Source: Candidatus Doudnabacteria bacterium (GTDB lineage: Bacteria; Patescibacteriota; Doudnabacteria; UBA920). Taken from it: a stretch of 64,000 bases of DNA. This document shows positions 1 to 64,000 of this stretch, piece by piece. The notes beneath the pieces are model-generated. The model searched no databases and had not been told where the DNA came from. It worked only from the letters and a program-made list of their open reading frames with translations. How positions within the stretch are numbered: the first letter of the stretch is position 1; every line of letters begins with the position of its first letter. Made by a program: the position numbers and the translations under genes. The DNA lies in the NCBI GenBank assembly GCA_963768175.1, contig CAVYGQ010000001.1:100481-164480 (forward strand), written 5' to 3'.

Positions 1-1
1 T

Positions 2-1294
2 AACCACTCGTCTTTGCATTTAATGGGGATGGTCAGTCCGGGCGGCGTACATAGTTTTGACGAACATCTATACGCTTTGCTTTCAATGGCCGCGGACTTG
101 GGCCAAAAAAAAGTCTACATACACATGTTTACCGATGGGCGGGATACCGACCAAAAAATCGCCACAGAGACTTTAAAAGTGTTTTATGAAAGAATTGGCC
201 GTGCCGGCGTGGGCAAAATTGCTACTGTTACCGGACGTTTTTACGCCATGGACAGAGGCGGGCATTTTGGCCAGACGTTGATGACTTATCAGGCCTTGGT
301 GGAAGGCAAAGGCGATATTGCCCATTCGGCCGAGGAAGCGATAAAAAACAGTTATAAGGCGCAAATTTTTGATGAAATGATAAAGCCTACGGTTATTGTT
401 GACGAAGAAAACCAGCCGGTGGGCAAGATTTCCGATAATGATTCCGTGATTTTTATAAATTTCCGTTCCGACAGGGCGCTTCAGCTGTCACAGGTTTTTA
501 TCCAGCCCGAAATTCTGCCCGAGGAGATGCGCCCAAAACCATTGCAGAATTTATTTTTTGCCACCATGACCGAGTACGCTCCGGATTTGCCGGCAAAGGC
601 CGCTTTTGGGCCGGTAAGCCTGAAAAATAATCTGGCCGAAGTTATCTCCGACCGCGGTTTAAGCCAGTTCCATATTGCCGAGAGCGAAAAATACGCCCAC
701 GTTACGGCCTTTTTCAATTGCCGCAAGACCGAAAAATATCCGGGCGAGGAACGGGAAATTGTCACCAGCCCGGAAAATAACGCCCGTAATTATGTTGATC
801 ATCCGGAAATGTCTGCGGAAACATTGACCGATATTTTAACGCAGAAAATATTATCCACCGAGACGAATTTTTTTGTGGCCAATTTTGCCAACACCGACAT
901 GGTGGGGCACACCGGAAATTTACAGGCTGGGATTGAAGCCGTGGAGTTTATTGACGGATGCTTAAAGAAAATTATGGATGCGTGCTTAATGAGTGATTCC
1001 GCGCTGATAATTACGGCCGACCACGGCAACTGTGAGCAAATGATAAACACCAAAACCGGCGATATAGATAAAGACCATACCACCAATCCGGTGCCCTTTT
1101 TGCTGGTGGCTAATGAATTTAAGTTCTCCAAACCTTCAGGCCATGATTATTCTTTTTTGGCCGCGCGCGTGCCTGCCGGCGTAATTTCCGACGTCGCACC
1201 CACGATTTTAGAGCTTTTTGGCCTCCCTAAGCCCGTGGAGATGACGGGGGTTAGTTTGTTTACCGAAATAGACGTCGTGCCGAGGAAGAAATAA
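2..1294 (+). CDS. gpmI: 2,3-bisphosphoglycerate-independent phosphoglycerate mutase (iPGM), 5'-truncated by window start
   Basis: The reading frame is open from base 2, so the N-terminus lies upstream of the window. The translation contains the GGVHSF motif, a metalloenzyme core (TDGRD, ADHGN) and a C-terminal alkaline-phosphatase-like domain typical of iPGM. Confidence 0.88.
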   Translation, partial: NHSSLHLMGMVSPGGVHSFDEHLYALLSMAADLGQKKVYIHMFTDGRDTDQKIATETLKVFYERIGRAGVGKIATVTGRFYAMDRGGHFGQTLMTYQALVEGKGDIAHSAEEAIKNSYKAQIFDEMIKPTVIVDEENQPVGKISDNDSVIFINFRSDRALQLSQVFIQPEILPEEMRPKPLQNLFFATMTEYAPDLPAKAAFGPVSLKNNLAEVISDRGLSQFHIAESEKYAHVTAFFNCRKTEKYPGEEREIVTSPENNARNYVDHPEMSAETLTDILTQKILSTETNFFVANFANTDMVGHTGNLQAGIEAVEFIDGCLKKIMDACLMSDSALIITADHGNCEQMINTKTGDIDKDHTTNPVPFLLVANEFKFSKPSGHDYSFLAARVPAGVISDVAPTILELFGLPKPVEMTGVSLFTEIDVVPRKK

Positions 1295-1427
1295 GATTGA
1301 CAAAAATTTGTTAAAATTTGTTTGCTTCCAGTATGGTCGGCTAAGGGACTGGCTTTTTTTATCCAGCACCTTTTTAAGGTGTTTGGATTTATTTGGCTGA
1401 AAAATGCTAGAATGAAGTTATCCTTTA

Positions 1428-1513
1428 TTCGGCGTCATCCTGAGCGGAGCGAAGGATCTCTTTCTAGGTTGAGATTCTTCGGTCGGATGCTACTGCTTCA
1501 GAATGACGCCGAA
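1428..1513. repeat. Palindromic hairpin element, family 1 (core GGCGTCATCCTGAGCGGAGCGAAGGATCTC and its reverse complement)
   Basis: An inverted repeat, ttcggcgtcatcctgagcggagcgaagg ... cttcagaatgacgccgaa, lies just upstream of recJ. Related copies occur at 3160-3247, 8594-8698, 29472-29542, 30770-30870, 30958-30995 and 32128-32172. Confidence 0.8.
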
Positions 1514-1524
1514 AAACCATAATT

Positions 1525-3408
1525 ATGCCTAAAATTTGGAAAGTAAAAACCAAAATTCCCGATGACATCGCGCAAAATTTATCGGAGTATCCGGAACTTT
1601 TGCGGCAGCTGTTTTTTAATCGTGGATTGACGGGAAAAGACCAAATTCAGGATTTTTTGGAGCCAAAATACGAAAATCTATACAGCCCGTTTTTGTTTAA
1701 AGATATGGAAAAGGCGGTGGAGCGGATTTGGCAGGCAATTGACCGGAGTGAAAAAATTTGTATTTATGGCGACTATGATGCCGACGCGATTACTGCCAAC
1801 GCGGTGCTGGCGCAGACGTTTAAATATTTAGGCGTTGAGATTTTATCGTACATCCCTGACAGGTTTACCGAAGGATACGGCATTAATATCGATGCTCTGT
1901 TAAAGATAAAGGATGAAGGATCAAAGATAATCATAACCGTTGATTGCGGCACTAATTCCGCTGACGCGGCAGAGTTTTGCAAAAAAAATAATATCGATCT
2001 AATTATTACCGACCATCATGAAATCATCGGAGAGGTTCCTGATGCTTACGCGCTGATAAATCCCAAAAATCCCGATGACAATTATCTATACCGCGATATT
2101 ACGGGAGTCGGGGTGGCATTTAAGCTGGCTTGCGGGATTTTATCAAAACGTGAAAAAATTATCGCGCGTTTTGAACCCTCACCCCTAGCCCCTCTCCCAA
2201 AGGGGGAGGGGAAGCCCGGAGTTGTGGGATGGGAAAAGTGGCTGCTTGATTTGGTGGCCATCGGCACGGTGGCGGATTGCCACAGCCTACTGGGGGAGAA
2301 TCGGATATTAGTAAAGTATGGTTTAAAAGTTTTGGCCAAGACGAAGTGGATTGGTTTACGCGCGTTGATGGAATCCGCGGGTTTGGCAGAGGTGTCCCCT
2401 CTGCAGCAGAGGGGACACCTCTGCCCGTTGAAGCCGCTTGATACCTATACCCTAGGCTTTATCATCGCGCCGAGATTAAACGCGGCGGGCAGGCTGGAGC
2501 ATGCCGGCATTGCTTTGGATCTATTGCTGGAAACCGATGCCAATCGCGCAAACGAAAAAGCCCGCAAACTGGAAGCCATAAATACGCGCCGGCAGGGGCT
2601 GACTGCGGAGGTGTTAAGCGAGGCCAAGGAAAAGGTCTTATTGCTTAAGGAAAGAAAAGTTTTGGCACTTGTAGGTGAAGGTTGGCCCAAAGGCGTAATG
2701 GGCCTGGTCGCCGGTAAATTGGCCGAGGAATTTTATAAGCCTACGATTGTGTTGGAAAAAACGGAGAATTTATGCACTGGTTCGGCCAGAACCGCCGGCA
2801 AGTTTGATATTTTGGAGGCTTTAAAGTTTTCTTCCGAGCATTTGTCCAAATTTGGCGGCCATAAACAGGCCGCTGGTTTGAGTTTAGAGGCCAATAAATT
2901 TGACCTTTTTTACCAGAAACTATTGGAATATGCCGAGGTAAAAATTGCGCCGGAATCGGCACAAAAAGCCCTTGAGCTGGAAGCAAAACTTGAGGGTCAT
3001 GACCTAATACCTAACACCTATAACCTAATATCTAAACTCCAGCCATTCGGCGTGGACAATCCCACTCCAAAATTTTTAGTTTCCAATCTTGAAGTTTCAT
3101 CAATCCGCATGGTCGGCAAGCAAACCCAGCATTTGCAGGTGAGATTTATATTGCCTTTTCGGCGTCATTCTGACCCTGAGCGGAGCGAAGGGGAAGAATC
3201 TCAATCAAAAGGAGAGATCCTTCGCTCCGCTCAGGATGACGCCGGGGTGAGTGGCAGGGAAATCGCCGGTATTATGTTTAATGCGCCGGATTTTGCCAAA
3301 ACTTTGAAAATCGGCGATACTGTAGATGTCGCGGCAGAGTTAATTGAGGACGGGTGGAACGGGAAGAGGGAAGTGAAGTTGCGCATCGTAGACCTAAAAA
3401 TTATCTAA
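1525..3408 (+). CDS. recJ: Single-stranded-DNA-specific exonuclease RecJ (DHH/DHHA1), with three in-frame palindromic insertions
   Basis: The DHH motifs (ICIYGDYDADAITA, IITDHH) and a DHHA1 region with an OB-fold C-terminus are present. Extra peptide segments are encoded by palindromes at 2189-2211, 2387-2423 and 3160-3247. Confidence 0.9.
   Translation: MPKIWKVKTKIPDDIAQNLSEYPELLRQLFFNRGLTGKDQIQDFLEPKYENLYSPFLFKDMEKAVERIWQAIDRSEKICIYGDYDADAITANAVLAQTFKYLGVEILSYIPDRFTEGYGINIDALLKIKDEGSKIIITVDCGTNSADAAEFCKKNNIDLIITDHHEIIGEVPDAYALINPKNPDDNYLYRDITGVGVAFKLACGILSKREKIIARFEPSPLAPLPKGEGKPGVVGWEKWLLDLVAIGTVADCHSLLGENRILVKYGLKVLAKTKWIGLRALMESAGLAEVSPLQQRGHLCPLKPLDTYTLGFIIAPRLNAAGRLEHAGIALDLLLETDANRANEKARKLEAINTRRQGLTAEVLSEAKEKVLLLKERKVLALVGEGWPKGVMGLVAGKLAEEFYKPTIVLEKTENLCTGSARTAGKFDILEALKFSSEHLSKFGGHKQAAGLSLEANKFDLFYQKLLEYAEVKIAPESAQKALELEAKLEGHDLIPNTYNLISKLQPFGVDNPTPKFLVSNLEVSSIRMVGKQTQHLQVRFILPFRRHSDPERSEGEESQSKGEILRSAQDDAGVSGREIAGIMFNAPDFAKTLKIGDTVDVAAELIEDGWNGKREVKLRIVDLKII
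3160..3247. repeat. Family-1 palindromic element inserted in-frame in recJ
   Basis: ggcgtcattctgaccctgagcggagcgaagg ... ccttcgctccgctcaggatgacgcc encodes FRRHSDPERSEGEESQSKGEILRSAQDDAG without interrupting the ORF. Confidence 0.8.
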
Positions 3409-3483
3409 ACATCTAAACATATAAACATTTAAGCATTCAGTAGTTGCTTATATGTTTGCATGTTTAAATGTTAATATGTTTAT

Positions 3484-3885
3484 ATGAAACTTATCATCAA
3501 CACCGACGGCGGGGCGCGCGGTAATCCCGGGCCGGCGGGGATTGGCGTTGTAATTGCCGATGGCGTTGGGCATATCATCAGCCGCCACAAAAAATATATC
3601 GGCGAAGCGACCAATAACGTAGCGGAATATAAGGCCTTGATTTTGGCGTTAAAGGAAGCGCACAAGCTCAAAACTGATCAACTGTTGGTAAATATGGATA
3701 GCGAACTAATAGTCCGGCAAATGCAGGGCAGGTATAAAATAAAAGAGCTGTCGCTCAAGCTTTTGGCGGCGGAAGCGTTAAAACTCATCAGCCAATTTAA
3801 AAACGTGATTTTCCATCACGTCCCCAGAGAACAAAATAAGGAAGCGGATAAACTGGTAAACGAGGCGATAGATAAAGTTATCTAA
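3484..3885 (+). CDS. rnhA: RNase H family protein (type 1 RNase H-like)
   Basis: The translation carries the DGGARGNPGPAGIG..EATNNVAEYKALILAL pattern of the RNase HI fold with DEDD catalytic residues. Its size (133 aa) is consistent. Confidence 0.7.
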   Translation: MKLIINTDGGARGNPGPAGIGVVIADGVGHIISRHKKYIGEATNNVAEYKALILALKEAHKLKTDQLLVNMDSELIVRQMQGRYKIKELSLKLLAAEALKLISQFKNVIFHHVPREQNKEADKLVNEAIDKVI

Positions 3886-5182
3886 TCACCAAACTTTTTA
3901 ACTCGCCGTTGTCCAAAAGCAAAACGTTTTGGCCGGCGGAGTCTATATAAAACTTTTTTACATCAGTCCCTTGGTAAAGCTGGTACTGGTTTTGGTTATC
4001 GCGCGTGTCCAGTTCTATGGCCATAAGCTTTTCGCCTTGGAAATAGAAAGCGTTGCCGATGGAATTTAAAATTTTAGGGTTGGTCAAAGTTTCGCTGCTG
4101 CGCGTGACAAAGTTTAAATTTTCGCCTAACGGGTCATAATAATCCAATTCGCCGGAATGAATTACGGATAAAAGGGAATCGCTGGGGTTAAAACTGAAGC
4201 CGGAAATATTGTCAGCAAGCTGCTGCATGCCGGAACTTACTGAGTAAAGCTTCGTATCTGCCAGCAGAAAAATTTCTTTTTCAAAAGTTACAAACAATAC
4301 GCCAAAGTTAAAGGCAGGCAGGGTATCGGCCAAGTCCTGGCTTACGGAAAAGGGCGCCTGGCTTACGAAGAGAGCGTAATTTTGGCCTTTTTGCTGGACA
4401 AAATACAGCGCTCCACCCTCGGGGGAAAAAGTTTTGACCCCGGAAAATAGGACAATTTTGGTTTTGGTTGCCGGGTTTATTGAATATAAAACATTGTTGC
4501 TTAAGGCGTAAAGCCCTCCGTCATCCCCGAATTGCAACTCAGGCAGTGTGCCAAATAGACTGCTTATGTCGTAAATTTCTCCCACGTTTTGGTTGAAAAT
4601 CAGCAAAACCGGGGAAGAGGTAGCGGCTTGGGAATTAGTAAGGGCAAAAATTTTTCCGGCTCCATCCTCGGCTAAAATTTTGTTTACGTTTTTTGGCAGG
4701 CTATAGGTTTGCGCGGCATCGGGATTATCTAAAACGGAAGTTACTAAGCCGCCTTTGGTCAAATAAATAAAATTTTTATCGTGGCTGTAAAAGTCCAAAA
4801 CTCCCTGGACCAGATTTTGAACCGAAGGATTTTTTAAAAATAAATAAATGTTGCCGAAAGAGGGGTTGGCCCAAGTTACCTGCCCGGCTTCAATAGTCAG
4901 CCTTTTGGTCCAATCTGAGTAGCCGGGTTTTTTTAAGCTGACCGTGTAACTGCCGGGCAAAAGGAAGGTCAGGTCCCCCTGGCTTTGGCGTTTTTGTTGG
5001 CCGTCCAAAAAGATCGCCGCGTCTTGGGGGTTGCTGCGCACCGCTAAAATTCCGGTCTGAACAAAACTCTTGCTGTCAAAATCAAAGCCGACGCCTTTTA
5101 CGTAAAGCACAATTATCGGAGCGGCTATGAGGAAAAAAATAAAACCTATAGCGATAATAAAATAACGGCTTTTTCTGGTCAT
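3878..5182 (-). CDS. Membrane-anchored PEGA-domain protein with beta-rich extracellular region
   Basis: It has an N-terminal TM helix and a PEGA-like segment (ILAVRSNPQDAAIFLDGQ...PGSYTVSLKKPGYSDW). No catalytic motifs were seen. Confidence 0.5.
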   Translation of the reverse strand: MTRKSRYFIIAIGFIFFLIAAPIIVLYVKGVGFDFDSKSFVQTGILAVRSNPQDAAIFLDGQQKRQSQGDLTFLLPGSYTVSLKKPGYSDWTKRLTIEAGQVTWANPSFGNIYLFLKNPSVQNLVQGVLDFYSHDKNFIYLTKGGLVTSVLDNPDAAQTYSLPKNVNKILAEDGAGKIFALTNSQAATSSPVLLIFNQNVGEIYDISSLFGTLPELQFGDDGGLYALSNNVLYSINPATKTKIVLFSGVKTFSPEGGALYFVQQKGQNYALFVSQAPFSVSQDLADTLPAFNFGVLFVTFEKEIFLLADTKLYSVSSGMQQLADNISGFSFNPSDSLLSVIHSGELDYYDPLGENLNFVTRSSETLTNPKILNSIGNAFYFQGEKLMAIELDTRDNQNQYQLYQGTDVKKFYIDSAGQNVLLLDNGELKSLVIR

Positions 5183-5252
5183 GGTTACTATATTTTAGCG
5201 TAATTTTGCCGTTGTTACAATTGGTTAGGTTTGGTATAATAAGAGCTGTTTG

Positions 5253-5352
5253 TATAATCCGAATTATCCGAATACTGCAATCCAAATGACCCGAATGGGG
5301 GAACGGATAGATTTGGGGCATTCGGATATTAATTCGGGGTATTAGGATTATA
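5253..5352. repeat. ~100-bp inverted-repeat (MITE-like) element, copy A, immediately upstream of mreB
   Basis: tataatccgaattatccgaatactgcaatccaaatgacccgaat ... cattcggatattaattcggggtattaggattatat. The same arms occur at 11212-11658 and 13926-14022. Confidence 0.8.
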
Positions 5353-5357
5353 TTTCC

Positions 5358-6365
5358 ATGTTTGAAACGAAAATCGGCATAGATTTGGGCACGGCCAATA
5401 CTTTGGTTTACGTGCCCAAGCGGGGGATTATTATTAACGAGCCAACCGTGGTTGCCATTTCTTTGGAGGACAACCGTATTTTGGCAGTGGGGCAGGAAGC
5501 TAAGGAAATGCTCGGCCGCACTCCGGAGACGATTGTCGCCTCGCGCCCCATGAAAGACGGCGTAATTGCCGACTACCGCGTAACCGAAGCTATGCTCCGC
5601 TATTTTATCAATAAGGCTTTGGGCAACATCAGGTTTTTTAGGCCCGAGGTTATGATTTCCGTTCCGGGAGGGATTACTTCTACGGAAAGAAGGGCGGTTG
5701 TGGATGCGGCGCTCGCGGCCGGCGCCAAGGCGGCCTACGTGATAAAGGAAACCGTGGCCGCGGCTATTGGCGCGGGGATTCCCATAGCCGAAGCCAGGGG
5801 CAATTTGGTCATTGATGTCGGCGGCGGTACTACGGACGTGGCGGTATTATCTTTGGGCGGAATAGTTAATTCCACTTCCGTGCGCGTGGCCGGCAACCGG
5901 CTGGACCAGGCCATAGTGGATTTTGTCAGGAGAAAACACAGCTTGGCCATTGGTGACCGCACGGCCGAGGAAATTAAAATTACCATCGGCAGCGCCGTAA
6001 TTCTAAATGAAGAAGAACTTATGGAAGTTAAGGGCCGCGATATGATTTCCGGCTTGCCTAAAACCGTTACGGTTGCCTCTAACGAGGTGGTTCAGGCCAT
6101 TACCGAGGATCTTTTGGAAATTGCCAAGGCGGTAAAAACCGTGCTTCAGGATACCCCGCCGGAACTGGCTTCGGATATTATAGACAAAGGCATGGTTTTA
6201 ACGGGCGGAACGGCACTGTTGCGCAATATAGATCATTTTATTTCCCAGAGCGTGGGCGTTCCCTGTTTTGTGGCCGAAGATCCGCTTTTGTCCGTAGCCA
6301 AAGGTACGGGCGTGGCTTTGGATAACCTTGATAGTTATAAAAAGAGCATTTTAAGCGCGAAATAG
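5358..6365 (+). CDS. mreB: Rod shape-determining protein MreB (actin-like ATPase)
   Basis: The N-terminus IGIDLGTANTLVYV, the phosphate-binding motifs and the 335-aa length are typical of MreB. Confidence 0.95.
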   Translation: MFETKIGIDLGTANTLVYVPKRGIIINEPTVVAISLEDNRILAVGQEAKEMLGRTPETIVASRPMKDGVIADYRVTEAMLRYFINKALGNIRFFRPEVMISVPGGITSTERRAVVDAALAAGAKAAYVIKETVAAAIGAGIPIAEARGNLVIDVGGGTTDVAVLSLGGIVNSTSVRVAGNRLDQAIVDFVRRKHSLAIGDRTAEEIKITIGSAVILNEEELMEVKGRDMISGLPKTVTVASNEVVQAITEDLLEIAKAVKTVLQDTPPELASDIIDKGMVLTGGTALLRNIDHFISQSVGVPCFVAEDPLLSVAKGTGVALDNLDSYKKSILSAK

Positions 6366-6444
6366 GATTTTTTTGTAATTTGATTAAAATTTAAAATTAT
6401 CCTATAATAAAAACAAATCAATTTAAAATCCGAAACAAAAATAT

Positions 6445-6915
6445 ATGGCAAGGAAATCTTTGTATCTATTTTTGGCCGCTCTTTTAGGGACGCTTTTGTT
6501 TTTGATTGCCCATCAGGTAGTGTATTTTATTTACATTTACATGCTTAGCGCGGGGCTTGTAACCACCGGTATGAGCTATGTGGAATTTTTGGCCATTGAA
6601 TACTTTACCCTGACTATTACCCTTTTGCTCGGCGCGTGGTATGGTATTTGGCTGGGCCTTTATTGGTACGAAAAAGTTTATGAAGAAAAAAGCCATAAGG
6701 GTTTTGTGCACCATGTGGCGGTTAACTATTTTCCCGGCCCCAAACCTAAAGCTCCGGAAAGCCAAATGGCCCAAGTCAAGGAGCGTCTGGAGGAAAATTT
6801 GTGGCGACTGGAAGATTTGGCCAAAAGTGAAGCAAGTTTGCCGCCCATGGTTGAGCCGGAGCCAATTAAGTGTAGGGTTGTGCGTAAGCGCGCGCCAAAG
6901 AAGTTACAACAGTAG
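6445..6915 (+). CDS. Hypothetical membrane protein
   Basis: Several TM helices are followed by a charged C-terminus. No recognisable motifs were found. Confidence 0.4.
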   Translation: MARKSLYLFLAALLGTLLFLIAHQVVYFIYIYMLSAGLVTTGMSYVEFLAIEYFTLTITLLLGAWYGIWLGLYWYEKVYEEKSHKGFVHHVAVNYFPGPKPKAPESQMAQVKERLEENLWRLEDLAKSEASLPPMVEPEPIKCRVVRKRAPKKLQQ

Positions 6916-7089
6916 GCTTACGCGTTAGACAAATAATAGTGTTCGACCTTGTGGAGAACCTATTATTTGTCATAATTCCTTAAGCTTTTTTAGAAAAATA
7001 TCTTCTCCACAAGGTCGAAGGATATTTTTCTAACGATAGTTTCGTGAAATGCGTGAGTGCCGTTTAGTTTCAAATAATTTGATGTCTCC

Positions 7090-7470
7090 ATGACCCCCAA
7101 AAAATTCTTGTTGCTACTTTTTGTACAATGGCTGGTTTTGGCTTTGCTCAAAGCCTGGTTTTTTAACAGCCAAATTTTTTCCAATCCCGGCTTCCAGCAA
7201 ACTATTTATTGGATTTTAACGGCAGCAATTACAGCGGCTTTAATAAGGCGTTTTGAACATATAAACTTTTTGGAAGCATTTTTCGTGATTATCGCCTGGA
7301 CTTTGCTGGATTTGCTCTTAGATCTTATTGTGCTCAGTCCCTATACCGGCGTATCTATTTATTCCGCTCCGGAATATTGGTGGGGCATTGTTGTTATGGT
7401 TACATCTATTTTGCTTTTTCATAAAAAGCGCCATATTAAAGTCCGGCACGATTTGCGAGCGCATCATTAG
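7090..7470 (+). CDS. Hypothetical membrane protein
   Basis: The ORF encodes four predicted TM helices. Confidence 0.4.
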   Translation: MTPKKFLLLLFVQWLVLALLKAWFFNSQIFSNPGFQQTIYWILTAAITAALIRRFEHINFLEAFFVIIAWTLLDLLLDLIVLSPYTGVSIYSAPEYWWGIVVMVTSILLFHKKRHIKVRHDLRAHH

Positions 7471-7479
7471 AGTTGAAAG

Positions 7480-7857
7480 ATGAATATAAGAACGGCTCTT
7501 CCCAAAGATTTCGAAAGAATCAAGGTATTGATTGCCAGACATCCTAAACAGCTTATTCAGATTAACCTGCCAAAGCCGAAGGATTTTTTTGTGGCGGAAA
7601 AGGACGGTGAAATAATCGCCTGTTGCGCTTTGGAGGTATATTCCAAAAGAATGGCGGAGATTCGTAGCTTGGTGGTGGACCAGCGTTATTGGAGGCAGGG
7701 GATTGCCTCTAAGTTAATTAAGGAGTGTTTAAAAAAAGCTAAAAAATTTAAGGTTTACGAGGTACTTGGCGTGACCGGCTCGGTGTTGTTGTTTGAAAAC
7801 CAGGGCTTTAAAATGTTTAATAACGAGAAATACGCGCTGTTGAAAATCATGAAGTAG
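7480..7857 (+). CDS. GNAT family N-acetyltransferase
   Basis: An acetyl-CoA binding motif, VVDQRYWRQGIASKLI (Q/RxxGxG/A), is present. Confidence 0.7.
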   Translation: MNIRTALPKDFERIKVLIARHPKQLIQINLPKPKDFFVAEKDGEIIACCALEVYSKRMAEIRSLVVDQRYWRQGIASKLIKECLKKAKKFKVYEVLGVTGSVLLFENQGFKMFNNEKYALLKIMK

Positions 7858-8068
7858 GTGTGCGCGAACGAGAACCAGATATCTAACGACGGAGAATATC
7901 CGTTGTTTTTTGTTGTTCACACCCCAAAGCTTTAGCGAAGGGGTGTGAACAACTTTAGTTGCAAAAAGGTTCACCCAGCGCTAATTTACGCTGGTTTATT
8001 ATTGATGCTGGTTTAAAATTAAGCGATTGACTTTAAGACTGTTTATGAGTATATTTAAATTAGTGCTG

Positions 8069-8090
8069 GGTGAACGAGCGTATACTATAT
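8069..8090 (+). promoter_or_regulatory. Candidate LexA operator (SOS box) in the dinB promoter
   Basis: GGTGAACGAGCGTATACTATAT matches GGTGAACGTTCGTATATTGTAT upstream of lexA (35562-35585) at 20 of 22 positions. It overlaps a TATACT -10-like hexamer. Confidence 0.45.
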
Positions 8091-8245
8091 CAATATAAAC
8101 ACTAAATCCTAAAAACTAAAAACTAAACAAATTATAAATTCTAAAATATAAAGTACAAACTGCTCCGTTTAAGGTTTCTGTTTAAAAATTTATGATTTAT
8201 GGTTTGTTTAGAGTTTAGAAATTAGATTTTAGATTTTTTGAATTT

Positions 8246-9643
8246 ATGCAATCCGTCATTATGCATCTGGACATGAATAGCTATTTTGCCTCTGTAGAAC
8301 AGCAGGATAATTTAGCCTGGCGTGGAAAGCCTGTGGGGGTATGCGAACATTTGGGAGGCATTATTATTGCGGCTTCGGTAGAGGCTAAGCGTTGGGGCAT
8401 TAAAACCGGCACGCCCGTCTGGGAAGCCCGCAAGCTTTACCCCAAAATTATCATTAGCCCCACGCATCCGGACCGTTACCGTTTTTTTAACCGCTCTATG
8501 GTTAAGGTTGTGTCCGATTACACTTCCGCCGTGGAGGTTTACAGCATAGACGAGGTTTTTGCGGATTTGACCAAGGCTTGCAATGTCCGTCTCTGCCGGC
8601 GTCATTCCGAGCGAGTGCATCCGAGCGAGGAATCTCTTATTAGGCTAAGTGTAAGAGATCCCTTGTCCTCGGATGCACTCGGACTCAGGATGACGCCTGG
8701 GGAGAGCATGGCCGACCCTTTTGAAGAAGCTGTAAACATCGCTAAGGAAATCAAGCGGCGGTTTAAGGCCGAAGTGGGAGACTGGCTAAGGTGCAGCATC
8801 GGCATCGCCGAAAATAAATTGCTGGCCAAAATCGGTTCGGATTTTAAAAAACCCGATGGACTAGTGGTTATAACCGACAAGGGGCATCCTTGTGCAGCAC
8901 AAGGATGCCCCTTGTGGCTTTCTAAAGACGATATATACGATCGTCTGCGTCTTACCGACATCCCCGGTATTGGCCGGCGCCAAGAGAATAATTTAAACCA
9001 ACTTGGCATTAAGACGCTTAAAGAATTACGTGATTTTCCCAAAAGCCATTTAGTTGCCAGGTTCGGCAACATTATGGGCCATCATTTGTATAATATCGGG
9101 CAATTGCAGGGAACTTGGAAAGCTCCCGTCCATCAGGAACAAGAAATTAAGTCCATGGGCCATATGTATACTTTGCCGCAGGAGTTCCGCCGGCCGGAAT
9201 TTTTTATGCCCGTTCTCTATAAATTATGCGAGATGGTCGGCCGGCGCCTGCGCAGGAAGAGTTTAATGGGCAACCTTATTTACTTTTATTGTCACGATAA
9301 AGATTATCAGGGATTCGGCAAAAGCGTTAAGCTTGGATATTTTGTGCAGGACGGCAGGGAAATATTTTTGGTTGCCGCGGATATATACGCGGATCTGTTA
9401 CGCGGATCTAAACGCGGAGCGTTGGGGGTAAAGCTCATCGGCGTTACCGTGGCAGGCCTTCGGCCTTATGTCCATCAGCTTAGTTTGTTTGGTGATGTTG
9501 AGCGGCGGCTTAAGGCGACAAAGGCCCTGGACAAGATTAACGACAAATACGGGGAATTTACCATTTTGCGCGCGCAAATGCTGCCGGCCGGCAAAGCCTT
9601 TGCCGATTCCATAGGTTTTGGCAGGGTAAAGGAGCTTGGGTAG
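8246..9643 (+). CDS. dinB: DNA polymerase IV (Y-family, DinB) with two in-frame palindromic insertions
   Basis: The translation shows HLDMNSYFASVE, the finger/palm motifs and a little-finger domain. Insertions are encoded at 8594-8698 (family 1) and 8879-8915 (a perfect palindrome). Confidence 0.9.
   Translation: MQSVIMHLDMNSYFASVEQQDNLAWRGKPVGVCEHLGGIIIAASVEAKRWGIKTGTPVWEARKLYPKIIISPTHPDRYRFFNRSMVKVVSDYTSAVEVYSIDEVFADLTKACNVRLCRRHSERVHPSEESLIRLSVRDPLSSDALGLRMTPGESMADPFEEAVNIAKEIKRRFKAEVGDWLRCSIGIAENKLLAKIGSDFKKPDGLVVITDKGHPCAAQGCPLWLSKDDIYDRLRLTDIPGIGRRQENNLNQLGIKTLKELRDFPKSHLVARFGNIMGHHLYNIGQLQGTWKAPVHQEQEIKSMGHMYTLPQEFRRPEFFMPVLYKLCEMVGRRLRRKSLMGNLIYFYCHDKDYQGFGKSVKLGYFVQDGREIFLVAADIYADLLRGSKRGALGVKLIGVTVAGLRPYVHQLSLFGDVERRLKATKALDKINDKYGEFTILRAQMLPAGKAFADSIGFGRVKELG
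8594..8698. repeat. Family-1 palindromic element inserted in-frame in dinB
   Basis: ggcgtcattccgagcgagtgcatccgagcgagg ... cctcggatgcactcggactcaggatgacgcc encodes CRRHSERVHPSEESLIRLSVRDPLSSDALGLRMTPG. Confidence 0.8.
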
Positions 9644-9792
9644 AAAAGACAAGGACTGTCCTTTTGCAGGTAATGCCAAGTTTTAAGGACAGTCCTTGCG
9701 GAAAATATGGAAGTTCGCCGGGGCTGATTTTGACAAACACCAAAATAAATAATATACTAATTCAAGCATAGAATTAACTGAAATTTTAAAAT

Positions 9793-10593
9793 ATGGTTAA
9801 CTTAGATAATCCCATCCCATCTGATAACGAATCTCGGCCCGGCAAAAATTTAAATTATCCAGCCAAGATTATAGGCGCGTCAATAATAATCGGCGCGGTT
9901 ATGATTTCCGGCAGCTTATATTACGGTTTTAAAGAGCTGTATAAGCATTTGGATTACCTGATTCAGACGCCGGCTACCCAGGTTCAACCCGCCGCAGCCC
10001 CTTCTGCCACAGCGCCGTCGGTCGCAGCCCCAACCGCGGCTCCCACCACTGGCGCCGTTAACATTACTTTAAAACCCAATACTCCTTATTTGGGCGCCAG
10101 CAACGCCAATGTTACCGTGGTTGAATACGCGGACTATGAGTGTCCGTTTTGCGAGCAATTTTTTAAGAATGTTTTACCCGAGTTAAAAGCAAAATACATA
10201 GATACCGGCAAAATTAAGTTTTTCTACCAGGATTTCGCTTTTTTGGGCCCGGATTCCAACACCACAGCGGAAGCCTCCCATTGCGCCGAAGACCAAAATA
10301 AATTTTGGCAGTACCACGATTATCTTTTTAGCAACCAAGGGGCGGAAGGCAGCGGCTGGGCTACGTCAGATCACCAAAAACAATTTGCCGTGGCAATTGG
10401 TTTAAACACGGCGCAGTTTAACCAGTGCCTGGACAGCGGCAAATATAAGCAGGAAGTGCTGGATGAAACCTCCGCCGGCAAAAGTTACGGGGTCAGCGGT
10501 ACTCCCACGCTCTTTGTCAACGGTACGGCCATTGTAGGAGCTCAGCCTGCCACTGCCTTTGAAAAGGCCATTGACGCGGCGCTGAATAAATAA
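9793..10593 (+). CDS. DsbA-family thiol:disulfide oxidoreductase, membrane-anchored
   Basis: It has an N-terminal TM helix, an Ala/Pro-rich linker and a thioredoxin fold with a CPFC active site. Confidence 0.75.
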   Translation: MVNLDNPIPSDNESRPGKNLNYPAKIIGASIIIGAVMISGSLYYGFKELYKHLDYLIQTPATQVQPAAAPSATAPSVAAPTAAPTTGAVNITLKPNTPYLGASNANVTVVEYADYECPFCEQFFKNVLPELKAKYIDTGKIKFFYQDFAFLGPDSNTTAEASHCAEDQNKFWQYHDYLFSNQGAEGSGWATSDHQKQFAVAIGLNTAQFNQCLDSGKYKQEVLDETSAGKSYGVSGTPTLFVNGTAIVGAQPATAFEKAIDAALNK

Positions 10594-10945
10594 TTTTTTA
10601 CAGCACTTAAGCGGCGCATCTAATTGTGTCCTACCTTGTTAATAAAAGTATTAAAGATTATTACTTCAATCCCGACTGAACCGGAAGGACAGATATAAAC
10701 AACCAACCTAGAAAATGGCATTGCCGTTAAAAAATCATTGCGTCGCGCAATGGTTTTTCTAATAGCACGCCCGTTTGTCGGACATTCATATCCGTACGCG
10801 CAGTAACGGCAATAAATCGGGGCTAGGATTTTAAGCATTTGGCCCTTTGAGCTTTTTTATTTTTTATGTTATAATTTTATTAATAAATTAATATATATAA
10901 AAATCATTATTCCCGTGTAAGTCGGGAAAAAGGAGAAATAAAAAT

Positions 10946-11209
10946 ATGTCCGATCAGGAAGAGTATGGTAAAATGCTTACCGATTTAATCCAAAAGCAAA
11001 TGGTGGTGCTTGGTCCAAACATTGCTTTGGACAAAGCCCGTAAGGTTGCCGGATTAAAAGTCTCTGACGACGGGGTCGTTTTGGAGGTGACGGGGGATCC
11101 GAAACTGGTTTTAAAAGGCGTAGCCAACGAATATATGATGCTTTCCGGGCAGATTGTCCAAATGACCTTAAATTCGCTTTTGGAAAAATATCCGCAAATG
11201 AAAATGTAA
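10946..11209 (+). CDS. Hypothetical small protein
   Basis: It is preceded by an AGGAG-like RBS (aaaggagaaataaaaat atg). No motifs were recognised. Confidence 0.35.
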   Translation: MSDQEEYGKMLTDLIQKQMVVLGPNIALDKARKVAGLKVSDDGVVLEVTGDPKLVLKGVANEYMMLSGQIVQMTLNSLLEKYPQMKM

Positions 11210-11211
11210 AA

Positions 11212-11658
11212 TATAATCCGAATTATCCAAATACTGCAATCCAAATGACCCGAATTGTGGAAAAAGATTTATCCTACAAGATAACCGGTTTGTGTTTTAA
11301 AGTTCATAAAAAGTTAGGGAGATTTGCTAGTGAAAGACAGTATTGTGATGAATTTGAAAATTATCTAATAAAGGAAAATCTTCCATATGAAAGAGAGTTC
11401 GTAATCAAAAAGTTGTTACCTGATTCACCCGCAGGGAACAGGGTTGATTTTTTTGTTAAAGGGAAAGTTATTATAGACTTTAAAGCCAAACCTTTTATTA
11501 CCAAAGAAGATTATTTTCAGATGCAACGTTATTTGCAGGCAGCAAACCAGGAGTTGGGATTAATAATAAACTTTCGGGCTTATCGATTAACACCCAAGCG
11601 GATATTGAACAGCGGTTATTCGGGTCATTCGGATATTAATTCGGGTAATTAGGATTAT
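11212..11658. mobile_element. MITE-like inverted-repeat element, copy B, carrying a GxxExxY ORF between its arms
   Basis: The left arm at 11212-11256 and right arm at 11618-11658 are homologous to the arms of copies A and C. The ~360-bp interior is occupied by ORF 11245-11652. Confidence 0.6.
11245..11652 (+). CDS. GxxExxY family protein (PD-(D/E)XK-like fold)
   Basis: The GLCFKVHKKLG..E..Y..E.E... pattern is characteristic of the GxxExxY family, and the size (135 aa) fits. Confidence 0.65.
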   Translation: MTRIVEKDLSYKITGLCFKVHKKLGRFASERQYCDEFENYLIKENLPYEREFVIKKLLPDSPAGNRVDFFVKGKVIIDFKAKPFITKEDYFQMQRYLQAANQELGLIINFRAYRLTPKRILNSGYSGHSDINSGN

Positions 11659-13340
11659 TGTTTGAAACAAAAATGATTGTTAATATCCTCCTCATAATAG
11701 ATTTTCTAATGCTGGCGGTTGTTGTCAGCGCTTATATTTACGCCTCACTGCGCGAGCGCAAATATTTGCGCAAAGAAGCGGGGCAGTCACTGGAGCTGCA
11801 GCAAAAAGTTTATCAGGCCGAAGTTTTAAAAGAAATCAGTGAACGTATCGGTTACTCCTTGGACACCAATAAAATTGTGGATATTATTACCAGCTCGTTG
11901 GGCAACCTGCTGGATTACGACGCCGTCTCTTATATGGTTTTGGAAGAAGGCGGCAGGCCCGTGTTTAAATGCCACGTGCAAAATACCGTTAACCATCAAT
12001 TCATAGAAGACGTTAAGCAGAAAATGCTTATGTCCTACGAGGCCATTTTGGACAGCAAAATCCAAAGCAGCGATATGGATGAAAGCATTACCGGTAATAT
12101 TTTGGATGATAACCTAAAAGTTAAAGTGGAATCTTTTTTTAATTTGCCGGTGGTAATTTCCCAAAAATTAGTGGGGCTGATAAACGTGGCTTCCAAAGAG
12201 CGCGGCCGTTTTGGCGAAGAACAAGCGTCTATTTTATACGCCATTACCAACCAGGCGGCTACGGCTGTTTCCAAGCTCCAGGCAGTGCTGCAGAGCGAAA
12301 AAGGCAAACTGGAGGCGGTAATTTATTCTTTGGCCGACGGAGTCATAACTGTAGATTTAAACTACCATCTGGTTGTTTATAACCCGGTGATTAGGGATAT
12401 ACTGGGCATTGCCCAAGGCAAGCCCGTAACCATGTACGATATTGTCGATGGTTTGGCTGGTAAGGTTGATTTAAGGACTAAAATTGAGCAGGCCGTGGCC
12501 GAAGGCAAGGACATAACCTTGCCCGAAGTTATTTTAAGAGATAAAGCTTTGGAGTTGACCATTGCGCCGGTTAAAGACAGCCAGGGGGAGATTATCGCGG
12601 CCAGCGTCGTTTTTCATGACATTACCACGGAAAAGACTTTGGAAAAAACCAGGCAGGAATTTACGGCTATGATGGTGCATGAGCTGCGTGCTCCGCTAAC
12701 GGCTGTCCGTTGGTCTTCGGAATCCATGATCAAAAATTTAAGCCTGGCCTCCGGAGTTGGCCAGGCCAAAATTAAAGACACCATGCTGACCATTGAAACT
12801 GCTTCTAACAACATGCTGGAGCTGGTCAACGACCTTTTGGATGTGGCCAAAATTGAATCCGGAAAGTTTGAACTGAATCTTCAAGAGTATGATTTGGTAG
12901 AGGTTATTAACGATCAGGCCAAAGTTTTCAGGCCACAGGCGGAAATAAAGCATTTGGCGATTAATGTTATTACCCCGCCAAAGTATATGTTAAAATTTGA
13001 CCGCGTCAGGGTTGGCCAGGTGCTGGGCAATCTAATGAGCAACGCCATTAAGTATACCGACAGCGGGCAAATTGATATTAACCTTAACATCAATGCCGAA
13101 GAAAAAATGGCCACGGTTTCCATAAAAGATACCGGCATCGGCGTATCCCGTGAAGACCTGGCGGACCTGTTCAGCAAATTTAAACAGCTAAAAACCGGCG
13201 ACCGGAGCCGCAAAGGCACGGGCCTTGGGCTGGTGGTGAGCAAGGGGATTGTGGAAGCGCACGGTGGGAAAATTTGGGCCGAGTTTGCCGGGGAAAATTT
13301 GGGATCAACCTTTTCTTTTTCTTTGCCTTTGGATAAGTAG
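11658..13340 (+). CDS. Sensor histidine kinase (TM, GAF/PAS-like, HisKA, HATPase_c)
   Basis: The H-box MMVHELRAPLTAV is present, with N, G1 and G2 boxes (GNLMSNAIKYT, DTGIGV, GTGLGL). Confidence 0.85.
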   Translation: MFETKMIVNILLIIDFLMLAVVVSAYIYASLRERKYLRKEAGQSLELQQKVYQAEVLKEISERIGYSLDTNKIVDIITSSLGNLLDYDAVSYMVLEEGGRPVFKCHVQNTVNHQFIEDVKQKMLMSYEAILDSKIQSSDMDESITGNILDDNLKVKVESFFNLPVVISQKLVGLINVASKERGRFGEEQASILYAITNQAATAVSKLQAVLQSEKGKLEAVIYSLADGVITVDLNYHLVVYNPVIRDILGIAQGKPVTMYDIVDGLAGKVDLRTKIEQAVAEGKDITLPEVILRDKALELTIAPVKDSQGEIIAASVVFHDITTEKTLEKTRQEFTAMMVHELRAPLTAVRWSSESMIKNLSLASGVGQAKIKDTMLTIETASNNMLELVNDLLDVAKIESGKFELNLQEYDLVEVINDQAKVFRPQAEIKHLAINVITPPKYMLKFDRVRVGQVLGNLMSNAIKYTDSGQIDINLNINAEEKMATVSIKDTGIGVSREDLADLFSKFKQLKTGDRSRKGTGLGLVVSKGIVEAHGGKIWAEFAGENLGSTFSFSLPLDK

Positions 13341-13541
13341 GTATCGTCATTGCGAGGAGTTAGACGACGAAGCAATCTTTTTTTGGAAAGGTAAAGATTG
13401 CCGCGCAATTTAGGACAAAGCCCCTAAATTGCTCGCAATGACAGGAACGATATTGCCGTTATCGGTTTTCTAAATATTGTGGTATAATAAGGTATCAATA
13501 AATCCCTTCAAATAAGGGTTTAAAATTATTAAATAAAAACT

Positions 13542-13925
13542 ATGACAAAAATTTTATTGGCAGAAGACGACAAGCTTATTTCCAATTCGCTTTGCGATGC
13601 TCTTAAAACCGCAGGATTTGAGCCTGCTGTGGCTTATGACGGCGAAGAGGCTGTGGCTAAGGTCAAGGAAGCCTTGCCTGATTTAATACTTTTGGATATT
13701 ATGATGCCTAAACTAGACGGTATTTCCGTGCTTTGGGAGCTTAAAGCCAATCCTGCCACGGCTAAAATCCCAGTGGTAGTGCTTACCAACATCGGCGATG
13801 TGGAAACTATCAGTAAAATTGTGGAAGCCGGAGCTGTGGATTACTTGCTTAAGTCGGACCAGTCGGTAGATGATATTATCCAAAAAGTAAAAGACGTTTT
13901 AGCAAGGAACGTAAAATTAGCGTAA
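13542..13925 (+). CDS. Response regulator, receiver domain only (CheY-like)
   Basis: The translation has EDD, a phospho-acceptor Asp in LILLDIMMP and the conserved T and K residues. There is no output domain. Confidence 0.85.
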   Translation: MTKILLAEDDKLISNSLCDALKTAGFEPAVAYDGEEAVAKVKEALPDLILLDIMMPKLDGISVLWELKANPATAKIPVVVLTNIGDVETISKIVEAGAVDYLLKSDQSVDDIIQKVKDVLARNVKLA

Positions 13926-14022
13926 ATATAATCCGAATTATCCAAATGGGAACAATCCAAATGCTCCGAAAAGTAGAGCATTTGGGGCATTCGGATATTG
14001 ATTCGGGGAATTAGGATTATAT
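13926..14022. repeat. MITE-like inverted-repeat element, copy C
   Basis: tataatccgaattatccaaatgggaacaatccaaatgctccgaaaagtagagcatttggggcattcggatattgattcggggaattaggattatat. Confidence 0.8.
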
Positions 14023-14025
14023 TAA

Positions 14026-14444
14026 TGAAAATTATTTTACAAGACAGCAACCTTTACATCCTGCGTTTTGATAAAGGAGAGGAAGTTTTGGAAGGTATAA
14101 AAAAGTTTATGGGAGAGCAGGCTGTTTCGGCCTGCGCTTTTTTTGGCATTGGCGCTTGCTCCGTCGTTGAATTGGGGTATTTTAATATTCATATTAAGGA
14201 TTACCGGAAAAAACCTTTTACGGAAGAGCTAGAGATTTTATCTTTTAGCGGCAACGGAGGGTTAAGCAACGGTGAGCTGGTAATCCACAGCCATGGATTG
14301 TTTGGCAGGACGGATTTTACCAGCGTTGGCGGGCACGTTTTTAAGCTGATTGCTTCGATTACCTGCGAGATTTTTTTAATAGTATTAAATGGCGCTTTAG
14401 AACGCAAATTTGAAACTGATCTAAATTTAAATCTATTGGTTTAG
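14026..14444 (+). CDS. PPC/DUF296-domain protein (PD1-like DNA-binding fold family)
   Basis: The pattern EILSFSGNGGLSNGELVIHSHGLFG....VGGHVFK matches the DUF296 core. The likely start is the ATG at 14026, since the listed ORF start lies inside repeat copy C. Confidence 0.55.
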
Positions 14445-14453
14445 TGTTTCTAA

Positions 14454-14956
14454 ATGCCAAAAATAGGCAAGGAATTTTTTGTTATCGCCCATAACATCCG
14501 TTCCCTTTATAACGTCGGCTCAATTTTCCGTACAGCCGACGCTTTTGGAGTCCGCAAGATTTATTTGACCGGCTACACCGGCACGCCGGCAAACCCTGTC
14601 CATAAAAAGAAAATCGGCAAAGTGGCGCTTGGGGCAGAGGAGTGGGTGAGTTGGGAGTATTTCAAATCCGCTCAAGCGGTTATTCGCGTCCTCAAAAAGC
14701 GAAAGTTCACCATCGTCGGTTTGGAAAACAACGTCCCCCCTCTTATTTTAAGAGGGGCCAGGGGGTGATATTATTACCAAAATTCAAGCCCAAATTCCCG
14801 CTAGTCTTAATTTTGGGCGAGGAAGTTTCCGGAATTAACCACGCCTTGATAAAATCCTGCGATCGACTGATTGAAATACCGATGTCGGGCAAAAAAGAAA
14901 GCCTGAACGTTTCCGTGGCTTTTGGCATCGCGGCATACCAGATATCAAAAAAATAA
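14454..14956 (+). pseudogene. SpoU/TrmH-family RNA 2'-O-methyltransferase interrupted by a frameshift at a palindromic insertion
   Basis: The N-terminal half runs in frame 0 to a stop at 14766-14768. The C-terminal half (LVLILGEEVSGINHAL..IPMSGKKESLNVSVAFGIA) continues in the +2 frame. The junction lies in ccccccTCTTATTTTAAGAggggcc, flanked by C6 and G5 homopolymers. Confidence 0.65.
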
Positions 14957-15097
14957 TAAGATTAAGATATACTTGGTTATCGTTGGAAATTTGCAAAAAA
15001 TTGTAAAATTATGGTTTAATAATAAAAAATAGAAAAACAAGCGGTATTTTTCTAAACTACTGTGGATACAGGTTGGGTAAAGTTATAAAAATATTTT

Positions 15098-15128
15098 GAT
15101 ATCCCTTATTTAAGGGATATTTTTATTG
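15098..15128 (+). terminator. Rho-independent terminator-like hairpin
   Basis: gatatcccttatttaagggatatttttatt has a stem followed by a T-run. Confidence 0.5.
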
Positions 15129-15197
15129 TTTGGCGAGGTTTTATGAGCTTTGACTTATGGGGTTTTGTGGTATATAATATATGAGCAATGGTAAAAA

Positions 15198-15222
15198 GTG
15201 GATAAAGGTGGGGGTAAGTGGG
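15198..15222 (+). promoter_or_regulatory. Candidate MraZ operator: three GTGG(G) direct repeats with exact 10-bp phasing
   Basis: GTGGataaagGTGGgggtaaGTGGG lies ~100 bp upstream of mraZ, downstream of a TGgTATATAAT extended -10. MraZ is known to bind tandem GTGGG repeats in the mra promoter. Confidence 0.5.
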
Positions 15223-15324
15223 TATTTCTGTGTATAACTAAATCATAAAACATAAAACATTGAGCAAAAAGCATAGGACAAAATCAGTACTACCAAATGC
15301 TTCATGTTGTATGTCGTATGTTAA

Positions 15325-15765
15325 ATGATTTATATGTTTATCGGCGAATATCAGGCAAGCATAGACGACAAAGGCAGAATCTCCATTCCGGCCAAGTTTC
15401 GCCCGAGTTTGAAATCAAAAATAGTAGTTACCAGGGGTTTAGATAATTCATTGTTTTTGTATAGCATGGACGAATGGAAAAAGCTCGCGACCAAGTTGGC
15501 TAGTCTCCCAATTTCTACCGCTAACACGCGCGCTTTTTCCAGGCTCATGCTGGCAGGCGCCATGGATTGCGACATAGATAAGCAGGGCAGGATAATCTTG
15601 CCGGCTTATCTAAAGGCATTTGCCAAAATCGGCAAAAAAGTTATTGTGGCCGGTTTGTATAACCGCATAGAAATTTGGAGTGAGGAGCTGTGGGTCGCCT
15701 ATAAAGCGCAGACCGAAGCGGCGTCAAATCAGATTGCGGAACAGTTGGGGAGCTTAGGGGTTTAA
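15325..15765 (+). CDS. mraZ: Transcriptional regulator MraZ
   Basis: A duplicated SpoVT/AbrB-like fold with the DxxxR motifs (DDKGRISIP, DKQGRIILP) is present. Confidence 0.9.
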   Translation: MIYMFIGEYQASIDDKGRISIPAKFRPSLKSKIVVTRGLDNSLFLYSMDEWKKLATKLASLPISTANTRAFSRLMLAGAMDCDIDKQGRIILPAYLKAFAKIGKKVIVAGLYNRIEIWSEELWVAYKAQTEAASNQIAEQLGSLGV

Positions 15766-15901
15766 TAAATCCGAAGCACGAAATCCGAAATTCGAAACAA
15801 ATCCTAATATTTAAATTCAAATGTTTTAAACCCAAAGTTTTGAATTTCTGATTTTAAAATTTAGATATTGTTTCGGATTTCGATATTCGGATTTCGAATT
15901 T

Positions 15902-16840
15902 ATGACACCATATGAACACATTCCGGTTTTACTTAATGAGGTTTTGGAATATTTGGACCCTCGTTCCGGTCAAAATATTATCGACGCGACTTTGGGAGGC
16001 GGAGGGTATAGCCGGCAAATTTTAGACAGCATCGGATCGCGGGGAAGATTGTTATCTATTGATTTGGATGGGGACGCGATAAAATTTGCCGAAAATCAAA
16101 AATCAAAAATCAAAAATCAAAATTGGATTTTGGTTCAAGGAAATTTCGCGCACATTAATAAGATCGTAAAGAATCACAAGTTTCCGGCGCCCGACGGAAT
16201 TGTCGCCGACCTCGGGCTGTCTACGTATGAGCTTCAGCATCGCGGTATTAGTTTTCAGGCAAACCAGCCTTTGGATATGCGTTTTGATCTGTCACAGCCG
16301 CTGGACGCGAAATTTATTTTAAATAATTACAACCAAAAAAATTTACAAAAAATATTCAGCGAGTATGGGGAGGAAAAGTTTAGCAGGCAAATAGCGAGAA
16401 AGATTACAGATTACAGATTACAGATTAAAGAAATCAAATACACAAACGATCTTTATCAAATTATTGTAGAGGCGCTGCCCAAGCCGGTTAAACATAGGGT
16501 CGACGACAGCGCACGCAGGATTTTTCAGGCTTTAAGGATAGAAGTCAATCATGAGCTGGAGAATTTGAGGGAATTTTTACCAAAAGCCTTTGACTTACTG
16601 GCTCCGGGCGGCAGGCTGGTTGTGGTGTCTTTCCACTCTTTGGAAGACCGGATTGTTAAGCAATTTTTTACGGGACTGGCAAAAGGCTGTATTTGCCCGC
16701 CGGAATTTCCCCAATGCCTGTGCGGCAAAAATCCTAAAGGCAAAATTTTAACCAAAAAGCCCATCAGTGCTAATTCGCACGAATTAGCACTCAACCCAAA
16801 AAGCAAGCCCGCAAAATTGAGAGCGATAATTAAATTATGA
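15902..16840 (+). CDS. rsmH: 16S rRNA (cytosine1402-N4)-methyltransferase RsmH, with in-frame tandem-repeat insertions
   Basis: The translation has the HIPVLL start and the SAM motifs (DATLGGGGYS, VADLGLS). An in-frame AAAATC x4-5 repeat lies at 16093-16125 and a GATTACA x3.7 repeat at 16402-16427. Confidence 0.9.
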   Translation: MTPYEHIPVLLNEVLEYLDPRSGQNIIDATLGGGGYSRQILDSIGSRGRLLSIDLDGDAIKFAENQKSKIKNQNWILVQGNFAHINKIVKNHKFPAPDGIVADLGLSTYELQHRGISFQANQPLDMRFDLSQPLDAKFILNNYNQKNLQKIFSEYGEEKFSRQIARKITDYRLQIKEIKYTNDLYQIIVEALPKPVKHRVDDSARRIFQALRIEVNHELENLREFLPKAFDLLAPGGRLVVVSFHSLEDRIVKQFFTGLAKGCICPPEFPQCLCGKNPKGKILTKKPISANSHELALNPKSKPAKLRAIIKL

Positions 16841-17016
16841 GATACTGATATACGGATGCATTCGGATAATACCGATAATGCGGATATGGCGAAGCAGTAT
16901 TATCCGTTTCATCAGTATCAATCAGCATATCGGCATCAAATCTATGAAAATCAAAATCAAATCCGGCAAAAGCCAGAAATATAAAATCAAAATAAAGAAA
17001 CTAAAATAAAACAACC

Positions 17017-17412
17017 ATGTTAAAAGCTTTAGCTTTAGATAATTTTTGGTCGTCTCTTCCAAGGCGTAAAATTTCCGGCATACATACAATCAAGAAAACC
17101 GAAAGCCGCTACAGCATTTTTAGGTTTTGGTTTTCAATTTCCCTAATTGTTGTAAACGTTTTTTTGCTGATGAGTTATATTTATGGCGTTAATCAGTTCG
17201 CCAATACCGGATACCAGATTGCCGTTTTACAAAAACAGTTAACTAATCTAAACGACAGTAATAAAGCCATTACCTTGCAGGTTTCCGAAGCTTCATCCAT
17301 GGTGCAAATCCAAAATGACTTTTTAAGCGCTAATTTTGTTCCTGCCGGAACGCCAAAGTTTTTGCGGGTTTCGCAGGTTGCGGAAAGACAGTTTTTTGGG
17401 GGTGGTAATTAG
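17017..17412 (+). CDS. ftsL: FtsL-like cell-division protein (septum formation initiator)
   Basis: It lies between rsmH and ftsI and has a single TM helix followed by a coiled-coil (AVLQKQLTNLNDSNKAITLQ). Confidence 0.55.
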   Translation: MLKALALDNFWSSLPRRKISGIHTIKKTESRYSIFRFWFSISLIVVNVFLLMSYIYGVNQFANTGYQIAVLQKQLTNLNDSNKAITLQVSEASSMVQIQNDFLSANFVPAGTPKFLRVSQVAERQFFGGGN

Positions 17413-17564
17413 TTGTTAGTTTTAGGGGCCAGCGTTGTAGAAATTAATTTGTTGTAAGTTATAAAGACCAGTGTAGTCGTAAGGAATAAGTTGTAAAGTT
17501 CTTAAAACATATACTTATTACCACACTGGTTTCTACAACTTATAACCTATAACCGCCCCCAATC

Positions 17565-19298
17565 ATGGTCCGCAAAATAGTCCAAAGTTCTTTCAACCGC
17601 AGAAGCAGTTTTTTAACTGCTTTTTTATTGCTGTGTTTTGCCGCCATTGTCTGCAGGCTGTTTTATCTGGAAGTAATCCACGGCGCCCAGGCCAGGCAGG
17701 AAGCCGACTTGCAGCACAGCATCTATCAGAAATTATTTCCCAGCCGCGGGGAAATTAAGCTGGCTGATAAATTTTCCGGGCAGACCGTTCCGGTGGCCAC
17801 CAATACTAAGAGTTATTTGGTTTACGCCGTGCCAAGCGATATTTTAAACGCCAACTTAACCGCTAACAGCCTCGCGTTCGTGCTGGGGCTTGATCCCAAA
17901 GAGATTTTGGCAAAAATTACCGCAACCGACAAAAAATACGTGCCGTTAAAAAAACAGCTTACGGATACGGAGCAGCAAAAAATTAAAGATTTGGCTTTGC
18001 CGGGAATTTATTTTGACTCCGAAGACACGCGCGTCTATCCGCAGAATAATTTGTTAAGCCAGACTTTGGGCTTTGTGGGCTTCAACGCGGCGGGGCAAAA
18101 GGCCGGCCTGTATGGGCTGGAAAGATATTTTGACAAAGACTTGGCCGGCACGCCGGGAGAACTGGTGGCCGAAAAAGATCCCTCGGGAGCGCAAATTTTT
18201 GGCGCGACCATGAATGTTACGCCTGCGCAGGACGGTGTAGACTTAATTTTGACCGTGGACAAGACTATCCAGTTTCAGGTTCAAAGCGTACTGCAGACAA
18301 TGGTTACCAAAAATGGCGCCGACAGCGGCGATGTAATAGTCATGAACCCCAAAACCGGCGCGATTTTGGCCATTGCCAGCTATCCGGATTTTGACCCGAA
18401 TAACTATGGAAAAGTTACGGATCCTTCGGTGTTCAACAACCAGGCCGTGACCGGCACCTATGAGCCCGGTTCCACCTTTAAAGCCATTACTCTGGCCGCG
18501 GCTTTGGATGAAGGGAAAATTACTCCGGATACGACTTATACCGACACCGGCAAGGTTTCGGTGGATAATTATGTAATTAAAAATGCCGAACCGGGCGCGC
18601 GCGGCGTCCAGAGTATGACCCAGGTTTTGGATTGGTCTTTAAATACGGGGGCGATTTTCGCGGAAAATCAGCTAGGCAATCCGGACTTTTTAAAATACGT
18701 GCAAAACTTCGGTTTCGGCAAACTTACCGGAATTGAACTGCCGGAAGCCAAGGGCGACATAAGCGGGCTTAACGGTAACATCGCGGTCAATTATGACACC
18801 GTAAGTTTCGGCCAGGGGATTTTGGTAACTCCTCTGCAAATGCTCCAGGCTTACGGCGCTTTGGCCAACGGCGGGAAAATGATGAGGCCATATATTGTGC
18901 AGTCAAAAATTTATCCCGACGGGACGATAAAAAATACCCAACCGCAGGCGGCCGGACAGGTTGTCTCCCAGCAGACCGCCGCTACCATAGACGCCATGCT
19001 GGTGGACGTGGTGGAAAACGGTTATGGGAAAGAGGCTAAAGTTCCGGGTTATTATATAGCGGGAAAAACAGGAACGGCGCAGGTGGCGCAAAACGGCAAA
19101 TACATAATTAACGACAACATCGGCTCATTCATCGGTTTTGCGCCGGTGGAAAATCCGCAGTTCGTAATGCTAATAAGGGTTGACCATCCGCGCAACGCCA
19201 GCTTTGCCGAAAGCACAACCGTACCGCCCTGGGGGCAGCTGGCGCAGTTTATTTTAAATTATATGCAAATCCCGCCGACAAGGGCGGCGGGGAAATGA
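17565..19298 (+). CDS. ftsI: Peptidoglycan D,D-transpeptidase FtsI / PBP (class B)
   Basis: An N-terminal TM helix and PBP dimerisation domain are followed by a transpeptidase domain with STFK, SxN (SLN) and KTGT motifs. Confidence 0.9.
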   Translation: MVRKIVQSSFNRRSSFLTAFLLLCFAAIVCRLFYLEVIHGAQARQEADLQHSIYQKLFPSRGEIKLADKFSGQTVPVATNTKSYLVYAVPSDILNANLTANSLAFVLGLDPKEILAKITATDKKYVPLKKQLTDTEQQKIKDLALPGIYFDSEDTRVYPQNNLLSQTLGFVGFNAAGQKAGLYGLERYFDKDLAGTPGELVAEKDPSGAQIFGATMNVTPAQDGVDLILTVDKTIQFQVQSVLQTMVTKNGADSGDVIVMNPKTGAILAIASYPDFDPNNYGKVTDPSVFNNQAVTGTYEPGSTFKAITLAAALDEGKITPDTTYTDTGKVSVDNYVIKNAEPGARGVQSMTQVLDWSLNTGAIFAENQLGNPDFLKYVQNFGFGKLTGIELPEAKGDISGLNGNIAVNYDTVSFGQGILVTPLQMLQAYGALANGGKMMRPYIVQSKIYPDGTIKNTQPQAAGQVVSQQTAATIDAMLVDVVENGYGKEAKVPGYYIAGKTGTAQVAQNGKYIINDNIGSFIGFAPVENPQFVMLIRVDHPRNASFAESTTVPPWGQLAQFILNYMQIPPTRAAGK

Positions 19299-19329
19299 TT
19301 TTGAAATAATAATGCTTGTTATTTTAAAA

Positions 19330-19360
19330 TCATCCCCGCGAAAGCGGGGATCTTTATTTA
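19330..19360 (+). terminator. Rho-independent terminator after ftsI
   Basis: The hairpin catccccgcgaaagcggggatc is followed by tttattt. Confidence 0.7.
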
Positions 19361-19413
19361 AGAATAAGATTCCGGATATTTTTGGTATCAATGCAAAAAT
19401 TCCGGAATGACAT

Positions 19414-19791
19414 TTACTGTCCCAGTTCCTGAATTTGCTGGGGGGTGATTTTTTCAATTTGGCTCATATTCGCCCCGGTGCCGGCAAACAACAATTTCAT
19501 GCCAACGGCATACAGCAAAATGGATACGGCGGTTAAGGTTACGCACATCCAGGCAACATCACGCGCGTCGTCTTCGTCGCTGAAAAAATATTTCAGCGCG
19601 AACAGCAGGCCAAAAGGCGGCACTCCGATGGAAATCAAATATGCCCATTTTTTCCATTTGCCGGGGACTTTATTTTTGTCTTCATTCTGCAGCGCGTTTA
19701 ACATCAGCATCCCCACGTCCACATTGGGGTTGTCTTTGGCAACGCTTTGGTATAAATCTACTTTTTTTTCAAGATCTTTGTCCGGATCCAT
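19414..19791 (-). CDS. Hypothetical membrane protein
   Basis: Two TM helices follow a charged N-terminus. The overlapping plus-strand ORF at 19445-19795 looks low-complexity and is likely spurious. Confidence 0.4.
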   Translation of the reverse strand: MDPDKDLEKKVDLYQSVAKDNPNVDVGMLMLNALQNEDKNKVPGKWKKWAYLISIGVPPFGLLFALKYFFSDEDDARDVAWMCVTLTAVSILLYAVGMKLLFAGTGANMSQIEKITPQQIQELGQ

Positions 19792-19907
19792 ATAGTTTAA
19801 TTATACCATTTTTTAATAAAACTAAAAAACCGTCCTTTTGGGCAGTTTGGCTGGCCTTATTTGACTTAATCGGAGCTGAAATAGCTAGACTTATAAATAT
19901 TCCTTAA

Positions 19908-20537
19908 TTACTGGCAATTTTCATTTTTACTATGGGACACGACTTTTGCAAGGTCAGTTAAACCAATAAAAAATCCAGAATCAGATTTTTGAGAGCTAGC
20001 AATATAATTTTGGATTTCAGGATTTTTGCTCGTAATTCCAATAAAATAGGAAAATGAATCGCACAAATCTGGCTCGCTTAATAAACCCTCATCGTATGAA
20101 CTCTCAACAGTATCAAATTCTCCAAGATAATTATCAAGTTGTGCGTCTGTATACTGCCCGTGATTTTCTGTTAGTATGGGTTGCTTGCTCTCAATAGCGT
20201 CAATAATTTTTGTATTTGTATTATTGAAAAAAGCAGAATTTAAAGCGATGTTGTTCTCTGAAGCAGTTTGTTTTTTTGCATCATCAATAAGAACATAGGT
20301 CATAATAACTAGAATGACTGTAAAAGTCACTAAAGCCCAAGTAAGATACAAAAGCCTTTTTGAATATTTATCGCTACTGTTACTAAAATTTATTATATTG
20401 GTATTCAGTTCTTTTATGCCACCTCCAAGATTCCGCAATTCTATTACTGTCGTTTTCATCCTATCGTTAGTTGTTGCGGCTAAATCACGGTCTATACCGT
20501 TACCAGTTTTTATTTCTTTAAATTCATCTTCTCCCAT
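19908..20537 (-). CDS. Hypothetical single-pass membrane protein (island cargo)
   Basis: A ~60-aa cytoplasmic N-terminus and one TM helix precede an Asn/Ser-rich extracytoplasmic domain. The gene is AT-rich and is the last gene of a three-gene minus-strand operon. Confidence 0.45.
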   Translation of the reverse strand: MGEDEFKEIKTGNGIDRDLAATTNDRMKTTVIELRNLGGGIKELNTNIINFSNSSDKYSKRLLYLTWALVTFTVILVIMTYVLIDDAKKQTASENNIALNSAFFNNTNTKIIDAIESKQPILTENHGQYTDAQLDNYLGEFDTVESSYDEGLLSEPDLCDSFSYFIGITSKNPEIQNYIASSQKSDSGFFIGLTDLAKVVSHSKNENCQ

Positions 20538-20561
20538 AAATAAATTTAAAATTCAGGATAG

Positions 20562-21026
20562 CTATTTTTTCTTTAAAATTATCTCCGCCAAAATTTTAGA
20601 ATCCTCTTTTTTTAATTTCAGCTTTCCGTCTGGTTTTGTTTCTCCCTGATTACCCATTTGAGATTGGGAGGCAGTCCAAATACTTATCTCTGACAGACCA
20701 AATGTGCCTAGCAACGCTCCAGTTTTCACATTGACATTTTGGACTTTATCAAACGGCATTATTTTACTGCTCTTGGCTACGACGCCGCTGTTTATTGTTA
20801 TTTTGTCATCATCAAAAACAAAAGTTATAGCGTGATTTTCAATCATTAAAATAATAAAAATTGGTAGCACTAGAATAATAAAAAAGCCCCAAAAAATACC
20901 CCAAAAACTGGAATTAGGAATAAAGGAAAAAATCAGGGCAAATATCAAGGCCATTATTACCAGAGTAGTAAACTGATACCACTTTAAAATTTTAGGCAAA
21001 TGATTCAATTCATTTTTATTGAGCAT
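20562..21026 (-). CDS. Membrane protein with bacterial PH domain (DUF304/YdbS-like)
   Basis: Two N-terminal TM helices are followed by a PH-like segment (ITFVFDDDKITINSGVVAKSSKIMPFDKVQNVNVKTGALLGTFG). Confidence 0.5.
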   Translation of the reverse strand: MLNKNELNHLPKILKWYQFTTLVIMALIFALIFSFIPNSSFWGIFWGFFIILVLPIFIILMIENHAITFVFDDDKITINSGVVAKSSKIMPFDKVQNVNVKTGALLGTFGLSEISIWTASQSQMGNQGETKPDGKLKLKKEDSKILAEIILKKK

Positions 21027-21085
21027 TAGTTTGTGGACTTAATTTTAATTACAAATTCCGCTTATATTACACACCTTTTAAAAAT

Positions 21086-21706
21086 TTATGCGAACTGTTG
21101 CAACTGTCCTAAAATGGCCTGTTCCAGCTGAACAGTATCATAATGGCGTTGAGGCTTGATGTGTAAAATATTTAACTCTGAGGCTCTCAAAGCCCCGTCT
21201 AAAAAATCATCTCTTAATTTTCTATTGAAATAATTATGGGTATAATCATCCAGTTCAATAACCAAAAGTGGCGACAAATAAACTTTGTCAAAGATTACAA
21301 AATCTACTGTCTTTTTGTTTATCCTGTTAAAGTTGCTGTAAGTGGAATTTGTGCCGTATCTTTCCAGTCCGCCTTGGACTTCAATGATTCGGGATAAGGC
21401 AACCTGTGGCATAATAAAATACCTGTCCTTGATTATTTCCTGTAGCACTCCGAAAAACTTGTATTCGGTTTGGGTCATCAGGTATCGCTTTTTTCTGAAT
21501 GGATAAATTTTATCGTCTTTTTTTACTTCCTGAATTTTTGTATTGCCAGCATTACTAGGCGGTAAAGGTATCTCGGAATAATTTTGCTTTGAGCTTTTTA
21601 TGATGTAACTGGCAAGAATGATTATGATTATTAAACCAAATAAAAAATCCATAAATTTGCTTTTAGAAACACAAAGCCCCGGTCCAGCCGGGCTTTTACA
21701 CCCCAT
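21086..21706 (-). CDS. DUF2726-domain protein (NERD/restriction-endonuclease-like fold), membrane-anchored
   Basis: An N-terminal TM helix precedes the DUF2726 signature (TVDFVIFDKVYLSPLLVIELDDYTH ... RDDFLDGAL...LNILHIK). Confidence 0.55.
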   Translation of the reverse strand: MGCKSPAGPGLCVSKSKFMDFLFGLIIIIILASYIIKSSKQNYSEIPLPPSNAGNTKIQEVKKDDKIYPFRKKRYLMTQTEYKFFGVLQEIIKDRYFIMPQVALSRIIEVQGGLERYGTNSTYSNFNRINKKTVDFVIFDKVYLSPLLVIELDDYTHNYFNRKLRDDFLDGALRASELNILHIKPQRHYDTVQLEQAILGQLQQFA

Positions 21707-22000
21707 ACCCCTTTCGGGATATGACCATAAGACAGTAGCTGAACGCGGGGTTCAGTATGTCTTATGGTTTTACAGCCGTGCCTGATTAAAGGTTTAGGCC
21801 ATTCAGTTGTGATTAAATTATACCAAACTTGACAACAATTTTAAAGGGGTGTATGGTGGAGTTAGTTCATTAAAAAGTTAATAATTAAACGTAAGTTTTA
21901 TTTCTCCTCCCTCGGAGTAAGACAGGGGCTATGCCGTTTTGAACACAAAAACGGTGTGGCGTTTTGACCGCTTGTCTCAGCCATTAGAGGCCTTACAAAA

Positions 22001-22207
22001 GTGTTTGTGGGGTTTAATATGTCTGGGTTCAGTAATGAGCTAAAACAGCGTTTAATTGATTATTTTCAAACGAAATACGGACAAAAACTAACCTCAGAAC
22101 AAGCTGAGGCTTTTTTATTGTCCCTTGCGAATCTGTATTCGCTGGTGGTAGAGCGGCGGGCGGGCCCGCAGGGCCAGCCCGACCGCCGCTCTACCTGTAT
22201 TACTTGA
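22001..22207 (+). CDS. Small hypothetical protein upstream of the recombinase (possible accessory or directionality factor)
   Basis: The 68-aa ORF ends in a GC-rich hairpin (gagcggcgggcgggcccgcagggccagcccgaccgccgctc). No motifs were recognised. Confidence 0.25.
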   Translation: MFVGFNMSGFSNELKQRLIDYFQTKYGQKLTSEQAEAFLLSLANLYSLVVERRAGPQGQPDRRSTCIT

Positions 22208-22322
22208 ATTAAGCTACACATAAGGGGATTTAATAATTACATAATTAATTTTAAGTTCTGTCAAAATAATTTGTATTTTTCTTTTGGTTAGATATATAAT
22301 CAAGCTAATTAAAAAATCAAAT

Positions 22323-23792
22323 ATGAAATATATAATCTACACCCGTAAATCATCCGAGGCCTCTGACCGCCAAGTCCTGTCCATTGAATCGCAGGAAAAT
22401 GAGTTATTGGCTTTGGCTGATAGGAATGGGGCTAAGGTTGGTAAAATATTCCGTGAGAGTATGTCAGCCAAACAGCCAGGCCGTCCTGAATTTGAAAAAT
22501 TAATAAAACTGATTGAACAAAATCCCTGCTCTGTGCTATTCGTCTGGAAACTTGACCGCCTCGCTCGTAACCCCGTTGATGAGGGTAAAATTAAGTGGCT
22601 CCTGCAAAACAAGACCATAGCCCAAATTATTACGCCTGACAGAATTTATAATCCCAATGACAATGCCTTAATCGCTTCTGTGGAATTTGGAATGGCTAAT
22701 CAGTATATTCGTGATTTATCGTCCAATGTAAAACGAGGCAATAGGACTAAACTTCAAAAAGGTGAAATGCCTGGTGCGGCTCCTATCGGCTACTTGGATA
22801 ATCCCTTAACCAAATTAAAAACTATTGACGCTCTAAAAGCTCCACTGATAAAACAAGCATTTGAACTTTATGCGACTGGGGCATACAGCTTAAAAACAGT
22901 TGGTAAAATGATTGAGACTTCAGGCCTTAGAAGTAAACTCGGCAATCCTCTAAAAAAAGCCATACTGCACCATATGTTTACAAATCCTTTTTACTACGGA
23001 GCCATTAGGCATAATGGAGAAATATATCAAGGAGTTCACGAGCCAATTATTTCCAAAACATTATTTGATACAGTGCAATATGTCTTAAGCGGTAAAACCC
23101 GCCCTAAAAAACAAAAACACTTCTTCCCTGTTAGAGGCTATATGCTCTGTCATTCCTGCGGCTGTCTGCTTACTGCCACAACTAAAAAAGGCCATTCATA
23201 TTATTATTGCACTAATGGCAAAGGCAACTGCCAACAACACAAAAAATATTTAAGAGATAAAGCCGTGGACAAACTCGTGGCTAAAACCTTAAACGAAATT
23301 AAATTTGATACCTCAATGATTGAAATGGCTTATCTCGCTTACAAGGAAAAAATCCTAAATGGCAACGATAATTCTCAAACTAGAAAATCTGAACTCTCCT
23401 TACAGCTCAAATCTGAACAGGACAAGCTCTCTAATCTCGCCAAGGTTATTTCCTCTAAGCCGACACTCGCTAACTCCCTAGAGGCTGAAATTTTATCTCT
23501 AGAGGTAAAGATTAAATCCATTGAGCAACAGATTAAGCAAACTGACAAACAGACCCTCCAGGAGCAATTATTTACTTTGGAACAAACAAAAAAGGCCTTT
23601 TTACAGGCCAGTTCCGCATCTTTTGACTATTTGGATAGCGATGATTACCAAAAATTTGAACTGCTAAAAAATTTACTTTGGAACCTCAAGGTAGAAAATC
23701 AGAAAGTCCAACAATATCAGTTCAAAAGTTATTATCAACTTATGGCTGAAAGCCCTAAAAACCTTCAAATTTCTGGTTGGCTGGGGTGGTAG
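22323..23792 (+). CDS. Large serine recombinase (resolvase/invertase catalytic domain, recombinase domain, zinc ribbon)
   Basis: The N-terminus YIIYTRKSSEASDRQVLSIESQ carries the catalytic Ser, with a Cys cluster (CHSCGC...C) and a C-terminal coiled-coil. The likely start is the ATG at 22323. The 3' end overlaps a tRNA-Gln-derived repeat. Confidence 0.85.
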   Translation: MKYIIYTRKSSEASDRQVLSIESQENELLALADRNGAKVGKIFRESMSAKQPGRPEFEKLIKLIEQNPCSVLFVWKLDRLARNPVDEGKIKWLLQNKTIAQIITPDRIYNPNDNALIASVEFGMANQYIRDLSSNVKRGNRTKLQKGEMPGAAPIGYLDNPLTKLKTIDALKAPLIKQAFELYATGAYSLKTVGKMIETSGLRSKLGNPLKKAILHHMFTNPFYYGAIRHNGEIYQGVHEPIISKTLFDTVQYVLSGKTRPKKQKHFFPVRGYMLCHSCGCLLTATTKKGHSYYYCTNGKGNCQQHKKYLRDKAVDKLVAKTLNEIKFDTSMIEMAYLAYKEKILNGNDNSQTRKSELSLQLKSEQDKLSNLAKVISSKPTLANSLEAEILSLEVKIKSIEQQIKQTDKQTLQEQLFTLEQTKKAFLQASSASFDYLDSDDYQKFELLKNLLWNLKVENQKVQQYQFKSYYQLMAESPKNLQISGWLGW

Positions 23793-23803
23793 GATTCGAA
23801 CCT
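23778..23803 (-). repeat. Partial copy of the tRNA-Gln 3' end (candidate att-site direct repeat)
   Basis: tggctggggtggTaggattcgaacct matches the 3' 26 nt of tRNA-Gln at 26228-26253 with one mismatch. Confidence 0.6.
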
Positions 23804-23931
23804 TATTAGGTCTAGAACCAAACCCTTTTAATTATGGCCATAAATGTCCTTTAATATAAGTTGGGGCAATTTAGTTTCCAAAAGTATAAAGTGCTATACT
23901 ATAATTAAATAGATTATTATAGTATATAACT

Positions 23932-24639
23932 ATGGGGAAATATCCAAAAATTAAATTTATTATTGATTTTAAAGAAGACAAAAAAAATGCGCTGAGATTT
24001 TTAGGAGATACTAATGAATGGAAAAAGGAGCGTTTTTTTCCGTCTGAGTTACAATATGTTCTACAGAATAAATTAGCACAGAAAGAAAAACAAAGGATTG
24101 TTAATAACTTTGTTAAACAGTATTTTTTAAAAAATGAGTTTGAAATTAAAATTGGGGTAAGAGCAATTGCAAATGAATGGATGTCGATTGGAAGGTATTT
24201 TTTTGATCTAGTTGACAAGCTATTTTACGACCACCCTTGGCCAAAAGGAAACTACGTGGGATATGCAAGTATTTTTAATATGTTTCCTAGAGATATTGAG
24301 AAAAAAACCTTTTCATTTCCATATCGGAAGGAAGATGTCAGTTGGGCAATAAAAGTGATAGCCCATGAAATGTTACACTTTATTTTTTTTGACTATTTAA
24401 ATAAAGTGTATAGGTATACTCAAAATACCCAAATAAAAAATAAAAATTCAAACTTCATTTGGCAATTATCAGAGGCTCTAAACAATATAATAGAAAATTC
24501 GCGATCATACCGTAAGGTCATACCAATAAAAAAATTGAGCAAGCCATATCCAGGAAACGAAAAAATTTATAAAAAACTACTGGCCCAATGGAATAAAAAA
24601 AACGATATAAAAAAGTTATTGGATAGCGCTTTAGGGTAA
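23932..24639 (+). CDS. Hypothetical protein with an HExxH motif (possible zinc-dependent hydrolase)
   Basis: It has an IAHEMLH motif and an AT-rich composition. No other similarity was recognised. Confidence 0.45.
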   Translation: MGKYPKIKFIIDFKEDKKNALRFLGDTNEWKKERFFPSELQYVLQNKLAQKEKQRIVNNFVKQYFLKNEFEIKIGVRAIANEWMSIGRYFFDLVDKLFYDHPWPKGNYVGYASIFNMFPRDIEKKTFSFPYRKEDVSWAIKVIAHEMLHFIFFDYLNKVYRYTQNTQIKNKNSNFIWQLSEALNNIIENSRSYRKVIPIKKLSKPYPGNEKIYKKLLAQWNKKNDIKKLLDSALG

Positions 24640-24796
24640 ATAAAACGGAGCCCCAATCTTGGAAGAGAGGGGCTCCGCTACGATAGCGGCAGGAACGAGT
24701 CCTTGCCTAGGCGCAGTCGTAACCGCTGTTGACAGGTACCCCAAATTCTAGACACTTAGTCTGAGGTATAATAAGGCTAGAAAGGAATCTAACTTT

Positions 24797-25063
24797 ATGC
24801 CCAAAGGCAAATACAAAGTCAGTCCGGAAGTTAAAACTCAAATTCTAAAACGAATTAAGGAAGAAGGTGTCAGCGTCACCCAGGCGGCCGAGGAGCACGG
24901 CCTGTCCACCCAAACCATTTACGGCTGGATAGCCAAAGGGGTTACAGCTCCGCCGTCCGTGCTTGAACTCTCCCGCCTGAAGCGGGAAAATCAAACCCTC
25001 CACGAGATTATCGGCCGGCTGACAGTCAAACTGTCATTGGCGGAAAAAAAGGACATTGGTTGA
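24797..25063 (+). CDS. IS3 transposase OrfA (HTH plus leucine zipper)
   Basis: An HTH (VSVTQAAEEHGLSTQTIYGW) and a heptad-Leu C-terminus are present. The gene ends inside an A7G run at 25044-25051. Confidence 0.85.
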   Translation: MPKGKYKVSPEVKTQILKRIKEEGVSVTQAAEEHGLSTQTIYGWIAKGVTAPPSVLELSRLKRENQTLHEIIGRLTVKLSLAEKKDIG

Positions 25064-25895
25064 AGACCTGTCCGCCGCTATGCACCTTGAAAATCCGACT
25101 AAGACCGAGTTGGCCAGGAGCTTGGGAGTCAGCAGAGCCAGTCTGTATTACGAACCTACCCTGCCGCAAAAAGACTGGCTCCTTAAAATCCGCATTGAAC
25201 AAACCCTGCATGACCACCCCAGCTACGGCCACAAACGGCTGGCTCCGGCGCTACATGTTAACAAGAAAAGAATCCGGCGCACCATGAGGCTGTTTGGTAT
25301 TAAGCCTTACCGCAGGACAGGCAGAAAGCTAAGAAAAGCAAGGGATTTGGGACAAATTTCCGCTCCTTACCAAAACTGGCTGATGCTGATTCCGTTTCCA
25401 GAAGAGCCGGGAATTGTCTGGGTCAGTGACTTTACCTACATATCATTCCACGGCCGGTTTGTTTACCTGGCGACGATAATAGATTTATTCACCAGGGAGG
25501 TTGTCGGCTGGTCAGTCTGGACCGCGCATAGCAGCCAGCTAGTTCTACTGGCTTTAATTGACGCACTGGAAAAACATCCGGCGGCCAAATATCTCCATTC
25601 CGACCAGGGGCAAGAATACAAATCCCGAACCTACTGTAGGCTGGCCGAACAGGCCGGTATTACAATTTCCATGAGCCACAAATCATCACCGTGGGAGAAC
25701 GGCTACCAAGAATCCTTTTATGGCAAGCTCAAGACTGACTTAGGTGATCCGGGGAGGTTTAAGACCTTGGGAGAGCTAACGGCCGAAATTTACCTCCTCA
25801 TCTACAGCTACAACCACGACAGAATCCATACATCATTAAAAATGCCGCCGTCAGCATTTGCCGACCGGCAGCGGAATCAAGTATCATTAACTTAA
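25023..25895 (+). CDS. IS3 transposase OrfB (DDE integrase core), frame open from 25023 and overlapping orfA by 41 nt
   Basis: An rve-type DDE core is present (WVSDFTYI ... HSDQGQEY ... with a downstream E). It lies in the +1 frame relative to orfA. Confidence 0.85.
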   Translation, partial: QSNCHWRKKRTLVEDLSAAMHLENPTKTELARSLGVSRASLYYEPTLPQKDWLLKIRIEQTLHDHPSYGHKRLAPALHVNKKRIRRTMRLFGIKPYRRTGRKLRKARDLGQISAPYQNWLMLIPFPEEPGIVWVSDFTYISFHGRFVYLATIIDLFTREVVGWSVWTAHSSQLVLLALIDALEKHPAAKYLHSDQGQEYKSRTYCRLAEQAGITISMSHKSSPWENGYQESFYGKLKTDLGDPGRFKTLGELTAEIYLLIYSYNHDRIHTSLKMPPSAFADRQRNQVSLT

Positions 25896-26141
25896 CCTTA
25901 AAAAACCGCAGAGAAGGTGCCTAAAGAAATGGGTACCTTACAGGGGAAATTTCTTTCAGCTCTGTATAAAATTTAGCTATTAAAAGACAAAAAAGTGTAC
26001 CTGGAATGAAGTAGGACTTCGAACCAAGATAAACAATAGTTTAGACAAAAATAAGAGCATGGACTAAAATTCATGCTCTTATTTTCTATAAGTTCTTGTC
26101 CTTTAACTTAGGGTTGGTAGGTCTGTAGGAACCAAAATTTC

Positions 26142-26205
26142 TGGCTGCCCGGGTTGGATTCGGACCAACGCATGGAGGCTCCAAAGGCCCCCTTGCCCCG
26201 CACCA
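26142..26205 (-). other. Degenerate tRNA-Gln-like remnant (pseudo-tRNA)
   Basis: tggctgcccgggttggattcggaccaacgcatggaggctccaaaggccc... parallels the tRNA-Gln 3' two-thirds, including the CTTTGGAG anticodon region. The acceptor stem cannot pair and the length is only ~64 nt. Confidence 0.4.
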
Positions 26206-26227
26206 ATTTTTAACAAATTTATTCTCT

Positions 26228-26302
26228 TTGGCTGGGGTGGCAGGATTCGAACCTGCGAATGGCGCCTCCAAAGGGCGCTGCCTTACCACTTGGCGACACC
26301 CC
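26228..26302 (-). tRNA. tRNA-Gln (anticodon UUG)
   Basis: The minus strand reads UGGGGUGUCGCCAAGUGGUAAGGCAGCGCCCUUUGGAGGCGCCAUUCGCAGGUUCGAAUCCUGCCACCCCAGCCA. It folds as a cloverleaf with U1-A72, a 7-nt anticodon loop CUUUGGA and an encoded CCA. It is close to E. coli tRNA-Gln. Confidence 0.9.
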
Positions 26303-26439
26303 AAAATAAGACAACTAAGGTATATTATAAAATAAATTCGGGAAAAAAGAAAGCCCAACCTTGAGTATGGGGAGCTTGCGGAATTTGCGTTTGACAGCCA
26401 AAATGTGCTATAATTTCTTTAGGATTAATCCCTAAATTT

Positions 26440-26700
26440 ATGTCCAATGTAACCCTTGAGGGCATTGCCGCCCTTCTTAAGGTAGAGCTCGATCCAATCA
26501 GAGAAACCCTCGTTGAGCATACTAAAATTTTAACTGAGCATACTAAAATTCTTTCTATGCACACGGCGGCCCTTGACCAATTGCTCACAGAAAAAAAGAA
26601 CAGAGACGACAACAAAACGGTTGGTGATGGCCGCCTTGATTACCTCGAAAAATGGGCAAAGCAAGTCAGCCAGAAATTTGGAATTGAGTTTAAACCATAG
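26440..26700 (+). CDS. Hypothetical small protein (coiled-coil-like)
   Basis: It contains a repeated EHTKIL heptad-like segment. A TTGACA / TGtGcTATAAT promoter-like sequence lies upstream at 26391-26418. Confidence 0.3.
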   Translation: MSNVTLEGIAALLKVELDPIRETLVEHTKILTEHTKILSMHTAALDQLLTEKKNRDDNKTVGDGRLDYLEKWAKQVSQKFGIEFKP

Positions 26701-26784
26701 GCCGTCCAATATTTTTACAATCCGCCAACCGGCGGATTTAATTTTGCCATTTTTGCTTTGGGTTGGTAAGATTAAGGTAGGTAT

Positions 26785-27909
26785 ATGCCAAAACATCAAA
26801 AGGAAAAGGAAATAATTACCAATTTACTGGCGTTTGCCGATATAGTGCCGGGAGGCAGCCGGCCGTGGGATATTGCTGTGCATAATGACGCTTTATATGG
26901 CCGGGTGCTAAGCCAAGGCAGTCTTGGTTTGGGCGAAAGTTATATGGAAGGCTGGTGGGATTGCCCGGAGCTTGACCAGTTTTTTCACAAGCTGATGGCC
27001 GCGGATTTGAACCACAAAATCAAATATACTTTCAGCCTGGCTGCGCATTATTTAAAAAACCGTTTTTTTAACCTGCAAAAGAAAAAGTCCGCCTTTGAAC
27101 TTAAACATTATGACATCGGCAACAAATTGTTTTCCAAAATGCTGGATAAGCGCATGACCTATACTTGCGGCTATTGGGACAAGGCGGCGGATTTGGACGC
27201 GGCGCAGGAAGCGAAATTGGAATTGGTCTGCCGCAAAGTGGGGCTAAAACCGGGAATGAAAGTTTTGGACATCGGCTGCGGCTGGGGCAGTTTTATGAAA
27301 TACGCCGCGCAACATTACGGCGTCAGCTGTGTGGGCATTACCATTTCCCAGGCCCAGGTGGATTTGGGTCGGCAAATGTGCCAAGGATTGCCCGTTGAAT
27401 TTTATTTGCAGGATTATCGCGACCTAAAAGGGCGATACGACGCCGTAGTTTCTTTGGGTATGTTTGAGCACGTGGGCTATAAAAATTACCGGACATACAT
27501 GGAAATAGCCCGTGGCTGTTTAAAGGAAGGAGGCCTGTTTTTGCTCCATACTATTGGCAGTAACACTTCTGACCCGGCCGATACCTCCGACCCCTGGATT
27601 AGAAAATACATATTCACCAAAGGCGCTTTGCCTTCGGTTAAACAAATCGCCAAAGCCGCGGAAAATTTATTTATTCTGGAAGACTGGCACAGCTTCGGCG
27701 CGGATTACGACAAAACCTTAATGGCCTGGTTTAATAATTTCCAGTCAGCCTGGTTGGAGCTGAAACAAAGCTACGGCGATATTTTTTTCCGGATGTGGAA
27801 ATATTATTTGCTGTCTTGCGCCGGAGCTTTCCGCAGCCGCTCTATCCAGTTATGGCAAATCGTGTTTTCCAAAACCGGCATGCCGGGAGGGTATAAATCT
27901 ATTCGGTGA
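26785..27909 (+). CDS. cfa: Cyclopropane-fatty-acyl-phospholipid synthase family SAM-dependent methyltransferase
   Basis: The SAM motif VLDIGCGWGS is present and the overall architecture is CFA-synthase-like. Confidence 0.8.
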   Translation: MPKHQKEKEIITNLLAFADIVPGGSRPWDIAVHNDALYGRVLSQGSLGLGESYMEGWWDCPELDQFFHKLMAADLNHKIKYTFSLAAHYLKNRFFNLQKKKSAFELKHYDIGNKLFSKMLDKRMTYTCGYWDKAADLDAAQEAKLELVCRKVGLKPGMKVLDIGCGWGSFMKYAAQHYGVSCVGITISQAQVDLGRQMCQGLPVEFYLQDYRDLKGRYDAVVSLGMFEHVGYKNYRTYMEIARGCLKEGGLFLLHTIGSNTSDPADTSDPWIRKYIFTKGALPSVKQIAKAAENLFILEDWHSFGADYDKTLMAWFNNFQSAWLELKQSYGDIFFRMWKYYLLSCAGAFRSRSIQLWQIVFSKTGMPGGYKSIR

Positions 27910-27994
27910 TTGTTAATTAACGTTGAGATGGGCACCTTCTCGTAGCGAGAAGGTGCCCATATTTTAAGTATAAAAGATGTTATAATTAAGCTGT

Positions 27995-28573
27995 ATGAAA
28001 AGATTTCGGAAAATCGTAAAATATCTTTTATATATTATCGTAAGCTTTTTGCTGGTAGATTTGGCTGTGGTCGTTTTTTTTAGCGTTTATCGGCCGCCGC
28101 TACAAAAAGCAGATGCAATTATTATTTTAGGCTCGGCCATAAATACACCTTCCTTATATAACCGTACGATGGACGGGTTAAAATTGTATAATCAGGGCAA
28201 AGCCGCCGTAATGGTGCTTTCCGGCGGCGTGGATTATCCAAGGTCCATGCCGGAAGCGGACTATATGGAAAAAGTGATTTTGCAAAACGCTTCCAGCCCG
28301 CTGCCGAATTTAATTTTGGAGCCGAACTCCAACTCCACTTACCAAAATATTGTGAATTCCAAAGCCTTAATCCCGAATGCCAAAAGCATTATTGTGGTCA
28401 GCGACAGTTTCCATTTGGCCCGCGCCGTTTTGATGGCCGAGCGCGAAGGTTTTAGCCCGGTTTACTGGAGCTCGCCCGATCCGGTTTATTACAACAAAAC
28501 CGAACTGGCTTTTTACTATTTGCGCGAAGTTTTTGCAATGATAGATTATATTCCGAAGTTCATTTTTGGATGA
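27995..28573 (+). CDS. DUF218 (YdcF/SanA/ElyC-like) membrane-anchored protein
   Basis: An N-terminal TM helix is followed by AIIILGSA...VLSGG...IIVVSDSFHLARAV, typical of DUF218. Confidence 0.65.
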   Translation: MKRFRKIVKYLLYIIVSFLLVDLAVVVFFSVYRPPLQKADAIIILGSAINTPSLYNRTMDGLKLYNQGKAAVMVLSGGVDYPRSMPEADYMEKVILQNASSPLPNLILEPNSNSTYQNIVNSKALIPNAKSIIVVSDSFHLARAVLMAEREGFSPVYWSSPDPVYYNKTELAFYYLREVFAMIDYIPKFIFG

Positions 28574-28656
28574 ATTTTGCCCTTGACACTGCACCTTTTT
28601 GCTTGTAAGATGATTGGTCTTGCATAACCTGCAAGCGGAAAGAGGAGGATGTAAAC

Positions 28657-29124
28657 GTGAGAGCTTTCTTAGTATTCTTGACATTGTTGGCCCCGACGAT
28701 GGCCAGCGCCCAGCAGGTGGACAAGATTCTGTTCTTCGGTCCGGGGTTTTCTTCGTCCTTGGCGAACGGTGCCAAAAGCGTCTCTGCCATCGGCGGAGCC
28801 AAGCTGGTCATCCACCTTGGCACCGGCGGCTGGTTCTCGCAGCTGTCCTGCTCCGCGAGTTTCGTGGAGCCGCAGATGACGGGAGCCAAGTCGTATTGGT
28901 CCATGCGACCGTCTGTCACTTTGGGTTACCGGTTCCGCAGCGGGAAAAGCCGATTCTCGGTTTTTGACGGGTTCGGCGAAACCCGCAACAAGGTTGGCGA
29001 TTTCCTGCCGACAGCAGTCGGCGGGGTGATTGTCAATCTCAAGGGTCGTTGGGGCGACCTCACTGACGTGAGCAGGAATGCTCAGTCGTGGGGGTTTTCC
29101 ACAACACTCGGCTACCGTTTTTAG
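28657..29124 (+). CDS. GC-rich signal-peptide protein resembling a small outer-membrane beta-barrel (C-terminal ...LGYRF)
   Basis: The gene is ~58-60% GC against a ~42% background. It has a signal peptide (MRAFLVFLTLLAPTMASAQQ), alternating hydrophobic beta-strand patterns and an aromatic C-terminal Phe. Confidence 0.45.
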   Translation: MRAFLVFLTLLAPTMASAQQVDKILFFGPGFSSSLANGAKSVSAIGGAKLVIHLGTGGWFSQLSCSASFVEPQMTGAKSYWSMRPSVTLGYRFRSGKSRFSVFDGFGETRNKVGDFLPTAVGGVIVNLKGRWGDLTDVSRNAQSWGFSTTLGYRF

Positions 29125-29225
29125 GAGGCCACTTTTATGTGGTACTCCGATGCATGAGGCGCGCGGATGCGACAATCCGCGCGTTTCAATCTTAAATTTG
29201 ACGGATTTTGGGGGGTTTGGTATAA

Positions 29226-29476
29226 TATCAGCAATTAAACCCCCACACCAATTTGATATAAATTTGTTAAGGGTTTAGCAAAATCCTCCAACCATTTCAA
29301 AATGAATTGGTGTGGGGGTAAACCAAAGACAGTTGGCCTCCGACTGAAACGTCGGAGTTAATTATCATCGCAAGATGATTGCCCACCGAGGAAGTGTAGC
29401 GCGCCCATTCATGGGCTGCAGCCGATAAATCGGCGCGCTACATCACACTCGGGTAAGCCCGAGTATTTTTGTTCGG
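29226..29476 (+). ncRNA. Candidate structured sRNA (promoter, five consecutive hairpins, intrinsic terminator); class unknown
   Basis: A TGGTATAAT -10 at 29217-29225 is followed by stems aaacccccacaccaatt/aattggtgtgggggtaaacc, ctccgac/gtcggag, atcatc-gcaa-gatgat and gtagcgcgcc/ggcgcgctac. The final stem cactcgggtaagcccgagtg is followed by atttttg. Confidence 0.3.
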
Positions 29477-29542
29477 CGTCATCCTGAACGAAGTGAAGGA
29501 TCTCATTAAAGAGATTCCTCGCTGCGCTCGGAATGACGCCGG
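29472..29542. repeat. Family-1 palindromic element in the rplJ leader region
   Basis: ttcggcgtcatcctgaacgaagtgaaggatctc ... gagattcctcgctgcgctcggaatgacgccgg. Confidence 0.8.
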
Positions 29543-29728
29543 TGAGAGTTGACGGATATTTATTGGTTCACCCTGTTAAATAATTCGCCAAAGGCGAATT
29601 GCCGCGAAGCGGCATTTAACAGGGACACCCTGTTAAATAATTTTTTAGTAAAAAATTACTGCGTAGCAGTATTTAACAGGGTAAAGGTCGATACTAGGCA
29701 CTTAGCACTTAGCACTAATAACTAACTT

Positions 29729-30244
29729 ATGCCAAAAGCTAAATCACAAAAGATTGAAGATCTTAAAGAACTTACGGCCAAACTTAAAGAGGCCAAAGGC
29801 GTGGTCTTTTCCGATTACCGCGGCACAACCGTAAAAGACATGGACATTTTCCGCAAAACCCTGCGCAAGGAAAAAGTCTTTTGCAAAGTCTACAAATTGA
29901 CTTTGGTTAAAAGGGCCATGAAAGATGCCGGCTTAGACGGAGAAATCGCCGACTATAAGACGCCGGTAATACTTTCGGTCTCCAGCGACGACGAAACCAC
30001 CCCCGCCCGTTTGGTCAAAAACTTGTCCAAAGACTTAAAGACTATTTCGGTTTTGGAAGGCATTGTGGACAACAAATTGGTCAACAAGGCGCAAGTTTTG
30101 GCTCTAGCCGACTTGCCGAGCAAAAACCAGCTGCGCGCGCAAATCATCGCCACCATCAATGCGCCGGTTACGGGATTTGTCAATGTTTTGGTTGGCAATA
30201 TCAGAGGCTTGATAAACGTGCTCAACGCAGTCGTAACTAAATAA
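29729..30244 (+). CDS. rplJ: 50S ribosomal protein L10
   Basis: The N-terminus KSQKIEDLKELTAKLKEAKGVVFSDYRGTTVKDM is typical of L10. Confidence 0.9.
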   Translation: MPKAKSQKIEDLKELTAKLKEAKGVVFSDYRGTTVKDMDIFRKTLRKEKVFCKVYKLTLVKRAMKDAGLDGEIADYKTPVILSVSSDDETTPARLVKNLSKDLKTISVLEGIVDNKLVNKAQVLALADLPSKNQLRAQIIATINAPVTGFVNVLVGNIRGLINVLNAVVTK

Positions 30245-30332
30245 TCATTTAAACATCAAAACATTTAAACATATAAACACGAGGCAGACGCTTAAATGCT
30301 TATATGATTAAATGTTTAAATGAAAGGAATAT

Positions 30333-30744
30333 TATGTCAGATGACAAACAAACGATAGAAGTTCCCGCAAAGTTTAAAGCTTTGGTGGAACAAATTGAAA
30401 AGCTTTCCGTTTTGGAGCTTTCAGAATTAGTTAAAGTTTTAGAAGGCAAGTTCGGCGTTTCGGCCGCCGCTCCCGCCATGATGACCCCGGCATTCGCCGG
30501 GGCAAGTGGGCCAGCTGCTGCTGCCGAGGAAAAGACCGAATTCAATGTGGAATTGACCGAAACCGGCGCGAGCAAAATTAATGTCATTAAAGTTGTCCGC
30601 GAAGTTACCGGCGTAGGGCTAAAGGAAGCCAAAGACTTAGTAGACGGCGCTCCTAAAATTGTCAAAGAAAATATGCCAAAAGCCGAAGCGGAAGCATTAA
30701 AGAAAAAGCTGGAAGACGCCGGCGCTAAAGTGACATTAAAATAA
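30333..30744 (+). CDS. rplL: 50S ribosomal protein L7/L12
   Basis: The translation has an Ala-rich hinge and a conserved C-terminal domain ([28 protein letters not shown]...). The ATG at 30333 is the preferred start. Confidence 0.92.
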
Positions 30745-30769
30745 TTTTTATTGCTATAAAATTATTTTA

Positions 30770-30870
30770 ATGTCATCTCGAGCGAGTGCATCCGAGCGAA
30801 GGATCCATTCTTTGATAATATAGCATTATTATTTCAAAGTCATCCCGAGGGCTTTAGCCCGAGGGATCTC
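30770..30870. repeat. Family-1-related palindromic elements (two units) downstream of rplL
   Basis: gtcatctcgagcgagtgcatccgagcgaaggatc and gtcatcccgagggctttagcccgagggatc are each hairpin-forming. A further unit lies at 30958-30995. Confidence 0.7.
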
Positions 30871-30902
30871 TTCTAAGATAATATCGATTAAAATTAAATA
30901 TT

Positions 30903-30936
30903 TAAAACCGCCCCCGTTGCAAGGGGACGGTTTTTA
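30903..30936 (+). terminator. Rho-independent terminator of the rplJL operon
   Basis: aaaaccgcccccgttgcaaggggacggttttt is a GC stem followed by a T-run. Confidence 0.8.
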
Positions 30937-31005
30937 ACTTAAAATGTATTATAAATAGATCCCTCGTCGCTTTGCTACTCGGGATGGCAGCTATAATGTA
31001 AATTT

Positions 31006-32094
31006 ATGTTTGTCAATTTTTGGCAACAATTAAATAAGCCCATTTTTTGCCTGGCGCCCATGGAAGGCGTTACGGACGTGGCTTTTAGGGAAATGTTTGC
31101 GAGATATAGCGGGAATGGTTCCCCCTCATCCGGTCCGCCTACTGGCGGGCCACCTTCTCCCTCAGGGAGAAGGTGTAATGAATTTGTTCTTTTTACGGAG
31201 TTCATTAACGTGGACGGATTAACGCATCCCGAAGGCCGGAAAAAATTGGAAATTGATTTAAAATATACGGGAAATCAGCGGCCGATAGTCGCCCAGTTGT
31301 GGGGCAGATCGCCGTTAAAATTTGAAGAAGCGGCCAAGATTATCGCTTCTTTAGGTTTTGACGGCATAGATATAAATATGGGCTGTCCGCAGGACAAAGA
31401 AATTAAAATCGGTGCCTGCGCCTCCCTTATTAAGGAACCCCAATTGGCCATGGAAATCATCAAGTTTACAAAAAAAGGGGCGGGAGATTTGCCGGTATCG
31501 GTCAAAACGCGTTTGGGATACAGCGAAAACATTATTGGCACGTGGCTCAGGCATTTGTTATCAGCTGGGCCCGCGGCCATAACTGTGCACGGCCGCACCA
31601 AGCAGGAAAAGTCCAAAGTTCTGGCCGACTGGGGGGCTATCGGTGAGGCGGTAGTAATTCGCGATGAGATGTTCCCTCAAAACCCTCACCCTTCACCCTC
31701 TCCCAGAGGGAGAGGGAAAGAAGTTGGCCTGCGGCCGCTAATAATCGGCAACGGCGACATTAAATCGCGGCAAGAGGGTTTACAGCGCGTTAAAGAGTCC
31801 GGAGTTGACGGGGTTATGGTAGGCAGGGGAGCGTTTGGCAATCCGTGGTTCTTTAGATTGGATAGTTATCAGCCAAATATAAAAGAGCGCCTGTCCGTTA
31901 TGCTGGAGCACGCCGAATTGTTTAACGATATTTTGGGCGGCCAAAAATCTTTCTTTATTATGCGCAAGCACTTTAAAGCCTACTGCTCAGGTTTCAACGG
32001 CGCCCATGAACTCCGCGCCAAACTTTTAAGTGCCAAAGATTTGGAAGAAACTAGATTGATAGTCAGCGAATACTTAAACTCCGCCCCGGTATAA
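31006..32094 (+). CDS. dus: tRNA-dihydrouridine synthase (Dus family) with two in-frame palindromic insertions
   Basis: The LAPMEGVTDVAFR start and a TIM-barrel FMN-binding core are present. Insertions encode GSPSSGPPTGGPPSPSGRR (palindrome ccttctccctcagggagaagg at 31163-31183) and PHPSPSPRGRGKE (ccctctcccagagggagaggg at 31695-31715). Confidence 0.85.
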   Translation: MFVNFWQQLNKPIFCLAPMEGVTDVAFREMFARYSGNGSPSSGPPTGGPPSPSGRRCNEFVLFTEFINVDGLTHPEGRKKLEIDLKYTGNQRPIVAQLWGRSPLKFEEAAKIIASLGFDGIDINMGCPQDKEIKIGACASLIKEPQLAMEIIKFTKKGAGDLPVSVKTRLGYSENIIGTWLRHLLSAGPAAITVHGRTKQEKSKVLADWGAIGEAVVIRDEMFPQNPHPSPSPRGRGKEVGLRPLIIGNGDIKSRQEGLQRVKESGVDGVMVGRGAFGNPWFFRLDSYQPNIKERLSVMLEHAELFNDILGGQKSFFIMRKHFKAYCSGFNGAHELRAKLLSAKDLEETRLIVSEYLNSAPV

Positions 32095-32127
32095 ACAAGG
32101 GCGGTTTTAAAAATATTTTTGCGGGTT

Positions 32128-32172
32128 GCGAAAGGAAAGATCCCTCGCTTCGCTCGGGATGACTTTTCTATA
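32128..32172. repeat. Family-1 palindromic element half (gaaagatccctcgcttcgctcgggatgac)
   Basis: It is the reverse-complement version of the family-1 core. Confidence 0.7.
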
Positions 32173-32178
32173 AATAAA

Positions 32179-34218
32179 TTATGGTAAAGTCACTTTGAGC
32201 AAGCCCCCGTCGTTTAGCACGTAAATCGTTTTATTTTTTTCGTCAACCTGGAAATCTTTTAGGCCGGTAAAGCTATCGGAAAGCAGGGTGTTCATTAGAT
32301 TGCCGCTTTTGTCAAAAATTAAAATACGGTTGTTGCCCGGATCCAAAATATAAAGATATTTAAAATCTTTTTGGGTATAAATTTTGCTGTTGCCGGAAAG
32401 CGGGACGGGCAGATTTTGCAAAGCAAAATCGGTTAGCCGGCCGCTTAAAAATTTATTTACGCCGCTTTGGGTTAGCACGTAAATTCCGGTGTCAATGGTT
32501 ATATCCGCCGCCTGGCTTATGCTTGGGTCCGAGGCCGCCACCACGGGTTTGGAAAAAGCGGTTTTGCCGGGCAAAAAGCTGACTATCCGCGCGGTTTTTT
32601 TGTCGGCAACATAAACCCTGCTGTTGGTAGGATACGCCGCTATACCGCCAAAATCGTCCTTGCCCGGCACATTTTGCGCAAACCCTGTGCCCAAAATAAG
32701 GCCTTTGGAAAAATCCCAAATATATAAATTACTGCCGTCGTAAACGCAGGCCTGGGTGCCGCTTAAGTAAATGCCGGACACAGCGTTTAGGCTTAAATTA
32801 AGGGAGCCGTCGTGGATTTGCCCGGTGCTTTTTTGATAGCTAATAATGGCGGAATTTACCTGCGTGGCAACAAAATCCGGCAGTTTGATTAAAGTGTCGC
32901 CCGCCCCCAAACTGCCCAAATTAGTAACCTGGGGTTTAAAGATTTTTTCCATTTGGATTTCTATGTCGTTTTCCTGGGCAACCAATTTGTTGTAAAGGGC
33001 TTTATTCGTGGTGTTTACGGTATTGGCTTTGGGCAGCTTGCTTTTAGCCTGTTGCAAGAAGTTTGAAGCCGAAGTGTCGTCTTTGTATAAAAGCGAGGAC
33101 TGGGCGTTTGACAAAAGCGTCTGGATTTGGGAAAGCTGGGCGGCGGCTTGGCTTTGGGCAGTGCGAACTTTTTTTAAATGGATGGCAATACCGATGTTGG
33201 CAATCACGGCAATAAATAAAATTATTGCGGAAGCCAAAAAAAACTTTTTTGTTGAGCTTAATTGTTTAAAGTTTTCCAGGTTGGCGGTCGTGCGGACAGT
33301 TCTTGCTTGAGCTTTGGTAAATTGCCAAAAACCTTTGCTCTTGGCTAAAAAATTTTTTGTGTTTCCGGAAAAATTTTTTAGTTTTTGGCTGAAAGAAATA
33401 CCGGGCAGGCTGACTTTGGGCACGCGCGTCGGGGCGCTGCCCGGGGCAAAAGCGCTTTTAATGTAGTTAAAAATTTTACCGAATAAACTGGACTGCCCAC
33501 CGGGGGTTTCCACTACGTAATTTTCTAAATCCATTTCCTCTTCCGGAGTTTCGCCTTCCGGAACCTGTAGGTTCAACAAAGTGCCGAAACTGATTTGTGG
33601 TTCCGCATTTTCTTTCAGCAATTGGATAACGGTTTGTGTGGCCGTTAAAAAGTCCGTGTTGCCGAAAACATTCAGCAGGCGGTCCATGGAAACGTAATTG
33701 AACAGCTGGGCCGTGGAAAGCAAAATTAAATCGCCAAGGCGAATCTTGCCTACGGCGAAATTTTCAAAAGTTTTAAGCGGGTGGCTTTTTGACTGGGAGC
33801 ACGAAATGTCGGTGAGTTCGCCGCTTCGTAAAAGGTAGGCCGAAACCTTGCCGCAACTGGCCACGCTTAACTCCTGGCCTTCCTTAACCCCGATAATGCA
33901 GTTTAATTTATCTATCCATTGTGTTTGACCCACGGCGGCCAGCTTGCCGAGCTCTTCGTTGATTTGGCTTACGGCGTTTTCAAAATTGTTTTCTAACGCC
34001 ACTGTCCTGCGGTAACTGCGTTTTAAGGTGGAGGCGATTGCCAGGCAGATTCTTTCACAGGCTTCTTCGGCTGCCGGGTTAAGCAGCGGCAGCTCCGCTA
34101 CCAAATATAGCTCCGCTAAGCCCACCGGTGCTTTTTCCGCCATCACATAAACATAAGTCTGGGAAGATTTATTGTTGCCTAATTGGATTTTAGCGATTTG
34201 TGATTCTAATGCTTCCAT
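32179..34218 (-). CDS. Hypothetical single-pass membrane protein with C-terminal extracellular beta-propeller-like (NHL-like) repeats
   Basis: It has an N-terminal ~330-aa cytoplasmic domain, a TM helix (FFLASAIILFIAVIANIGIAI) and a C-terminus with repeated ...YV.D..N.RI..F... strands. Confidence 0.45.
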   Translation of the reverse strand: MEALESQIAKIQLGNNKSSQTYVYVMAEKAPVGLAELYLVAELPLLNPAAEEACERICLAIASTLKRSYRRTVALENNFENAVSQINEELGKLAAVGQTQWIDKLNCIIGVKEGQELSVASCGKVSAYLLRSGELTDISCSQSKSHPLKTFENFAVGKIRLGDLILLSTAQLFNYVSMDRLLNVFGNTDFLTATQTVIQLLKENAEPQISFGTLLNLQVPEGETPEEEMDLENYVVETPGGQSSLFGKIFNYIKSAFAPGSAPTRVPKVSLPGISFSQKLKNFSGNTKNFLAKSKGFWQFTKAQARTVRTTANLENFKQLSSTKKFFLASAIILFIAVIANIGIAIHLKKVRTAQSQAAAQLSQIQTLLSNAQSSLLYKDDTSASNFLQQAKSKLPKANTVNTTNKALYNKLVAQENDIEIQMEKIFKPQVTNLGSLGAGDTLIKLPDFVATQVNSAIISYQKSTGQIHDGSLNLSLNAVSGIYLSGTQACVYDGSNLYIWDFSKGLILGTGFAQNVPGKDDFGGIAAYPTNSRVYVADKKTARIVSFLPGKTAFSKPVVAASDPSISQAADITIDTGIYVLTQSGVNKFLSGRLTDFALQNLPVPLSGNSKIYTQKDFKYLYILDPGNNRILIFDKSGNLMNTLLSDSFTGLKDFQVDEKNKTIYVLNDGGLLKVTLP

Positions 34219-34405
34219 GAAAAAGTTGGCGGATTTAAGTTTTAAGATTTAAGCCAACCCAAAACTCGGGCTTTAATCTTTAATCCTAAATCATTAATCT
34301 GCCTATAATTATACAACATTTTTTGTCAAATTCAAAACCCAAATATGGATAATCTTTATAAGTATGCTATAATTGGAATAATGACATGAATTAAAAGAAT
34401 TAAAT

Positions 34406-34471
34406 GATTGACAAGATTAGACATAGATAATTCTTGTCAATCTTGGTCAATTATGTCATTCTTGTCAATCC
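34406..34471 (+). promoter_or_regulatory. Operator-like cluster: three copies of an 11-bp site (GATTGACAAGA, then TTCTTGTCAATC twice)
   Basis: An inverted copy lies at 34406-34416 and direct copies at 34431-34442 and 34459-34470. The cluster overlaps TTGACA and TAGATAAT promoter-like hexamers upstream of ORF 34476. Confidence 0.45.
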
Positions 34472-34475
34472 TACT

Positions 34476-35057
34476 ATGCTCGAAGAAATAATAGATTCCA
34501 AGGTAAATTCCGGTGTTTTAAGTTTTTTCCTGGCTATGCCCGAAAGGAGTTTTTCGGTCCTGGAGGTTTCCAGAAGGCTGGGTATTCCATATTTAAAGGC
34601 CGCACACAACTTGGCCAAATTAGCCGGCGTTGGTCTGTTAATAGTTTTTACCAAAAAGACCAAAAAGTATTATTACATTAATCCGCATTACAAGCTTCTT
34701 CCGGAAATAAAAAATTTTTGGGCAAAAAACGGGCAAAAGGGCAAAGACGAATTATTTTTGGCCATAAGAAGTCTGGGCGATGTCCGTGCCGCGTTTTTAA
34801 GCGGCATTTTTACCGGCTATTCCAATTTGCCGGTGGACGTTTTGCTGGTGGGCAAAATCAATTTGTGGAAACTTTCCGATTTCCTTAAAGCCGCAGAAAA
34901 AATGATGGGCCAGGAAATCAATTACAGCATAATGACCGTGGAAGAATTTTTACAACGCCGCGATACTTTTGATAAATTTATTAAAGACGTTTTTGACTAT
35001 CGGCATTTGGCAGTGGTCGACACGTTGCGCAAAAAATCCCCTAAAAGCGCAAAGTAA
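34476..35057 (+). CDS. Hypothetical protein with N-terminal winged-helix DNA-binding domain
   Basis: A MarR/ArsR-like wHTH (SVLEVSRRLGIPYLKAAHNLAKLAGVGLL) is present. The ATG at 34476 is preferred over the listed TTG start at 34434, which lies inside the repeat cluster. Confidence 0.45.
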   Translation: MLEEIIDSKVNSGVLSFFLAMPERSFSVLEVSRRLGIPYLKAAHNLAKLAGVGLLIVFTKKTKKYYYINPHYKLLPEIKNFWAKNGQKGKDELFLAIRSLGDVRAAFLSGIFTGYSNLPVDVLLVGKINLWKLSDFLKAAEKMMGQEINYSIMTVEEFLQRRDTFDKFIKDVFDYRHLAVVDTLRKKSPKSAK

Positions 35058-35081
35058 TCAAAATATGTTATAATTTAGTAT

Positions 35082-35324
35082 ATGTCTATAGCCGATATTC
35101 AAAGTTTATACCTGCAATTTTTAAGTAACTTTCCGGTGACTTTGCGCCCGCTAATTTCTATCGGCGTCGCTATATTAATAGTCTATTCCATTTTTAAGGT
35201 CATTAAAAAAGATTGGATTTTCCTTATCGCTTTGGTTATCCTCTTGCCGGCCAGCCAGCCCATTCTGCAAAGCGTCTGGCAGGGGATTGTGGCCTTTATT
35301 AAGTTTTTGTTGAATACAAAATAA
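35082..35324 (+). CDS. Small two-TM membrane protein
   Basis: Only the hydrophobic profile supports this call. Confidence 0.3.
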   Translation: MSIADIQSLYLQFLSNFPVTLRPLISIGVAILIVYSIFKVIKKDWIFLIALVILLPASQPILQSVWQGIVAFIKFLLNTK

Positions 35325-35552
35325 CAATAACAACAACTATAACTATAACAAACCCAAGATGAGCAAGTTATAGTTATTTTTATTTTATTGTTATAGTTAA
35401 ACTTGTGGATAACTTTAAGGTAAACGTTAGTTTACCCCGTACCAAATTTGGTGGATAACCAAATTTGGTGTTTTTTTATAATTATCAAAAAAAATCAAAA
35501 TGTCCAATAAAATAAGCATTTGATGCGGGGTTTACCTTGTTTTTATTGGTAT

Positions 35553-35585
35553 TTGACACTTGGTGAACGTTCGTATATTGTATAT
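35553..35585 (+). promoter_or_regulatory. lexA promoter (TTGACA -35) with candidate SOS box GGTGAACGTTCGTATATTGTAT
   Basis: TTGACA lies at 35553-35558. The motif shared with the dinB promoter contains the palindromic core GAACGTTC. Confidence 0.5.
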
Positions 35586-35609
35586 ATGTGAGCATTAACG
35601 AACAACAAT

Positions 35610-36227
35610 ATGGAAAAAGATATCACCCAGCGCCAAAAAGAGTTATTAAGCTTTATTACAAAACAGATTCGCGACCATGCTTTGCCTCCAAGCATATCAG
35701 AAATGGCCACTTATTTAAAAGTAAAGTCCAAGAACGGGGTTGCCAAACTTTTAAATGCGCTTGAGGCACAAGGTTATATTCGGACTAGCGGCAAGGCCCG
35801 CGGTATTGAAGTGTTAAATTCTTTGGGGGAAAGTTTGCAAAAGGGCTTGGTGGCGGTGCCGCTGCTCGGCAACATTCAGGCCGGAACCCCGCACTTGGCG
35901 GAAGAAAACATTGAGGAATGGATAAATTTGCCGCAAACCTTAATTAAAAGCCGAAGGGACGTGTTTTTGCTAAAAGTCAGGGGCGACAGCATGATAAACG
36001 CCGGAATTTTTGAAGGAGATTTGGTTATAGTCCGGCCAACCCATGACGTAAGAAATAACGACATTGTAGTGGCTCTGCTCCACGATGAAGCCACGGTCAA
36101 GCGGTTTATCCAAATAAAAAACCGGGCCTATTTGAAAGCCGAAAACCCGGACTACAAAAATATTTACCCCAAAGAAGAATGGATAGTCCAGGGCAAGGTG
36201 GTGGGGGTGATAAGAAATTTAGAGTAG
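35610..36227 (+). CDS. lexA: LexA repressor (S24 peptidase)
   Basis: An N-terminal wHTH is followed by the cleavage-site region and GDSMINAGIFEGDLVIV, with a Ser/Lys dyad. Confidence 0.92.
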   Translation: MEKDITQRQKELLSFITKQIRDHALPPSISEMATYLKVKSKNGVAKLLNALEAQGYIRTSGKARGIEVLNSLGESLQKGLVAVPLLGNIQAGTPHLAEENIEEWINLPQTLIKSRRDVFLLKVRGDSMINAGIFEGDLVIVRPTHDVRNNDIVVALLHDEATVKRFIQIKNRAYLKAENPDYKNIYPKEEWIVQGKVVGVIRNLE

Positions 36228-36263
36228 GTGGGTAGCTTGTAGGGATGTAGCTTAAAAAGATTT

Positions 36264-36617
36264 ATGCAAACTTATAAAGATCTTATTGTTTGGAAGAAGT
36301 CCATGGAATTGGTTGTCGTTGTTTACAAACTTACCGATTTTTATCCGGCCTCTGAACAATATGGTTTGACTTCTCAATCACGCCGATGCTCAGTTTCCAT
36401 ACCTTCAAATATAGCTGAGGGTAAACGGCGCGGGACTATTAAGGAATTCAGACATTTTTTGTTAATTTCTTATGGCTCCGGAGCCGAATTAGAAACTCAA
36501 ATTGAGATCGCAAAACGGTTATCGTGGGGGCAAAAATTAGATTTTACAAAAGTGGATAGGCTGTTAGAAGAAGTTATGAAGATTTTAAACAAAATGATTA
36601 ATAACTTACAAGGTTGA
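36264..36617 (+). CDS. Four-helix-bundle protein (TIGR02436-like, the '23S rRNA intervening sequence protein' family)
   Basis: YKLTDFYPASEQYGLTSQ.RR...SIPSNIAEG...EF..FL.IS.GS..ELETQ matches the family pattern. Confidence 0.7.
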   Translation: MQTYKDLIVWKKSMELVVVVYKLTDFYPASEQYGLTSQSRRCSVSIPSNIAEGKRRGTIKEFRHFLLISYGSGAELETQIEIAKRLSWGQKLDFTKVDRLLEEVMKILNKMINNLQG

Positions 36618-36868
36618 AGTTACGCATTGCAGGTTCCCCTACATTCTTACTAACCTACAAGCTACTTGCTAAGCTTATGTCCGAGCTCCAGAAACAAAAA
36701 TTAAATATCCTTGCCCAGTTACGCGGGCTTTGCGCGCATTGTTCCTGTGGTTCCTCCCACCCGCATCGCTGCCCGGTGCAGGAAATTTCCGCGCGTATCT
36801 CTTCCTTGCGCGGCGTACCGTTGATTGTGAACAACGAATTCAAAGGCGTGTTTTTTTCAAAAATTTAA

Positions 36869-37304
36869 AGGTTAAATAAACACCCTCAGCAGAGACGGTC
36901 TTCCGGTAAGCTGGAAGACCGCTCTGCGAGGGCGCCCTGCGCCAAGAGGGGTTAACACCGGAGGGGCTGGCGCAGGATTTTTTGGGGGGAAGAGGCCTGA
37001 GGAGGCACTACAGTTTGGCCTCAACCCCCTGCTGCCTAAGGAACTTTTGACACCTCTCCAGAGCACGAGAGAGGAGAGGGCTTAGGAGGTTACCTCCCGG
37101 AATCTAAAGTATCCGGGAATGTCCCTGGGGGCAGCGAGCTTATGATTCCGTCCTATAATGAATTTTTGAGCCGGCGGGAGCCCACAGGCGTGGGTCTCGG
37201 AGGAGAAGGATCCCCCGCCGGCTGTCCCGAAGTATGTAAATATATTATAGGATTTTCTGTAAAGAAAGCAAGACTAAAAACACCCCAAATAATTGGGGTG
37301 TTTT
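36869..37304 (+). ncRNA. GC-rich, highly structured non-coding region ending in a bidirectional terminator; candidate ncRNA of unknown class
   Basis: The region is ~55-60% GC with nested stems (cagagacggtcttccggtaagctggaagaccgctctg; gccggcggg...cccgccggc). No plausible ORF is present. The terminator caccccaaataattggggtg lies at 37281-37300 with flanking A/T runs. Confidence 0.3.
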
Positions 37305-37379
37305 TTGGTAGCGCTACAGGGAATCGGACCCTGATTTGTTGGCTGAGAACCAACCGTCCTAACCATTAGACGATAGCGC
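37305..37379 (-). tRNA. tRNA-Glu (anticodon CUC)
   Basis: The minus strand reads GGCGCUAUCGUCUAAUGGUUAGGACGGUUGGUUCUCAGCCAACAAAUCAGGGUCCGAUUCCCUGUAGCGCUACCA. It folds as a cloverleaf with anticodon loop UUCUCAG and an encoded CCA. Confidence 0.85.
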
Positions 37380-37619
37380 CATAATTGTATCAAATAATTC
37401 TTGCCTAGCTTTATAATAATGTTTAAGGTGGTATTCTCTTTTTCGTGCTTCCGTTAAGGTAGGGCATTCTTCAGTATAGACAATTTTAAAAGGTCTGTAT
37501 GGTTTGGTTGATTTGACCTTACCGTTGTTATGGTATCGCAATCTTTGTTCTTTATCTTCTGTACATCCGATGTACTTCCAATTTTGCTTTAAGCTTTGTA
37601 ATACATATATCCAAGCCAT
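37359..37619 (-). CDS. GIY-YIG nuclease superfamily protein (small, stand-alone)
   Basis: WIYVLQS...WKYIGCTEDKEQRLRYHNNG...FKIVYTEE..T.TEARKREYHLKH matches GIY-YIG motifs. The last 7 codons overlap the 5' 21 nt of tRNA-Glu. Confidence 0.7.
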   Translation of the reverse strand: MAWIYVLQSLKQNWKYIGCTEDKEQRLRYHNNGKVKSTKPYRPFKIVYTEECPTLTEARKREYHLKHYYKARQELFDTIMALSSNG

Positions 37620-37672
37620 AAAATCGATTTAATCATAGACCGTTTCCGCCGAAGGCGGACCCGCCTCCGGCG

Positions 37673-37694
37673 GGCTAACCATTAGACGATAGCG
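37673..37694 (-). repeat. Duplicate of the first 22 nt of tRNA-Glu (ggcgctatcgtctaatggttag), a direct repeat flanking the GIY-YIG gene
   Basis: It is an exact copy of 37358-37379 and lies ~290 bp upstream of the tRNA on the minus strand. It is followed by the hairpins cccgccggaggcggg and ccgccttcggcgg. Confidence 0.7.
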
Positions 37695-37928
37695 CCTCGT
37701 CGCGCTTTACTTCGCGCTTTCGTTCCGACTTCGATCGGAACTTTCGCGCTTCGTAAAGTGCTCCTCTTCCCCAAAAATCCGTGCTCGTCCCGACTAGTCG
37801 GGACTGCGCTCCTGATTTTTGGGGACCCCTTTATTAGGGGGTCTGTGATATTCTATCAAATTTTGAGAATTTAGCCAAGTGTGGCATAATTAAATAAAGC
37901 ATGTAACATAAAACATGTAGCATTTTGC

Positions 37929-39149
37929 ATGACACAAAAACAGATATTAAAATTCCCAGAAGGTTTTTTGTGGGGAGCGGCTTCAAGCGCTTATCAGACC
38001 GAAGGCAATAACACCAACACTGATTGGTGGGCATGGGAACATTCGCCCCGCCGGGAAGACCAGCTATTGGCGGAACGCAAAAACCTTATCGATTACCAAA
38101 GCGGGCTGGCTACGGATTTTTGGCATCGTTATGACGAAGACTTTGCTTTAGCACAGCAATTAAATCACAATGCCACGCGTTTTAGCGTTGAATGGTCGCG
38201 GATTGAACCAGTAGAAGGGAGGTTTGATGAACAGGTTTTGGACCATTATGAAAAAATGCTTCAGTCGGCCAAATTCCACGGTTTAAAAGTATTTTTGACC
38301 ATCCACCATTATACTTCGCCGGTTTGGTTTATGGAGCGCGGTGGTTTTACCAAACGTGGCAATTTGTTCCATTTTTTGCGCTACGCGCAAAAAGTCGCGG
38401 AGCGATTCCATGAATACGTGGATTTCTGGGTGACTATTAACGAACCCGGGCTTTACGCTGGGCAAAGCTATTGGCTCGGCGTCCATCCGCCGCAAGTTAA
38501 GAATTTCCGCCTGGCTTGGAAAGTCGCCGACAACATGATATTGGCCCACAACCAGCTTAGCCAGTTTCTCCGCACAAATTTTTCCCAACCAGTAAGCCTT
38601 GCTTTTAACCTGTGCGACTTTCAGCCGGCCGGATTTTTGGGCGGACTGGCTACGGATTTGGCCGATTACGTTGTTAACGAATATATTATCCGGCGGACAA
38701 TTGACGCCTGTGATTATATTGGCGTGAATTATTATTTTCATCACCACATCGGTATTTTTGGCATCCGCAAGCATAGCCACAGCCAGCATGACAACACCGA
38801 CCGCGGCTGGGGCATCCATCCAGACGGCATTGAACGGGTGCTTTTAGGATTAAAAAAGTTTCGCAAGCCGATTTACATTATTGAAAACGGAGTTGCGGAC
38901 GCTAAAGATGAAAAGCGGGAGCAATTTATTAAGGATCATCTGTTTTACGTATACAGCGCCATCCAAAAAGGCGCGGACGTGCGCAGTTATTTGTACTGGT
39001 CACTGACCGATAATTTTGAGTGGGAAGAAGGCTTCTGGCCCAGGTTCGGGCTTATAGAAATCGAGCGGGAAAATCTGCTTCGGCGCAAAGTGCGCTTTAG
39101 CGCCTTAAAGTATGCGGAAATATGCAAAACTAATACTTTAGAGTATTAG
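37929..39149 (+). CDS. Glycoside hydrolase family 1 beta-glucosidase
   Basis: The GH1 signatures are present: FLWGAASSAYQTEGN, the acid/base TINEP and the nucleophile I(I)ENG. Confidence 0.9.
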   Translation: MTQKQILKFPEGFLWGAASSAYQTEGNNTNTDWWAWEHSPRREDQLLAERKNLIDYQSGLATDFWHRYDEDFALAQQLNHNATRFSVEWSRIEPVEGRFDEQVLDHYEKMLQSAKFHGLKVFLTIHHYTSPVWFMERGGFTKRGNLFHFLRYAQKVAERFHEYVDFWVTINEPGLYAGQSYWLGVHPPQVKNFRLAWKVADNMILAHNQLSQFLRTNFSQPVSLAFNLCDFQPAGFLGGLATDLADYVVNEYIIRRTIDACDYIGVNYYFHHHIGIFGIRKHSHSQHDNTDRGWGIHPDGIERVLLGLKKFRKPIYIIENGVADAKDEKREQFIKDHLFYVYSAIQKGADVRSYLYWSLTDNFEWEEGFWPRFGLIEIERENLLRRKVRFSALKYAEICKTNTLEY

Positions 39150-39151
39150 TT

Positions 39152-39240
39152 TTTCTACTAAATACTAAAGTAACTAAATACGAAAGTGAGCAAAAGAAGG
39201 TTTAGTATTTCGCCCCCTTCGTATTTAGTAGAAAAAAAGA
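39152..39240. terminator. Long hairpin (bidirectional terminator-like) after the GH1 gene
   Basis: tttctactaaatac ... gtatttagtagaaaaaaa is an extended stem with flanking T/A runs. Confidence 0.4.
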
Positions 39241-40125
39241 ATGATAACCCTTCTAACAATCTTCCAATATCTAATCCAGGCGGTTGTAGATTTAATGGAT
39301 AAATTTTTGATTACCGCTCGGAGGGTGGAACCGGTAAAGTATACTTTTTATACCGTGGTAACGGGGTTAGTTATTTTGGTTATTTGGCCCTGGAATTACT
39401 ATTCTCTGCCGGCGCATTTTATTTTTTTGTGCTTGCTTTCGGGCGCCGTATTTTCTTTGGCGATGTATGTGTTTTTTAAAGCGCTTGCCCAAGGCGAAGT
39501 CTCCCGTGTGGTGCCGTTTGTATTCGGTCTCGTGCCAGTTTTTGACATTTTAATATCGGTAGTAACAGGCAGGGACGTATTGCGTCCCAATGAAGTAGCG
39601 GCGATGTTTTTGCTCATACCTGGCGCTTTATTAGTTTCCCACCAAAAAGCCGGCGGGTGGGGCAGCCACGCGGCGCTAAAGACTTTAGCCGCGTTTTTGA
39701 TGAGTTGTAATTACGCTCTTTGGCAATATGCCGCCCAAAAAGGCCCGGTGCTTAATAATTTGATGTGGAACCGTCTGGGTGCAGCTTTGGTTTTGTTTGT
39801 TTTGCTGATTTTGCCTAGTTTTAGGCATAAGGTTTTTTCTGTCGATGAAGTAAGAAGTAAATCTGGAACATCGGTTATATTTTTATTTAAACAATTGCTG
39901 GGCGGCCTGAATTTTGTATTTTTTAGTTTTTTGCTGGTCTTGGGCAAAATTGCCATTGTTAACGGCTTGCAGGGTTTCCGCTACGTATTTTTGTTGTTTT
40001 TCAGCCTGTTTTTGACTAAGAGACGGCGTTACTTGATATCGGAAAATCATAATAGTCAAATCCTAACCCAAAAGAGTTTTGGAATAGTTTTGATTTTTAT
40101 CGGTACGATTTTGCTATTTATGTAA
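39241..40125 (+). CDS. Polytopic membrane protein, DMT/EamA-like transporter
   Basis: It has ~10 TM helices arranged as two similar halves. Confidence 0.45.
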   Translation: MITLLTIFQYLIQAVVDLMDKFLITARRVEPVKYTFYTVVTGLVILVIWPWNYYSLPAHFIFLCLLSGAVFSLAMYVFFKALAQGEVSRVVPFVFGLVPVFDILISVVTGRDVLRPNEVAAMFLLIPGALLVSHQKAGGWGSHAALKTLAAFLMSCNYALWQYAAQKGPVLNNLMWNRLGAALVLFVLLILPSFRHKVFSVDEVRSKSGTSVIFLFKQLLGGLNFVFFSFLLVLGKIAIVNGLQGFRYVFLLFFSLFLTKRRRYLISENHNSQILTQKSFGIVLIFIGTILLFM

Positions 40126-40132
40126 ACTGCCT

Positions 40133-41122
40133 ATGCCGAAGAAAATTTTTATTGCTTTAATTGTGGTTATCATGGCCGTTTGGCTGGTGACTCTAAATGC
40201 CGGGCCAAAGGCCAAAACCATCCGTTATGGCGTGACTTTTAGCGTACCATACGCGCAGGGCCTTGGGATAGACTGGAAAGCGGCTTACTCCAGTGTAGTA
40301 ACCGATCTTAACGTAAAATTAATTCGCATTCCGGTTTATTGGGATGAAGTGGAAAATACACGTGACCAATATAATTGGGGCGACATAGATTATATGTTAA
40401 GTCTGGCTGAGCAAAATCATGTGCAGGTTATTTTGGTTGTCGGCAAAAGACTTCCGCGCTGGCCGGAATGCCACGAACCTTCGTGGGCTTCCAAATTGTC
40501 AAGCGCCGACGAACAAAACGCTCAGCTGTCTTATATGGAAACAGTAGTGCAAAAATATGAAGGCAATAGCGCCGTAACAACCTGGCAAGTGGAAAATGAG
40601 CCATTTTTGTCTTCTTTCGGCCTATGTCCGCCTTTGGACGTAAGTTTTTTTGATAAAGAAATCGCTTTGGTAAAAAGTTTGGACCCAGCCAGGCCGGTGT
40701 TGATTACCGACAGCGGCGAGCTTAACTGGTGGGTTTACGCCTCCGCCCGCGGAGACGAATTCGGCACTACCTACTACCGCTATGTTTATTCCGACGTGCT
40801 ACACCGCTACTGGACAAATTTTTATTTTTTTTCGTGGTTTTATCGTTTTAAGGCCGGTATGTTAAGATTAATGCATCCTGGGAAACCTGTTATAATATCC
40901 GAGCTTGAGGCCGAGCCTTGGACTACGGCCGGTATTCCTGACACCCCCATTGATCAGCAGTTTAAGACAATGAGCATGTATAATTTTAATACTATAATAG
41001 CCCACGCCTCCGGAACCGGATTTTCACCGCAGTACCTGTGGGGCGTGGAATGGTGGTATTGGATGAAGCAGCACGGGCATCCGGAGTTTTGGGAAAGAGC
41101 AAAACAACTTTTTGATCAGTAA
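40133..41122 (+). CDS. Membrane-anchored glycoside hydrolase, GH5-like (cellulase superfamily)
   Basis: An N-terminal TM helix is followed by a catalytic acid/base TWQVENEP (NEP motif) and a candidate nucleophile in IISELEAEPW, consistent with a TIM-barrel clan GH-A fold. Confidence 0.55.
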   Translation: MPKKIFIALIVVIMAVWLVTLNAGPKAKTIRYGVTFSVPYAQGLGIDWKAAYSSVVTDLNVKLIRIPVYWDEVENTRDQYNWGDIDYMLSLAEQNHVQVILVVGKRLPRWPECHEPSWASKLSSADEQNAQLSYMETVVQKYEGNSAVTTWQVENEPFLSSFGLCPPLDVSFFDKEIALVKSLDPARPVLITDSGELNWWVYASARGDEFGTTYYRYVYSDVLHRYWTNFYFFSWFYRFKAGMLRLMHPGKPVIISELEAEPWTTAGIPDTPIDQQFKTMSMYNFNTIIAHASGTGFSPQYLWGVEWWYWMKQHGHPEFWERAKQLFDQ

Positions 41123-41234
41123 TTAGTTTTAGGGTATGGCGGCCAGTGTAGTTATAAGGTGCTGGGTGTAAGGTATCCACTTTAAACTTACAACTAAAGA
41201 CCAAACCGGCTTCTAAAACTAACAACATACAACT

Positions 41235-42026
41235 ATGAATAAAATTATAGGAATTGACATTGGAGGGACAAAAATTACCGGTATTGTGTTTGACCCGTCT
41301 CGCTCTCGGCTCGCCGAGGCGGGCGGAAAAAAAGTTTTAAAAGAGTTGACTATCGTGACGCCAAAAACAGCCGCCGATTTTGCCTACAGCTTAAAACACC
41401 TTGTTGGTTTTTTATCGGCGGGACGTAAAATCCACGCTGTCGGCGTCGGCATGGCTGGGGTAATAGACACTAAGCGGAAGATCGCGGTTTATTCACCGAA
41501 TATTAAATGTATTAATAACTTTAATTTTAAGAAGTTGTTTGGCCGGCGGTTTAAGATTGAGGTTGCCAACGATGCCAAGTGTTTTGCTTTAGCGGAGGCC
41601 AGGTTAGGCCAAGGAAAAAATTACAACAGCGTTGTAGGAGTAATTTTAGGTACCGGCGTAGGTAGTGGTTTTGTTTTAGGCGGAAAAGTTTATACCGGAG
41701 AGCATTATGGAGCCGGGGAAGTAGGTCGGATGCTTTATGATGGCAGGCATACTTTTGAAAGCTTGTATCAAAAAGCCCGTGATTCCTATAATAACAAACA
41801 GTTATCGCAAATAGTAGGCGTCTTGCTGTGGGATTTTTGCCGCATGCTTGATCCGAATATTATTGTTTTGGGCGGGGGAGTCGCAACCGATAGAAAACGT
41901 AAATTCGTGGAAGAGGCTAAAACAATTTGTGCTGGTATGTTTTCATCTTACAGAATAAAGCCGCGCATAGCGGTTTCCAAATTAAAAAATGCGGGTGCTT
42001 TGGGCGCCGCGCTGTTGGTCGAATAA
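41235..42026 (+). CDS. ROK-family sugar kinase (glucokinase)
   Basis: The IGIDIGGTKI ATP motif and the overall ROK glucokinase pattern are present. Confidence 0.8.
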   Translation: MNKIIGIDIGGTKITGIVFDPSRSRLAEAGGKKVLKELTIVTPKTAADFAYSLKHLVGFLSAGRKIHAVGVGMAGVIDTKRKIAVYSPNIKCINNFNFKKLFGRRFKIEVANDAKCFALAEARLGQGKNYNSVVGVILGTGVGSGFVLGGKVYTGEHYGAGEVGRMLYDGRHTFESLYQKARDSYNNKQLSQIVGVLLWDFCRMLDPNIIVLGGGVATDRKRKFVEEAKTICAGMFSSYRIKPRIAVSKLKNAGALGAALLVE

Positions 42027-42033
42027 AAAAATT

Positions 42034-42168
42034 ATGGTTACAAACAAAAAGAAGTTTTTTTTACTCTTGGGACTGTTAACTTTACTGGCCGCGGCTTGCG
42101 CTAAAATTCAGTTGCAGCAGACGGTTCCGACTTCGCCAAAGGAATCTTACGAACAATTGCCGCAGTAG
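42034..42168 (+). CDS. Small putative lipoprotein (44 aa)
   Basis: MVTNKKKFFLLLGLLTLLAAACAK... has a signal peptide with a lipobox-like LAAC. It is below the ORF-track length cut-off. Confidence 0.3.
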   Translation: MVTNKKKFFLLLGLLTLLAAACAKIQLQQTVPTSPKESYEQLPQ

Positions 42169-42186
42169 GTTTGGGTTTTACGCTTT

Positions 42187-42981
42187 TTAGTTTGCCTCTT
42201 TCCCTTCGTCCTCGCCTTCTTTACTATTAATATTCTCTTGACTAGCGGGCTCTTGCGTTATAGATTTCGCGGTTTCGGTTTGCGCCGGCGCGGCTTCGGC
42301 AGGAGATTGGGGGCTTGATTCAAAAGTTAATGCTTGCTGGTTTAGACCTGGAGTTTGGGGAAGCTTAATTTGCTCCACTAATTTTGAAAATTCCGGCAGC
42401 TGGTTAACCGAAGCCAAACCCAAATGCATCAAAAATTCCGTTGTGGTTTGGTATAGGAAGCTCCGGGCATCGGCCGGGTTGCTGATTTTTTCTACTAGGC
42501 CGCGCATGAGCAAATGGCGCAGGCTGTATTGGGAGTTTACGCCTCTAATGGCTTCTATTTCTCCTTTGGAAATTGGCTGGCGGTAGGCGACTATGGCCAA
42601 AACTTCCACCGTGGCATCGGTTAGTTTTTCGCGGAGTTCGGCGTTTAGGAAATTTTTTACTTGTGTTGAGCAAGTGCTGTTGGTGGAAAGCTGGTATTCA
42701 CCATTATTTTTTAAAAGTATAATTCCGGAATCTTTTTTTTCTTCGGCCAAAGCTTCCAGCGCCATTTTAACGTCAGCTTCTTCCAATTCCAAAATCTTGG
42801 CAAAATCTTTAGCCTTAAAAGGTTTGCTTGCCACAAACAGTAAGGCCTCTAAAGTTTTCTTTACCCAGTTAGCGGACAACTTTGAAGGTTTTTCTTTCGA
42901 AACTTGTTTGGTAGTCGCCGTAAGCCCATCTTTCGTTTGATCACCCGTTCCGCTAATGAGGTTTAACTGTTCCTGTTCCAT
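42187..42981 (-). CDS. scpB: Segregation and condensation protein B (ScpB) with disordered terminal extensions
   Basis: Tandem winged-helix motifs are present (LEALLFVASKPF ... GEIEAIRGVNSQYSLRHLLMRGLVE). Confidence 0.85.
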   Translation of the reverse strand: MEQEQLNLISGTGDQTKDGLTATTKQVSKEKPSKLSANWVKKTLEALLFVASKPFKAKDFAKILELEEADVKMALEALAEEKKDSGIILLKNNGEYQLSTNSTCSTQVKNFLNAELREKLTDATVEVLAIVAYRQPISKGEIEAIRGVNSQYSLRHLLMRGLVEKISNPADARSFLYQTTTEFLMHLGLASVNQLPEFSKLVEQIKLPQTPGLNQQALTFESSPQSPAEAAPAQTETAKSITQEPASQENINSKEGEDEGKEAN

Positions 42982-43202
42982 AAAATGAATAATCCGATAA
43001 TTATTAAAATGCCTGCATATAATAAAATTGTCGGTTTGCGGCCTAAAAAGTTGCTTAAGCTTTTTTTATCCTGAAGCGGCGGTTTTATCCAGTCATGAGC
43101 CAGCAGCCAGCCTAGCGTGTGGTTGTAAATATCGTCTATGGCCAAAGAGCCGTAACAGACTCCGGCTAAAAGAAATATTAATCCAATAAGCGTCTTATCC
43201 AT
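42963..43202 (-). CDS. Small two-TM membrane protein
   Basis: Only hydrophobicity supports this. It overlaps the scpA start and scpB end by a few codons, consistent with an operon. Confidence 0.3.
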   Translation of the reverse strand: MDKTLIGLIFLLAGVCYGSLAIDDIYNHTLGWLLAHDWIKPPLQDKKSLSNFLGRKPTILLYAGILIIIGLFILWNRNS

Positions 43203-43917
43203 TGTTTGTGGTTTCCTGATTATACTTTTTTATTACCACATCCGCGAACAGCGCTTCCTGGTCGGCCACAAAAATTTTTTGCTTTATCAGCTCCAAAAGG
43301 GCTAAAAAAGTCACAATTATTTCACCCCTGTTTTTTGCGGTCGCGATTAAATCGCTGAGCTTGGTTTCTATTTTGGTGCTTAAAAAGTTCCTTAAATGGT
43401 CAATCTTTTCTTGAATAGAAATGGCTTCCTTAAGTTTGGCTTTGGGCAGGTTGTCCAGTTCTTTTAAGCCTTTCAAAACGGTTAAAATTGCCGCGTAAAG
43501 TTCTTTGGTGCTTATGTTGGGGTCGGGATAAAAATTAACCCTTTGTTCAAAGGTTATTGAACGTAAAAATCCTTGCCGTCTTTTATTGTCTAACTTTTTA
43601 AGGTATTTTGCGGCTTCTTTAAACTGTTTGTATAAAATCAGCTTGGCCTCCAAATCAAACCCGGCGTCTTCTTCTTCCGGCTCCAGCTCCAGCGTGGGCA
43701 AAATGGCTTTGGATTTTATAACCAAAAGTTTGGCGGCAATAGCTAGGTAATCTGCCAACACCGTCGGGTCAATTTTTTCCAAATGCTTGAGGTATTGCAA
43801 AAACTGCTCGGTAACTTCGGCCAGGGCGATTGTCGTAATATCCAATTGCCGCTGCTCAATAAGCGAGAGCAGCAAATCCAGCGGTCCTTCAAATTGTTTA
43901 ACTTTTGTTTGTAACAT
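43195..43917 (-). CDS. scpA: Segregation and condensation protein A (ScpA, kleisin)
   Basis: The FEGPLDLLLSLIEQRQLDI N-terminal motif is present. Confidence 0.85.
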   Translation of the reverse strand: MLQTKVKQFEGPLDLLLSLIEQRQLDITTIALAEVTEQFLQYLKHLEKIDPTVLADYLAIAAKLLVIKSKAILPTLELEPEEEDAGFDLEAKLILYKQFKEAAKYLKKLDNKRRQGFLRSITFEQRVNFYPDPNISTKELYAAILTVLKGLKELDNLPKAKLKEAISIQEKIDHLRNFLSTKIETKLSDLIATAKNRGEIIVTFLALLELIKQKIFVADQEALFADVVIKKYNQETTNNG

Positions 43918-43929
43918 CAGGCAGACAAA

Positions 43930-43969
43930 CCAGTGGGAAAGTTGTACAAATGTACAACTTTCCCACTGG
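43930..43969. terminator. Perfect 40-bp palindrome (ccagtgggaaagttgtacaaatgtacaactttcccactgg) between the ybaK-like gene and scpA
   Basis: A 17-bp perfect stem sits between tandem minus-strand genes. Confidence 0.5.
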
Positions 43970-43973
43970 CGGA

Positions 43974-44528
43974 TTATTTTTTATTTTTTGAAAAGTTACC
44001 CAAGACTGGTTTAACAAGTTTTTCAAAATCCTTGAGCGCGATTTCCACGCTGTCGGTGTAAGTGCCGGCGCTTGCAACCATTTTCTTGGCTCGCGACATG
44101 CCTTTGTCCAGTAACGTCTGAAGATTATATTCGGAGCCAAACGGGTGCAACAAGCCGACTTTGGTTTTTAGGTATACGGTGATATCTTTTTCCGAAGCCA
44201 TCGATACCTTTTTGGCCTTAAGCGCTTTTTTGATGCCGGAAAAGTCCACGTATTTGCCAGCGGGCAATACAATTAACACGAGATCAGAGGACAGTCCTTT
44301 TTTTAAGGGACTGTCCTCTTTCCATCCGTCAACCTTAACCAAAACCACTTTCGCTATTTCGTTAAGTTTCTTTTTAGTCGTTTGCGCGGCATCGTGTGCT
44401 GTATAAACCACCTTATGGCTTAAAGTTTTATATTTAACCTTGGCTTTGTCTAAAAGTTTGGTAACTTTGGTTTCCAGCTTTTTTACTTGCTTTTCAATGG
44501 TTGGTTTTTTTGATGCTTTTTTCTTCAT
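43974..44528 (-). CDS. YbaK/ProX-like aminoacyl-tRNA deacylase domain protein with a Lys-rich N-terminal extension
   Basis: A YbaK-like core (HKVVYTAHDAAQ ... LVLIVLPAGKYVDF..IKKAL ...) is present. An in-frame palindromic insertion lies at 44288-44319 (gaggacagtcctttttttaagggactgtcctc). Confidence 0.55.
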   Translation of the reverse strand: MKKKASKKPTIEKQVKKLETKVTKLLDKAKVKYKTLSHKVVYTAHDAAQTTKKKLNEIAKVVLVKVDGWKEDSPLKKGLSSDLVLIVLPAGKYVDFSGIKKALKAKKVSMASEKDITVYLKTKVGLLHPFGSEYNLQTLLDKGMSRAKKMVASAGTYTDSVEIALKDFEKLVKPVLGNFSKNKK

Positions 44529-44794
44529 AGGCTTTGAGCTTTTTTCTTATTCTTTACAAAGAAAATAATAATTAAAGCAACAATCAGATATACCACAACT
44601 GGCAAAAAAGCATTATTGAAAATATATTGTGCTTTAGAACAAAGACTTATTGTTATTTGCCTGTAAAAAATATCATGTGCGCAAAAAAATATTGCTTTTC
44701 CGCTACCGGGGTCGATAACACCCGAGCTTGGAGTTAAATACGGTAGCAGGATAATTAAAAAGCCCGCTGACAATCCGATAATTGTTTTTTTCAT
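44525..44794 (-). CDS. Hypothetical small membrane protein
   Basis: It has N- and C-terminal TM helices. Confidence 0.3.
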   Translation of the reverse strand: MKKTIIGLSAGFLIILLPYLTPSSGVIDPGSGKAIFFCAHDIFYRQITISLCSKAQYIFNNAFLPVVVYLIVALIIIFFVKNKKKAQSL

Positions 44795-44937
44795 AGGTTT
44801 TTTGTTATTTTTTAAAAGAAAAAACTTTTAATTTTACTGAGCTTTGTGTCCCGGATTTTTTTGCGGCTCATGATAATCATCAACGCAAAAAATTTCGGGA
44901 TGGGACTTGAAGATTCAGCGACAAATCAGTGTACTAA

Positions 44938-46788
44938 TCAGCGACCATTCGGCGGTTTTTTCGGCAAATCCAATTTAATATGCAATTCTTTCAGCTGCTT
45001 TTCTTCCACAGCGCTCGGAGCGCCCATCATTACGTCTTCGGCCGAGCCGTTTTTGGGGAAAGCAACGACTTCGCGGATGTTGGGCTCGTTTTCAAGCATC
45101 ATCAGTATCCTGTCTATTCCGGGCGCAAAACCGCCGTGCGGCGGCGCGCCGTATTCAAAGGCGCGGATCATGCCGCCGAATTTTTGGTCCACGGTTTCTT
45201 TGCTGTAGCCGCAAATCTCGAAGGCTTTATACATAATTTCCGGCTTGTAGTTGCGGATGGCGCCGGAAGAGAGCTCAAGCCCGTTACCAATAATATCGTA
45301 TTGATAAGCCCGTATCTCGTCGGGTTTCTGTGTTTCCAAAGCTTTCAGCCCGCCCTGCGGCATGCTAAACGGGTTATGCATAAAGTCCCAGCGTTTTTCC
45401 AAAGTGTTGTATTCAAACATCGGGAAATCGGTAATCCAGGCCCACGCAACCACGCTGGGATCTTTGAATCCAAAAATATCTCCCAGCTTGTCTCGGAGTT
45501 TGCCTAGTACTTTGTTCACGATAACTTTTTGATCGGCGCCAAAAAAGATTATGTCTCCGGTAGCGGCGCCGGTTTTGTCGATGATGGATTTTATTTCCTC
45601 AGGAGATAGGAATTTAAGGATGGGAGATTTAAGATATTTTTCAACCTCTCCCTCGGTCCCTCCCCAAGTCTTGGGGAGGGAAGACCCATTTGGTTGGTCT
45701 GCGACCACAATATACGCTAATCCGCCCGCGCCTTCTTTTTTTACCATTTCGGTTAATTCGTCAATTTGGGAGCGCGCTAGCTCGGCGCCGCCCTGGCAAC
45801 AAATGGCTTTTACCACGCCGCCGTTTTTTATGGCGTTGCCAAAAACGCTGAATTGCGTATTCTTTAAATCTTCGGACAAATCCACCAATTTCATTTCAAA
45901 ACGCAGGTCGGGTTTGTCGGAGCCGTACAAACCCATAACCTCAAGGAAGGGAAGGCGCGGAAAAGGTTTCCGCGCGCACTTTTTCCCGGCGAATTTTTCC
46001 GTCAGCTCCACAAATAACGGTTCCATTTCCTGAAAGACAATTTCATCTCGATCCGCAAAAGCTATTTCTAAATCTAATTGATAAAATTCGCCGGGGCTTC
46101 TGTCCGCTCGCGGATCTTCGTCGCGAAAGCACGGGGCAATTTGGTAATACTTGGGCACTCCGCCTATCATCAGTAATTGTTTAAATTGTTGCGGCGCCTG
46201 CGGCAACGCGTAAAATTTTCCGGGGTGCAGGCGGGACGGCACCAAAAAGTCGCGCGCGCCTTCAGGACTGCTGGAAGTTAAAATCGGCGTAGCCACCTCA
46301 ATAAAACCATGAGCCGTCATGTAGCGGTGGATGGTTTGAATCATCTCGTGCCGCTTTTTTAGCATCGCTTGCATTTTTTCGCGGCGCAAATCCAAAAAGC
46401 GGTACTTGAGGCGCAAGTCTTCGTTAATTTCCTGTTCCTCGCCGTGGCCGTGCGCTACGGGGAAAGGCAAAGGTTTGGAAGTGTTGAGGATGGTAATTGA
46501 TGAAGTTAAAATTTCCACGCCGCCGGTCGGTATATTTTCGTTTTTGGTTTCGGCGCTTCTTTCAATAATTTTGCCTTCAGCCTTAATTACAAACTCGTCG
46601 CGGCATTTGTCGGCCGCGGCAAAAGCTTCTTTGGCTTCCGGATGAACGGCAAGCTGGACAAGGCCGGTGTGGTCGCGCAAATCAATAAAAATAACGCCCC
46701 CGTGGTCGCGCCGGGAGTTTACCCAGCCCGAGACCGAGGCGTTTTGCCCGATTTTTTCGGGCGTTTCTGCGGATAGTGTTCGTTGCAT
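44938..46788 (-). CDS. aspS: Aspartyl-tRNA synthetase
   Basis: An OB-fold N-terminus (GWVNSRRDHGGVIFIDLRDHTG) and class II motifs 1-3 (FRDEDPRADR..., GGGIDR) are present. An in-frame palindromic insertion lies at 45658-45680 (ccctccccaagtcttggggaggg). Confidence 0.95.
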   Translation of the reverse strand: MQRTLSAETPEKIGQNASVSGWVNSRRDHGGVIFIDLRDHTGLVQLAVHPEAKEAFAAADKCRDEFVIKAEGKIIERSAETKNENIPTGGVEILTSSITILNTSKPLPFPVAHGHGEEQEINEDLRLKYRFLDLRREKMQAMLKKRHEMIQTIHRYMTAHGFIEVATPILTSSSPEGARDFLVPSRLHPGKFYALPQAPQQFKQLLMIGGVPKYYQIAPCFRDEDPRADRSPGEFYQLDLEIAFADRDEIVFQEMEPLFVELTEKFAGKKCARKPFPRLPFLEVMGLYGSDKPDLRFEMKLVDLSEDLKNTQFSVFGNAIKNGGVVKAICCQGGAELARSQIDELTEMVKKEGAGGLAYIVVADQPNGSSLPKTWGGTEGEVEKYLKSPILKFLSPEEIKSIIDKTGAATGDIIFFGADQKVIVNKVLGKLRDKLGDIFGFKDPSVVAWAWITDFPMFEYNTLEKRWDFMHNPFSMPQGGLKALETQKPDEIRAYQYDIIGNGLELSSGAIRNYKPEIMYKAFEICGYSKETVDQKFGGMIRAFEYGAPPHGGFAPGIDRILMMLENEPNIREVVAFPKNGSAEDVMMGAPSAVEEKQLKELHIKLDLPKKPPNGR

Positions 46789-46949
46789 ATATTTTGACCG
46801 TAATTGCGATAAACAGTCGCCACGGCAGTTAAAAATGAATACAAAAGTATTTTACAATAAAATCGTAAATATGGCAAAAATAATTAAAGCTACAGGGGAC
46901 ACTTCTTCCAGAAGTGTCCCCTGTAGCGGTTGATCAGTTTTTGACAAAA

Positions 46950-47385
46950 ACAGAGAGAGGGTTAGAATAAATTTAACCAATCCAAAGGGACAGGAGCCAA
47001 ACTGTGTCCTTCGGGGCACTCAATAGGCTGAAAGGCCTTATCAGTTTGGTTTAAAAGGGAGGGAATGGCCATATGACTGTGACCAATTCCGTCATGAAGA
47101 ACGGCTAAGAAGATAAGTTGTCACCCCACGGACGCGATCGTGGGGACAAAATCGCCTAAGGATCCGGCTAACGGACTGGAGACCAAAGGTGCCCGGGAGA
47201 TAGCCTGCCTATTTGCCGTGGGTAAGGTTTGTACCGGGCAGCAATCATAAGCTTGGCTGCGGGCGCAGCCACTCCTTCGGCGAAGTTTTTAGGAGAATTC
47301 AGGGTAGCACAAGCTACCAAGGAATAGCGATATTCCGCCCCACTTGATGCCGGCAAGTGGGGTTCGTTTTTGTCTTTTTACAAAA
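46950..47385 (+). ncRNA. Structured ~430-nt non-coding region with an intrinsic terminator; candidate ncRNA (RNase P RNA-sized, class unconfirmed)
   Basis: It has multiple stems (ctgtgtccttcggggcac; caccccacggacgcgatcgtggggac; ggctgcgggcgcagcc). The terminator gccccacttgatgccggcaagtggggttcgtttttgtcttttt lies at 47337-47380. It sits in a 750-bp divergent intergenic gap between aspS and the exonuclease gene. Confidence 0.3.
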
Positions 47386-47540
47386 AATTTTCTATACTAT
47401 ATGAGTAAAAATCAATTAAAAGGTATGATTGGATTTCCCCTCTTAAAATAAGAGGGGATTAAGGGGTGATATTTATCATCGGCGATATCCCCTCCTAGCC
47501 TCCCCTTATACTAAGGGGAGGGAAATCGCAGGAAACCAAA

Positions 47541-48123
47541 ATGGCTTTAAAAAAAATCATACTTGATTTAGAGACACAAAAATCTTTCCAAGATGTCGGG
47601 GGGCGGGGGAAGAACCATTTGCTAAAAGTCAGCGTGTGCGTAATTTACGATTACGCCACAAATAAATATACGGCTTACGAGGAGCACGAGCTGGGCAAAC
47701 TCGCGCCGGTTTTGCAGACGGCCGACCAGATTATCGGTTATAACATAAAAGATTTTGACTTTGAAGTCTTAAGGCCTTATTTGAATTTTAATATCCACGA
47801 AGTGCCGTATTTGGATTTGTTGGAAGAAATAGAAAAAGTTTTGCAGCATCGCATAAAGTTAGAAGTCAGTCGCCCAGGGTACACTGGGCAGCGGTAAATC
47901 CGGCACTGGGCTGGAGGCACTTTTGTATTATAAGAACGGTCGTATGGATTTGCTGAAGAAATATTGTCTGGACGACGTAAAAATTACCAAGCAAATTTAC
48001 GATTACGCGCTAAAAAACCAAAAAGTTTTGTATAAAGATTTTTTTAAGACCAAAGAGATACCGTTAAAGATTGCGGAAGCCGTGCCGAGGGTTGGGGTAA
48101 AACATCAAGCGTCTTTATTTTAA
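47541..48123 (+). pseudogene. Predicted 3'-5' exonuclease (RNase H-like fold, YprB/PolB-exo-like) carrying a +1 frameshift near 47862-47866
   Basis: The N-terminal part has exo motif I (IILDLETQ) and motif II (GYNIKDFDFEVL). The C-terminal part (…TLGSGKSGTGLEALLYYKNGRMDLLKKYCLDDVKIT, the motif III region) continues in the +1 frame from 47863. The ORF track shows two pieces, 47541-47897 and 47923-48123. Confidence 0.55.
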
Positions 48124-49013
48124 TGACAAAAACGACGGAAATGACAAAATTGACAAAAATAAGAATCATGCTTTATTTTTGCTCATTTTTGCTCATTTTT
48201 TTAATTTTTGTCATTTTATTCGGTTTTGTTTTTCCGGAGCGCGTTATCCTTCCCCAGTATTTCCATCTAGGACCGCTAATTATCCGTTATTACGGCGTTA
48301 TAATAGCCCTTGCCGCCGTTAGTGGCTTTTACTTGGCGATAAAAAGAGCGCCGCAATTTGGCCTTGAGCAAAAACGTGCCGAGGATATTTTGTTTTGGGT
48401 AGTTTTAGGAGGTTACGTTGGCGCGCGGTTGTACCATGTATTATCATCAATCGGTTATTATTCGCAAAACCCCACAGGTATTTTTAAAGTCTGGAACGGC
48501 GGTCTGTCCATTTACGGCGCCGTCCTCGGTGGCATTTTAAGTCTGTGGGTTTTAAAAAGATTGTACACCGTGCACTGGCCACTGCTTGCTCTTTTGGACT
48601 GGCTCGCGCCTTGCGTCTTAGTTGGGCAAATCATCGGCCGCTTTGGCAACCTGTTTAATTACGAAGCTTTTGGCTATCCGACCAATTTGCCTTGGAAAAT
48701 GTTTGTGCCCGAAATATTCCGCCCAATCCAGTACGCGTCGGCGGCATTTTTCCACCCATGGTTTTTGTACGAGGCTTTAGGCAATATCATTATCTTAGTT
48801 TTTTTGCTTAAAATTTTTAAACCCAAAGCCGCCGGAGAGGTTGTTTTTATGTACCTTTTATTGTATAATAGTTTAAGATTTGCTTTGGAATTTTTGAGAA
48901 TAGACAGCACTTTTATAGGTTGGGCGAGGCTAAACGCGAGTGTAAGTCTGTTTTTGATATCGGTATCTTTGGGTGGGTTATTTTATGTCAGAAAACGTGT
49001 TAAAACATCATAA
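48123..49013 (+). CDS. lgt: Prolipoprotein diacylglyceryl transferase
   Basis: It is polytopic and has the Lgt signature G(Q)IIGRFGNLFNYEAFG, with a conserved Y..H region. Confidence 0.85.
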   Translation: MTKTTEMTKLTKIRIMLYFCSFLLIFLIFVILFGFVFPERVILPQYFHLGPLIIRYYGVIIALAAVSGFYLAIKRAPQFGLEQKRAEDILFWVVLGGYVGARLYHVLSSIGYYSQNPTGIFKVWNGGLSIYGAVLGGILSLWVLKRLYTVHWPLLALLDWLAPCVLVGQIIGRFGNLFNYEAFGYPTNLPWKMFVPEIFRPIQYASAAFFHPWFLYEALGNIIILVFLLKIFKPKAAGEVVFMYLLLYNSLRFALEFLRIDSTFIGWARLNASVSLFLISVSLGGLFYVRKRVKTS

Positions 49014-49740
49014 GCTAATTTCTATCTGCATTGGACTGATGTTTTTGTTGGTTGTCCAGAATTTTTCCCAGCCTATGCCGGTTTTCAGATTTTTATTGCC
49101 CGCCGTTTTATTTTACGTAGGTTTAGTGGCAGCTTATAACCGCTGGTATTTGAAGCAGATTGGGAAATATAATTTTTGGGCGCTGCTCTTGCCCGAGCTT
49201 TTAATGGCCGCGGGGTTTGGCGCTTTTTTGGTTATCCATTCACAAAATTTGCGCGGTTTATTTTTAACTGCGACCGTTGTTTTTATAGCTTTTGCTGAAA
49301 TTATTTTAGGCAATATGTCGGAAAATTTAATGCTGAACCAAACCTTGATTATTGCCTTTGGCCTGTTTTTAAGTTTTTTCGGTGCTTATTATTACACCCC
49401 AAGTTTTCAGCCGATGTATTTAATCGGCGTGTTTTTAGGCGGCGGGATTTTGGCCAGGGTTTTTTATGAATCGGTCCCGCAGCCGGAAAAAACCAAATTA
49501 ATTGGCGCTATGGTTATTGGGCTGTTTTGCGCGGAATTATTTTGGGTTTTAAACTTTTTACAGTTTCATTTTAGCGTTTTAAGTTTAATTTTGTTTAATA
49601 TTTTTTATTTCTGTTTGGTTTTAAATTACTACCATCTGTTTCATAACTTGAATTTTAAAAAAGTCCAGTTTCATTTATTGCTGATTGCTTTTTGCAGCAT
49701 ATTGGTTGTAATGGAAACACCTTGGGCCATCCGTCCTTAA
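48973..49740 (+). CDS. Hypothetical polytopic membrane protein
   Basis: It has ~7 TM helices and overlaps the 3' end of lgt in another frame. Confidence 0.4.
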   Translation: MGYFMSENVLKHHKLISICIGLMFLLVVQNFSQPMPVFRFLLPAVLFYVGLVAAYNRWYLKQIGKYNFWALLLPELLMAAGFGAFLVIHSQNLRGLFLTATVVFIAFAEIILGNMSENLMLNQTLIIAFGLFLSFFGAYYYTPSFQPMYLIGVFLGGGILARVFYESVPQPEKTKLIGAMVIGLFCAELFWVLNFLQFHFSVLSLILFNIFYFCLVLNYYHLFHNLNFKKVQFHLLLIAFCSILVVMETPWAIRP

Positions 49741-49746
49741 AATTAT

Positions 49747-50811
49747 ATGTCAAAAAAACAAGCAATAGGAATAGTTATAGTTGCGGTTTTAATAGGCTGG
49801 ATTTTTAACGTTTTTGCCGGGCGTTTTTTAATGGCTAGAGTTTCCACTTGGCCGCTTTTAAATAAGTGGAAAATTTTAAGCCCGCAGGCGCCGATTGTCA
49901 TTAATAACCATGAGACGGTGCGCGTTAGCGACAGCGGCGATATTGCCGCGGCCGCGGACGACGTTAAATCAAAAATTAGCAGCGTGGCGCAGGTTTTCGG
50001 CAGCTCCGTGATTTTTTCCGGTACCGCGGTAAATTTGACTTCTGACGGAAGCTTTGTCACCGCCCCCGGAAGTTTTAAAAGCAAGTCCATAGGGGCTTAT
50101 TATGTTGTTTTAAACGACGGCACTTTTGGCAAAGTTAGCCAGCAAACAACTGATCCGGCGACTTCTTTGATATTTTTTAAAGCGGAGTTAAGCGGGGTGC
50201 CGGCGGCTAACCTGGCAGTTTCCGGCGACATTAAAGTCGGAGATAAAGTTTTATTCGCGCAAGACTCCCTGCAAAAATTTGACATTAAAGCGATTGCGGC
50301 TTCTGTCACCCAGGGGCAAAATGACGTCGAGGGGCAGATTTTTCAAACCGATTTTCCCAGCCGTTCTTTCGCTGCTTCAGCGGATACCACTTTGGCGCCC
50401 GGAGAAGCGGTGGTTGATACCAGCGGAAACATAGCGGGCGTTTGGAACGGCAGCGCCATAGTTTCTTCCGATGTGCTAAAACAGGCTATCGCTGTGTATT
50501 TTAACAACCCGCAAAACATTATTCGCCCAAGTTTTGGTTTTAGTTACTCCATAATTACGCAAAGCGACAGCAAATTAATTAGTTTGCCCGAAGGGGCTAT
50601 GGTAAAAGAGGAGGATGCCAATTCGCCTGCCCGTTTGGCGGGGCTGCAGGTTAACGATGTAATAACCGCTCTTGGCGGCCAGGCGGTAAGCGAAAGTTCG
50701 CCGTTTGAGCAAATGTTGGAACAATTTAAACCTGGCGATAAAATGGTTTTAACAATAACGCGTAAAAGCCAGACAGTAAATTTAACTTTGACCGTCGGAC
50801 AATTAAAATAA
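49747..50811 (+). CDS. HtrA-like protein: TM anchor, trypsin-like domain (catalytic Ser motif not evident) and C-terminal PDZ domain
   Basis: The PDZ pattern is present (GAMVKEEDANSPARLAGLQVNDVITALGGQAV...GDKMVLTI). The upstream region is beta-rich, and GEAVVDTSGN replaces the canonical GDSGGP. Confidence 0.5.
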   Translation: MSKKQAIGIVIVAVLIGWIFNVFAGRFLMARVSTWPLLNKWKILSPQAPIVINNHETVRVSDSGDIAAAADDVKSKISSVAQVFGSSVIFSGTAVNLTSDGSFVTAPGSFKSKSIGAYYVVLNDGTFGKVSQQTTDPATSLIFFKAELSGVPAANLAVSGDIKVGDKVLFAQDSLQKFDIKAIAASVTQGQNDVEGQIFQTDFPSRSFAASADTTLAPGEAVVDTSGNIAGVWNGSAIVSSDVLKQAIAVYFNNPQNIIRPSFGFSYSIITQSDSKLISLPEGAMVKEEDANSPARLAGLQVNDVITALGGQAVSESSPFEQMLEQFKPGDKMVLTITRKSQTVNLTLTVGQLK

Positions 50812-50967
50812 TAGGATTTACGTGGTCGCCAGTTGAGGACAGCCCTCTGGCACAGTATCGGTAATAATTAAAACGATTTATAAATATCAAGTCATTATTT
50901 ATTTAGTGGCGTTGGCTTGCCAGAGGACTGTCCTCAAGCTCGTTGGCATCAACAATTTACTCAAATG

Positions 50968-51414
50968 GAAATATCAAAATTGGGATTAGAAGAGGCCAAA
51001 AAAGTTAAGACTTACGACCACCGGGGCAAAGAAAACGGTTGGTTGGTGGAACTGTATAAAGATAAGGGAACTGGCAAAAAAACCGAAAGCTACCTTACAG
51101 CGGTTTTGCCCGGGGCCTTTAAGGGTTACCACTTGCATCGCGTACGCGCAGCGCGCTATGTGGCCATAAAGGGTAAAATGAAAATTACTTGCTACGAAAA
51201 CCACGATGGCAAATGGCAGTCTACCGAGTTTATTTTATCGGCTGACAACCCCCAAAGATTGTTCATTCCAAAAAATGTGGCAACCGGTTTGAAAAATATC
51301 GGCAACGAAGAAGCCTGGCTAATAAATTATCCGGACCCGGCCTACGATCCATTATTGGAAGATGAACAGGTGGAATATACGAAGGAGGAATTAGAGCAAG
51401 GGATTATTAAATAA
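50968..51414 (+). CDS. rmlC: RmlC-like cupin (dTDP-4-dehydrorhamnose 3,5-epimerase family)
   Basis: It has a cupin beta-barrel pattern (D.RG...G.......GYHLH......YV.IKGK) and sits directly upstream of rmlB-rmlD-rmlA. The ATG at 50968 is preferred over the listed start at 50917. Confidence 0.6.
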   Translation, partial: EISKLGLEEAKKVKTYDHRGKENGWLVELYKDKGTGKKTESYLTAVLPGAFKGYHLHRVRAARYVAIKGKMKITCYENHDGKWQSTEFILSADNPQRLFIPKNVATGLKNIGNEEAWLINYPDPAYDPLLEDEQVEYTKEELEQGIIK

Positions 51415-51438
51415 ATCCGAAATTTAGAGCGGAGATTT

Positions 51439-52458
51439 ATGAAGATATTAATTACCGGCGGAGCTGGATTTATCGGTTCCAACTTTGCGCATTATTGGAT
51501 AAAGCATTATCCGGACGGCCAAATTGTGGTTCTGGATAAGTTGACTTATGCCGGGAATCTAGAGAATTTATCTGATGTTATCAATCGCATAGAGTTCGTC
51601 AAAGGAGATATTTGCGATGAAGCGGTTGTCGGACGGGTAATGAAAGGCGTGGATGTGGTGGTGCATTTTGCGGCGGAAACTCATGTTGACAGGTCAATCC
51701 AAAATCCTGATGTTTTTGTCCGGACTAATGTTTTAGGCACGCAAGTTTTGCTTGAGGCGGCAAAAAAATATCAGGTAAAAAGATTTCATCACGTCTCCAC
51801 CGACGAAGTTTTCGGTAGCCTGCCGCTGGGCTCAAAAGAAAAGTGGAATGAGCAAACGCCTTACAACCCACGCAGCCCTTACTCGGCCAGTAAAGCCGCA
51901 AGTGACCATTTAGTCCGCGCTTATTATCATACCTACGGCTTGCCGATAACTATCAGCAACTGTGCCAATAACCTTGGCCCTTATATGTTTCCGGAAAAAT
52001 TAATTCCTCTTGCAATTACCAATCTTTTGGAAGGCAAAAAGGTGCCGATTTACAAACCAGGCAACCAAGTCCGCGAATGGCTGTATGTGGAAGACCATTG
52101 CAGCGGCATTGATGCGATTTTGGAAAAAGGGAAAATCGGTGAAACGTATTTTATCGGGCCCGACAATCCCGAGTTTACAAATTTGGAAGTTATCAGGAAA
52201 CTTTTGGTGCTTATGAAAGCGGGCGATGATATGCTGGAAATGGTCAGCGACCGCCCGGGGCACGACCAAAAATATGCGATGGATCATAGTAAAATATCAC
52301 GCGAACTTGGCTGGCGACCAAAGTACGGGCTGGATGATTCTTTAAAAATGCTTGTTGATTGGTATACGAAAAATCAAGACTGGTGGAAAGAGGTTAAAAG
52401 CGGGGAATATCAAAAGTATTACGAACGGCAATATAAAGGGAAAACAAATAACCGATAA
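51439..52458 (+). CDS. rmlB: dTDP-glucose 4,6-dehydratase
   Basis: The motifs ILITGGAGFIGSN and YSASKAASDHLVRAY (YxxxK) and an SDR-extended fold are present. Confidence 0.95.
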   Translation: MKILITGGAGFIGSNFAHYWIKHYPDGQIVVLDKLTYAGNLENLSDVINRIEFVKGDICDEAVVGRVMKGVDVVVHFAAETHVDRSIQNPDVFVRTNVLGTQVLLEAAKKYQVKRFHHVSTDEVFGSLPLGSKEKWNEQTPYNPRSPYSASKAASDHLVRAYYHTYGLPITISNCANNLGPYMFPEKLIPLAITNLLEGKKVPIYKPGNQVREWLYVEDHCSGIDAILEKGKIGETYFIGPDNPEFTNLEVIRKLLVLMKAGDDMLEMVSDRPGHDQKYAMDHSKISRELGWRPKYGLDDSLKMLVDWYTKNQDWWKEVKSGEYQKYYERQYKGKTNNR

Positions 52459-52521
52459 TTGATAATTAATAACTCTGGAAACTGTAAGTAGTTATCGGTT
52501 ATAAATTAATAGTTATAAGTT

Positions 52522-53376
52522 ATGGGCACTATTTTAATTCTAGGGTCGCAAGGCTTGCTAGGCGGGGAGTTTAAAAGGACTTTTTCGCGCGCTTTGGGTT
52601 GGGACAGAAAAGAAATCGATATTAGCGAGGCGGAAAGTTTGGAAAACAAAATTTTAGCGCTTGGGCAAAAGCCCGCCGCCATTATTAATTGCGCGGCATA
52701 TAATAACGTTGACGGCGCGGAAAAAGAAAAAGACAAAGCTTTTTTAATAAATGCCACGGCTGTGGGCAATTTGGCCAAGGTGTGCGGTAAATTGGATATT
52801 TTATTGGTGCATTTTTCGACTAATTACGTGTTTGACGGCGAAAAAGGCGAGTACGCGGAAATCGACCAGCCTAACCCCATATCCGTATATGGGCAGTCTA
52901 AATATGAAGGGGAAAAATTGCTGGAGGCAAACTGCTTGAGATACTATTTGATTCGGACTTCGGTTTTGTTTGGCCAGGAGGCGGAAAGCCCGTATGCGAA
53001 AAAGAGTTTTATAGAAGTTATGTTGGGTTTATCAGAAAAAACTGCTACAATTAAGGCAGTAAATGACGAAACCAACAGCCTGACCTATGCAGCCGATTTG
53101 GCCAAAGCCGTAGAGGATTTAATTGTTAAAAAGTTTTCTTACGGCATTTACCATATAATTAACAGTGGGCAAGCGTCTTGGTATGATTTTGCCAGGGAAA
53201 TTTTTAGCATCAGCGGCAAAAAAATTAATTTGGTTCCGGTAAAGTCTACGGAATTTTTGCGCCAAGCCAAGCGGCCGAAAAAAGCCGTCTTGCTGAATAC
53301 CAAACTGCCGCCGCTTCGGAGCTGGCAGGAAGCGCTGAAAGAATACTTGAATCAGGAATCAAGAAGTATGAATTAG
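52522..53376 (+). CDS. rmlD: dTDP-4-dehydrorhamnose reductase
   Basis: An ILGSQGLLGGE Rossmann motif is present, and the length and YxxxK are consistent with RmlD. Confidence 0.88.
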   Translation: MGTILILGSQGLLGGEFKRTFSRALGWDRKEIDISEAESLENKILALGQKPAAIINCAAYNNVDGAEKEKDKAFLINATAVGNLAKVCGKLDILLVHFSTNYVFDGEKGEYAEIDQPNPISVYGQSKYEGEKLLEANCLRYYLIRTSVLFGQEAESPYAKKSFIEVMLGLSEKTATIKAVNDETNSLTYAADLAKAVEDLIVKKFSYGIYHIINSGQASWYDFAREIFSISGKKINLVPVKSTEFLRQAKRPKKAVLLNTKLPPLRSWQEALKEYLNQESRSMN

Positions 53377-53381
53377 GGTCT

Positions 53382-53440
53382 CCTAATTCCTAATTCCTAA
53401 TTCCTAATTCCTAATTCCTAATTCCTAATTCCTAATTCCT
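53382..53440 (+). repeat. Heptanucleotide microsatellite (CCTAATT)x8 plus a partial unit, ending 5 nt before the rmlA start codon
   Basis: It is a perfect tandem repeat in the rmlD-rmlA intergenic spacer and replaces any recognisable RBS. Confidence 0.9.
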
Positions 53441-53444
53441 TTTC

Positions 53445-54179
53445 ATGAAAGGCATTATTCTCTCCGGCGGCAGCGGCACGCGCCTGCATCCTTTAACCAA
53501 AGTTACCAGTAAACAGCTTTTGCCGGTTTACAATAAACCGATGATTTTGTATCCGCTGGAAACCCTGCTTAAGGCCGGCATCAAAGACATTTTGATAATT
53601 ATCGCGCCGGACCACCCGGGTGACTATATGAAACTGTTGGGCTCAGGCCGCGAGTTTGGCGCCCGTTTTTCTTACGAAATTCAAGATAAGCCGGAAGGCC
53701 TGGCCCAGGCTTTTATTATTGCCGAAGATTATATTGGAAGCGATAACGTTTGCATGATTTTAGGCGACAATATTTTTGAAGACGATTTTTCCAAAACTAT
53801 CAAAAATTTCAAAAAAGGCGGGCACGTTTTTGCCAAAAAGGTGACCGATCCCCAGCGGTTCGGCGTTGTTAAATTCAACGAAAATATGGACGCGGTTAAA
53901 ATTGAAGAAAAGCCCAAGGAGTTTTTGTCCGATTACGCAATTACCGGGCTTTATCTTTACGACAATCGCGTAGTACAAGCGGCAAAATCGGTTAGGCCAT
54001 CGGCGCGGGGCGAATTGGAAATTACGGAATTGCACAACTGGTATTTAAAAAGGAATGAACTGAAAGTAGACATAGTCAAAGGGCAGTGGATAGACGCCGG
54101 CACTTTTGAATCGCTGCACCGCGCCGGCGAGCTTATGCGCCGGAAGGCATTAAATAAACCGACACCAATCCACGAATGA
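53445..54179 (+). CDS. rmlA: Glucose-1-phosphate thymidylyltransferase
   Basis: The motif MKGIILSGGSGTRLHPLT is present, with a short (244 aa) nucleotidyltransferase fold. Confidence 0.9.
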   Translation: MKGIILSGGSGTRLHPLTKVTSKQLLPVYNKPMILYPLETLLKAGIKDILIIIAPDHPGDYMKLLGSGREFGARFSYEIQDKPEGLAQAFIIAEDYIGSDNVCMILGDNIFEDDFSKTIKNFKKGGHVFAKKVTDPQRFGVVKFNENMDAVKIEEKPKEFLSDYAITGLYLYDNRVVQAAKSVRPSARGELEITELHNWYLKRNELKVDIVKGQWIDAGTFESLHRAGELMRRKALNKPTPIHE

Positions 54180-54226
54180 GACACGAATGACGCGAATCCA
54201 AACCTAAATCCGTATTCGTATCATTC

Positions 54227-55210
54227 GTGTGCGATCCGTATATTAGTGTCGCTATTATGACCAATAAAACCCAGAAAATTATCGCCGTCTCCCTTATTGC
54301 CATTGTGGTTTTTGGCGGTTTTGAGGCGCTGATTTATATTTTAAACCTTAATCAGCCGGTAATATATTTGCAGACGGCTCTGTGGATTTTTTTGTATCTG
54401 CTTTTTAATATTGTATTTTTCTTTGACCTGCATTTTAAAACTCCGGGCAGTTGGCAGAGAGCCAAAACCAAGCATCAAAATTTGGCTAAGGGGTTGGGAC
54501 GTTTTATAAAAACCGTTTTTTCCGCGTTCTGGGACCGCTTTGAGCATTTGCGGGAGCTGGAGTATTTAAAGCGATGGATTTATTTTTTACTGTTGCCCGG
54601 GTTTATTTTTTGGGCGTCGGTTTCTTTGTTTTACTCAAACTTCGGTTTCTATAAAAACCAGCAAATTATTGCCTTGTTTTCCGGTGTCGCTTTGGTGGTC
54701 TATTATTCCTATATAAAAGAAATTTTTAACCGCAAAAAAGAAGTTGTTGATAGCGATATTTTTATTGTTTTGTCGGTGATAAAAATTTATACGGCTGGCG
54801 TGCTGTTCGCGGCCAGCATGGCCATGCTAAGGAGCTATTGCCTGCAGCCTTTATATTTTAGCGCTGAGGTTTTTTGCTATACTTTTTTGCTGATTTATCA
54901 GGCGCTTTACCAGCACCGCAAAGCTAACGGTGCCACAACAGCCCAGGCTTTAATTATTTCTCTGGTCATGGCCGTTATTGGCCAGCTGGTTTATGTTTAT
55001 TGGGGATTTAATTATTTCACCGCGGCTGTGTTTTTAACCGCCTGCTATAATTTTTTCTGGGGCGTTTTCCATTACCACTTGGACAGAGCCTTGACCTGGC
55101 GGGCTTTTTTGGAAATCCTGATCATTAGCCTGATAATGGGAGGCATGGTAATTTCCGTGACCAACTTTAACGCCCGGCTTTTGGATAGCTGCCAGTATAG
55201 GGTGTTTTAA
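54227..55210 (+). CDS. Hypothetical polytopic membrane protein downstream of the rml cluster
   Basis: It has ~9 TM helices. A glycan-processing role is possible, but no motif was seen. Confidence 0.35.
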   Translation: MCDPYISVAIMTNKTQKIIAVSLIAIVVFGGFEALIYILNLNQPVIYLQTALWIFLYLLFNIVFFFDLHFKTPGSWQRAKTKHQNLAKGLGRFIKTVFSAFWDRFEHLRELEYLKRWIYFLLLPGFIFWASVSLFYSNFGFYKNQQIIALFSGVALVVYYSYIKEIFNRKKEVVDSDIFIVLSVIKIYTAGVLFAASMAMLRSYCLQPLYFSAEVFCYTFLLIYQALYQHRKANGATTAQALIISLVMAVIGQLVYVYWGFNYFTAAVFLTACYNFFWGVFHYHLDRALTWRAFLEILIISLIMGGMVISVTNFNARLLDSCQYRVF

Positions 55211-55283
55211 ACTGATCATTTAAGATTTTAAAACCCGTGGGTTTACCGCGGGTTTTTTGTTAGTTCTTGTTAATTCGTTTATC

Positions 55284-56339
55284 TTATAGCCAATACATAA
55301 ACGCAATAACGACCAAGGAAATTATCAGGACAATAAGATTGTTGAATTTTTTGTCCAAATGCCCAAGTTTTTTTTGCACGTGTTTTTGGATGTCGGAAAG
55401 CATGAGAAAAAGCAAAATAACCCCGGCAAACAAAACCAAATAGCGGTTGGCTTGGTAACCGGCCAGAGCGGAGCTGTTTAAACTGCCAATAACGGGGAGC
55501 GAAGTTTGAAAGGAGGTGGAAGAAGTCGAAGAGGCGGCAGGCTGAGAAGACACGGAAAAATTGCTTTGCGGGTTGTTTTGCGCAAACTCCTGTCCCGCTC
55601 TGGGTAAAACGGGCTGGGCAAGAGGCGAAGGTGTGGCAGGAGCGGGGGAGGGGGTTTGTGATTGCGCAGTCGTGGTTGCTGGTGCCTGTTGCAAGCCTAA
55701 AGTTTGTGGCTTAGGTGCCGGGGAAACCGGTTTGGGCGTGGCGGCAGGAGTGCTTGCGGGTACGGCAGGCGTTTTAGGTTTTGGAACGGGAGCCAGCGTG
55801 CCAAAAGTGTTGTCTATTACGGAATGGTATTGGCCGGCTGCGCTGTTACCAAAAGCAAGCCCCATGCCCTGATCCCGGAAGCCATCGTTTAAAATGTTGG
55901 CGCGGTGTTCCGGGCTGTTCATCCAGGCGTTTATTAAACTGTCGGTGTCGTAAAATTCTATGGCGATATTTTCGCCAAGCTCCAAATAAGGGGTATAGCC
56001 CGCGGCCACGATTTTATCCCAAATGTAATGGCCGTCGGGATCCACATGGGCAAAGTAGTGCCTGGCCTGCATGTCATCGCATTTGCTTTGCGCCGCCCAG
56101 GTCAGTTTGTTGTTGGTGTTTAATGTCGTTAAATCCCTTAGGGAACGTTGCTGGTTTACGGCGTTAAGAATATTGCCTGTGGTTAAATCCGAAGCTTGAG
56201 AAATCCCGTTTTGGGGGATTACCAGGGCAATAAAAACCTTTACGGCTAAAAAGGCAAGCAATAAAAGTCCAAGGGTATTGGGTTTTAGTAATCCTTGGTA
56301 ATTATCCGAATTTTGCTTAGGTAAGGGCTTTTCTGCCAT
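55284..56339 (-). CDS. CAP/SCP (PR-1-like) domain protein with Pro/Thr/Ala-rich linker and C-terminal TM anchor
   Basis: It has an N-terminal TM/signal and a CAP core (QQRSLRDL...HYFAHVDPDGH...NAWMNSPEHRANIL). The low-complexity linker is PAVPASTPAATPKPV. Confidence 0.75.
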   Translation of the reverse strand: MAEKPLPKQNSDNYQGLLKPNTLGLLLLAFLAVKVFIALVIPQNGISQASDLTTGNILNAVNQQRSLRDLTTLNTNNKLTWAAQSKCDDMQARHYFAHVDPDGHYIWDKIVAAGYTPYLELGENIAIEFYDTDSLINAWMNSPEHRANILNDGFRDQGMGLAFGNSAAGQYHSVIDNTFGTLAPVPKPKTPAVPASTPAATPKPVSPAPKPQTLGLQQAPATTTAQSQTPSPAPATPSPLAQPVLPRAGQEFAQNNPQSNFSVSSQPAASSTSSTSFQTSLPVIGSLNSSALAGYQANRYLVLFAGVILLFLMLSDIQKHVQKKLGHLDKKFNNLIVLIISLVVIAFMYWL

Positions 56340-56436
56340 AAAAAGAGGTTATGATATTCCTATTTTACCACGTAATTAACAACTTGACAAATTTTAACTT
56401 TTATGCTAGTATGCTATGTTGATATAAATTCCATAT

Positions 56437-57756
56437 ATGACCCAAGATTCTTCAATCAAAAAATATCCCCATACAACCGCTGAAGTGGCGCAAATGTTAG
56501 GTATGCACCCGACCGGCCAGAATTTGCCCATGGGCAGTTTTGCTGTTTCCGATTTGCCGGTGGCAGACTTGCCGGTGGCCGAGGATGTTGTCTCCGGCCA
56601 AAAGCAGGCGGAGCCGGCAGCTTACGCGCCTGAGTTATCCGAAAATATGGGCAATGAAAAAGCCGCTTTACCTGACGAAAGCGAACTTGAGTCAATTCAG
56701 GAAAGGGCGGCTGACCAGCCTGTTTATGTTAAAGTGGGCAAAGCGCTTTTGCCTTACGCCGCTATTTTTTTGATCGGGATATTCTTGTATTATTTCTTTT
56801 TTACCAAAGTGGATTTTACCACGGTGTTTAAATTTTCTCCCAAAGCCGCCACCCCGCAAATAACGGAAATTCAGAAATTGGAACAACAGGACGCGGCTTC
56901 ATACCAAAGTTGGGTTGCCAGTTACTATTATGATGTCAGCGACCCCAACATTTTAGACCCCGAAGCCGACAATTCCGGCAACGGCTTATCTAATTTTCAA
57001 AAGTACCTTTTGAATTTAAACCCCAAATCTTACGATACTTTGGGCTTGGGGCAAGCCGACAGCCAGAGTATTGCCATGGGCATTAATCCGCTTACAGGCG
57101 GCCCTGAAACGGATGCCCAAAAAGCCATTGTCAGCAAATATATAGACATGGAAGTGGTGATGAACCGCTTGACCTTGTCTAATATGCAAAACCCTCCGGA
57201 AGTGGCCGGAGCCAATACCTCTGACGGCAACTCCGCGGAAAGCCAAAAGTTTTCCATCAGGGGCGGGACGTCCGCAAACCAGATTAACAGCAGCCAGGTG
57301 GACATTAATACCGGCGTGCCCGGTCTTTTGGAAATTCCCGATTTAAAAATAAAGGTCCCGATTATTTGGAGCACGGATCCTAAAAATTTCGACAATGATT
57401 TACAAATTGGCGTAGTCCATTATCCGAGCACGGCTTTGCCCGGGGAAATCGGCACCGCATACATAGCCGGCCACAGCAGCAATTATGTTTGGGCCAAAGG
57501 CAGTTATAACCAGATTTTTTCCAAGTTAGGGGATTTGGCCCTTAATACCTCGTTCAAAATTACGGTTACGCAACAAAGCGGCAAAACCGCGGTGCTTGAT
57601 TATGTTGTCACCAAAATCCAGCAATACAGCCCCACCGATCAGGCGCAATTTGAGAGCTCGGATAAATCCGTTGTCGCCCTTTCCACCTGCTGGCCGGTTG
57701 GCAGCACGGCAAAAAGATTGGTTGTGTTTGGACAGCTGACGCAAGTAGTAAAATAA
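56437..57756 (+). CDS. Sortase-family transpeptidase with long N-terminal extension
   Basis: A TM helix is followed by the sortase His (YIAGHSSNY), the catalytic Cys (VVALSTCWP) and the Arg (KRLVVFG). Confidence 0.75.
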   Translation: MTQDSSIKKYPHTTAEVAQMLGMHPTGQNLPMGSFAVSDLPVADLPVAEDVVSGQKQAEPAAYAPELSENMGNEKAALPDESELESIQERAADQPVYVKVGKALLPYAAIFLIGIFLYYFFFTKVDFTTVFKFSPKAATPQITEIQKLEQQDAASYQSWVASYYYDVSDPNILDPEADNSGNGLSNFQKYLLNLNPKSYDTLGLGQADSQSIAMGINPLTGGPETDAQKAIVSKYIDMEVVMNRLTLSNMQNPPEVAGANTSDGNSAESQKFSIRGGTSANQINSSQVDINTGVPGLLEIPDLKIKVPIIWSTDPKNFDNDLQIGVVHYPSTALPGEIGTAYIAGHSSNYVWAKGSYNQIFSKLGDLALNTSFKITVTQQSGKTAVLDYVVTKIQQYSPTDQAQFESSDKSVVALSTCWPVGSTAKRLVVFGQLTQVVK

Positions 57757-57913
57757 TCTTAAATTTTACTGAGTAGACAGTGCCTATCATCGCAGTAATT
57801 TACGATGGTAGGCGTTACTCTACTCGGGCTTCGGCCGCGAGTTGCATCCCGATTTGTAAATCGGGGTGAAGTTCGGCCGATGTGCCGAGATTACAGTTCG
57901 GATCGGAGGATCC

Positions 57914-58702
57914 ATGAAAATCGCTCGTTTGAATGTAGGCCAGATTTTGGCTGTGACTATGGCAGTGCTTTTGGCACTCGCCGGCGTCCAGCCCGTTGTC
58001 GCTGCCGAACCGGCCGCGGCTTCTGATCCGGCAACCCTGACTAGGGAACGGGTCAACAAGGTCGGCCGCGGACGTTACGTAGCGGCTGATGATTTCCGGG
58101 TTAACTCGACCATAAGTTTCTCGCAGCCGGACTACAAGTTCGAGAGCCGGCTGCCGCAGGGCTTCGGTCGCGCTACCGCTAAGCATCTGGGCGTCGCTGG
58201 GAAGAGGTTCTGGAATGAGTATCCTGGCATCGGTGCGGCGCTAGTCGTAATGGCACCGGAAACGGTCCTCATTTACGACACGGTCTCCCGTGTTGCGCTG
58301 TATGTAACCGGTTGCCATCGGGAAGGGAAGAAAGGCGGACTCAACCGTATTAAGGAAGAGAATCCTCCACAACCCGAACTAACTTCCGTACCTTCTGTGG
58401 TTCCTCCCACAGAACTGAAAGGAGAACTGAAGGGTTCGCAGCCGACCCCAACTCCTACGCCTACACCGGTGCCAACGCCGATGTTGCGTGTCGACCACAA
58501 CACGACGAACGTGCACGTTGATAACAGCACGCGCATCGTCAACGTGACCGAACACAAGGCGAAATGCGGCCGAGGCTGCAAGGTAGCGATATTCATCGCC
58601 ATCGGCGCGGCCGGAGCTGCCGGAGCTGCTCTCGCGATCGGGCACAAAGGTGGCACTACCACTTGTGCCTCCTGCACAGGAGGCCCAGGACCCAGGCCAT
58701 AA
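57914..58702 (+). CDS. GC-rich secreted/anchored protein (signal peptide, PT-repeat linker, C-terminal hydrophobic segment)
   Basis: The gene is ~60% GC. It has a signal peptide (MKIARLNVGQILAVTMAVLLALAGVQPVVAAEP), a PTPTPTPTPVPTP linker and a C-terminal VAIFIAIGAAGAAGAALAIG segment. Confidence 0.45.
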   Translation: MKIARLNVGQILAVTMAVLLALAGVQPVVAAEPAAASDPATLTRERVNKVGRGRYVAADDFRVNSTISFSQPDYKFESRLPQGFGRATAKHLGVAGKRFWNEYPGIGAALVVMAPETVLIYDTVSRVALYVTGCHREGKKGGLNRIKEENPPQPELTSVPSVVPPTELKGELKGSQPTPTPTPTPVPTPMLRVDHNTTNVHVDNSTRIVNVTEHKAKCGRGCKVAIFIAIGAAGAAGAALAIGHKGGTTTCASCTGGPGPRP

Positions 58703-58823
58703 GGACCCAACGAGCACACTGGAAGGGGGTCGTCGCTTGCGACTACCCCCTCATCCTCTCCTCAATTTTTATATACTTTCAACTTTTTCGCTTATTTAAA
58801 AGGTAAATTATTTGGCTTAGGTC

Positions 58824-58852
58824 TTGACAAAACGTCAATTTGATACTATAAT
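58824..58852 (+). promoter_or_regulatory. Canonical sigma70-like promoter of the giant surface protein gene
   Basis: TTGACA (58824-58829), a 17-bp spacer, then TATAAT (58847-58852). The gene starts ~70 bp downstream. Confidence 0.65.
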
Positions 58853-58919
58853 GTGAAGTTATTAAAATTAATCATGGATTTAAGTTTGAGATAGTTTAAT
58901 AACATTTTAAGTAAATGAT

Positions 58920-61900
58920 ATGAGCATCAAAACATTCTCTAAATTTAGTATGGGCTTAAAGGTCATCGCTATTTTAGGTATTACCTCTATGGCTGTTTTG
59001 GCGTTAGTCCCTAGGGAGGCTGGCGTTTTGCTGGCAGATAATAATGCTAATTGCACTACTTCCACCACGCCGACGTTTAACCCGTATCCGGTTTCAAATA
59101 ATCCCGGTAACTGTCAGGACTACCCGTTCATCGCTTCCAAAGTAATACACAGCGATGGTTCGCAAACCGGTTTTAGTACTGGTTCAATACAAGCCCAACC
59201 CGGTGATAAAGTTGAAGTCCAATTATACATAGATAACGGAGCCGCTTTAGGTTCTCCTGCTCTAACAAATATTCAATTAACAACCAGTGCCGTTCTAAGC
59301 GCAGGTTCTTCCCATTCCGTTTCGGCTTCCGTTACAGCCAGCAATGCCAATAACTCTTTAAGCGGTAGCTTAAACATTTTAACCCCAAACAGTTCCACTT
59401 TGCAGGTTGATCCTTTAACCGGGCAATGGTACCAGCAAACTACCTCCATGGGCAATTTGGGCAATATTGTTAACACTACGACCCATTTGCCCGACCAGGC
59501 CGCTTGTTTCCCTTATGTCCGATTTATTAATATGGTTTTTGATGTTGTCGGGCAACAGGTAACCCAATCCGTTACCTTAACCGCCACGCCAAACCCTGTT
59601 TGTATTGGAGCTTTAACTACCTATTCAATAACTTCTACTGTAAATGGCCCGATTGTTTGGACCTCAACTTTTAACGGCCAACCGACCGGTGAGAACAATT
59701 CTTATCCCGGACAGAATTTAACCCCGCAAAACGGAGTGTATGTTTGGAGCGCCGTGGGTGATTATTGGGGCGATCATTTCCACAGCGGCAATCCCTTGGC
59801 CGATGTCGGTACTTGGACTAAAACGGCGACCATTAATGGCGTGCAGAGCAATACCGTAACTTTTCAGGTTAAGGATTGTACGCCCCCCGTACAAAAATCC
59901 GCCAGCATCACCGCCACTTTAGGCAGCGCCAATAAAGCTCAGTGTTTATATAACGGCAATGTGACTTGGCAGAGCAGTGGTTATGATGCCGTGGCGGTTT
60001 ACGTCCAATCGGTTGGCGCCAACGACTATTCGCTGGTGGCTGCCAACCTTCAGGGCAGTACCAATATTCCCTGGTTCATTCCGGGCAGAAATTACGAGTT
60101 TACCCTTTGGACGGTCAGTGTTTCCAACGGCGTATACACCAAAGTAAGCCAGATTGCCGATCCGGCGATTGTCAACGTGCCTGCTTTGGATTGTACCGTG
60201 CCGGTGACTTTAACCTGCAGTGCTTCTCCTATTTTAGCCAATATCAACGATCCAGTAACTTTTGGTGCTTTAGGCGGTTCCGGTCCATACTCTTGGACTA
60301 ATGGCGAAAATCCCGCCACTGGTAGTGGCCAGAGTTTTACCACCAGTTTTTCTTCAGCCGGTAACAAAACCGTGACTGTCCACAGCCAAGACGGCCAGAT
60401 TGCCTATTGCAGTGTGACTATAAAACAGCCGGTTCAGAAACCCGCGACTTTAAATTGTGCTACCCCGACCATCCAAGCCAATATTGATGATACCGTAACC
60501 TTTGGTGCTAATGGCGGCACCGCTCCTTATTCCTGGAGTAATGGTGGCAATCCTTCCAACGGTAGCGGCCAGAATTTTTCTACCAAGTTTTCTTCTTCCG
60601 GCAACAAAACGGTTACCGTCTCTAGTTCCGACGGTCAGACTGCCTATTGCAGTGTGACTATAAATCCGCCCCCCGTAAACAAATCCGCCAGCATCACCGC
60701 CACTTTAGGCAGCGCCAATAAAGCTCAGTGTTTATATAACGGCAATGTGACTTGGCAGAGCAGTGGTTATGATGCCGTGGCGGTTTACGTCCAATCGGTT
60801 GGCGCCAACGACTATTCGCTGGTGGCTGCCAACCTTCAGGGCAGTACCAATATTCCCTGGTTCATTCCGGGCAGAAATTACGAGTTTACCCTTTGGACGG
60901 TCAGTGTTTCCAACGGCGTATACACCAAAGTAAGCCAGATTGCCGATCCGGCGATTGTCAACGTGCCTGCTTTGGATTGTACCGTGCCGGTGACTTTAAC
61001 CTGCAGTGCTTCCCCTAATCCGGTTGACATTAACAATCCGGTTATCTTTACCGCCACTGGCGGCGCCGCTCCTTATAATTGGAGTAACGGCGGCTATCCT
61101 TCCACCGGCAGCGGCCAGAGCTTTTCCACTACTTATTCCACAGCCGGCACCAAGACAGCTACGGTTTCCAGTTCCGACGGCCAGACCGCTAACTGCAGCG
61201 TGGTTGTCAAGCCGACAGTACAGCAAAATGCCCAGTTAACTTTGACTAAACAGGTCAAGAATCTGGGTCCCAGCCAGACCACCCTTTATGATAAAAGCGT
61301 GCTGGCCGAGCAAGGCGATGCCGTCCGCTATCTAATAACCGTAACCAATATCAGCTCCGTAACCGCCAACAATGTTTCAGTGACGGATACTCAAGGATCA
61401 AGTGCCGGTAATGTTACGACTTCCGGGTCAAACGGCAGTGCTGTTCCAATTTCTGGCAGCTTACAAAACGGTTTAAACTTCGGCTCTTTAGCCGCCGGAA
61501 GTTCGGTTTATATTACCTATACTTTACCGGTAAATGTCAACAGCGGCAGCATTGACAATACGGCAACGGTCAGCGCTTCCAATGCCAACAGTGCCAGCGA
61601 TTCGGCCGTTGTTACTATTACAGCAATTCCTATTTGCCAGGCCGACAGCAATTTTGCCTTAAACGCTTCTACTCCGGTCAAAAACGGCTCAAGCTATTCG
61701 GTTACTTTAACTTGGTCTTCCACAGGGAATAATCAAATTAAAATCACCCAAATTAATCCGGGCGCCGGTTATGAAAATACTATAGCCATCGGCAGTTCGA
61801 GTGGCAGTCAAACTATTAACGGCCTACTTCCGGGCAGCACTTACATCTTTAAGATGTATGATGTTTCTTGCAGCCAATTTTTAACCTCCGTCCAGGTTGT

Positions 61901-63338
61901 TACTCCTTCTAATCCGGGTCAGCTGACTTGTTCTGTTCAAAGTTCAACCATCAATTCGGGCTCTGCGGCTAACTTTACCGCCCAGGGCGGCATGGCTCCT
62001 TATAACTGGAGCGGTGATGGCAGTCCGTCAAGCGGAAGCGGTTCTTCTTATAATCCGGTTTACACCAACACTACTACGTCTTCCATAAATCACAGTGTTT
62101 CGGTTACAAGTTCCGACGGCCAGACCGCTAACTGCAGCGTGGTTGTTAACGGCCAGCAGCAAAATAACGGTAACATCAATAATAATTGCGTCAACAATTC
62201 CTGCAACGACACGACTAATAATACGGATAACTCTGTCAATAACAGCAATAATCCAATCACAACCAACACCGACAATTCCATTAATAATAGCTATAATAAC
62301 ACCAGCTCAATAAATGACAGCTACAACAATTATACCTATAACAACACGGTATATATTAGCAGCAACGGCAATGTGGTGCCGGCTAATCAGTTCAGCCAGC
62401 TCTCTATAACCAAAAGCGTCAGGGATGTTTATAACAATTATAACAGTTACAACAACTATTATAACGGAAGCTTCAGCAACAGCGTCAGCGCCAATAACGG
62501 CGATACCGTGCAGTTCCAAATTGTGGTCAGTAACAGCGGCTCGGCGACCGCCAACAACGTGCGCGTTACCGACATCCTGCCTTCGGGATTGAATTTGGTT
62601 TACGGCAGCGTAACGGTTAACGGGAGCCAGGCTTCCGACAACAATCTTTCCAACGGCATGTATTTGGGCAGCTTAAGCTCCAGCCAGTCGGAAACCATAA
62701 CCTTTTCGGCTACGGTTTCGGGATACGGCTCTTCCAGTAGCATCCAAAATACGGCTACAGCCAGTTCAGATAATGCCGGTTCGGTTCAGGCCAGCGCTTG
62801 GGTATTTGTTAACGGCAACGGCAATGTTTTGGGCGGCAACGTTAATTTAACCTACAGCAAGAGCGCGCTTAACAACACCAAAAATCAAGACGCCACCGCG
62901 GTAGCCGCATCCAGGGAAGACTTTATTACCTACACTTTGACCGCTTCCAACAGCGGCAACACGCCAGCTACCAATTTCATTATTACCGATGATTTATCCC
63001 AGGTTTTGCCTTATGCCGACATGACAGACTTCGGCGGCGGCAGCCTAAACGGCAATGTGATTACTTTCCCCGGGATAACCGTGCCGGCCAACGGTAGCGT
63101 CACCAGGAGCTTTGAGGTTAGGGTTAAGTATTCGCTCTCTAGTAATTTAAGCTATGTTATGACTAACACTTACGGCAATACCGTGACCATTAGGATTAAC
63201 ACCCCGCAAGTCTTAGGCGCCTTTACCGCTCCCAAGACCGGCGCGGACACCAATGCCTTTGTCTTTGCCGGAATCTTAACGTCCGGACTTGCGATCTACA
63301 AAAAGAAAAATTTGCTGATGAAATTGATATTTAATTAA
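58920..63338 (+). CDS. Giant (1472 aa) repeat-rich cell-surface protein with candidate sortase sorting signal
   Basis: The N-terminus has a signal/TM segment. Several ~90-aa Ig-like modules are present (TFGA.GG.APYSW.NG.NP..GSGQ.F.T.FSS.G.KTVTV.S.DGQ.A.CSV.), with three DUF11-like domains and an Asn-rich low-complexity tract. The C-terminus reads TAPKTG, then a hydrophobic stretch, then KKKN. Confidence 0.8.
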   Translation: MSIKTFSKFSMGLKVIAILGITSMAVLALVPREAGVLLADNNANCTTSTTPTFNPYPVSNNPGNCQDYPFIASKVIHSDGSQTGFSTGSIQAQPGDKVEVQLYIDNGAALGSPALTNIQLTTSAVLSAGSSHSVSASVTASNANNSLSGSLNILTPNSSTLQVDPLTGQWYQQTTSMGNLGNIVNTTTHLPDQAACFPYVRFINMVFDVVGQQVTQSVTLTATPNPVCIGALTTYSITSTVNGPIVWTSTFNGQPTGENNSYPGQNLTPQNGVYVWSAVGDYWGDHFHSGNPLADVGTWTKTATINGVQSNTVTFQVKDCTPPVQKSASITATLGSANKAQCLYNGNVTWQSSGYDAVAVYVQSVGANDYSLVAANLQGSTNIPWFIPGRNYEFTLWTVSVSNGVYTKVSQIADPAIVNVPALDCTVPVTLTCSASPILANINDPVTFGALGGSGPYSWTNGENPATGSGQSFTTSFSSAGNKTVTVHSQDGQIAYCSVTIKQPVQKPATLNCATPTIQANIDDTVTFGANGGTAPYSWSNGGNPSNGSGQNFSTKFSSSGNKTVTVSSSDGQTAYCSVTINPPPVNKSASITATLGSANKAQCLYNGNVTWQSSGYDAVAVYVQSVGANDYSLVAANLQGSTNIPWFIPGRNYEFTLWTVSVSNGVYTKVSQIADPAIVNVPALDCTVPVTLTCSASPNPVDINNPVIFTATGGAAPYNWSNGGYPSTGSGQSFSTTYSTAGTKTATVSSSDGQTANCSVVVKPTVQQNAQLTLTKQVKNLGPSQTTLYDKSVLAEQGDAVRYLITVTNISSVTANNVSVTDTQGSSAGNVTTSGSNGSAVPISGSLQNGLNFGSLAAGSSVYITYTLPVNVNSGSIDNTATVSASNANSASDSAVVTITAIPICQADSNFALNASTPVKNGSSYSVTLTWSSTGNNQIKITQINPGAGYENTIAIGSSSGSQTINGLLPGSTYIFKMYDVSCSQFLTSVQVVTPSNPGQLTCSVQSSTINSGSAANFTAQGGMAPYNWSGDGSPSSGSGSSYNPVYTNTTTSSINHSVSVTSSDGQTANCSVVVNGQQQNNGNINNNCVNNSCNDTTNNTDNSVNNSNNPITTNTDNSINNSYNNTSSINDSYNNYTYNNTVYISSNGNVVPANQFSQLSITKSVRDVYNNYNSYNNYYNGSFSNSVSANNGDTVQFQIVVSNSGSATANNVRVTDILPSGLNLVYGSVTVNGSQASDNNLSNGMYLGSLSSSQSETITFSATVSGYGSSSSIQNTATASSDNAGSVQASAWVFVNGNGNVLGGNVNLTYSKSALNNTKNQDATAVAASREDFITYTLTASNSGNTPATNFIITDDLSQVLPYADMTDFGGGSLNGNVITFPGITVPANGSVTRSFEVRVKYSLSSNLSYVMTNTYGNTVTIRINTPQVLGAFTAPKTGADTNAFVFAGILTSGLAIYKKKNLLMKLIFN
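59895..60226 (+). repeat. 332-bp internal direct repeat, copy 1 (identical copy at 60681-61012)
   Basis: By eye the two stretches are nucleotide-identical, with a period of 786 bp (262 aa). Confidence 0.85.
60681..61012 (+). repeat. 332-bp internal direct repeat, copy 2
   Basis: See copy 1. Confidence 0.85.
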
Positions 63339-63589
63339 GACGCGAATTTTGCGCGTAAGTAGGGGCGGCCATTGGCCGCCCCTAACTTTGTTTTACTGAT
63401 TATTTCGGGCAGGAATTACATTGTTTGTGGATATGTTACAATAGCTTAGAGTTTTAGCCGTATTTAAGACTACTTGCAATAAAGGATAAAAGTGCTATTA
63501 TAAATTAAACGGCGTAATAATAAACAAAAACAAACAGCCCAAAAGAGCTGTTTTATTTGTAATATTGGAAAAATCAGAAAATCAGATAA

Positions 63590-64000
<411 letters not shown>

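Follow-up and report, generated by a model that had tools for sequence, protein, structure and literature searches.

The window, the whole 64-kb stretch of DNA that was analysed, carries the genes for ribosomal proteins L10 (rplJ) and L7/L12 (rplL) behind a 513-nt 5' untranslated region (Table 1). The gene order DUF218, (extra ORF), leader, L10, L12, Dus is a synteny common to relatives. The genes nearest upstream of the leader encode a CMAS-type methyltransferase, a DUF218 protein and a 155-aa product without known function. The first-pass annotation had stated that rplK-rplA is not upstream, and neither gene occurs within about 3 kb. A GC-rich hairpin behind the preceding ORF is the probable terminator of the upstream gene, and its sequence, ...CCGCGCG(C)TTCAAATCTT..., also precedes the promoter in L017. 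The leader promoter matches the sigma-70 hexamers at 11 of 12 positions and has a TG extension (TGgTATAAT); TTGACGGATTTT...TATAAT is kept at the equivalent position in L001, L017, L018 and L089. The first-pass annotation had placed this promoter at 29217-29225, which is one nucleotide off the actual 29218-29226, and all the features it listed were found in the sequence at coordinates that shifted by 1-5 nt.

Table 1. Features of the rplJ-rplL leader region (window coordinates).
Feature	Position	Strand	Description
GC-rich hairpin beyond the ORF 28657-29124 stop codon	29155..29188	+	inverted repeat, 14-nt arms, 86% complementary
rplJL leader promoter, sigma-70-type	29198..29226	+	-35 TTGACG 29198-29203, 17-nt spacer, extended -10 TGGTATAAT 29218-29226
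81-nt 5' hairpin (ACCCCCACACCAATT.../...AATTGGTGTGGGGGT)	29239..29319	+	between transcription start and L10 site; predicted fold
L10(L12)4-binding domain (anti-antiterminator), predicted	29323..29393	+	kink-turn, P1, P2, UAA junction, P3
Predicted kink-turn	CC 29323-24, AAA bulge 29325-27, GA 29328-29; C 29387, GA 29388-89, GG 29390-91
P1 helix of L10 site	29332-37 with 29381-86
P2, junction and P3 of L10 site	P2 29338-57; junction 29358-63; P3 29364-79		UAA junction TTAATT
Antiterminator, predicted	29386..29452	+	CCGAG 29386-90 pairs CUCGG 29448-52, closing long hairpin 29395-29442
Intrinsic terminator	29447..29473	+	stem ACTCGGG/CCCGAGT, loop TAAG, tail ATTTTTGTT to 29473
REP/MITE-like palindromic element (CGGCGTCATCCTGAA...TTCGGAATGACGCCG)	29474..29541	.	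between terminator tail and rest of leader
Conserved post-terminator segment GGATATTTATTGG	29554..29566	+	3' strand of long-range helix P0 in relatives; sequence comparison
Three-way-junction unit 1	29570..29625	+	P1 CCCUGUUAAAU/AUUUAACAGGG, P2 AAUUCGCC-AAA-GGCGAAUU, P3 GCCGC-GAA-GCGGC
Three-way-junction unit 2, tandem copy	29627..29682	+	same P1 arms; P2 AAUUUUUU-AGU-AAAAAAUU, P3 ACUGC-GUA-GCAGU
Conserved AAAGGUCGA box	29683..29691	+	sequence conservation
G-poor ACUA-rich spacer	29692..29728	+	CACTTAG repeated about 2.4 times, 29699-29715; read from sequence
rplJ (ribosomal protein L10, 171 aa)	29729..30244	+	regulated gene; Pfam PF00466, E 2.2e-16
rplL (ribosomal protein L7/L12)	30334..30744	+	operon's second gene; Pfam PF00542 and PF16320

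The promoter is followed by five stem-loops (29239-29319, P2 29338-29357, P3 29364-29379, the long hairpin 29395-29442 and the terminator stem 29447-29464). These had been noted in the first pass, with the terminator given as 29452-29476 in place of 29447-29473. The fold of 29228-29472 has a free energy of -101 kcal/mol (z = -9.3), and none of 200 shuffled sequences folds as well. The z-score of the whole 5' untranslated region is -12.2, and its minimum-energy fold is the antiterminator state. A tRNA/tmRNA scan gave no match in the leader region. No leader-peptide or small ORF conserved in relatives was found: 29078-29278 and 29549-29725 are not kept, and the latter (58 aa, TTG start) spans inserted units that relatives are without. 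No Shine-Dalgarno sequence adjoins the rplJ ATG in 29692-29728, and ACUA-rich spacers like this one occur in L001, L022, L023, L025, L029 and L090.

The predicted L10(L12)4-binding domain lies 336-406 nt upstream of the rplJ ATG on the same strand. At the sequence level it has a kink-turn composed of a C-stem, a 3-nt bulge and tandem G-A/A-G pairs. The C-stem is 2 bp (CC/GG) in the window versus 3 bp (UCC/GGA) in most relatives. An extra, non-canonical C (29387) sits between P1 and GA, and a U-C opposition occurs inside P1 (pair 24/133) in 32 of 39 sequences. A set of 30 relatives keeps GACAG and CGAGGA without exception, and its invariant or nearly invariant blocks are CC-NNN-GACAG(U/C)UGG, the (U)UAAU junction and CC(C/U)(A/G)(C/U)CGAGGA. 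Folding places two hairpins between the P1 strands in all 30. The unpaired UAA between P2 and P3 is kept in most of them with the consensus (N)UAAU, and TAAT is invariant in the seed-derived alignment A4. These features agree with published descriptions of the L10 site (PMC3616713, PMC4538822), which include an unpaired UAA beside the apical hairpin (PMC3616713).

A covariance model, R1, was built from a seed of six relatives that excluded the window, using a hand-written structure followed by model-based re-alignment. This seed replaced a MAFFT alignment that was structurally inconsistent in P2 and P3. The closest relative (L088; 91% L10 identity) was left out, as its contig reaches only 33 nt beyond the rplJ start on the upstream side. 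Model R1 matches window positions 29317-29393 with 63.8 bits (E 2e-13), which is the sole significant match in 64 kb; the next-best match has an E of about 1. There are 43 matches in 88 sources (the window and 87 loci), all on the + strand, and those in 42 related loci are upstream of rplJ. Each of the 34 loci with the GACAGNNGG core has it ahead of rplJ, at a distance of 91-312 nt. Covariation was scored over 39 distinct homologues. The pairs are formed in 90.9% of cells compared to 64.1% in shuffles, a value reached by 0 of 500 shuffles, and compensatory double changes are found in 16 of the 16 pairs of the L10-site model. The covariation score is 0.532 versus 0.158 for shuffled alignments and at most 0.075 for slid controls; many aligned sequences are related, so the shuffle control overstates the significance, and the slid controls are fairer and still support the structure. 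Model R1 is reusable and recovers the element across dozens of uncultured lineages.

The existing Rfam model of the L10 leader, RF00557, does not match in the window at the gathering threshold (whole window), at E<=10 (1 kb) or in a 191-nt slice. The other Rfam matches, to mir-1677, Gut-1 (minus strand) and Pseudomon-groES, are at chance level. Full-model RF00557 matches in the orthologous regions of L002-L006 score 28.6-34.7 bits versus a gathering threshold of 44, and no relative reaches the threshold. Family membership therefore rests on model R1 and the feature match. The first-pass annotation had proposed a cmscan search with RF00557 as the check on its claim, and the absence of a match would have been a false negative for an L10 leader. 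Its divergence and its many inserted hairpin elements put the leader beyond Rfam detection. A widely conserved ribosomal autoregulatory RNA escapes Rfam in the ultra-small genomes of CPR/Patescibacteria, and RNA-family surveys of these organisms under-count regulatory RNAs.

The 3' strand of the L10 site overlaps a predicted switch. All five closing pairs of the antiterminator are predicted in the window (-40.3 kcal/mol), and at least four of the five are predicted in 29 of 30 relatives. All 30 have a homologous terminator hairpin, followed by a tail with 6-9 T in 10 nt. In the predicted structures CCGAG is common to P1/kink-turn and the antiterminator, and CUCGG is common to the antiterminator and the terminator. 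The same anti-antiterminator, antiterminator and terminator arrangement was demonstrated experimentally in Bacillus subtilis rplJL (Yakhnin et al. 2015, PMC4538822). The homology, the covariation and the mutually exclusive pairings of the leader are established computationally. We conclude that 29198-29473 is very probably a divergent L10(L12)4 autoregulatory leader of rplJ-rplL that works as a transcription attenuator and is not an sRNA gene.

By analogy with the B. subtilis system, protein binding, termination and read-through at this leader would proceed as follows. Transcription would start a few nucleotides past the TGGTATAAT box. After the 81-nt hairpin, the RNA would fold to mimic the L10(L12)4 site in helix 42 of 23S rRNA. 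When free L10(L12)4 is scarce, CCGAG in the 3' strand of the site would pair with CUCGG and close the antiterminator, and RNA polymerase would read through into rplJ-rplL. Excess L10(L12)4 would bind and hold the anti-antiterminator, which would free CUCGG to pair with CCCGAG; the resulting terminator would stop transcription at the T-tract near 29473. The short promoter-to-terminator RNA would then be the attenuated leader rather than the product of a separate gene. No promoter-like site is reported between the terminator and the rplJ ATG, so rplJL expression would have to come from read-through. A second rplJ promoter at the duplicated TTGACGGAT (29549) was considered and rejected because there is no -10 box at a usable spacing.

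The first-pass annotation had offered an independent sRNA, an L10 leader, or both for this region. An independent gene for a trans-acting sRNA, located upstream of rplJ by chance, would account for the strong promoter, the canonical intrinsic terminator and a fold far better than shuffles, and Rfam gives no leader assignment that speaks against it. However, the homologues are always directly upstream of rplJ on the same strand, and conservation of the element apart from this downstream gene was not found. The unit also carries the L10-site signature, its terminator belongs to an antiterminator/terminator switch, and rplJ has no promoter-like site of its own. A secondary trans role of the terminated leader is conceivable, but nothing points there. 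We regard a separate sRNA gene as very improbable. The L10 leader was the correct option, and it is the promoter-to-terminator unit proposed as the sRNA, not the nested CCCTGTTAAATA hairpins further downstream. When a ribosomal protein gene is preceded by a strong promoter and then an intrinsic terminator, an attenuator is the first reading to consider, ahead of an sRNA.

Like the RF00557 leader and the B. subtilis attenuator, the window element directly precedes rplJ-rplL, and its kink-turn leads into a helix in which a C position is non-canonical or bulged. It also shares with B. subtilis the overlap, here predicted, of anti-antiterminator, antiterminator and terminator, with about 5 nt shared per overlap and a U-rich tail. 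Unlike these systems, rplK-rplA is not upstream in the window, the clade adds a long-range helix (P0) that encloses the whole attenuator together with a AAAGGUCGA box, and the window copy is enlarged by the 81-nt 5' hairpin and by palindromic and three-way-junction insertions of about 195 nt. The B. subtilis leader has a leader-peptide ORF and none was seen in the window leader, which in having no conserved ORF offers no leader peptide of the B. subtilis type to counteract Rho-dependent termination. The E. coli rplJ leader uses the same L10(L12)4 recognition principle, with a 23S helix 42 mimic far upstream of the start codon, and its control is post-transcriptional, a translational feedback via long-range leader folding. 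In contrast, the canonical terminator and the antiterminator in the window point to attenuation, and a translational layer here would be only conjecture.

The 81-nt 5' hairpin is lineage-specific as judged from the sequence comparison. It is missing in L002, L003, L018 and L090, where the -10 box is about 20 nt from GACAG; other hairpins sit at its site in L001, L017, L019, L026 and L089, and its arm sequence is unique within the window. The 257 nt between the terminator and the ATG are, in the alignments with relatives, mostly lineage-specific insertions as well: one palindromic copy and two tandem 57-nt units. This region would have arisen by expansion of an ancestral short linker (GGAUAUUUAU... 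AAAGGUCGA... ACUA-rich spacer) through insertions. The first-pass annotation had described nested hairpins before the L10 start. The hairpins are there; both they and the palindromic element are insertions relative to the closest relatives compared, L001 and L090, and are without the L10-site signature. L092, assembled independently from the same genome, matches window positions 29511-31244 with 100% identity, which rules out the tandem units as an assembly artefact peculiar to the studied record.

Two further leader modules are conserved in the clade. One is helix P0, predicted to join the 5' end of the transcript to the post-terminator segment; most of 30 relatives have the duplex, and in 28 of the 30 its end coincides with the kink-turn bulge. 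P0 would compete for the kink-turn C-stem. The window has lost AAAUAUCC, the conserved 5' strand that usually pairs with the post-terminator segment, and its copy may therefore be regulated less tightly. A replacement P0 between GGGUAAACCAA (29316-26) and UUGGUUCACCC (29563-73) was rejected: 10 of 11 positions are paired, but z is -1.0 versus shuffles, and the helix also competes with stronger local stems. The second module is the box, with the consensus UAAAGGUCGAA. Distant lineages share it: of 79 distinct L10 upstream regions, 43 have AAAGGTCG and 44 have the 7-mer AAGGTCG, for which the background is 0.01 per 140 nt. The box motif has 2 matches in the whole window, the chance expectation, and is therefore not a general motif. 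No universal pairing partner of the AAAGGUCGA box emerged among the leaders compared. Some leaders offer the P1 5' strand GUUGGC, with wobbles, and distant lineages offer UCGACCU, which immediately precedes the terminator. The box GGUCGA presumably matches the 3' strand of 23S helix 42. The clade-specific P0 and the AAAGGUCGA box are candidates for a second regulatory layer and are cheap to test.

The two 57-nt units are defined by four CCCTGTTAAAT arms in alternating orientation that occur nowhere else in the window. Unit 1 folds with -30.8 kcal/mol (z = -7.9) and unit 2 with -19.1 kcal/mol (z = -5.1). For both units together, a fold with two separate junctions (-50.7) has nearly the same energy as a five-way fold (-53.5). 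Six compensatory base-pair changes separate unit 2 from unit 1 and disrupt no pair, and perfect pairing kept through these changes argues that the units are not merely neutral filler. The four CCCTGTTAAAT half-sites were also considered as a DNA operator, a reading rejected because the inter-arm sequences keep the hairpin pairing via compensatory changes. In an alignment with L090, L001, L089, L018 and L017, the units are absent from L001 and L090, and L026 has a single homologous unit at the same site.

What the units do can be read in several ways. The palindromic element and the three-way-junction units are most likely tolerated structured spacers. The post-terminator region, comprising the units, the GGAUAUUU segment and the AAAGGUCGA box, could alternatively be a functional second module on the read-through mRNA, in which the units replace P0 by pairing 3'-strand-like sequence locally. 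This is possible but rather unlikely. It is consistent with the conservation of P0 (5' (G)UUAAAUAUCC with 3' GGAUAUUUAA(C)) in most relatives through compensatory variants: AUACC/GGUAU in L010, CUAC-A-UAUC/GAUAGUAG in L003-L006 and L039, and CUUAAUAUCC/GGGUGUUAAG in L016. The recurrence of the box in L10 upstream regions also fits. So does the similarity of the unit arms CCCUGUUAAAUA/UAUUUAACAGGG to the strands of P0, with the 3' arm alignable to ancestral sequence (...AUAUUUAACAG-UAAAGGUCGA) in L020 and L034. Among the sequences searched, such units occur in L10 leaders only (the window, L026 and, as simpler hairpins, L019 and L026), and L026 keeps the architecture with different P2 and P3 sequences alongside the six compensatory changes in the window. 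Against it, L001 (85% L10 identity) and L090 (75%) are entirely without units, and unrelated hairpins occupy the same and neighbouring sites in other relatives. The window has 72 hairpin-type inverted repeats in 64 kb, and the genome is generally rich in intergenic palindromes. Template switching can make perfect hairpins in one step, so the compensatory differences need not reflect selection. No partner or ligand emerged for such a module. A broader proposal is that L10 leaders of the Patescibacteria/CPR clade are two-checkpoint regulators, in which the attenuator is joined by P0 and the UAAAGGUCGAA box in an L10-dependent control of the translation or stability of the read-through mRNA; in the window, P0 would have been re-wired into three-way-junction hairpins made from copies of its own strands. 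We consider this proposal speculative and unlikely.

The units might instead be copies of a MITE-like element with CCCTGTTAAAT terminal inverted repeats that inserted twice. Their patchy distribution (in the window and in L026, at 60% L10 identity, and not in closer relatives) and tandem arrangement fit such an origin, and the arms resemble the integron attC R-box pattern, RYYYAAC/GTTRRRY. However, the 64-kb window has no copies besides these two, and about 340 kb of related loci gave none outside L10 leaders; none was found there at an unrelated site. Native leader sequence is homologous to the 3' arm and its flanks, viral contigs gave four 17-mer matches that are isolated and compatible with chance, and no association with a transposase or integrase was seen. 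An integron attC identity was rejected because there is no cassette context and the arms have their origin in the leader itself. These data make a mobile origin of the units quite improbable, in contrast to the neighbouring 29474-29541, which does behave as a dispersed repeat.

The first-pass annotation had noted a family-1 palindromic element after the terminator. This element, at 29474-29541, has three more copies in the window (1430-1511, 3160-3244 and 8597-8698). Like REP/MITE repeats, it is an imperfect palindrome, 68 nt long, that is present in at least four copies in 64 kb and breaks a short-read assembly, L092, which begins inside it at window position 29511. No named family was matched, and two of the copies lie inside long ORFs. 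The element is absent at the orthologous site in L001, L017, L018, L089 and L090. The window illustrates how a tolerant linker in the leader of an essential operon accumulates palindromic insertions.

The rplJ leader begins with a near-consensus promoter followed by five stem-loops, the last of them a terminator, as the first-pass annotation had described. Segment 29228-29472 folds with -101 kcal/mol (z = -9.3), and the entire 513-nt 5' UTR folds with z = -12.2. The palindromic element and the nested hairpins described before the L10 start are also present, and rplK-rplA is indeed missing upstream; the genes 5' of the leader encode a CMAS-type methyltransferase, a DUF218 protein, and an unknown 155-aa ORF. 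Window 29511-31244 is identical in L092, an independent assembly of the window's genome. The 155-aa ORF (28657-29124, + strand) sits between the DUF218 gene and the leader, has a signal-peptide-like N-terminus, and gave no Pfam match. The DUF218 gene directly adjoins the leader in two relatives (L018 and L090).

Features of the rplJ leader, its genes, and the dispersed palindromic element (window coordinates)
Feature	Position	Strand	Remarks
Promoter	-35 TTGACG 29198-29203; TGgTATAAT 29218-29226	+	17-nt spacer; 11/12 hexamer matches
5' hairpin, block (a)	29239-29319	+	First of five stem-loops after promoter; 81 nt
Stem-loops two to four	29338-57, 29364-79, 29395-29442	+	Fold prediction
Terminator stem	29447-64	+	Fifth stem-loop; tail ATTTTTGTT
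Dispersed palindromic element copies	1430-1511, 3160-3244, 8597-8698, 29474-29541		68-102 nt; last copy is block (b), 68 nt
57-nt units, block (c)	29570-29625, 29627-29682		Predicted three-way junctions
Conserved box	29683-29691		Window copy AAAGGUCGA
rplJ	29729-30244	+	3' of leader and 57-nt units
rplL	30334-30744	+	After rplJ

Related rplJ loci (L handles) came from an L10 protein scan that gave 7 genome and 80 metagenome loci; exact-protein look-ups added 4 more. The 7 genome loci are all metagenome-assembled (four Candidatus Saccharibacteria, one Patescibacteria group, one Candidatus Peregrinibacteria, and one unclassified uncultured bacterium). Where L10 identity is 50% or more (about 35 loci), invariant blocks follow one another 5' of rplJ in a constant order: promoter, (G)UUAAAUAUCC-NNN-GACAGUUGG, hairpin P2, (U)UAAU, hairpin P3, GCCCACCGAGGAA, a variable hairpin, ACUCGG...CCGAG plus a U-tract, GGAUAUUUAA, AAAGGUCGA, a variable spacer, and AUG. 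The proposed check against the Rfam L10 leader family (RF00557) was negative in the window at any threshold; the family matches L002-L006 full-length at the orthologous place with 28.6-34.7 bits, short of the gathering threshold of 44.

A covariance model for the L10 site (R1) was built on six relatives, with the structure of P1, P2, and P3 specified by hand and the window left out. R1 matches window 29317-29393 with 63.8 bits (E 2e-13), and the next match has an E of about 1. Across the 88 sources searched there were 43 matches, + strand every time, that extend to distant lineages with 35-43% L10 identity. In the R1-derived alignment, cells are paired in 90.9% compared to 64.1% in shuffles, all 16 of 16 pairs change on both sides, and the covariation score is 0.532 compared to at most 0.075 in slid controls. 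Folding independent of this alignment gives exactly two hairpins between the P1 strands in 30/30 relatives, despite unrelated sequences. The literature defines the L10(L12)4 site by four features (PMC3616713; PMC4538822), and the window element shows all of them: a kink-turn (CC-AAA-GA ... C-GA-GG), above which sits a bulged or non-canonical C, a UAA left unpaired (in TTAATT, 29358-63), and a second hairpin whose length varies. These data bear out, for 29198-29473, the earlier suggestion of an L10 leader. By its features the element is a member of the L10 leader family, and it is predicted to work in the same way; among the membership criteria tested, it falls short only on the Rfam score.

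The L10 site and the terminator share pairing strands. CCGAG (29386-90) is part of the P1/kink-turn strand and is also complementary to CUCGG (29448-52), which doubles as the terminator 5' arm and has CCCGAG (29458-63) as its partner there. The predicted CCGAG:CUCGG helix, joining the P1 3' strand to the terminator 5' arm, closes the variable hairpin in 29/30 leaders, and a terminator with a T-rich tail is found in 30/30. The window antiterminator has -40.3 kcal/mol, and the full-UTR minimum-energy fold adopts this state. Anti-antiterminator, antiterminator, and terminator structures have been shown for B. subtilis rplJL, where L10(L12)4 stabilizes the first structure and promotes termination (PMC4538822). 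The window leader is predicted to follow the same logic, in which L10(L12)4 would bind the leader and cause termination. There is no promoter-like site between the terminator and rplJ, so the rplJ-rplL operon would rely on read-through. This reliance, together with the switch logic seen in B. subtilis, indicates that the candidate sRNA is the predicted attenuated leader transcript of rplJ-rplL, and the alternative of an independent sRNA finds no support. Compared to the Bacillus paradigm, the window leader lacks a leader peptide, and a P0 helix and a conserved box are extra; unlike E. coli, it uses an intrinsic terminator. It is a divergent, repeat-decorated L10 leader in a poorly studied phylum.

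P0 is a long-range helix in which, in most relatives, the transcript start (G)UUAAAUAUCC is complementary to GGAUAUUUAA(C) just 3' of the terminator. In 28/30 relatives the kink-turn bulge marks the exact end of the duplex, and variants of the duplex are compensatory (e.g. L010, L016, L028, and the L003 group). Since the UCC used by P0 also pairs with GGA in the local kink-turn C-stem, P0 could shield the 5' end or, in RNA that has read through the terminator, rearrange the L10 site. In the window, the 5' strand of P0 is gone. Of 79 distinct L10 upstream regions, 43 carry the box motif AAAGGUCG; about 0.01 copies of the 7-mer AAGGTCG are expected per 140 nt. The consensus of the box is UAAAGGUCGAA, and its GGUCGA probably matches the 3' strand of 23S helix 42. 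The box lies 21-123 nt 5' of AUG in the window clade and also occurs in lineages with just 35-43% L10 identity, where it can be at Shine-Dalgarno distance. It is not a general motif of the window's genome, and no universal pairing partner was found among the L10 leaders compared. The box is 3' of the L10-leader terminator in distant CPR lineages (L043, L045, L046, L052, L061, L062, L065, L066, L069, L071, and L073). UCGACCU, complementary to the box, lies just 5' of the terminator in L061, L062, L066, L069, L070, and L073, pointing to a Shine-Dalgarno-like site that may be sequestered. The arms of the window's three-way-junction units resemble copies of both P0 strands. We consider it unlikely that P0 and the box form a second, post-transcriptional checkpoint with these units as re-wired P0 strands.

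Three blocks proved specific to the window when it was aligned with its closest usable relatives (L001, L089, and L090 with 85, 78, and 75% L10 identity, plus L017 and L018). Block (a) is a hairpin that separates the transcription start from the L10 site and takes the place of AUAU in the usual AAAUAUCC; elsewhere, lineages carry another hairpin at this position or lack one. Block (b) is one of at least four copies in the window of a dispersed element with the consensus CGGCGTCATyCyGAr...GGATCTC / GAGATyC...yTCrGrATGACGCCG. Block (c) consists of two 57-nt units inserted between GGAUAUUUAUUGG and AAAGGUCGA; their boundaries are CCCTGTTAAAT sites, of which the window has just these four. Both units are predicted to fold perfectly into three-way junctions (z = -7.9 and -5.1), and an alternative five-way structure of the pair is almost equal in energy (-53.5 vs -50.7 kcal/mol). 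The six base-pair changes between the units are all compensatory (6/6). A single unit of this kind, differing in its P2 and P3 sequences, occupies the same site in L026 (60% L10 identity), and a simpler CCCAGUUAAAU...AUUUAACGGG hairpin is present at the 5' site of both L019 and L026. No such element was found outside L10 leaders in the window or ~340 kb of loci. The site of the units holds two unrelated hairpins in L018 and L089, hairpins lie between the box and AUG in many relatives, and the entire 64-kb window holds 72 hairpin-type inverted repeats. Given the unrelated hairpins in relatives and this richness in inverted repeats, blocks (a)-(c) are read from sequence as probable insertions into, or expansions of, a tolerant linker. 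The pairing kept in the 57-nt units leaves room for function.

The 3' arm of the window 5' hairpin (UUGGUGUGGGGGU, 29307-29319) recurs in L025 at 66-76, directly 5' of the AAAGGUCGA box, where the 65 nt available offer it no local partner. Its recurrence hints at hairpin arms that move between the leader's two UAAA-flanked sites or pair over long range. The element copies at 3160 and 8597 fall within long ORFs (1525-3408 and 8246-9643), and either they are in-frame insertions or the ORF calls are too long. The L092 short-read assembly starts at 29511, within the palindromic element, and the short-read contig of L088, a 91%-identity relative, stops 33 nt upstream of rplJ, within the leader; both ends are consistent with repeat-induced contig breaks.

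The rplJ-rplL spacer contains a near-palindrome of ~79 nt (30245-30323) with 8-nt AAACAT-type periods. A similar structure at 3399-3487 is related to it in both orientations, and the two may, judging by their sequences, represent a second palindromic repeat family. Tandem repeats are CACTTAG (2.4x, 29699-29715) in the rplJ spacer and TCCTAAT (~8x, 53349-53440), which adjoins a complementary arm. LOOT RNA (RF03000; 21690-21800, - strand) scored 70.3 bits against a gathering score of 46.4 and is the sole non-tRNA Rfam family found in the window.

Follow-up and report, generated by a model that had tools for sequence, protein, structure and literature searches.

The lexA and dinB loci

The window, by which we mean the whole 64-kb stretch of DNA analysed, encoded a LexA repressor and a Y-family DNA polymerase IV (dinB), each preceded by one copy of a shared motif (Table 1). 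LexA combined a winged-helix DNA-binding domain with an S24 self-cleaving peptidase domain and aligned over its full length to solved LexA structures (E = 2e-35), its Ala-Gly site (NIQAGTP) and TVKRF lysine motif falling on their counterparts; the serine motif GDSM was read from the sequence. The locus thus held a cognate LexA of the winged-helix plus S24 type with Ala-Gly, Ser and Lys elements. LexA homologues of 80 to 97% identity came from sources named Candidatus Doudnabacteria or Patescibacteria, and the sources of the dinB homologues label them as DNA polymerase IV. No recA, uvrA or ruvAB gene was present in the 64-kb window, and recA was therefore checked in relatives; the RecJ gene (1525-3408) had no site in a matrix scan of the window.

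Table 1. Genes, promoters and predicted regulatory elements at the lexA and dinB loci of the window.
Feature	Position	Strand	Description
dinB, Y-family DNA polymerase IV, 465 aa	8246..9643	+	Pfam IMS 1e-35, IMS_C, IMS_HHH_1
Displaced ancestral dinB promoter part	7944..7968	+	TGTGAACAAC 7944-53, -35 TTGCAA 7959-64, AAAG
Insertion of 101 nt with inverted ends	7969..8069	+	Between ancestral -35 and dinB operator
Second promoter-like site, TTGACT-17-TATATT	8027..8055	+	Within the insertion; promoter scan, 10/12 matches
Box-embedded dinB promoter	8060..8088	+	Weak -35 TTAGTG 8060-65, 17 nt, -10 TACTAT 8083-88
LexA operator at dinB (predicted)	8069..8085	+	GGTGAACGAGCGTATAC; 25.7 bits, best match in the window
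DnaA-box-like element	35404..35413	+	TGTGGATAAC; reverse complement of TTATCCACA; single exact copy in the window
Terminator-type hairpin	35417..35538	+	AAGGTAAAC / GTTTACCTT and T-run; inverted repeat I11; split by an insertion
Box-like 5' part of the hairpin	35419-35435	+	GGTAAACGTTAGTTTAC; 17.5 bits, LexA matrix
lexA promoter	35553..35581	+	-35 TTGACA 35553-58, 17-nt spacer, -10 TATTGT 35576-81; promoter scan
LexA operator at lexA promoter (predicted)	35562..35578	+	GGTGAACGTTCGTATAT; dyad GTGAAC-N4-GTATAT; 25.5 bits
lexA, 205 aa	35610..36227	+	Pfam LexA_DNA_bind (PF01726) 6.9e-16, Peptidase_S24 (PF00717) 3.2e-33

Both copies of the 22-mer lay on the forward strand, that of lexA (GGTGAACGTTCGTATATTGTAT, 35562-35583) 27 nt upstream of the lexA ORF start and that of dinB (GGTGAACGAGCGTATACTATAT, 8069-8090) about 155 nt upstream of the dinB ORF start. 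The original prediction was right that the two promoters have a motif in common, but it gave the identity as 20 of 22 positions and the end of the lexA copy as 35585; on recounting, 18 of 22 positions were identical, with mismatches at positions 9, 10, 17 and 19, and the copy ended two letters earlier. Similarity between the two loci was confined to about 35 bp. When up to three mismatches were allowed, the degenerate 22-mer was found in these two places only in the window and in none of 100 shuffles, and GGTGAAC on the forward strand of the 64 kb was likewise confined to the two sites. We also scored the window with a 17-nt weight matrix built from 55 distinct lexA-upstream sites of other Doudnabacteria genomes, the window itself being excluded. 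The dinB and lexA sites ranked first and second in the 64 kb, followed by a third-best score of 17.5 bits, and 30 Markov shuffles peaked at 16.0 bits, with 0.07 matches per shuffle scoring 12 bits or more. A candidate third site, GAACGGTCGTAT at 47934, lay within a coding region, had no matrix support and was discarded as a chance match.

Upstream of the lexA promoter, a 100-nt insertion (35437-35536), bordered on both sides by a copy of GTTTACC, interrupted the terminator-type hairpin, which was unsplit in six related loci (L001, L005, L009, L012, L022 and L024; L numbers denote fetched loci). The 5' part of this hairpin resembled the box, but whether it serves as a second operator is doubtful.

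A palindrome embedded in a promoter

Across the 55 genomes the consensus read TTGACA-N4-GTGAAC-N4-GTATAC-TAT, at the heart of which was an imperfect 16-bp palindrome made up of GTGAAC (positions 1-6), a 4-nt centre and GTATAC (positions 11-16). Invariant positions were G1, T2, A5, C6, G7, G11, T12, T14, A15 and T19; G3 occurred in 52 of the 55 sites, and position 4 was A (39 sites) or T (15 sites). Written as a dyad, GT[G/A][A/T]AC-N4-GT[A/T][T/C]AC, the pattern had invariant and mutually symmetric positions at 1, 2, 5, 6, 11, 12 and 15, a symmetry that would suit a LexA dimer, and in one locus (L054) the palindrome was perfect (GTATACGATCGTATAC). The palindrome GAACGTTC, which had been reported from both copies, was present in the lexA copy but absent from that of dinB; as the central four bases varied freely among genomes, it is an accident of the lexA copy, and the conserved dyad is GTGAAC-N4-GTATAC.

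The same consensus could be read as a promoter, with TTGACA at -9 to -4, 17 nt, and TAYTAT at positions 14-19, in which A2 and T6 of the -10 were invariant and TTGAC at -9 to -5 was invariant or nearly so in the 55 genomes. The operator in the window filled the spacer of the lexA promoter and overlapped its -10, and the overlap with the -10 claimed for both genes was borne out, by TATTGT at lexA and by TACTAT in the box-embedded promoter of dinB. In secondary boxes located off the -10 in five loci (L020, L028, L032, L041 and L059), the left half was TGAAC, TGTAC or TATAC and the right half was GTACA, GTTTA or GTATA, and from this variation the half-site was read as T-R-W-A-C. The primary site has GTATAC as its right half and not GTTCAC, most likely because these bases would double as the start of the -10.

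Conservation and gene association in relatives

The comparison drew on 80 lexA loci of species-representative genomes, 67 of them of Doudnabacteria/Patescibacteria type and 12 from Calditrichota; one locus (L013) was titled Omnitrophota, and another (L071), titled 'bacterium', grouped with the Calditrichota. The primary site was found upstream of lexA in all 66 Doudnabacteria loci that had upstream sequence, a pattern that is the signature of LexA autoregulation. Within 1.06 Mb of Doudnabacteria DNA, reaching up to 10 kb on each side of lexA, 88 of 90 matches of at least 15 bits lay directly upstream of lexA. Six loci had a distance of 340-600 nt between site and lexA because a small gene intervened between promoter and lexA; the intervening genes were of the 23S-rRNA-intervening-sequence type, of the GxxExxY type, or unknown.

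The box was also found 60-200 nt upstream of dinB in seven of seven independently fetched orthologue loci (53-78% identity, from at least seven assemblies). Six of these 7-kb loci contained no other match reaching 10 bits, and in the seventh the box scored highest. Among five Doudnabacteria recA loci, three had the box (L199, L222 and L225), and it was not found at recA in the other two (L223 and L224). The element thus stood at the promoter of LexA's own gene and at other SOS genes, as LexA operators of any class do. The original prediction of a candidate SOS box, which had called for conservation in related genomes and for further sites at canonical SOS genes, gained support on both counts, and its caveat that the motif might belong to a generic repeat family was contradicted by the near confinement of matches to lexA promoters within the 1.06 Mb and by the short extent of the similarity.

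A rearranged promoter at dinB

The box-embedded dinB promoter of the window shared its register with the lexA promoter and with the promoters of dinB in three relatives (L085, L086 and L101); it fell below the threshold of the promoter scan and was thus assigned by homology. An insertion of 101 nt separated it from its former upstream part. The ends of this insertion formed inverted repeat I4 (20 nt, 95% complementary, arms 7969-7988 and 8056-8075), and when 7969-8069 was deleted in silico the rejoined sequence, TGTGAACAAC-TTTAG-TTGCAA-AAAG-GTGAACGAGCGTATACTAT, was colinear with the dinB promoters of the same three relatives. The displaced part aligned column by column with TGTGGATAAC-N6-TTGATA-AAAG-GTGAAC of L085 and its relatives, and TGTGAACAAC was a degenerate DnaA-box-like sequence. 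A partial reverse-complement copy of the motif had been pointed out at 7968-7981; such a copy exists, but it is longer than stated, being one arm of the 20-nt inverted repeat, and it is explained as the other end of the insertion and not as a member of a repeat family. Further copies of the inserts of about 100 nt at dinB and lexA were not found in the window or in the fetched loci.

The insertion brought with it a second putative promoter, which was stronger than the box-embedded one and would set the operator at about +7 to +23. LexA bound there could therefore still repress dinB, acting as a roadblock to transcription from the insertion-borne promoter and occluding the weak box-embedded promoter.

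Promoter-operator modules in metagenomes and viral contigs

Metagenome contigs were scanned with GGTGWACRNNNGTATACTAT, a pattern without a -35 requirement, which returned at least 120 loci in 109 distinct contexts. Among the matches listed, TTGAC was present at exactly -9 to -5 in 51 of the 109 distinct contexts, where about 0.1 would be expected, so the site belongs to a promoter. The 51 contexts with TTGAC look like promoter-operator modules and the other listed contexts like chance matches. Among the matches listed, the genes downstream of the modules included lexA (12), dinB (2) and recA (1), as well as RhuM/Fic (9), N6/N4 DNA methyltransferases (7), C5 DNA methyltransferases (5), a DUF5666 secreted protein (4), DpnI-type nucleases (3), ORF6N (2), PIF1-type helicases (2), an Eco57I-like methylase (2), HNH and Bro-N. 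The modules carried the full Doudnabacteria promoter signature.

A scan of viral contigs with GGTGAACRNNNGTATACTAT gave 12 matches that collapsed into three redundant families, apparently within coding sequence and without a -35, and we regard these as chance matches. The viral contigs scanned with this pattern thus gave no sign that phages use the box.

A DnaA-box-like partner element

Upstream of the lexA box lay TGTGGATAAC, which includes the 9-mer TGTGGATAA (35404-35412 in the window), a perfect DnaA box in that it is the reverse complement of the consensus TTATCCACA. In 62 of 66 loci an exact forward copy preceded the lexA box by no more than 250 nt, and a copy with one mismatch occupied the same place in the remaining 4 of 66. 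In about 45 loci the element stood 56-58 nt from the lexA box, and further clusters at 67-68 nt and at 77-78 nt followed at steps of about one helical turn. The stretch between the element and the -35 held a hairpin, its sequence differing among loci, and then a T-run. The 9-mer was also present at all three box-bearing recA promoters and at the dinB promoters of two relatives (L085 and L101).

The metagenomic modules had the same companion. Among the matches listed, 49 modules had enough upstream sequence, and 39 of these contained the 9-mer, where about 0.04 would be expected; 18 had a forward copy, mostly at -57, and 21 a reverse copy, either directly beside the -35, at -18/-19, or farther upstream, at -26 to -28. 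None of the 49 modules among the matches listed had the 9-mer downstream of the box. Overall, the 9-mer accompanied some 80 to 95% of SOS-box promoters at fixed, helically phased upstream positions. A further 21 copies were counted in 1.04 Mb around lexA, several of them within coding sequence. In three loci (L032, L042 and L066), TTATCCACA and TGTGGATAA formed a pair some 400 nt before lexA; this pair was rejected as a coding coincidence, since it lay inside the upstream coding sequence (D-Y-P-H...V-V-D-K). Neither dnaA nor oriC was found in the window or in the fetched loci.

The identity of the 9-mer with a DnaA box, its occurrence in both orientations and its phased positions suggest that it is bound by a protein, most simply DnaA. 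A tentative extension, which we hold to be possible but on balance doubtful, is that Doudnabacteria SOS promoters are bipartite, with TGTGGATAACT in either orientation upstream of a LexA-occluded promoter (forward copies at -57, -67/-68 and -77/-78, reverse copies next to the -35 or 9 nt farther upstream), that they might be gated jointly by LexA and DnaA, and that the module may have been recruited to restriction-modification, mobile and defence genes. If this were true, defence and modification functions would be tied to replication stress in bacteria that have very few regulators.

Identity of the regulator

The motif is very probably a LexA (SOS) operator related to GAAC-N4-GTTC, its right half having diverged under the constraint of the -10; repression would be relieved by RecA-stimulated self-cleavage of LexA. 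What we observed is the sequence of the site, its conservation and the genes that it accompanies, its register in the promoter, the domains of the protein and the co-variation of recognition helix and box, and it is from these that we infer LexA binding, repression and induction by damage. A LexA dimer would bind the imperfect 16-bp palindrome GTGAAC-N4-GTATAC through the half-site T-R-W-A-C. This palindrome would sit in the spacer of a sigma-70-type promoter (TTGACA, 17 nt, TAYTAT) and overlap its -10, so that LexA, once bound, would keep RNA polymerase off the promoters of lexA and dinB. In the rearranged dinB region of the window, the insertion-borne upstream promoter would instead be blocked by LexA bound at about +7 to +23. 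When DNA is damaged, RecA filaments would prompt LexA to cleave itself at the Ala-Gly bond by means of the Ser/Lys dyad, and cleavage would raise the levels of dinB (translesion polymerase IV) and of lexA itself (negative autoregulation), as well as of recA in those relatives that have the box there.

The alternative that survives best is that the box is the operator of another factor, for instance a regulator of restriction-modification or mobile genes, which also controls lexA, dinB and recA while LexA binds elsewhere or nowhere. About three quarters of the promoter-type metagenome matches listed do precede genes for methyltransferases, DpnI, RhuM/Fic, ORF6N, Bro-N, HNH or PIF1 helicase, recA had the box in just three of five loci, and a conserved winged-helix-like gene without a Pfam match (34434-35057) lies two genes upstream of lexA. 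We nevertheless consider this very unlikely. A box at lexA in every one of the 66 genomes is the mark of LexA autoregulation, and the AC-N4-GT dyad with its TGAAC half-site has the known architecture of Gram-positive-type LexA boxes. Mobile and defence elements of other bacteria are, moreover, well known to have taken up LexA boxes, as in colicins, integrons and prophages.

Against another factor stands also the co-variation of the box with the recognition helix of LexA. The helix was KSKNAVAKLLNALE almost throughout the 66 lexA loci; it was KSKRAAAKHLEALE in three of them (L052, L054 and L060), and these were exactly the loci with GTACAC or GTATAC as the left and GTGTAC or GTATAC as the right half of the box, all three belonging to one clade and so representing one evolutionary event. 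In one genome (L055/L099) the rare half-site GTAAAC was found at both lexA and dinB. A related palindrome, GTGTAC-N4-GTACAY, lay upstream of lexA in 9 of 11 Calditrichota loci, where LexA was 44-52% identical. Together, the helix-box co-variation, the GTAAAC half-sites and the Calditrichota boxes link the motif with this subfamily of LexA, through few independent evolutionary events.

It is considerably less probable still that the two copies resemble each other merely as strong promoters, sharing a -35, spacer and -10 with no repressor involved. The motif does lie within a TTGACA-17-TAYTAT promoter, and the 22-mer is in part a -10. Yet conservation of the spacer in the 55 genomes was far above what a promoter requires, its positions 1-12 being more conserved than the hexamers and dyad-symmetric; of the window's roughly 55 genes just 2 had the motif, which in relatives occurred about once per 15-20-kb locus; and the secondary boxes of five loci lay off any -10. 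Least probable of all is that the copies were left behind by a dispersed repeat or miniature mobile element. The dinB copy does begin, at its left edge, with an arm of the 20-nt inverted repeat, and both promoter regions have insertions of about 100 nt. Yet similarity between lexA and dinB stops outside the shared 35 bp or so, the inserts are mutually unrelated and each is unique in the window and the fetched loci, the two copies in 64 kb are tied in position to gene starts, and dozens of species without insertions have the box in the same place before the orthologous genes.

As a LexA operator, the element gives the SOS response of this uncultured CPR lineage a precise, testable model of its operator and promoter, covering sequence, -35/-10 register, half-site tolerance and the recognition-helix residues that co-vary with the box. 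Of all this, the pairing with a DnaA box and the restriction-modification targets have the best chance of being new. Were the DnaA-box pairing or the defence-gene modules confirmed, genome-reduced bacteria would be seen to couple damage, replication status and defence via two universal DNA-binding proteins.

Comparison with known SOS systems

LexA-binding motifs and regulons of CPR genomes were surveyed by comparative genomics in 2017 by Sanchez-Osuna, Barbe and Erill, who are reported to have described a small regulon and a Gram-positive-like motif. In PMC8565304, their study of the Patescibacteria SOS response (Environ Microbiol 19:3465) is given as one source of 17 known LexA motifs, and it is cited as a study of the Patescibacteria SOS network in PMC7739468 too. 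The statement that the LexA operator of CPR-type bacteria is not well defined overlooked this work and is outdated. Otherwise, a search of the literature on LexA in CPR, Parcubacteria and Saccharibacteria found nothing relevant.

The nearest known counterpart is the Firmicutes/Actinobacteria (Cheo/DinR) box. The two share the dyad spacing, the invariant AC-N4-GT core, an identical left TGAAC, a position in the promoters of lexA, recA and dinB, and a LexA with winged-helix and S24 domains. They differ in the right half, which is GTATA(C) in Doudnabacteria and GTTCG in the Firmicutes/Actinobacteria box, in the degenerate half-site of Doudnabacteria (TGAAC, TGTAC, TATAC, TAAAC), and in the location of the Doudnabacteria primary site, which is always over the -10, probably the source of its asymmetry. 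The recognition helix KSKNAVAKLL is also unlike that of Bacillus subtilis LexA. The class of GAAC-N4-GTTC LexA motifs has variants in Cyanobacteria and Chloroflexi (PMC4951493). Strict membership of this class does not hold for the Doudnabacteria site because its right half is GTAT, which departs from GTTC at two positions, and exact GAAC-N4-GTTC had no match in the 64-kb window; judged from its sequence, the site would work like a Gram-positive-type box while standing outside the strict class.

The Calditrichota lexA palindrome resembles the Doudnabacteria box in its AC-N4-GT core and GTAC-type half-sites, but its symmetry is greater, it follows the -10 instead of overlapping it, and the DnaA-box-like partner was absent from the Calditrichota lexA promoters. 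Half-sites of GTAC type also characterize the cyanobacterial LexA box, RGTAC-N3-DGTWCB. The Escherichia coli SOS box is CTGT-N8-ACAG; the sequence and dyad spacing are unrelated to those of Doudnabacteria, and the likeness lies in an autoregulated lexA and in the logic of promoter occlusion, as proposed here for Doudnabacteria. DnaA and LexA boxes occur together in the promoter regions of uvrB, recN and dinJ of E. coli, where DnaA is a second repressor (PMC6015884). That arrangement involves few genes and overlapping or scattered boxes, whereas in Doudnabacteria a 9-mer, as a candidate DnaA site, is fixed and phased. The element is thus ordinary in kind and lineage-specific in form, and it extends a well-known system.

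A DnaA-box-like partner of SOS promoters

Nearly all SOS-box promoters of the lineage (the SOS box being the candidate LexA operator GTGAAC-N4-GTATAC) were paired with a perfect DnaA-box consensus (TGTGGATAACT / AGTTATCCACA) at discrete positions. Pairing was evaluated across the window, related lexA loci (L001-L068), dinB orthologue loci (L085, L101), box-bearing recA loci (L199, L222, L225) and the metagenome-contig set from the motif scan (L102-L221). Forward copies lay at -57, -67/-68 and -77/-78 relative to the SOS box, and reverse copies at -18 or -27. The consensus was present at 62/66 lexA loci and, among the matches listed, in 39 of the 49 metagenomic promoter-operator modules; it was not found in Calditrichota lexA promoters.

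Features of the window (window coordinates)
Feature	Position	Strand	Remarks
DnaA-box-like element	35404-35413		Perfect consensus copy
DnaA-box-like element	7944-7953		Degenerate copy
dinB insert	7969-8069		20-nt inverted ends; own promoter-like site
lexA insert	35437-35536		GTTTACC duplication on both flanks; interrupts terminator-type hairpin
Split hairpin, 5' part	35419-35435		
dinB leader	8097-8237		
LOOT RNA	21690-21800	-	Rfam match 70.3 bits (gathering threshold 46.4)
Serine recombinase gene	22284-23792		
rve-type integrase gene	25056-25895		
tRNA-Gln	26229-26303		Adjoins serine recombinase and rve-type integrase genes
207-aa gene	34434-35057		Conserved; two genes upstream of lexA
23S-rRNA-intervening-sequence-type gene	36264-36617		Downstream of lexA
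Adjoining ORFs	47541-48123		118 aa and 66 aa; different frames

Insertions, leaders and neighboring genes

Both SOS promoter regions of the window carried an insertion of ~100 nt, and relatives had neither. The two inserts were unrelated to each other, and no further copies of either were found in the window or the loci compared. The 5' part of the hairpin split by the lexA insert, GGTAAACGTTAGTTTAC, scored 17.5 bits with the LexA matrix (17 nt, from lexA upstream sites of 55 other genomes), and in ~12 relatives this GGTAAAC-N4-GTTTACC palindrome preceded the main box, the primary candidate operator overlapping the lexA promoter -10, by 43-53 nt. It could act as a second operator besides forming a terminator stem.

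The dinB leader was a 64-nt imperfect inverted repeat (MFE -29.2 kcal/mol, z = -3.1) built from short tandem units rich in A/T; at the corresponding position, the dinB and lexA leaders of relatives had short-unit repeats of other kinds. In some relatives (L003, L006, L008, L011, L044, L061), a 23S-rRNA-intervening-sequence-type or GxxExxY-like gene, the latter type assigned from its sequence appearance, was situated between the SOS promoter and lexA, and is thus predicted to be co-transcribed with lexA. The 207-aa gene had no Pfam match; by eye, its N terminus reads like a winged helix, and its conserved D-Y-P-H...V-V-D-K codons gave paired DnaA-box look-alikes in some relatives.

Elsewhere in the window, 22284-26303 may be an integrated element. 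The adjoining 118-aa ORF (an RNase_H_2-like match) and 66-aa ORF look like a single gene broken by a frameshift; a chance motif match (47934) fell in this region.

The module upstream of other genes

Among the matches listed for L102-L221, the promoter-operator module was situated upstream of DNA methyltransferase genes (N6/N4, C5 and Eco57I-like), DpnI-type nuclease, RhuM/Fic, ORF6N, Bro-N and HNH genes, and genes for PIF1 helicase and DUF5666 secreted proteins. Its placement before such genes on these metagenome contigs suggests that restriction-modification and mobile-element genes are under SOS-type control.

Follow-up and report, generated by a model that had tools for sequence, protein, structure and literature searches.

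A candidate structured non-coding RNA gene beside an IVS-like cassette and a conserved small gene, between lexA and tRNA-Glu in Candidatus Doudnabacteria

The orphan RNA families OLE, GOLLD, ROOL, raiA and LOOT are stand-alone, GC-rich, hairpin-dense and ORF-less elements of 300–500 nt in AT-richer genomes, and ROOL and GOLLD are often found near tRNA genes. A block with the same general properties lies beside a tRNA-Glu gene in the 64,000-nt stretch of Candidatus Doudnabacteria DNA that was analysed here as a whole (the window). It differs from these families in matching none of their Rfam models, and whereas they show conserved nucleotides and strong covariation across many genomes, the block loses sequence similarity within a genus-level group and has one alignable orthologue. 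With CsrB, RsmZ and Staphylococcus RNAIII it shares a multi-hairpin build, a putative promoter and terminator of its own, a hairpin architecture that outlasts the sequence, and recurrent short G- or C-rich words related to the Shine-Dalgarno/anti-Shine-Dalgarno pair; unlike in the Csr/Rsm RNAs, motif enrichment in units of the block's kind is modest and not universal, and no Rfam Csr/Rsm model matched. REP/BIME and MITE-like hairpins are likewise GC-rich imperfect palindromes between convergent genes whose two strands fold equally well, but the block is single-copy in the window and about 100 related loci. A neighbouring gene recalls the intervening sequences (IVS) of 23S rRNA genes (e.g. in Leptospira and Coxiella) that carry a TIGR02436/PF05635 ORF: it has a full-length four-helix-bundle (4HB) ORF, stem-forming terminal inverted repeats and insertion behaviour, and differs in lying inside an operon, between lexA and a gene for a 63-aa protein.

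The region 36264–37304 of the window comprises four separate features, namely the 4HB gene, the 63-aa gene, the ORF-less block and a bidirectional terminator. With their neighbours they are arranged as follows:

35610–36227, plus strand: lexA, 205 aa (Pfam LexA_DNA_bind and Peptidase_S24), first gene of the operon, with the other features behind it.
36232–36243, no strand: left inverted-repeat arm of the 4HB cassette, GTAGCTTGTAGG, complementary at 12 of 12 positions to 36654–36665.
36264–36617, plus strand: gene for the 4HB protein, 117 aa, TIGR02436/PF05635.
36654–36665, no strand: right inverted-repeat arm of the 4HB cassette, CCTACAAGCTAC.
36677–36868, plus strand: 63-aa gene (small ORF) with the Cys/His motif C19-x-H21-C22 ... 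H30-x-C32.
36869–37237, probably minus strand: candidate ncRNA unit of ~370 nt, the body of the block; ORF-less, folded, Rfam-negative, with an orthologue in the related locus L083.
36881–36934, minus strand: H1, a hairpin of 23 bp interrupted by two bulges, with a U-rich tract (36869–36880) behind it on the minus strand; proposed ncRNA terminator.
36936–36976, no strand: H2, a 9-bp stem with a 23-nt loop, from the helix list and the comparison with L083.
36984–37030, no strand: H3, a two-part hairpin (GGGGGG/CCCCC and GAGGCC/GGCCUC).
37031–37135, no strand: H4, a Y-shaped three-way junction.
37169–37223, no strand: H5, a 10-bp GC stem around two mini-hairpins; its minus-strand 3' arm reads CUCCCGC.
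37244–37271, minus strand: putative sigma-70-like promoter as read from the sequence, TTGCTT (37271–37266), 16-nt spacer, TATAAT (37249–37244).
37277–37304, no strand: bidirectional intrinsic terminator, A5-CACCCC-loop-GGGGTG-T6, predicted to end tRNA-Glu transcription.
37306–37380, minus strand: tRNA-Glu(CTC) with encoded CCA (ARAGORN; Rfam tRNA, 58.7 bits).

The initial annotation had placed the block directly after the 4HB gene and had proposed that 36600–37320 be scanned as non-coding DNA. Both points have to be corrected, as this stretch contains a conserved protein gene (36677–36868) that separates the two features. Judged by its sequence conservation, it is a real, overlooked and lexA-linked gene. 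The LexA protein of the window shares 75–93% identity with LexA proteins from Candidatus Doudnabacteria and Patescibacteria MAGs, and in each Doudnabacteria relative retrieved, tblastn placed a match to the 63-aa protein immediately behind lexA. Homologues of the small protein formed 78 protein clusters (54–84% identity), with C19, H21, C22 and C32 invariant, and identity to the L083 gene was 88, 94 and 58% at first, second and third codon positions, respectively. The protein matched no Pfam or NCBIfam family; its AlphaFold2 model was all-helical (pLDDT 78) and gave no match in a fold search against the PDB. It is a conserved, unannotated partner gene of lexA.

The assignment of 36264–36617 to the four-helix-bundle proteins, in turn, was fully borne out: PF05635 covered positions 1–106 of 106 with 121.8 bits (cut-off 33.8, E = 1.9e-35) and TIGR02436 scored 118.4 bits against a curated cut-off of 24, which establishes full-length membership of a family that does not require an rRNA context. 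No rRNA match was obtained in the 64-kb window, and the gene is flanked by lexA and the 63-aa gene rather than set in a 23S IVS. The suggestion that it belongs to an inserted element also held, on the strength of the HMM scores, of terminal inverted repeats and of presence/absence polymorphism at the site, the last two being hallmarks of an IVS-like cassette. Only ~18 of ~70 relatives carried the 4HB insert between lexA and the small ORF, the spacer measuring 425–457 nt with the 4HB gene in these ~18 and 2–40 nt in ~28 relatives. The repeat arms were 12 nt long and perfect in the window, where a left arm of the word type reaches over ~36228–36252, and 19–38 nt long in L083, L040 and L099. Third-codon-position identity of the 4HB gene to its L083 counterpart was 90%, compared with 58–68% in the flanking genes, and the 4HB variants at the lexA site among relatives shared 38–84% identity and carried different repeat 'words'. 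The further claim that the 4HB gene and the block form one unit did not survive, as each occurred without the other: five loci (L004, L006, L012, L026 and L027) contained an orthologous 4HB insert and no sequence match to the window's block, and others, such as L010, L015 and L058, contained GC-rich units of the block's kind and no 4HB insert. The 4HB gene is therefore an IVS-like mobile cassette that is unrelated to the block and lies 250 nt away from it by chance, and it represents a clear case of an IVS-type insertion within an operon instead of an rRNA gene.

As initially described, the block is GC-rich, stem-dense, devoid of a credible ORF and bounded by a bidirectional terminator that abuts tRNA-Glu. 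The GC content of 36869–37276 was 0.53–0.61, compared with ~0.42 nearby, and the block folded far better than dinucleotide shuffles (z = −8.1 on the plus and −9.4 on the minus strand; z = −7.3 for the minus strand of unit 36869–37237). When folding was regressed on GC content, the block ranked among the best stretches of the window, with 28850–29700 and 37650–37850 scoring about equally. Stop codons interrupted six of six frames, no reading frame was conserved, and tblastx gave no signal beyond the nucleotide-conserved ends; these stops, together with an empty tblastx comparison of the twelve units considered below, ruled out a protein-coding block. The terminator is a symmetric A5-stem-T6 hairpin with tRNA-Glu(CTC) immediately behind it.

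An Rfam covariance scan, which the initial annotation had recommended, left the block without any family match even at E ≤ 10 (36150–37850). Taken together, searches of the 64-kb window and 13 related loci at gathering score and at permissive E-values yielded only tRNAs, LOOT elsewhere in the window and chance matches; among the related loci, the eight searched by E-value gave nothing at E ≤ 1, and all 13 were negative at gathering score. Searches for sequence relatives were equally negative: blastn of the block against the loci of 66 relatives, the window and a phage collection, together with two exact-word scans of viral contigs, returned nothing, and blastn-short of its hairpins against the 64-kb window and ~100 related loci returned only the block itself, so that REP/BIME or MITE repeats were ruled out by its single copy. 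A metagenome scan with an H1-derived pattern listed four unrelated high-GC contigs, and contigs with close small-ORF, 4HB or LexA homologues (P0004, P0005, P0009, P0011, P0002, P0213, P0212 and P0007) held no further orthologue or were too short. The unit was absent at the site in ~80% of relatives, with only 177 nt there in L004, and literature searches on TIGR02436/PF05635 and on CPR ncRNAs yielded nothing on the lexA/tRNA-Glu locus.

The only clear orthologue of the block was found in L083 (JGI Ga0480571_013687), where LexA is 96.6% identical to that of the window at the protein level, lexA and the small ORF share 87.5% and 79.7% identity, and their third codon positions 68% and 58%, respectively. 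H1 and the promoter/terminator tail were 84–88% identical between the two loci (H1, 88%), and similarity of H2, H3 and H5 was marginal. H4 showed no detectable sequence similarity (z = 0.4), yet it had the same shape in the same place, and both sequences folded into the same five-domain hairpin layout. Among 37 aligned pairs in H1, H2 and H5, 30 were invariant, five showed double changes (one in H1, two each in H2 and H5), two changed to G-U (both in H2) and none was broken; when the partner was slid by 1–3 columns, pairing fell to 39–49%. In this comparison of only two sequences the observed covariation was reached by 16 of 500 shuffles, which is weak evidence, drawn from a single pair, that the secondary structure of the block has been kept through compensatory substitutions. 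The putative promoter hexamers were identical in L083, with four changes in the spacer, and conservation ended at about the predicted start site.

The same layout was present in ten other species (L006, L007, L010, L014, L015, L025, L040, L058, L063 and L085): a terminator, a TTGnnn-16/17-TAnnnT motif, 275–550 nt of GC-rich ORF-less sequence, and a hairpin with a U-run at the stop codon of the small ORF. These units occupy the same spot and their sequences are unrelated; the L063 unit has a sense ORF of 144 codons. All twelve units surpassed shuffles in folding (minus-strand z = −3.7 to −8.4). The word CUCCCGC(R)AG followed a hairpin of variable sequence in five units, its 7-mer recurred in the window unit, and in L006, L007, L010 and L015 CUCCCGC stood about as far from the putative start as it does in the window. 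Covariance models built from the window and L083 and from the module in L006, L007, L010, L014 and L015 did not connect the two groups: models R1 (H1 and H2) and R3 (the CUCCCGC module) found nothing beyond the sequences they were trained on, R3 missing the window block, and model R2 gave only weak matches, to the tail layout of GC hairpin, AT-rich promoter and terminator (L014, E = 1e-4; L040, E = 0.02). The ten look-alike units are therefore no more than putative homologues of the window unit.

Signals at the two edges of the unit point to the minus strand. An A-rich, T-poor tract preceded the first hairpin in 9 of 11 block-bearing loci. Block-bearing loci showed no T-run downstream of this hairpin, whereas many block-free loci had instead a plus-strand T-run behind the hairpin that comes first after the small ORF; H1 of the window had its U-tract on the minus strand and none on the plus strand. 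Minus-strand promoter-like motifs were present at the far edge in 9 of 11 block-bearing loci, compared with 23 of 59 others, such matches being common in AT-rich DNA (39–51% of control loci). The −35 hexamer of the window is weak (three of six matches), and the promoter was for this reason not listed by an automated scan. A putative promoter (TTGCTT-16-TATAAT) and the H1 U-tract, both of them consensus matches only, flank an ORF-less body; they are conserved in L083 and have parallels in ten other loci.

The reading that we favour, with roughly even confidence, is that 36869–37237 is a stand-alone, highly structured ncRNA gene of an undescribed, lineage-restricted Candidatus Doudnabacteria family, most likely encoded on the minus strand. 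The earlier suggestion of an ncRNA gene thus stands in part: the block is ncRNA-like in being ORF-less and folded, in keeping its structure in one orthologue and in its promoter and terminator signals, but the RNase P RNA, tmRNA and SRP RNA that had been considered are contradicted by the Rfam and ARAGORN results and by its absence from most relatives. Its transcription, the strand used and any function we infer from sequence features. Transcription would start at the sigma-70-like promoter (37271–37244) just behind the tRNA-Glu terminator, pass through the five hairpin domains from H5 to H1, and stop at H1, whose minus-strand U-tract directly adjoins the stop codon with which the convergent lexA/63-aa operon ends. 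It is the hairpin architecture, more than most of the sequence, that appears to be under selection, so that the RNA would turn over quickly between species. Because H1 lacks a plus-strand U-tract, transcripts of the lexA operon should read antisense through the RNA gene as far as 37304, and such read-through could couple the RNA level to SOS induction; the putative ncRNA promoter shared no LexA-box-like word with the region of the lexA promoter. If the reading is right, the CPR/Patescibacteria, a phylum-level group with tiny genomes, almost uncharted regulatory RNAs and poor coverage in Rfam, would gain a new RNA family. The locus would also imply that genes keeping place, signals and shape without sequence are missed by sequence-based RNA discovery, and it would offer a testable link from the SOS operon to an RNA regulator. 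If the block is untranscribed, it is an ordinary variable intergenic spacer.

A possible though unlikely alternative is that plus-strand transcripts of the lexA/4HB/63-aa operon end at 37277–37304 and that the block serves them as a structured 3' UTR or insulator, with hairpins that would guard the mRNA 3' end and separate the operon from the convergent, strongly expressed tRNA-Glu gene. The missing plus-strand U-tract of H1, from which read-through into the block is expected, suits this idea, as does the lack of space for a plus-strand promoter between the small ORF and H1. The plus strand is also G-rich and forms more G-U pairs over the twelve units (153, compared with 97 on the minus strand), and both one-sided stem changes relative to L083, which lie in H2, give G-U on the plus strand only and A-C on the minus strand. 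Minimum free energies were nearly equal on the two strands (−165.3 and −165.4) and 1x1 A-C mismatches were balanced over the twelve units (14 and 13), and these energies, G-U counts and mismatches allow no strand call. Against this alternative, H1 of L083 is followed by U5 on the plus strand, which would put H2–H5 behind a terminator; the A-run upstream of H1 and the far-edge TTGnnn-16/17-TAnnnT motif would be left without a role; and most relatives end the operon with a single plain hairpin and T-run and need no 400-nt UTR.

Unlikely, too, is that the block is a non-functional remnant of mobile DNA inserted at a hot spot, its hairpins made and maintained at the level of DNA, for instance by template switching in quasi-palindromes, and not by selection on an RNA. 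The distance from the small ORF to tRNA-Glu does vary widely: L004 has 177 nt there, and other loci have 0.6–3.8 kb that include GIY-YIG and further genes. Cassettes of the 4HB and GIY-YIG kinds have inserted to either side, the GC content of the block is foreign to the genome, its strands fold equally well, and three assemblies end within it. On the other hand, neither a second copy nor a fragment was found in the window, ~100 related loci, the phage collection or the exact-match viral scans, and the block resembles no known element or protein. Its architecture has outlived roughly neutral divergence (58–68% identity at flanking third positions) with compensatory changes and no broken pair, and in many species the unit has promoter-like and terminator-like signals in a set order.

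That RNA reading has a bolder form, which we consider improbable: a new class of fast-evolving, structure-conserved Doudnabacteria ncRNAs of 300–550 nt, convergent to the SOS operon of lexA and the 63-aa gene, whose abundance would, in genomes like this one, be set by SOS-induced antisense read-through and whose repeated C-rich, anti-Shine-Dalgarno-like loops would make them translational regulators or sponges. A sponge RNA like CsrB/RsmZ or RNAIII that titrates a protein or ribosomes is a quite improbable explanation of the block; multiple GGA/GGAGG (plus strand) or anti-Shine-Dalgarno-like CCUCC (minus strand) words in its loops would bind a regulator or the ribosome-binding sites of mRNAs. 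With several hairpins, a putative promoter and terminator of its own and rapid sequence turnover, the block resembles Csr/Rsm sRNAs, and loops H2, H3 and H5 of the window carry CCCCUCC, GCCUCCUCA and CUCCUCC. CCUCC occurred 20 times in the twelve minus-strand units, compared with 9.4 ± 2.9 in dinucleotide shuffles, none of 300 shuffles reaching this count, but GGAGG was enriched as well (10, compared with 5.5), as it would be if these words only formed stems, and 4 of the 12 units had no CCUCC. GGA occurred 83 times in the minus-strand units (69.7 expected, p = 0.03) and TCC, the plus-strand GGA, 104 times (95.5 expected, p = 0.10). The enrichment of CCUCC is real, but the strand specificity of the anti-Shine-Dalgarno and GGA words is not convincing.

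Very improbable is a TIGR stem-loop guide-RNA array, or the template region of a diversity-generating retroelement (DGR) served by an Avd-like 4HB protein. TIGR arrays consist of tandem variable hairpins without sequence conservation and are common in CPR bacteria; TIGR-Tas systems are defined by an adjacent Nop-domain Tas gene and by tandem units in which box C/D motifs flank two spacers (PMC12045711). Between close relatives the block is hypervariable in its middle and conserved at its ends, and PF05635 proteins are related to the DGR protein Avd (bAvd PF22296, E = 0.002), but the called neighbours include no Nop-domain (Tas) or reverse transcriptase gene, and the 4HB gene and the block are mutually independent among relatives. 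We reject a TIGR-Tas array, with no Nop domain nearby and hairpins that are irregular in unit length, one of them branched, and likewise a DGR, with no reverse transcriptase among the neighbours and no template/variable repeat pair involving the block in the window.

A very divergent housekeeping RNA has a negligible chance and is effectively refuted: although a GC-rich unit of this length beside a tRNA gene would suit rnpB or ssrA and the 64-kb window has no RNase P, tmRNA or SRP match, Rfam was empty even below threshold for the block and eight related units (no covariance-model match to RNase P RNA, RF00010/RF00011, or, in the window and related loci, to SRP or 6S RNA), ARAGORN found two tRNAs and no tmRNA in the window, in agreement with Rfam, the unit is missing at the site in ~80% of relatives, and its central domain is unconserved in L083 despite 96.6% LexA identity, which is incompatible with universally conserved cores.

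The LOOT match within the same window lies at 21690–21800.

The lexA locus was compared with those of relatives retrieved through LexA, which was 56-93% identical to the window's protein in about 68 species-level MAGs (at least 75% in most) and which places the window in Candidatus Doudnabacteria (CPR/Patescibacteria). The following features were found in the window (window coordinates):

35610-36227 (+), lexA
36264-36617 (+), four-helix-bundle (4HB) protein gene
36677-36868 (+), 63-aa ORF
36869-37276, GC-rich block between the 63-aa ORF and the terminator
37277-37304, symmetric terminator
37306-37380 (-), tRNA-Glu(CTC)
37359-37619 (-), GIY-YIG ORF
from 37929 (+), GH1 glycosidase

In the lexA promoter region (35540-35600), TTGACA precedes GAACGTTCGTAT, which may be a LexA box (Cheo-like GAAC/GTTC) overlapping the -10 region. 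The initial annotation had divided 36264-37304 into a 4HB gene and a structured non-coding stretch; gene and block were both recovered, but part of the supposedly non-coding sequence, 36677-36868, is an overlooked gene of an unannotated protein family. A homologue of this 63-aa ORF directly followed lexA in every Doudnabacteria locus retrieved, the protein was represented by 78 protein clusters at 54-84% identity, and codon positions 1, 2 and 3 were 88, 94 and 58% identical between the window and its closest relative. Cys19, His21, Cys22 and Cys32 were invariant and H30 nearly so, which suggests a metal site. No family in Pfam or NCBIfam matched the protein, and a PDB fold search with its AlphaFold2 model (helical, pLDDT 78) returned no neighbour.

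The 4HB gene belongs to a known family (PF05635, E=1.9e-35; TIGR02436, 118 bits, cut-off 24), here found in a less usual setting. While lexA and the 63-aa ORF were separated by 2-40 nt in about 28 relatives, a 425-457-nt insert with a 4HB gene lay exactly between them in about 18, and other relatives carried different inserts there. The inserts were flanked by inverted repeats of short words (GTAGC/GCTAC, TTAGC/GCTAA and similar), with perfect 12-nt arms in the window (36232-36243/36654-36665) and arms of 19-38 nt in three relatives (L083, L040, L099). This anatomy is that of the 23S-rRNA intervening sequence, which, however, sits in rRNA, whereas the window's cassette sits within an operon; no rRNA was found across the window. 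Between the window and L083 (3582-3935), the 4HB genes were 93.8% identical (codon positions 94/97/90%). Since third positions were 90% identical here and only 68% in lexA and 58% in the small ORF, the cassette is much younger than its surroundings or was swapped between lineages, suggesting recent transfer or gene conversion; the roughly equal divergence of the three codon positions also suggests relaxed constraint on the protein. In relatives with an orthologous insert nothing matched the sequence of the window's block, and GC-rich units also occurred in relatives lacking a 4HB insert; insert and block therefore do not form one unit. Elsewhere in the window, a PD-(D/E)XK_3 (PF13366) ORF (11245-11652) is flanked (11212-11661) by word-type inverted repeats, AATCCGAAT.../...ATTCGGATT, and its arm pairs recur back-to-back and gene-less at 5253-5354 and 13953-14023; these sites resemble cassettes of the 4HB type that are empty or have decayed.

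The block described in the initial annotation is real: it has a GC content of 0.53-0.61, compared with about 0.42 in the surrounding sequence, holds no credible ORF and forms six successive helical domains. On both strands its folding energy was 8-9 standard deviations lower than that of dinucleotide shuffles. When the whole window was scanned with correction for GC content, the block was among the best-folding stretches, without being unique. A further stretch, 28850-29700, is also GC-rich (0.52-0.58) and folds strongly; it lies upstream of the L10/L12 genes, its only ORFs are dubious and overlap one another, and Rfam gave no match. It may in part represent a divergent L10 leader, given that one relative (L025, 294-481) has an L10_leader match just below threshold. 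Three independent assemblies terminate within the block (contig ends of L001/L002, L097 and L098), that of the window strain 63 nt in and two L083-type contigs about 200 nt in at the same base, which may be due to difficulties with hairpins or coverage, or to differences between strains in the middle of the block.

The block is outside every described RNA family. RNase P RNA, tmRNA and SRP RNA had been considered, but no Rfam family matched, either at the gathering score or with E-values up to 10, ARAGORN detected no tmRNA, and related loci gave no match either (eight at E<=1, 13 at the gathering score). A housekeeping RNA was rejected because nothing alignable stood at the site in most relatives; in L004 only 177 nt separate the small ORF from tRNA-Glu. 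A repeat was likewise rejected, since no part of the block recurred in the window, about 100 related loci, phage genomes or exact-word scans of viral contigs, as were DGR and TIGR elements, because no reverse transcriptase, Nop-domain gene or TR/VR repeat was found nearby. Closest in kind are orphan structured ncRNAs such as LOOT and multi-hairpin regulators of the Csr/RNAIII type; the block could be assigned to neither. A LOOT RNA (RF03000; 70.3 bits, gathering score 46.4) is itself present in the window at 21690-21800 (-), just downstream of ORF 21086-21706 (-).

The contig encoding the closest small-ORF homologue, L083 (= L096; JGI Ga0480571_013687), bears the same block (fold z=-7.3) with the same domain series: a long bulged hairpin, a simple hairpin, a two-part hairpin, a Y-shaped junction and a long GC stem with inner mini-hairpins. 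Identity was 88% in the first hairpin, H1, and 84% in the 80-nt tail that contains the terminator (alignment z 12-15), conservation of H2, H3 and H5 was marginal, and H4 (37031-37135) aligned no better than random (z=0.4); no common reading frame was found. Among the 37 alignable pairs of H1, H2 and H5, 30 were invariant, five had changed on both sides, two had become G-U and none was broken. Pairing fell to 39-49% when the partner was shifted by 1-3 columns, and 16 of 500 shuffles equalled the observed pair values; from these two sequences, conservation of structure is suggestive, not conclusive. The block is a candidate for a new, narrowly distributed RNA family, with L083 as its one alignable orthologue.

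We see an even chance that the block encodes a stand-alone ncRNA on the minus strand, about 370 nt long, starting just behind the tRNA-Glu terminator and ending with H1, convergent with the lexA operon. A promoter-like signal (TTGCTT, 37271-37266; 16-nt spacer; TATAAT, 37249-37244) has the same hexamers in L083 with four spacer bases changed, and window/L083 conservation stops near the predicted start site; no counterpart of the lexA-promoter box was found near it. Such minus-strand sites occurred in 9 of 11 block loci and 23 of 59 others. Where a block is present, the hairpin that comes first behind the small ORF is preceded by A-rich, T-poor sequence and lacks a T-run on its downstream side, and thus reads as a minus-strand terminator, whereas in many block-free loci this first hairpin has an ordinary T-run downstream. 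Structure alone does not settle the strand: the MFEs are equal, 1x1 A-C mismatches are even (14 and 13), G-U pairs number 153 on the G-rich plus strand and 97 on the minus strand, and both H2 pairs altered on one side only, relative to L083, point to the plus strand. The rival readings, a structured 3' UTR on the plus strand and non-functional debris at an insertion hot spot, we consider unlikely, the second slightly more so.

A single minus-strand layout was found in twelve loci (window, L083, L006, L007, L010, L014, L015, L025, L040, L058, L063 and L085): a terminator hairpin; a sigma-70-like promoter (TTGCTT/TTGACT/TTGCAA/TTGCCA, 16-17 nt, TATAAT/TAAAAT/TAGAAT); 275-550 nt of GC-rich sequence without conserved ORF; and, directly behind the small-ORF stop codon, a long GC hairpin with a trailing U-run. 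All twelve bodies folded better than shuffles on the minus strand (z -3.7 to -8.4). An H5+tail model weakly matched L014 and L040. Five units share the word CUCCCGC(R)AG, preceded by a hairpin of unrelated sequence, and in the window unit CUCCCGC lies about as far from the putative start. As a covariance model of this module did not reach the window, the twelve units are putative homologues on synteny and layout only.

For the putative ncRNA, the hairpin scaffold and expression signals would be under selection while the sequence drifts at a roughly neutral rate. The window's H1 lacks a plus-strand U-tract, so lexA-operon transcripts would traverse the RNA gene in antisense and end at 37304, a possible route for SOS-dependent interference. 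CCUCC was about twofold enriched in the twelve minus-strand units (20 against 9.4±2.9 expected), hinting at a sponge-like or anti-SD function; this is a lead only, because its complement was enriched too and the word is missing from four of the units.

Past the terminator, the first 22 nt of tRNA-Glu, GGCGCTATCGTCTAATGGTTAG, are present in two exact copies (37359-37380 and 37675-37696, -) flanking the 86-aa GIY-YIG ORF, in which the final seven codons coincide with the tRNA 5' end. The arrangement resembles a 316-nt GIY-YIG cassette that inserted in the tRNA-Glu gene and provides a replacement for the displaced 5' part. In L099 (5851-6113) and L100 (5869-6131), with LexA 96% identical to the window's, tRNA-Glu matches are split into segments covering positions 8-46, 43-57 and 56-73, with an additional 5' fragment, which suggests insertions in the gene or its rearrangement. 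Other repeats in the window include the 32-nt word CGGCGTCATCCTGAGCGGAGCGAAGGATCTCT (1430-1461, 3213-3244 and 29474-29504), two copies of which, spaced by 1.75 kb around ORF 1525-3408, are perfect inverted repeats of each other, 8-nt periodic AAACATNT arrays at 3399-3486 and 30234-30323 that are mutual inverted repeats, and a 7-nt TCCTAAT tandem array at 53381-53450.
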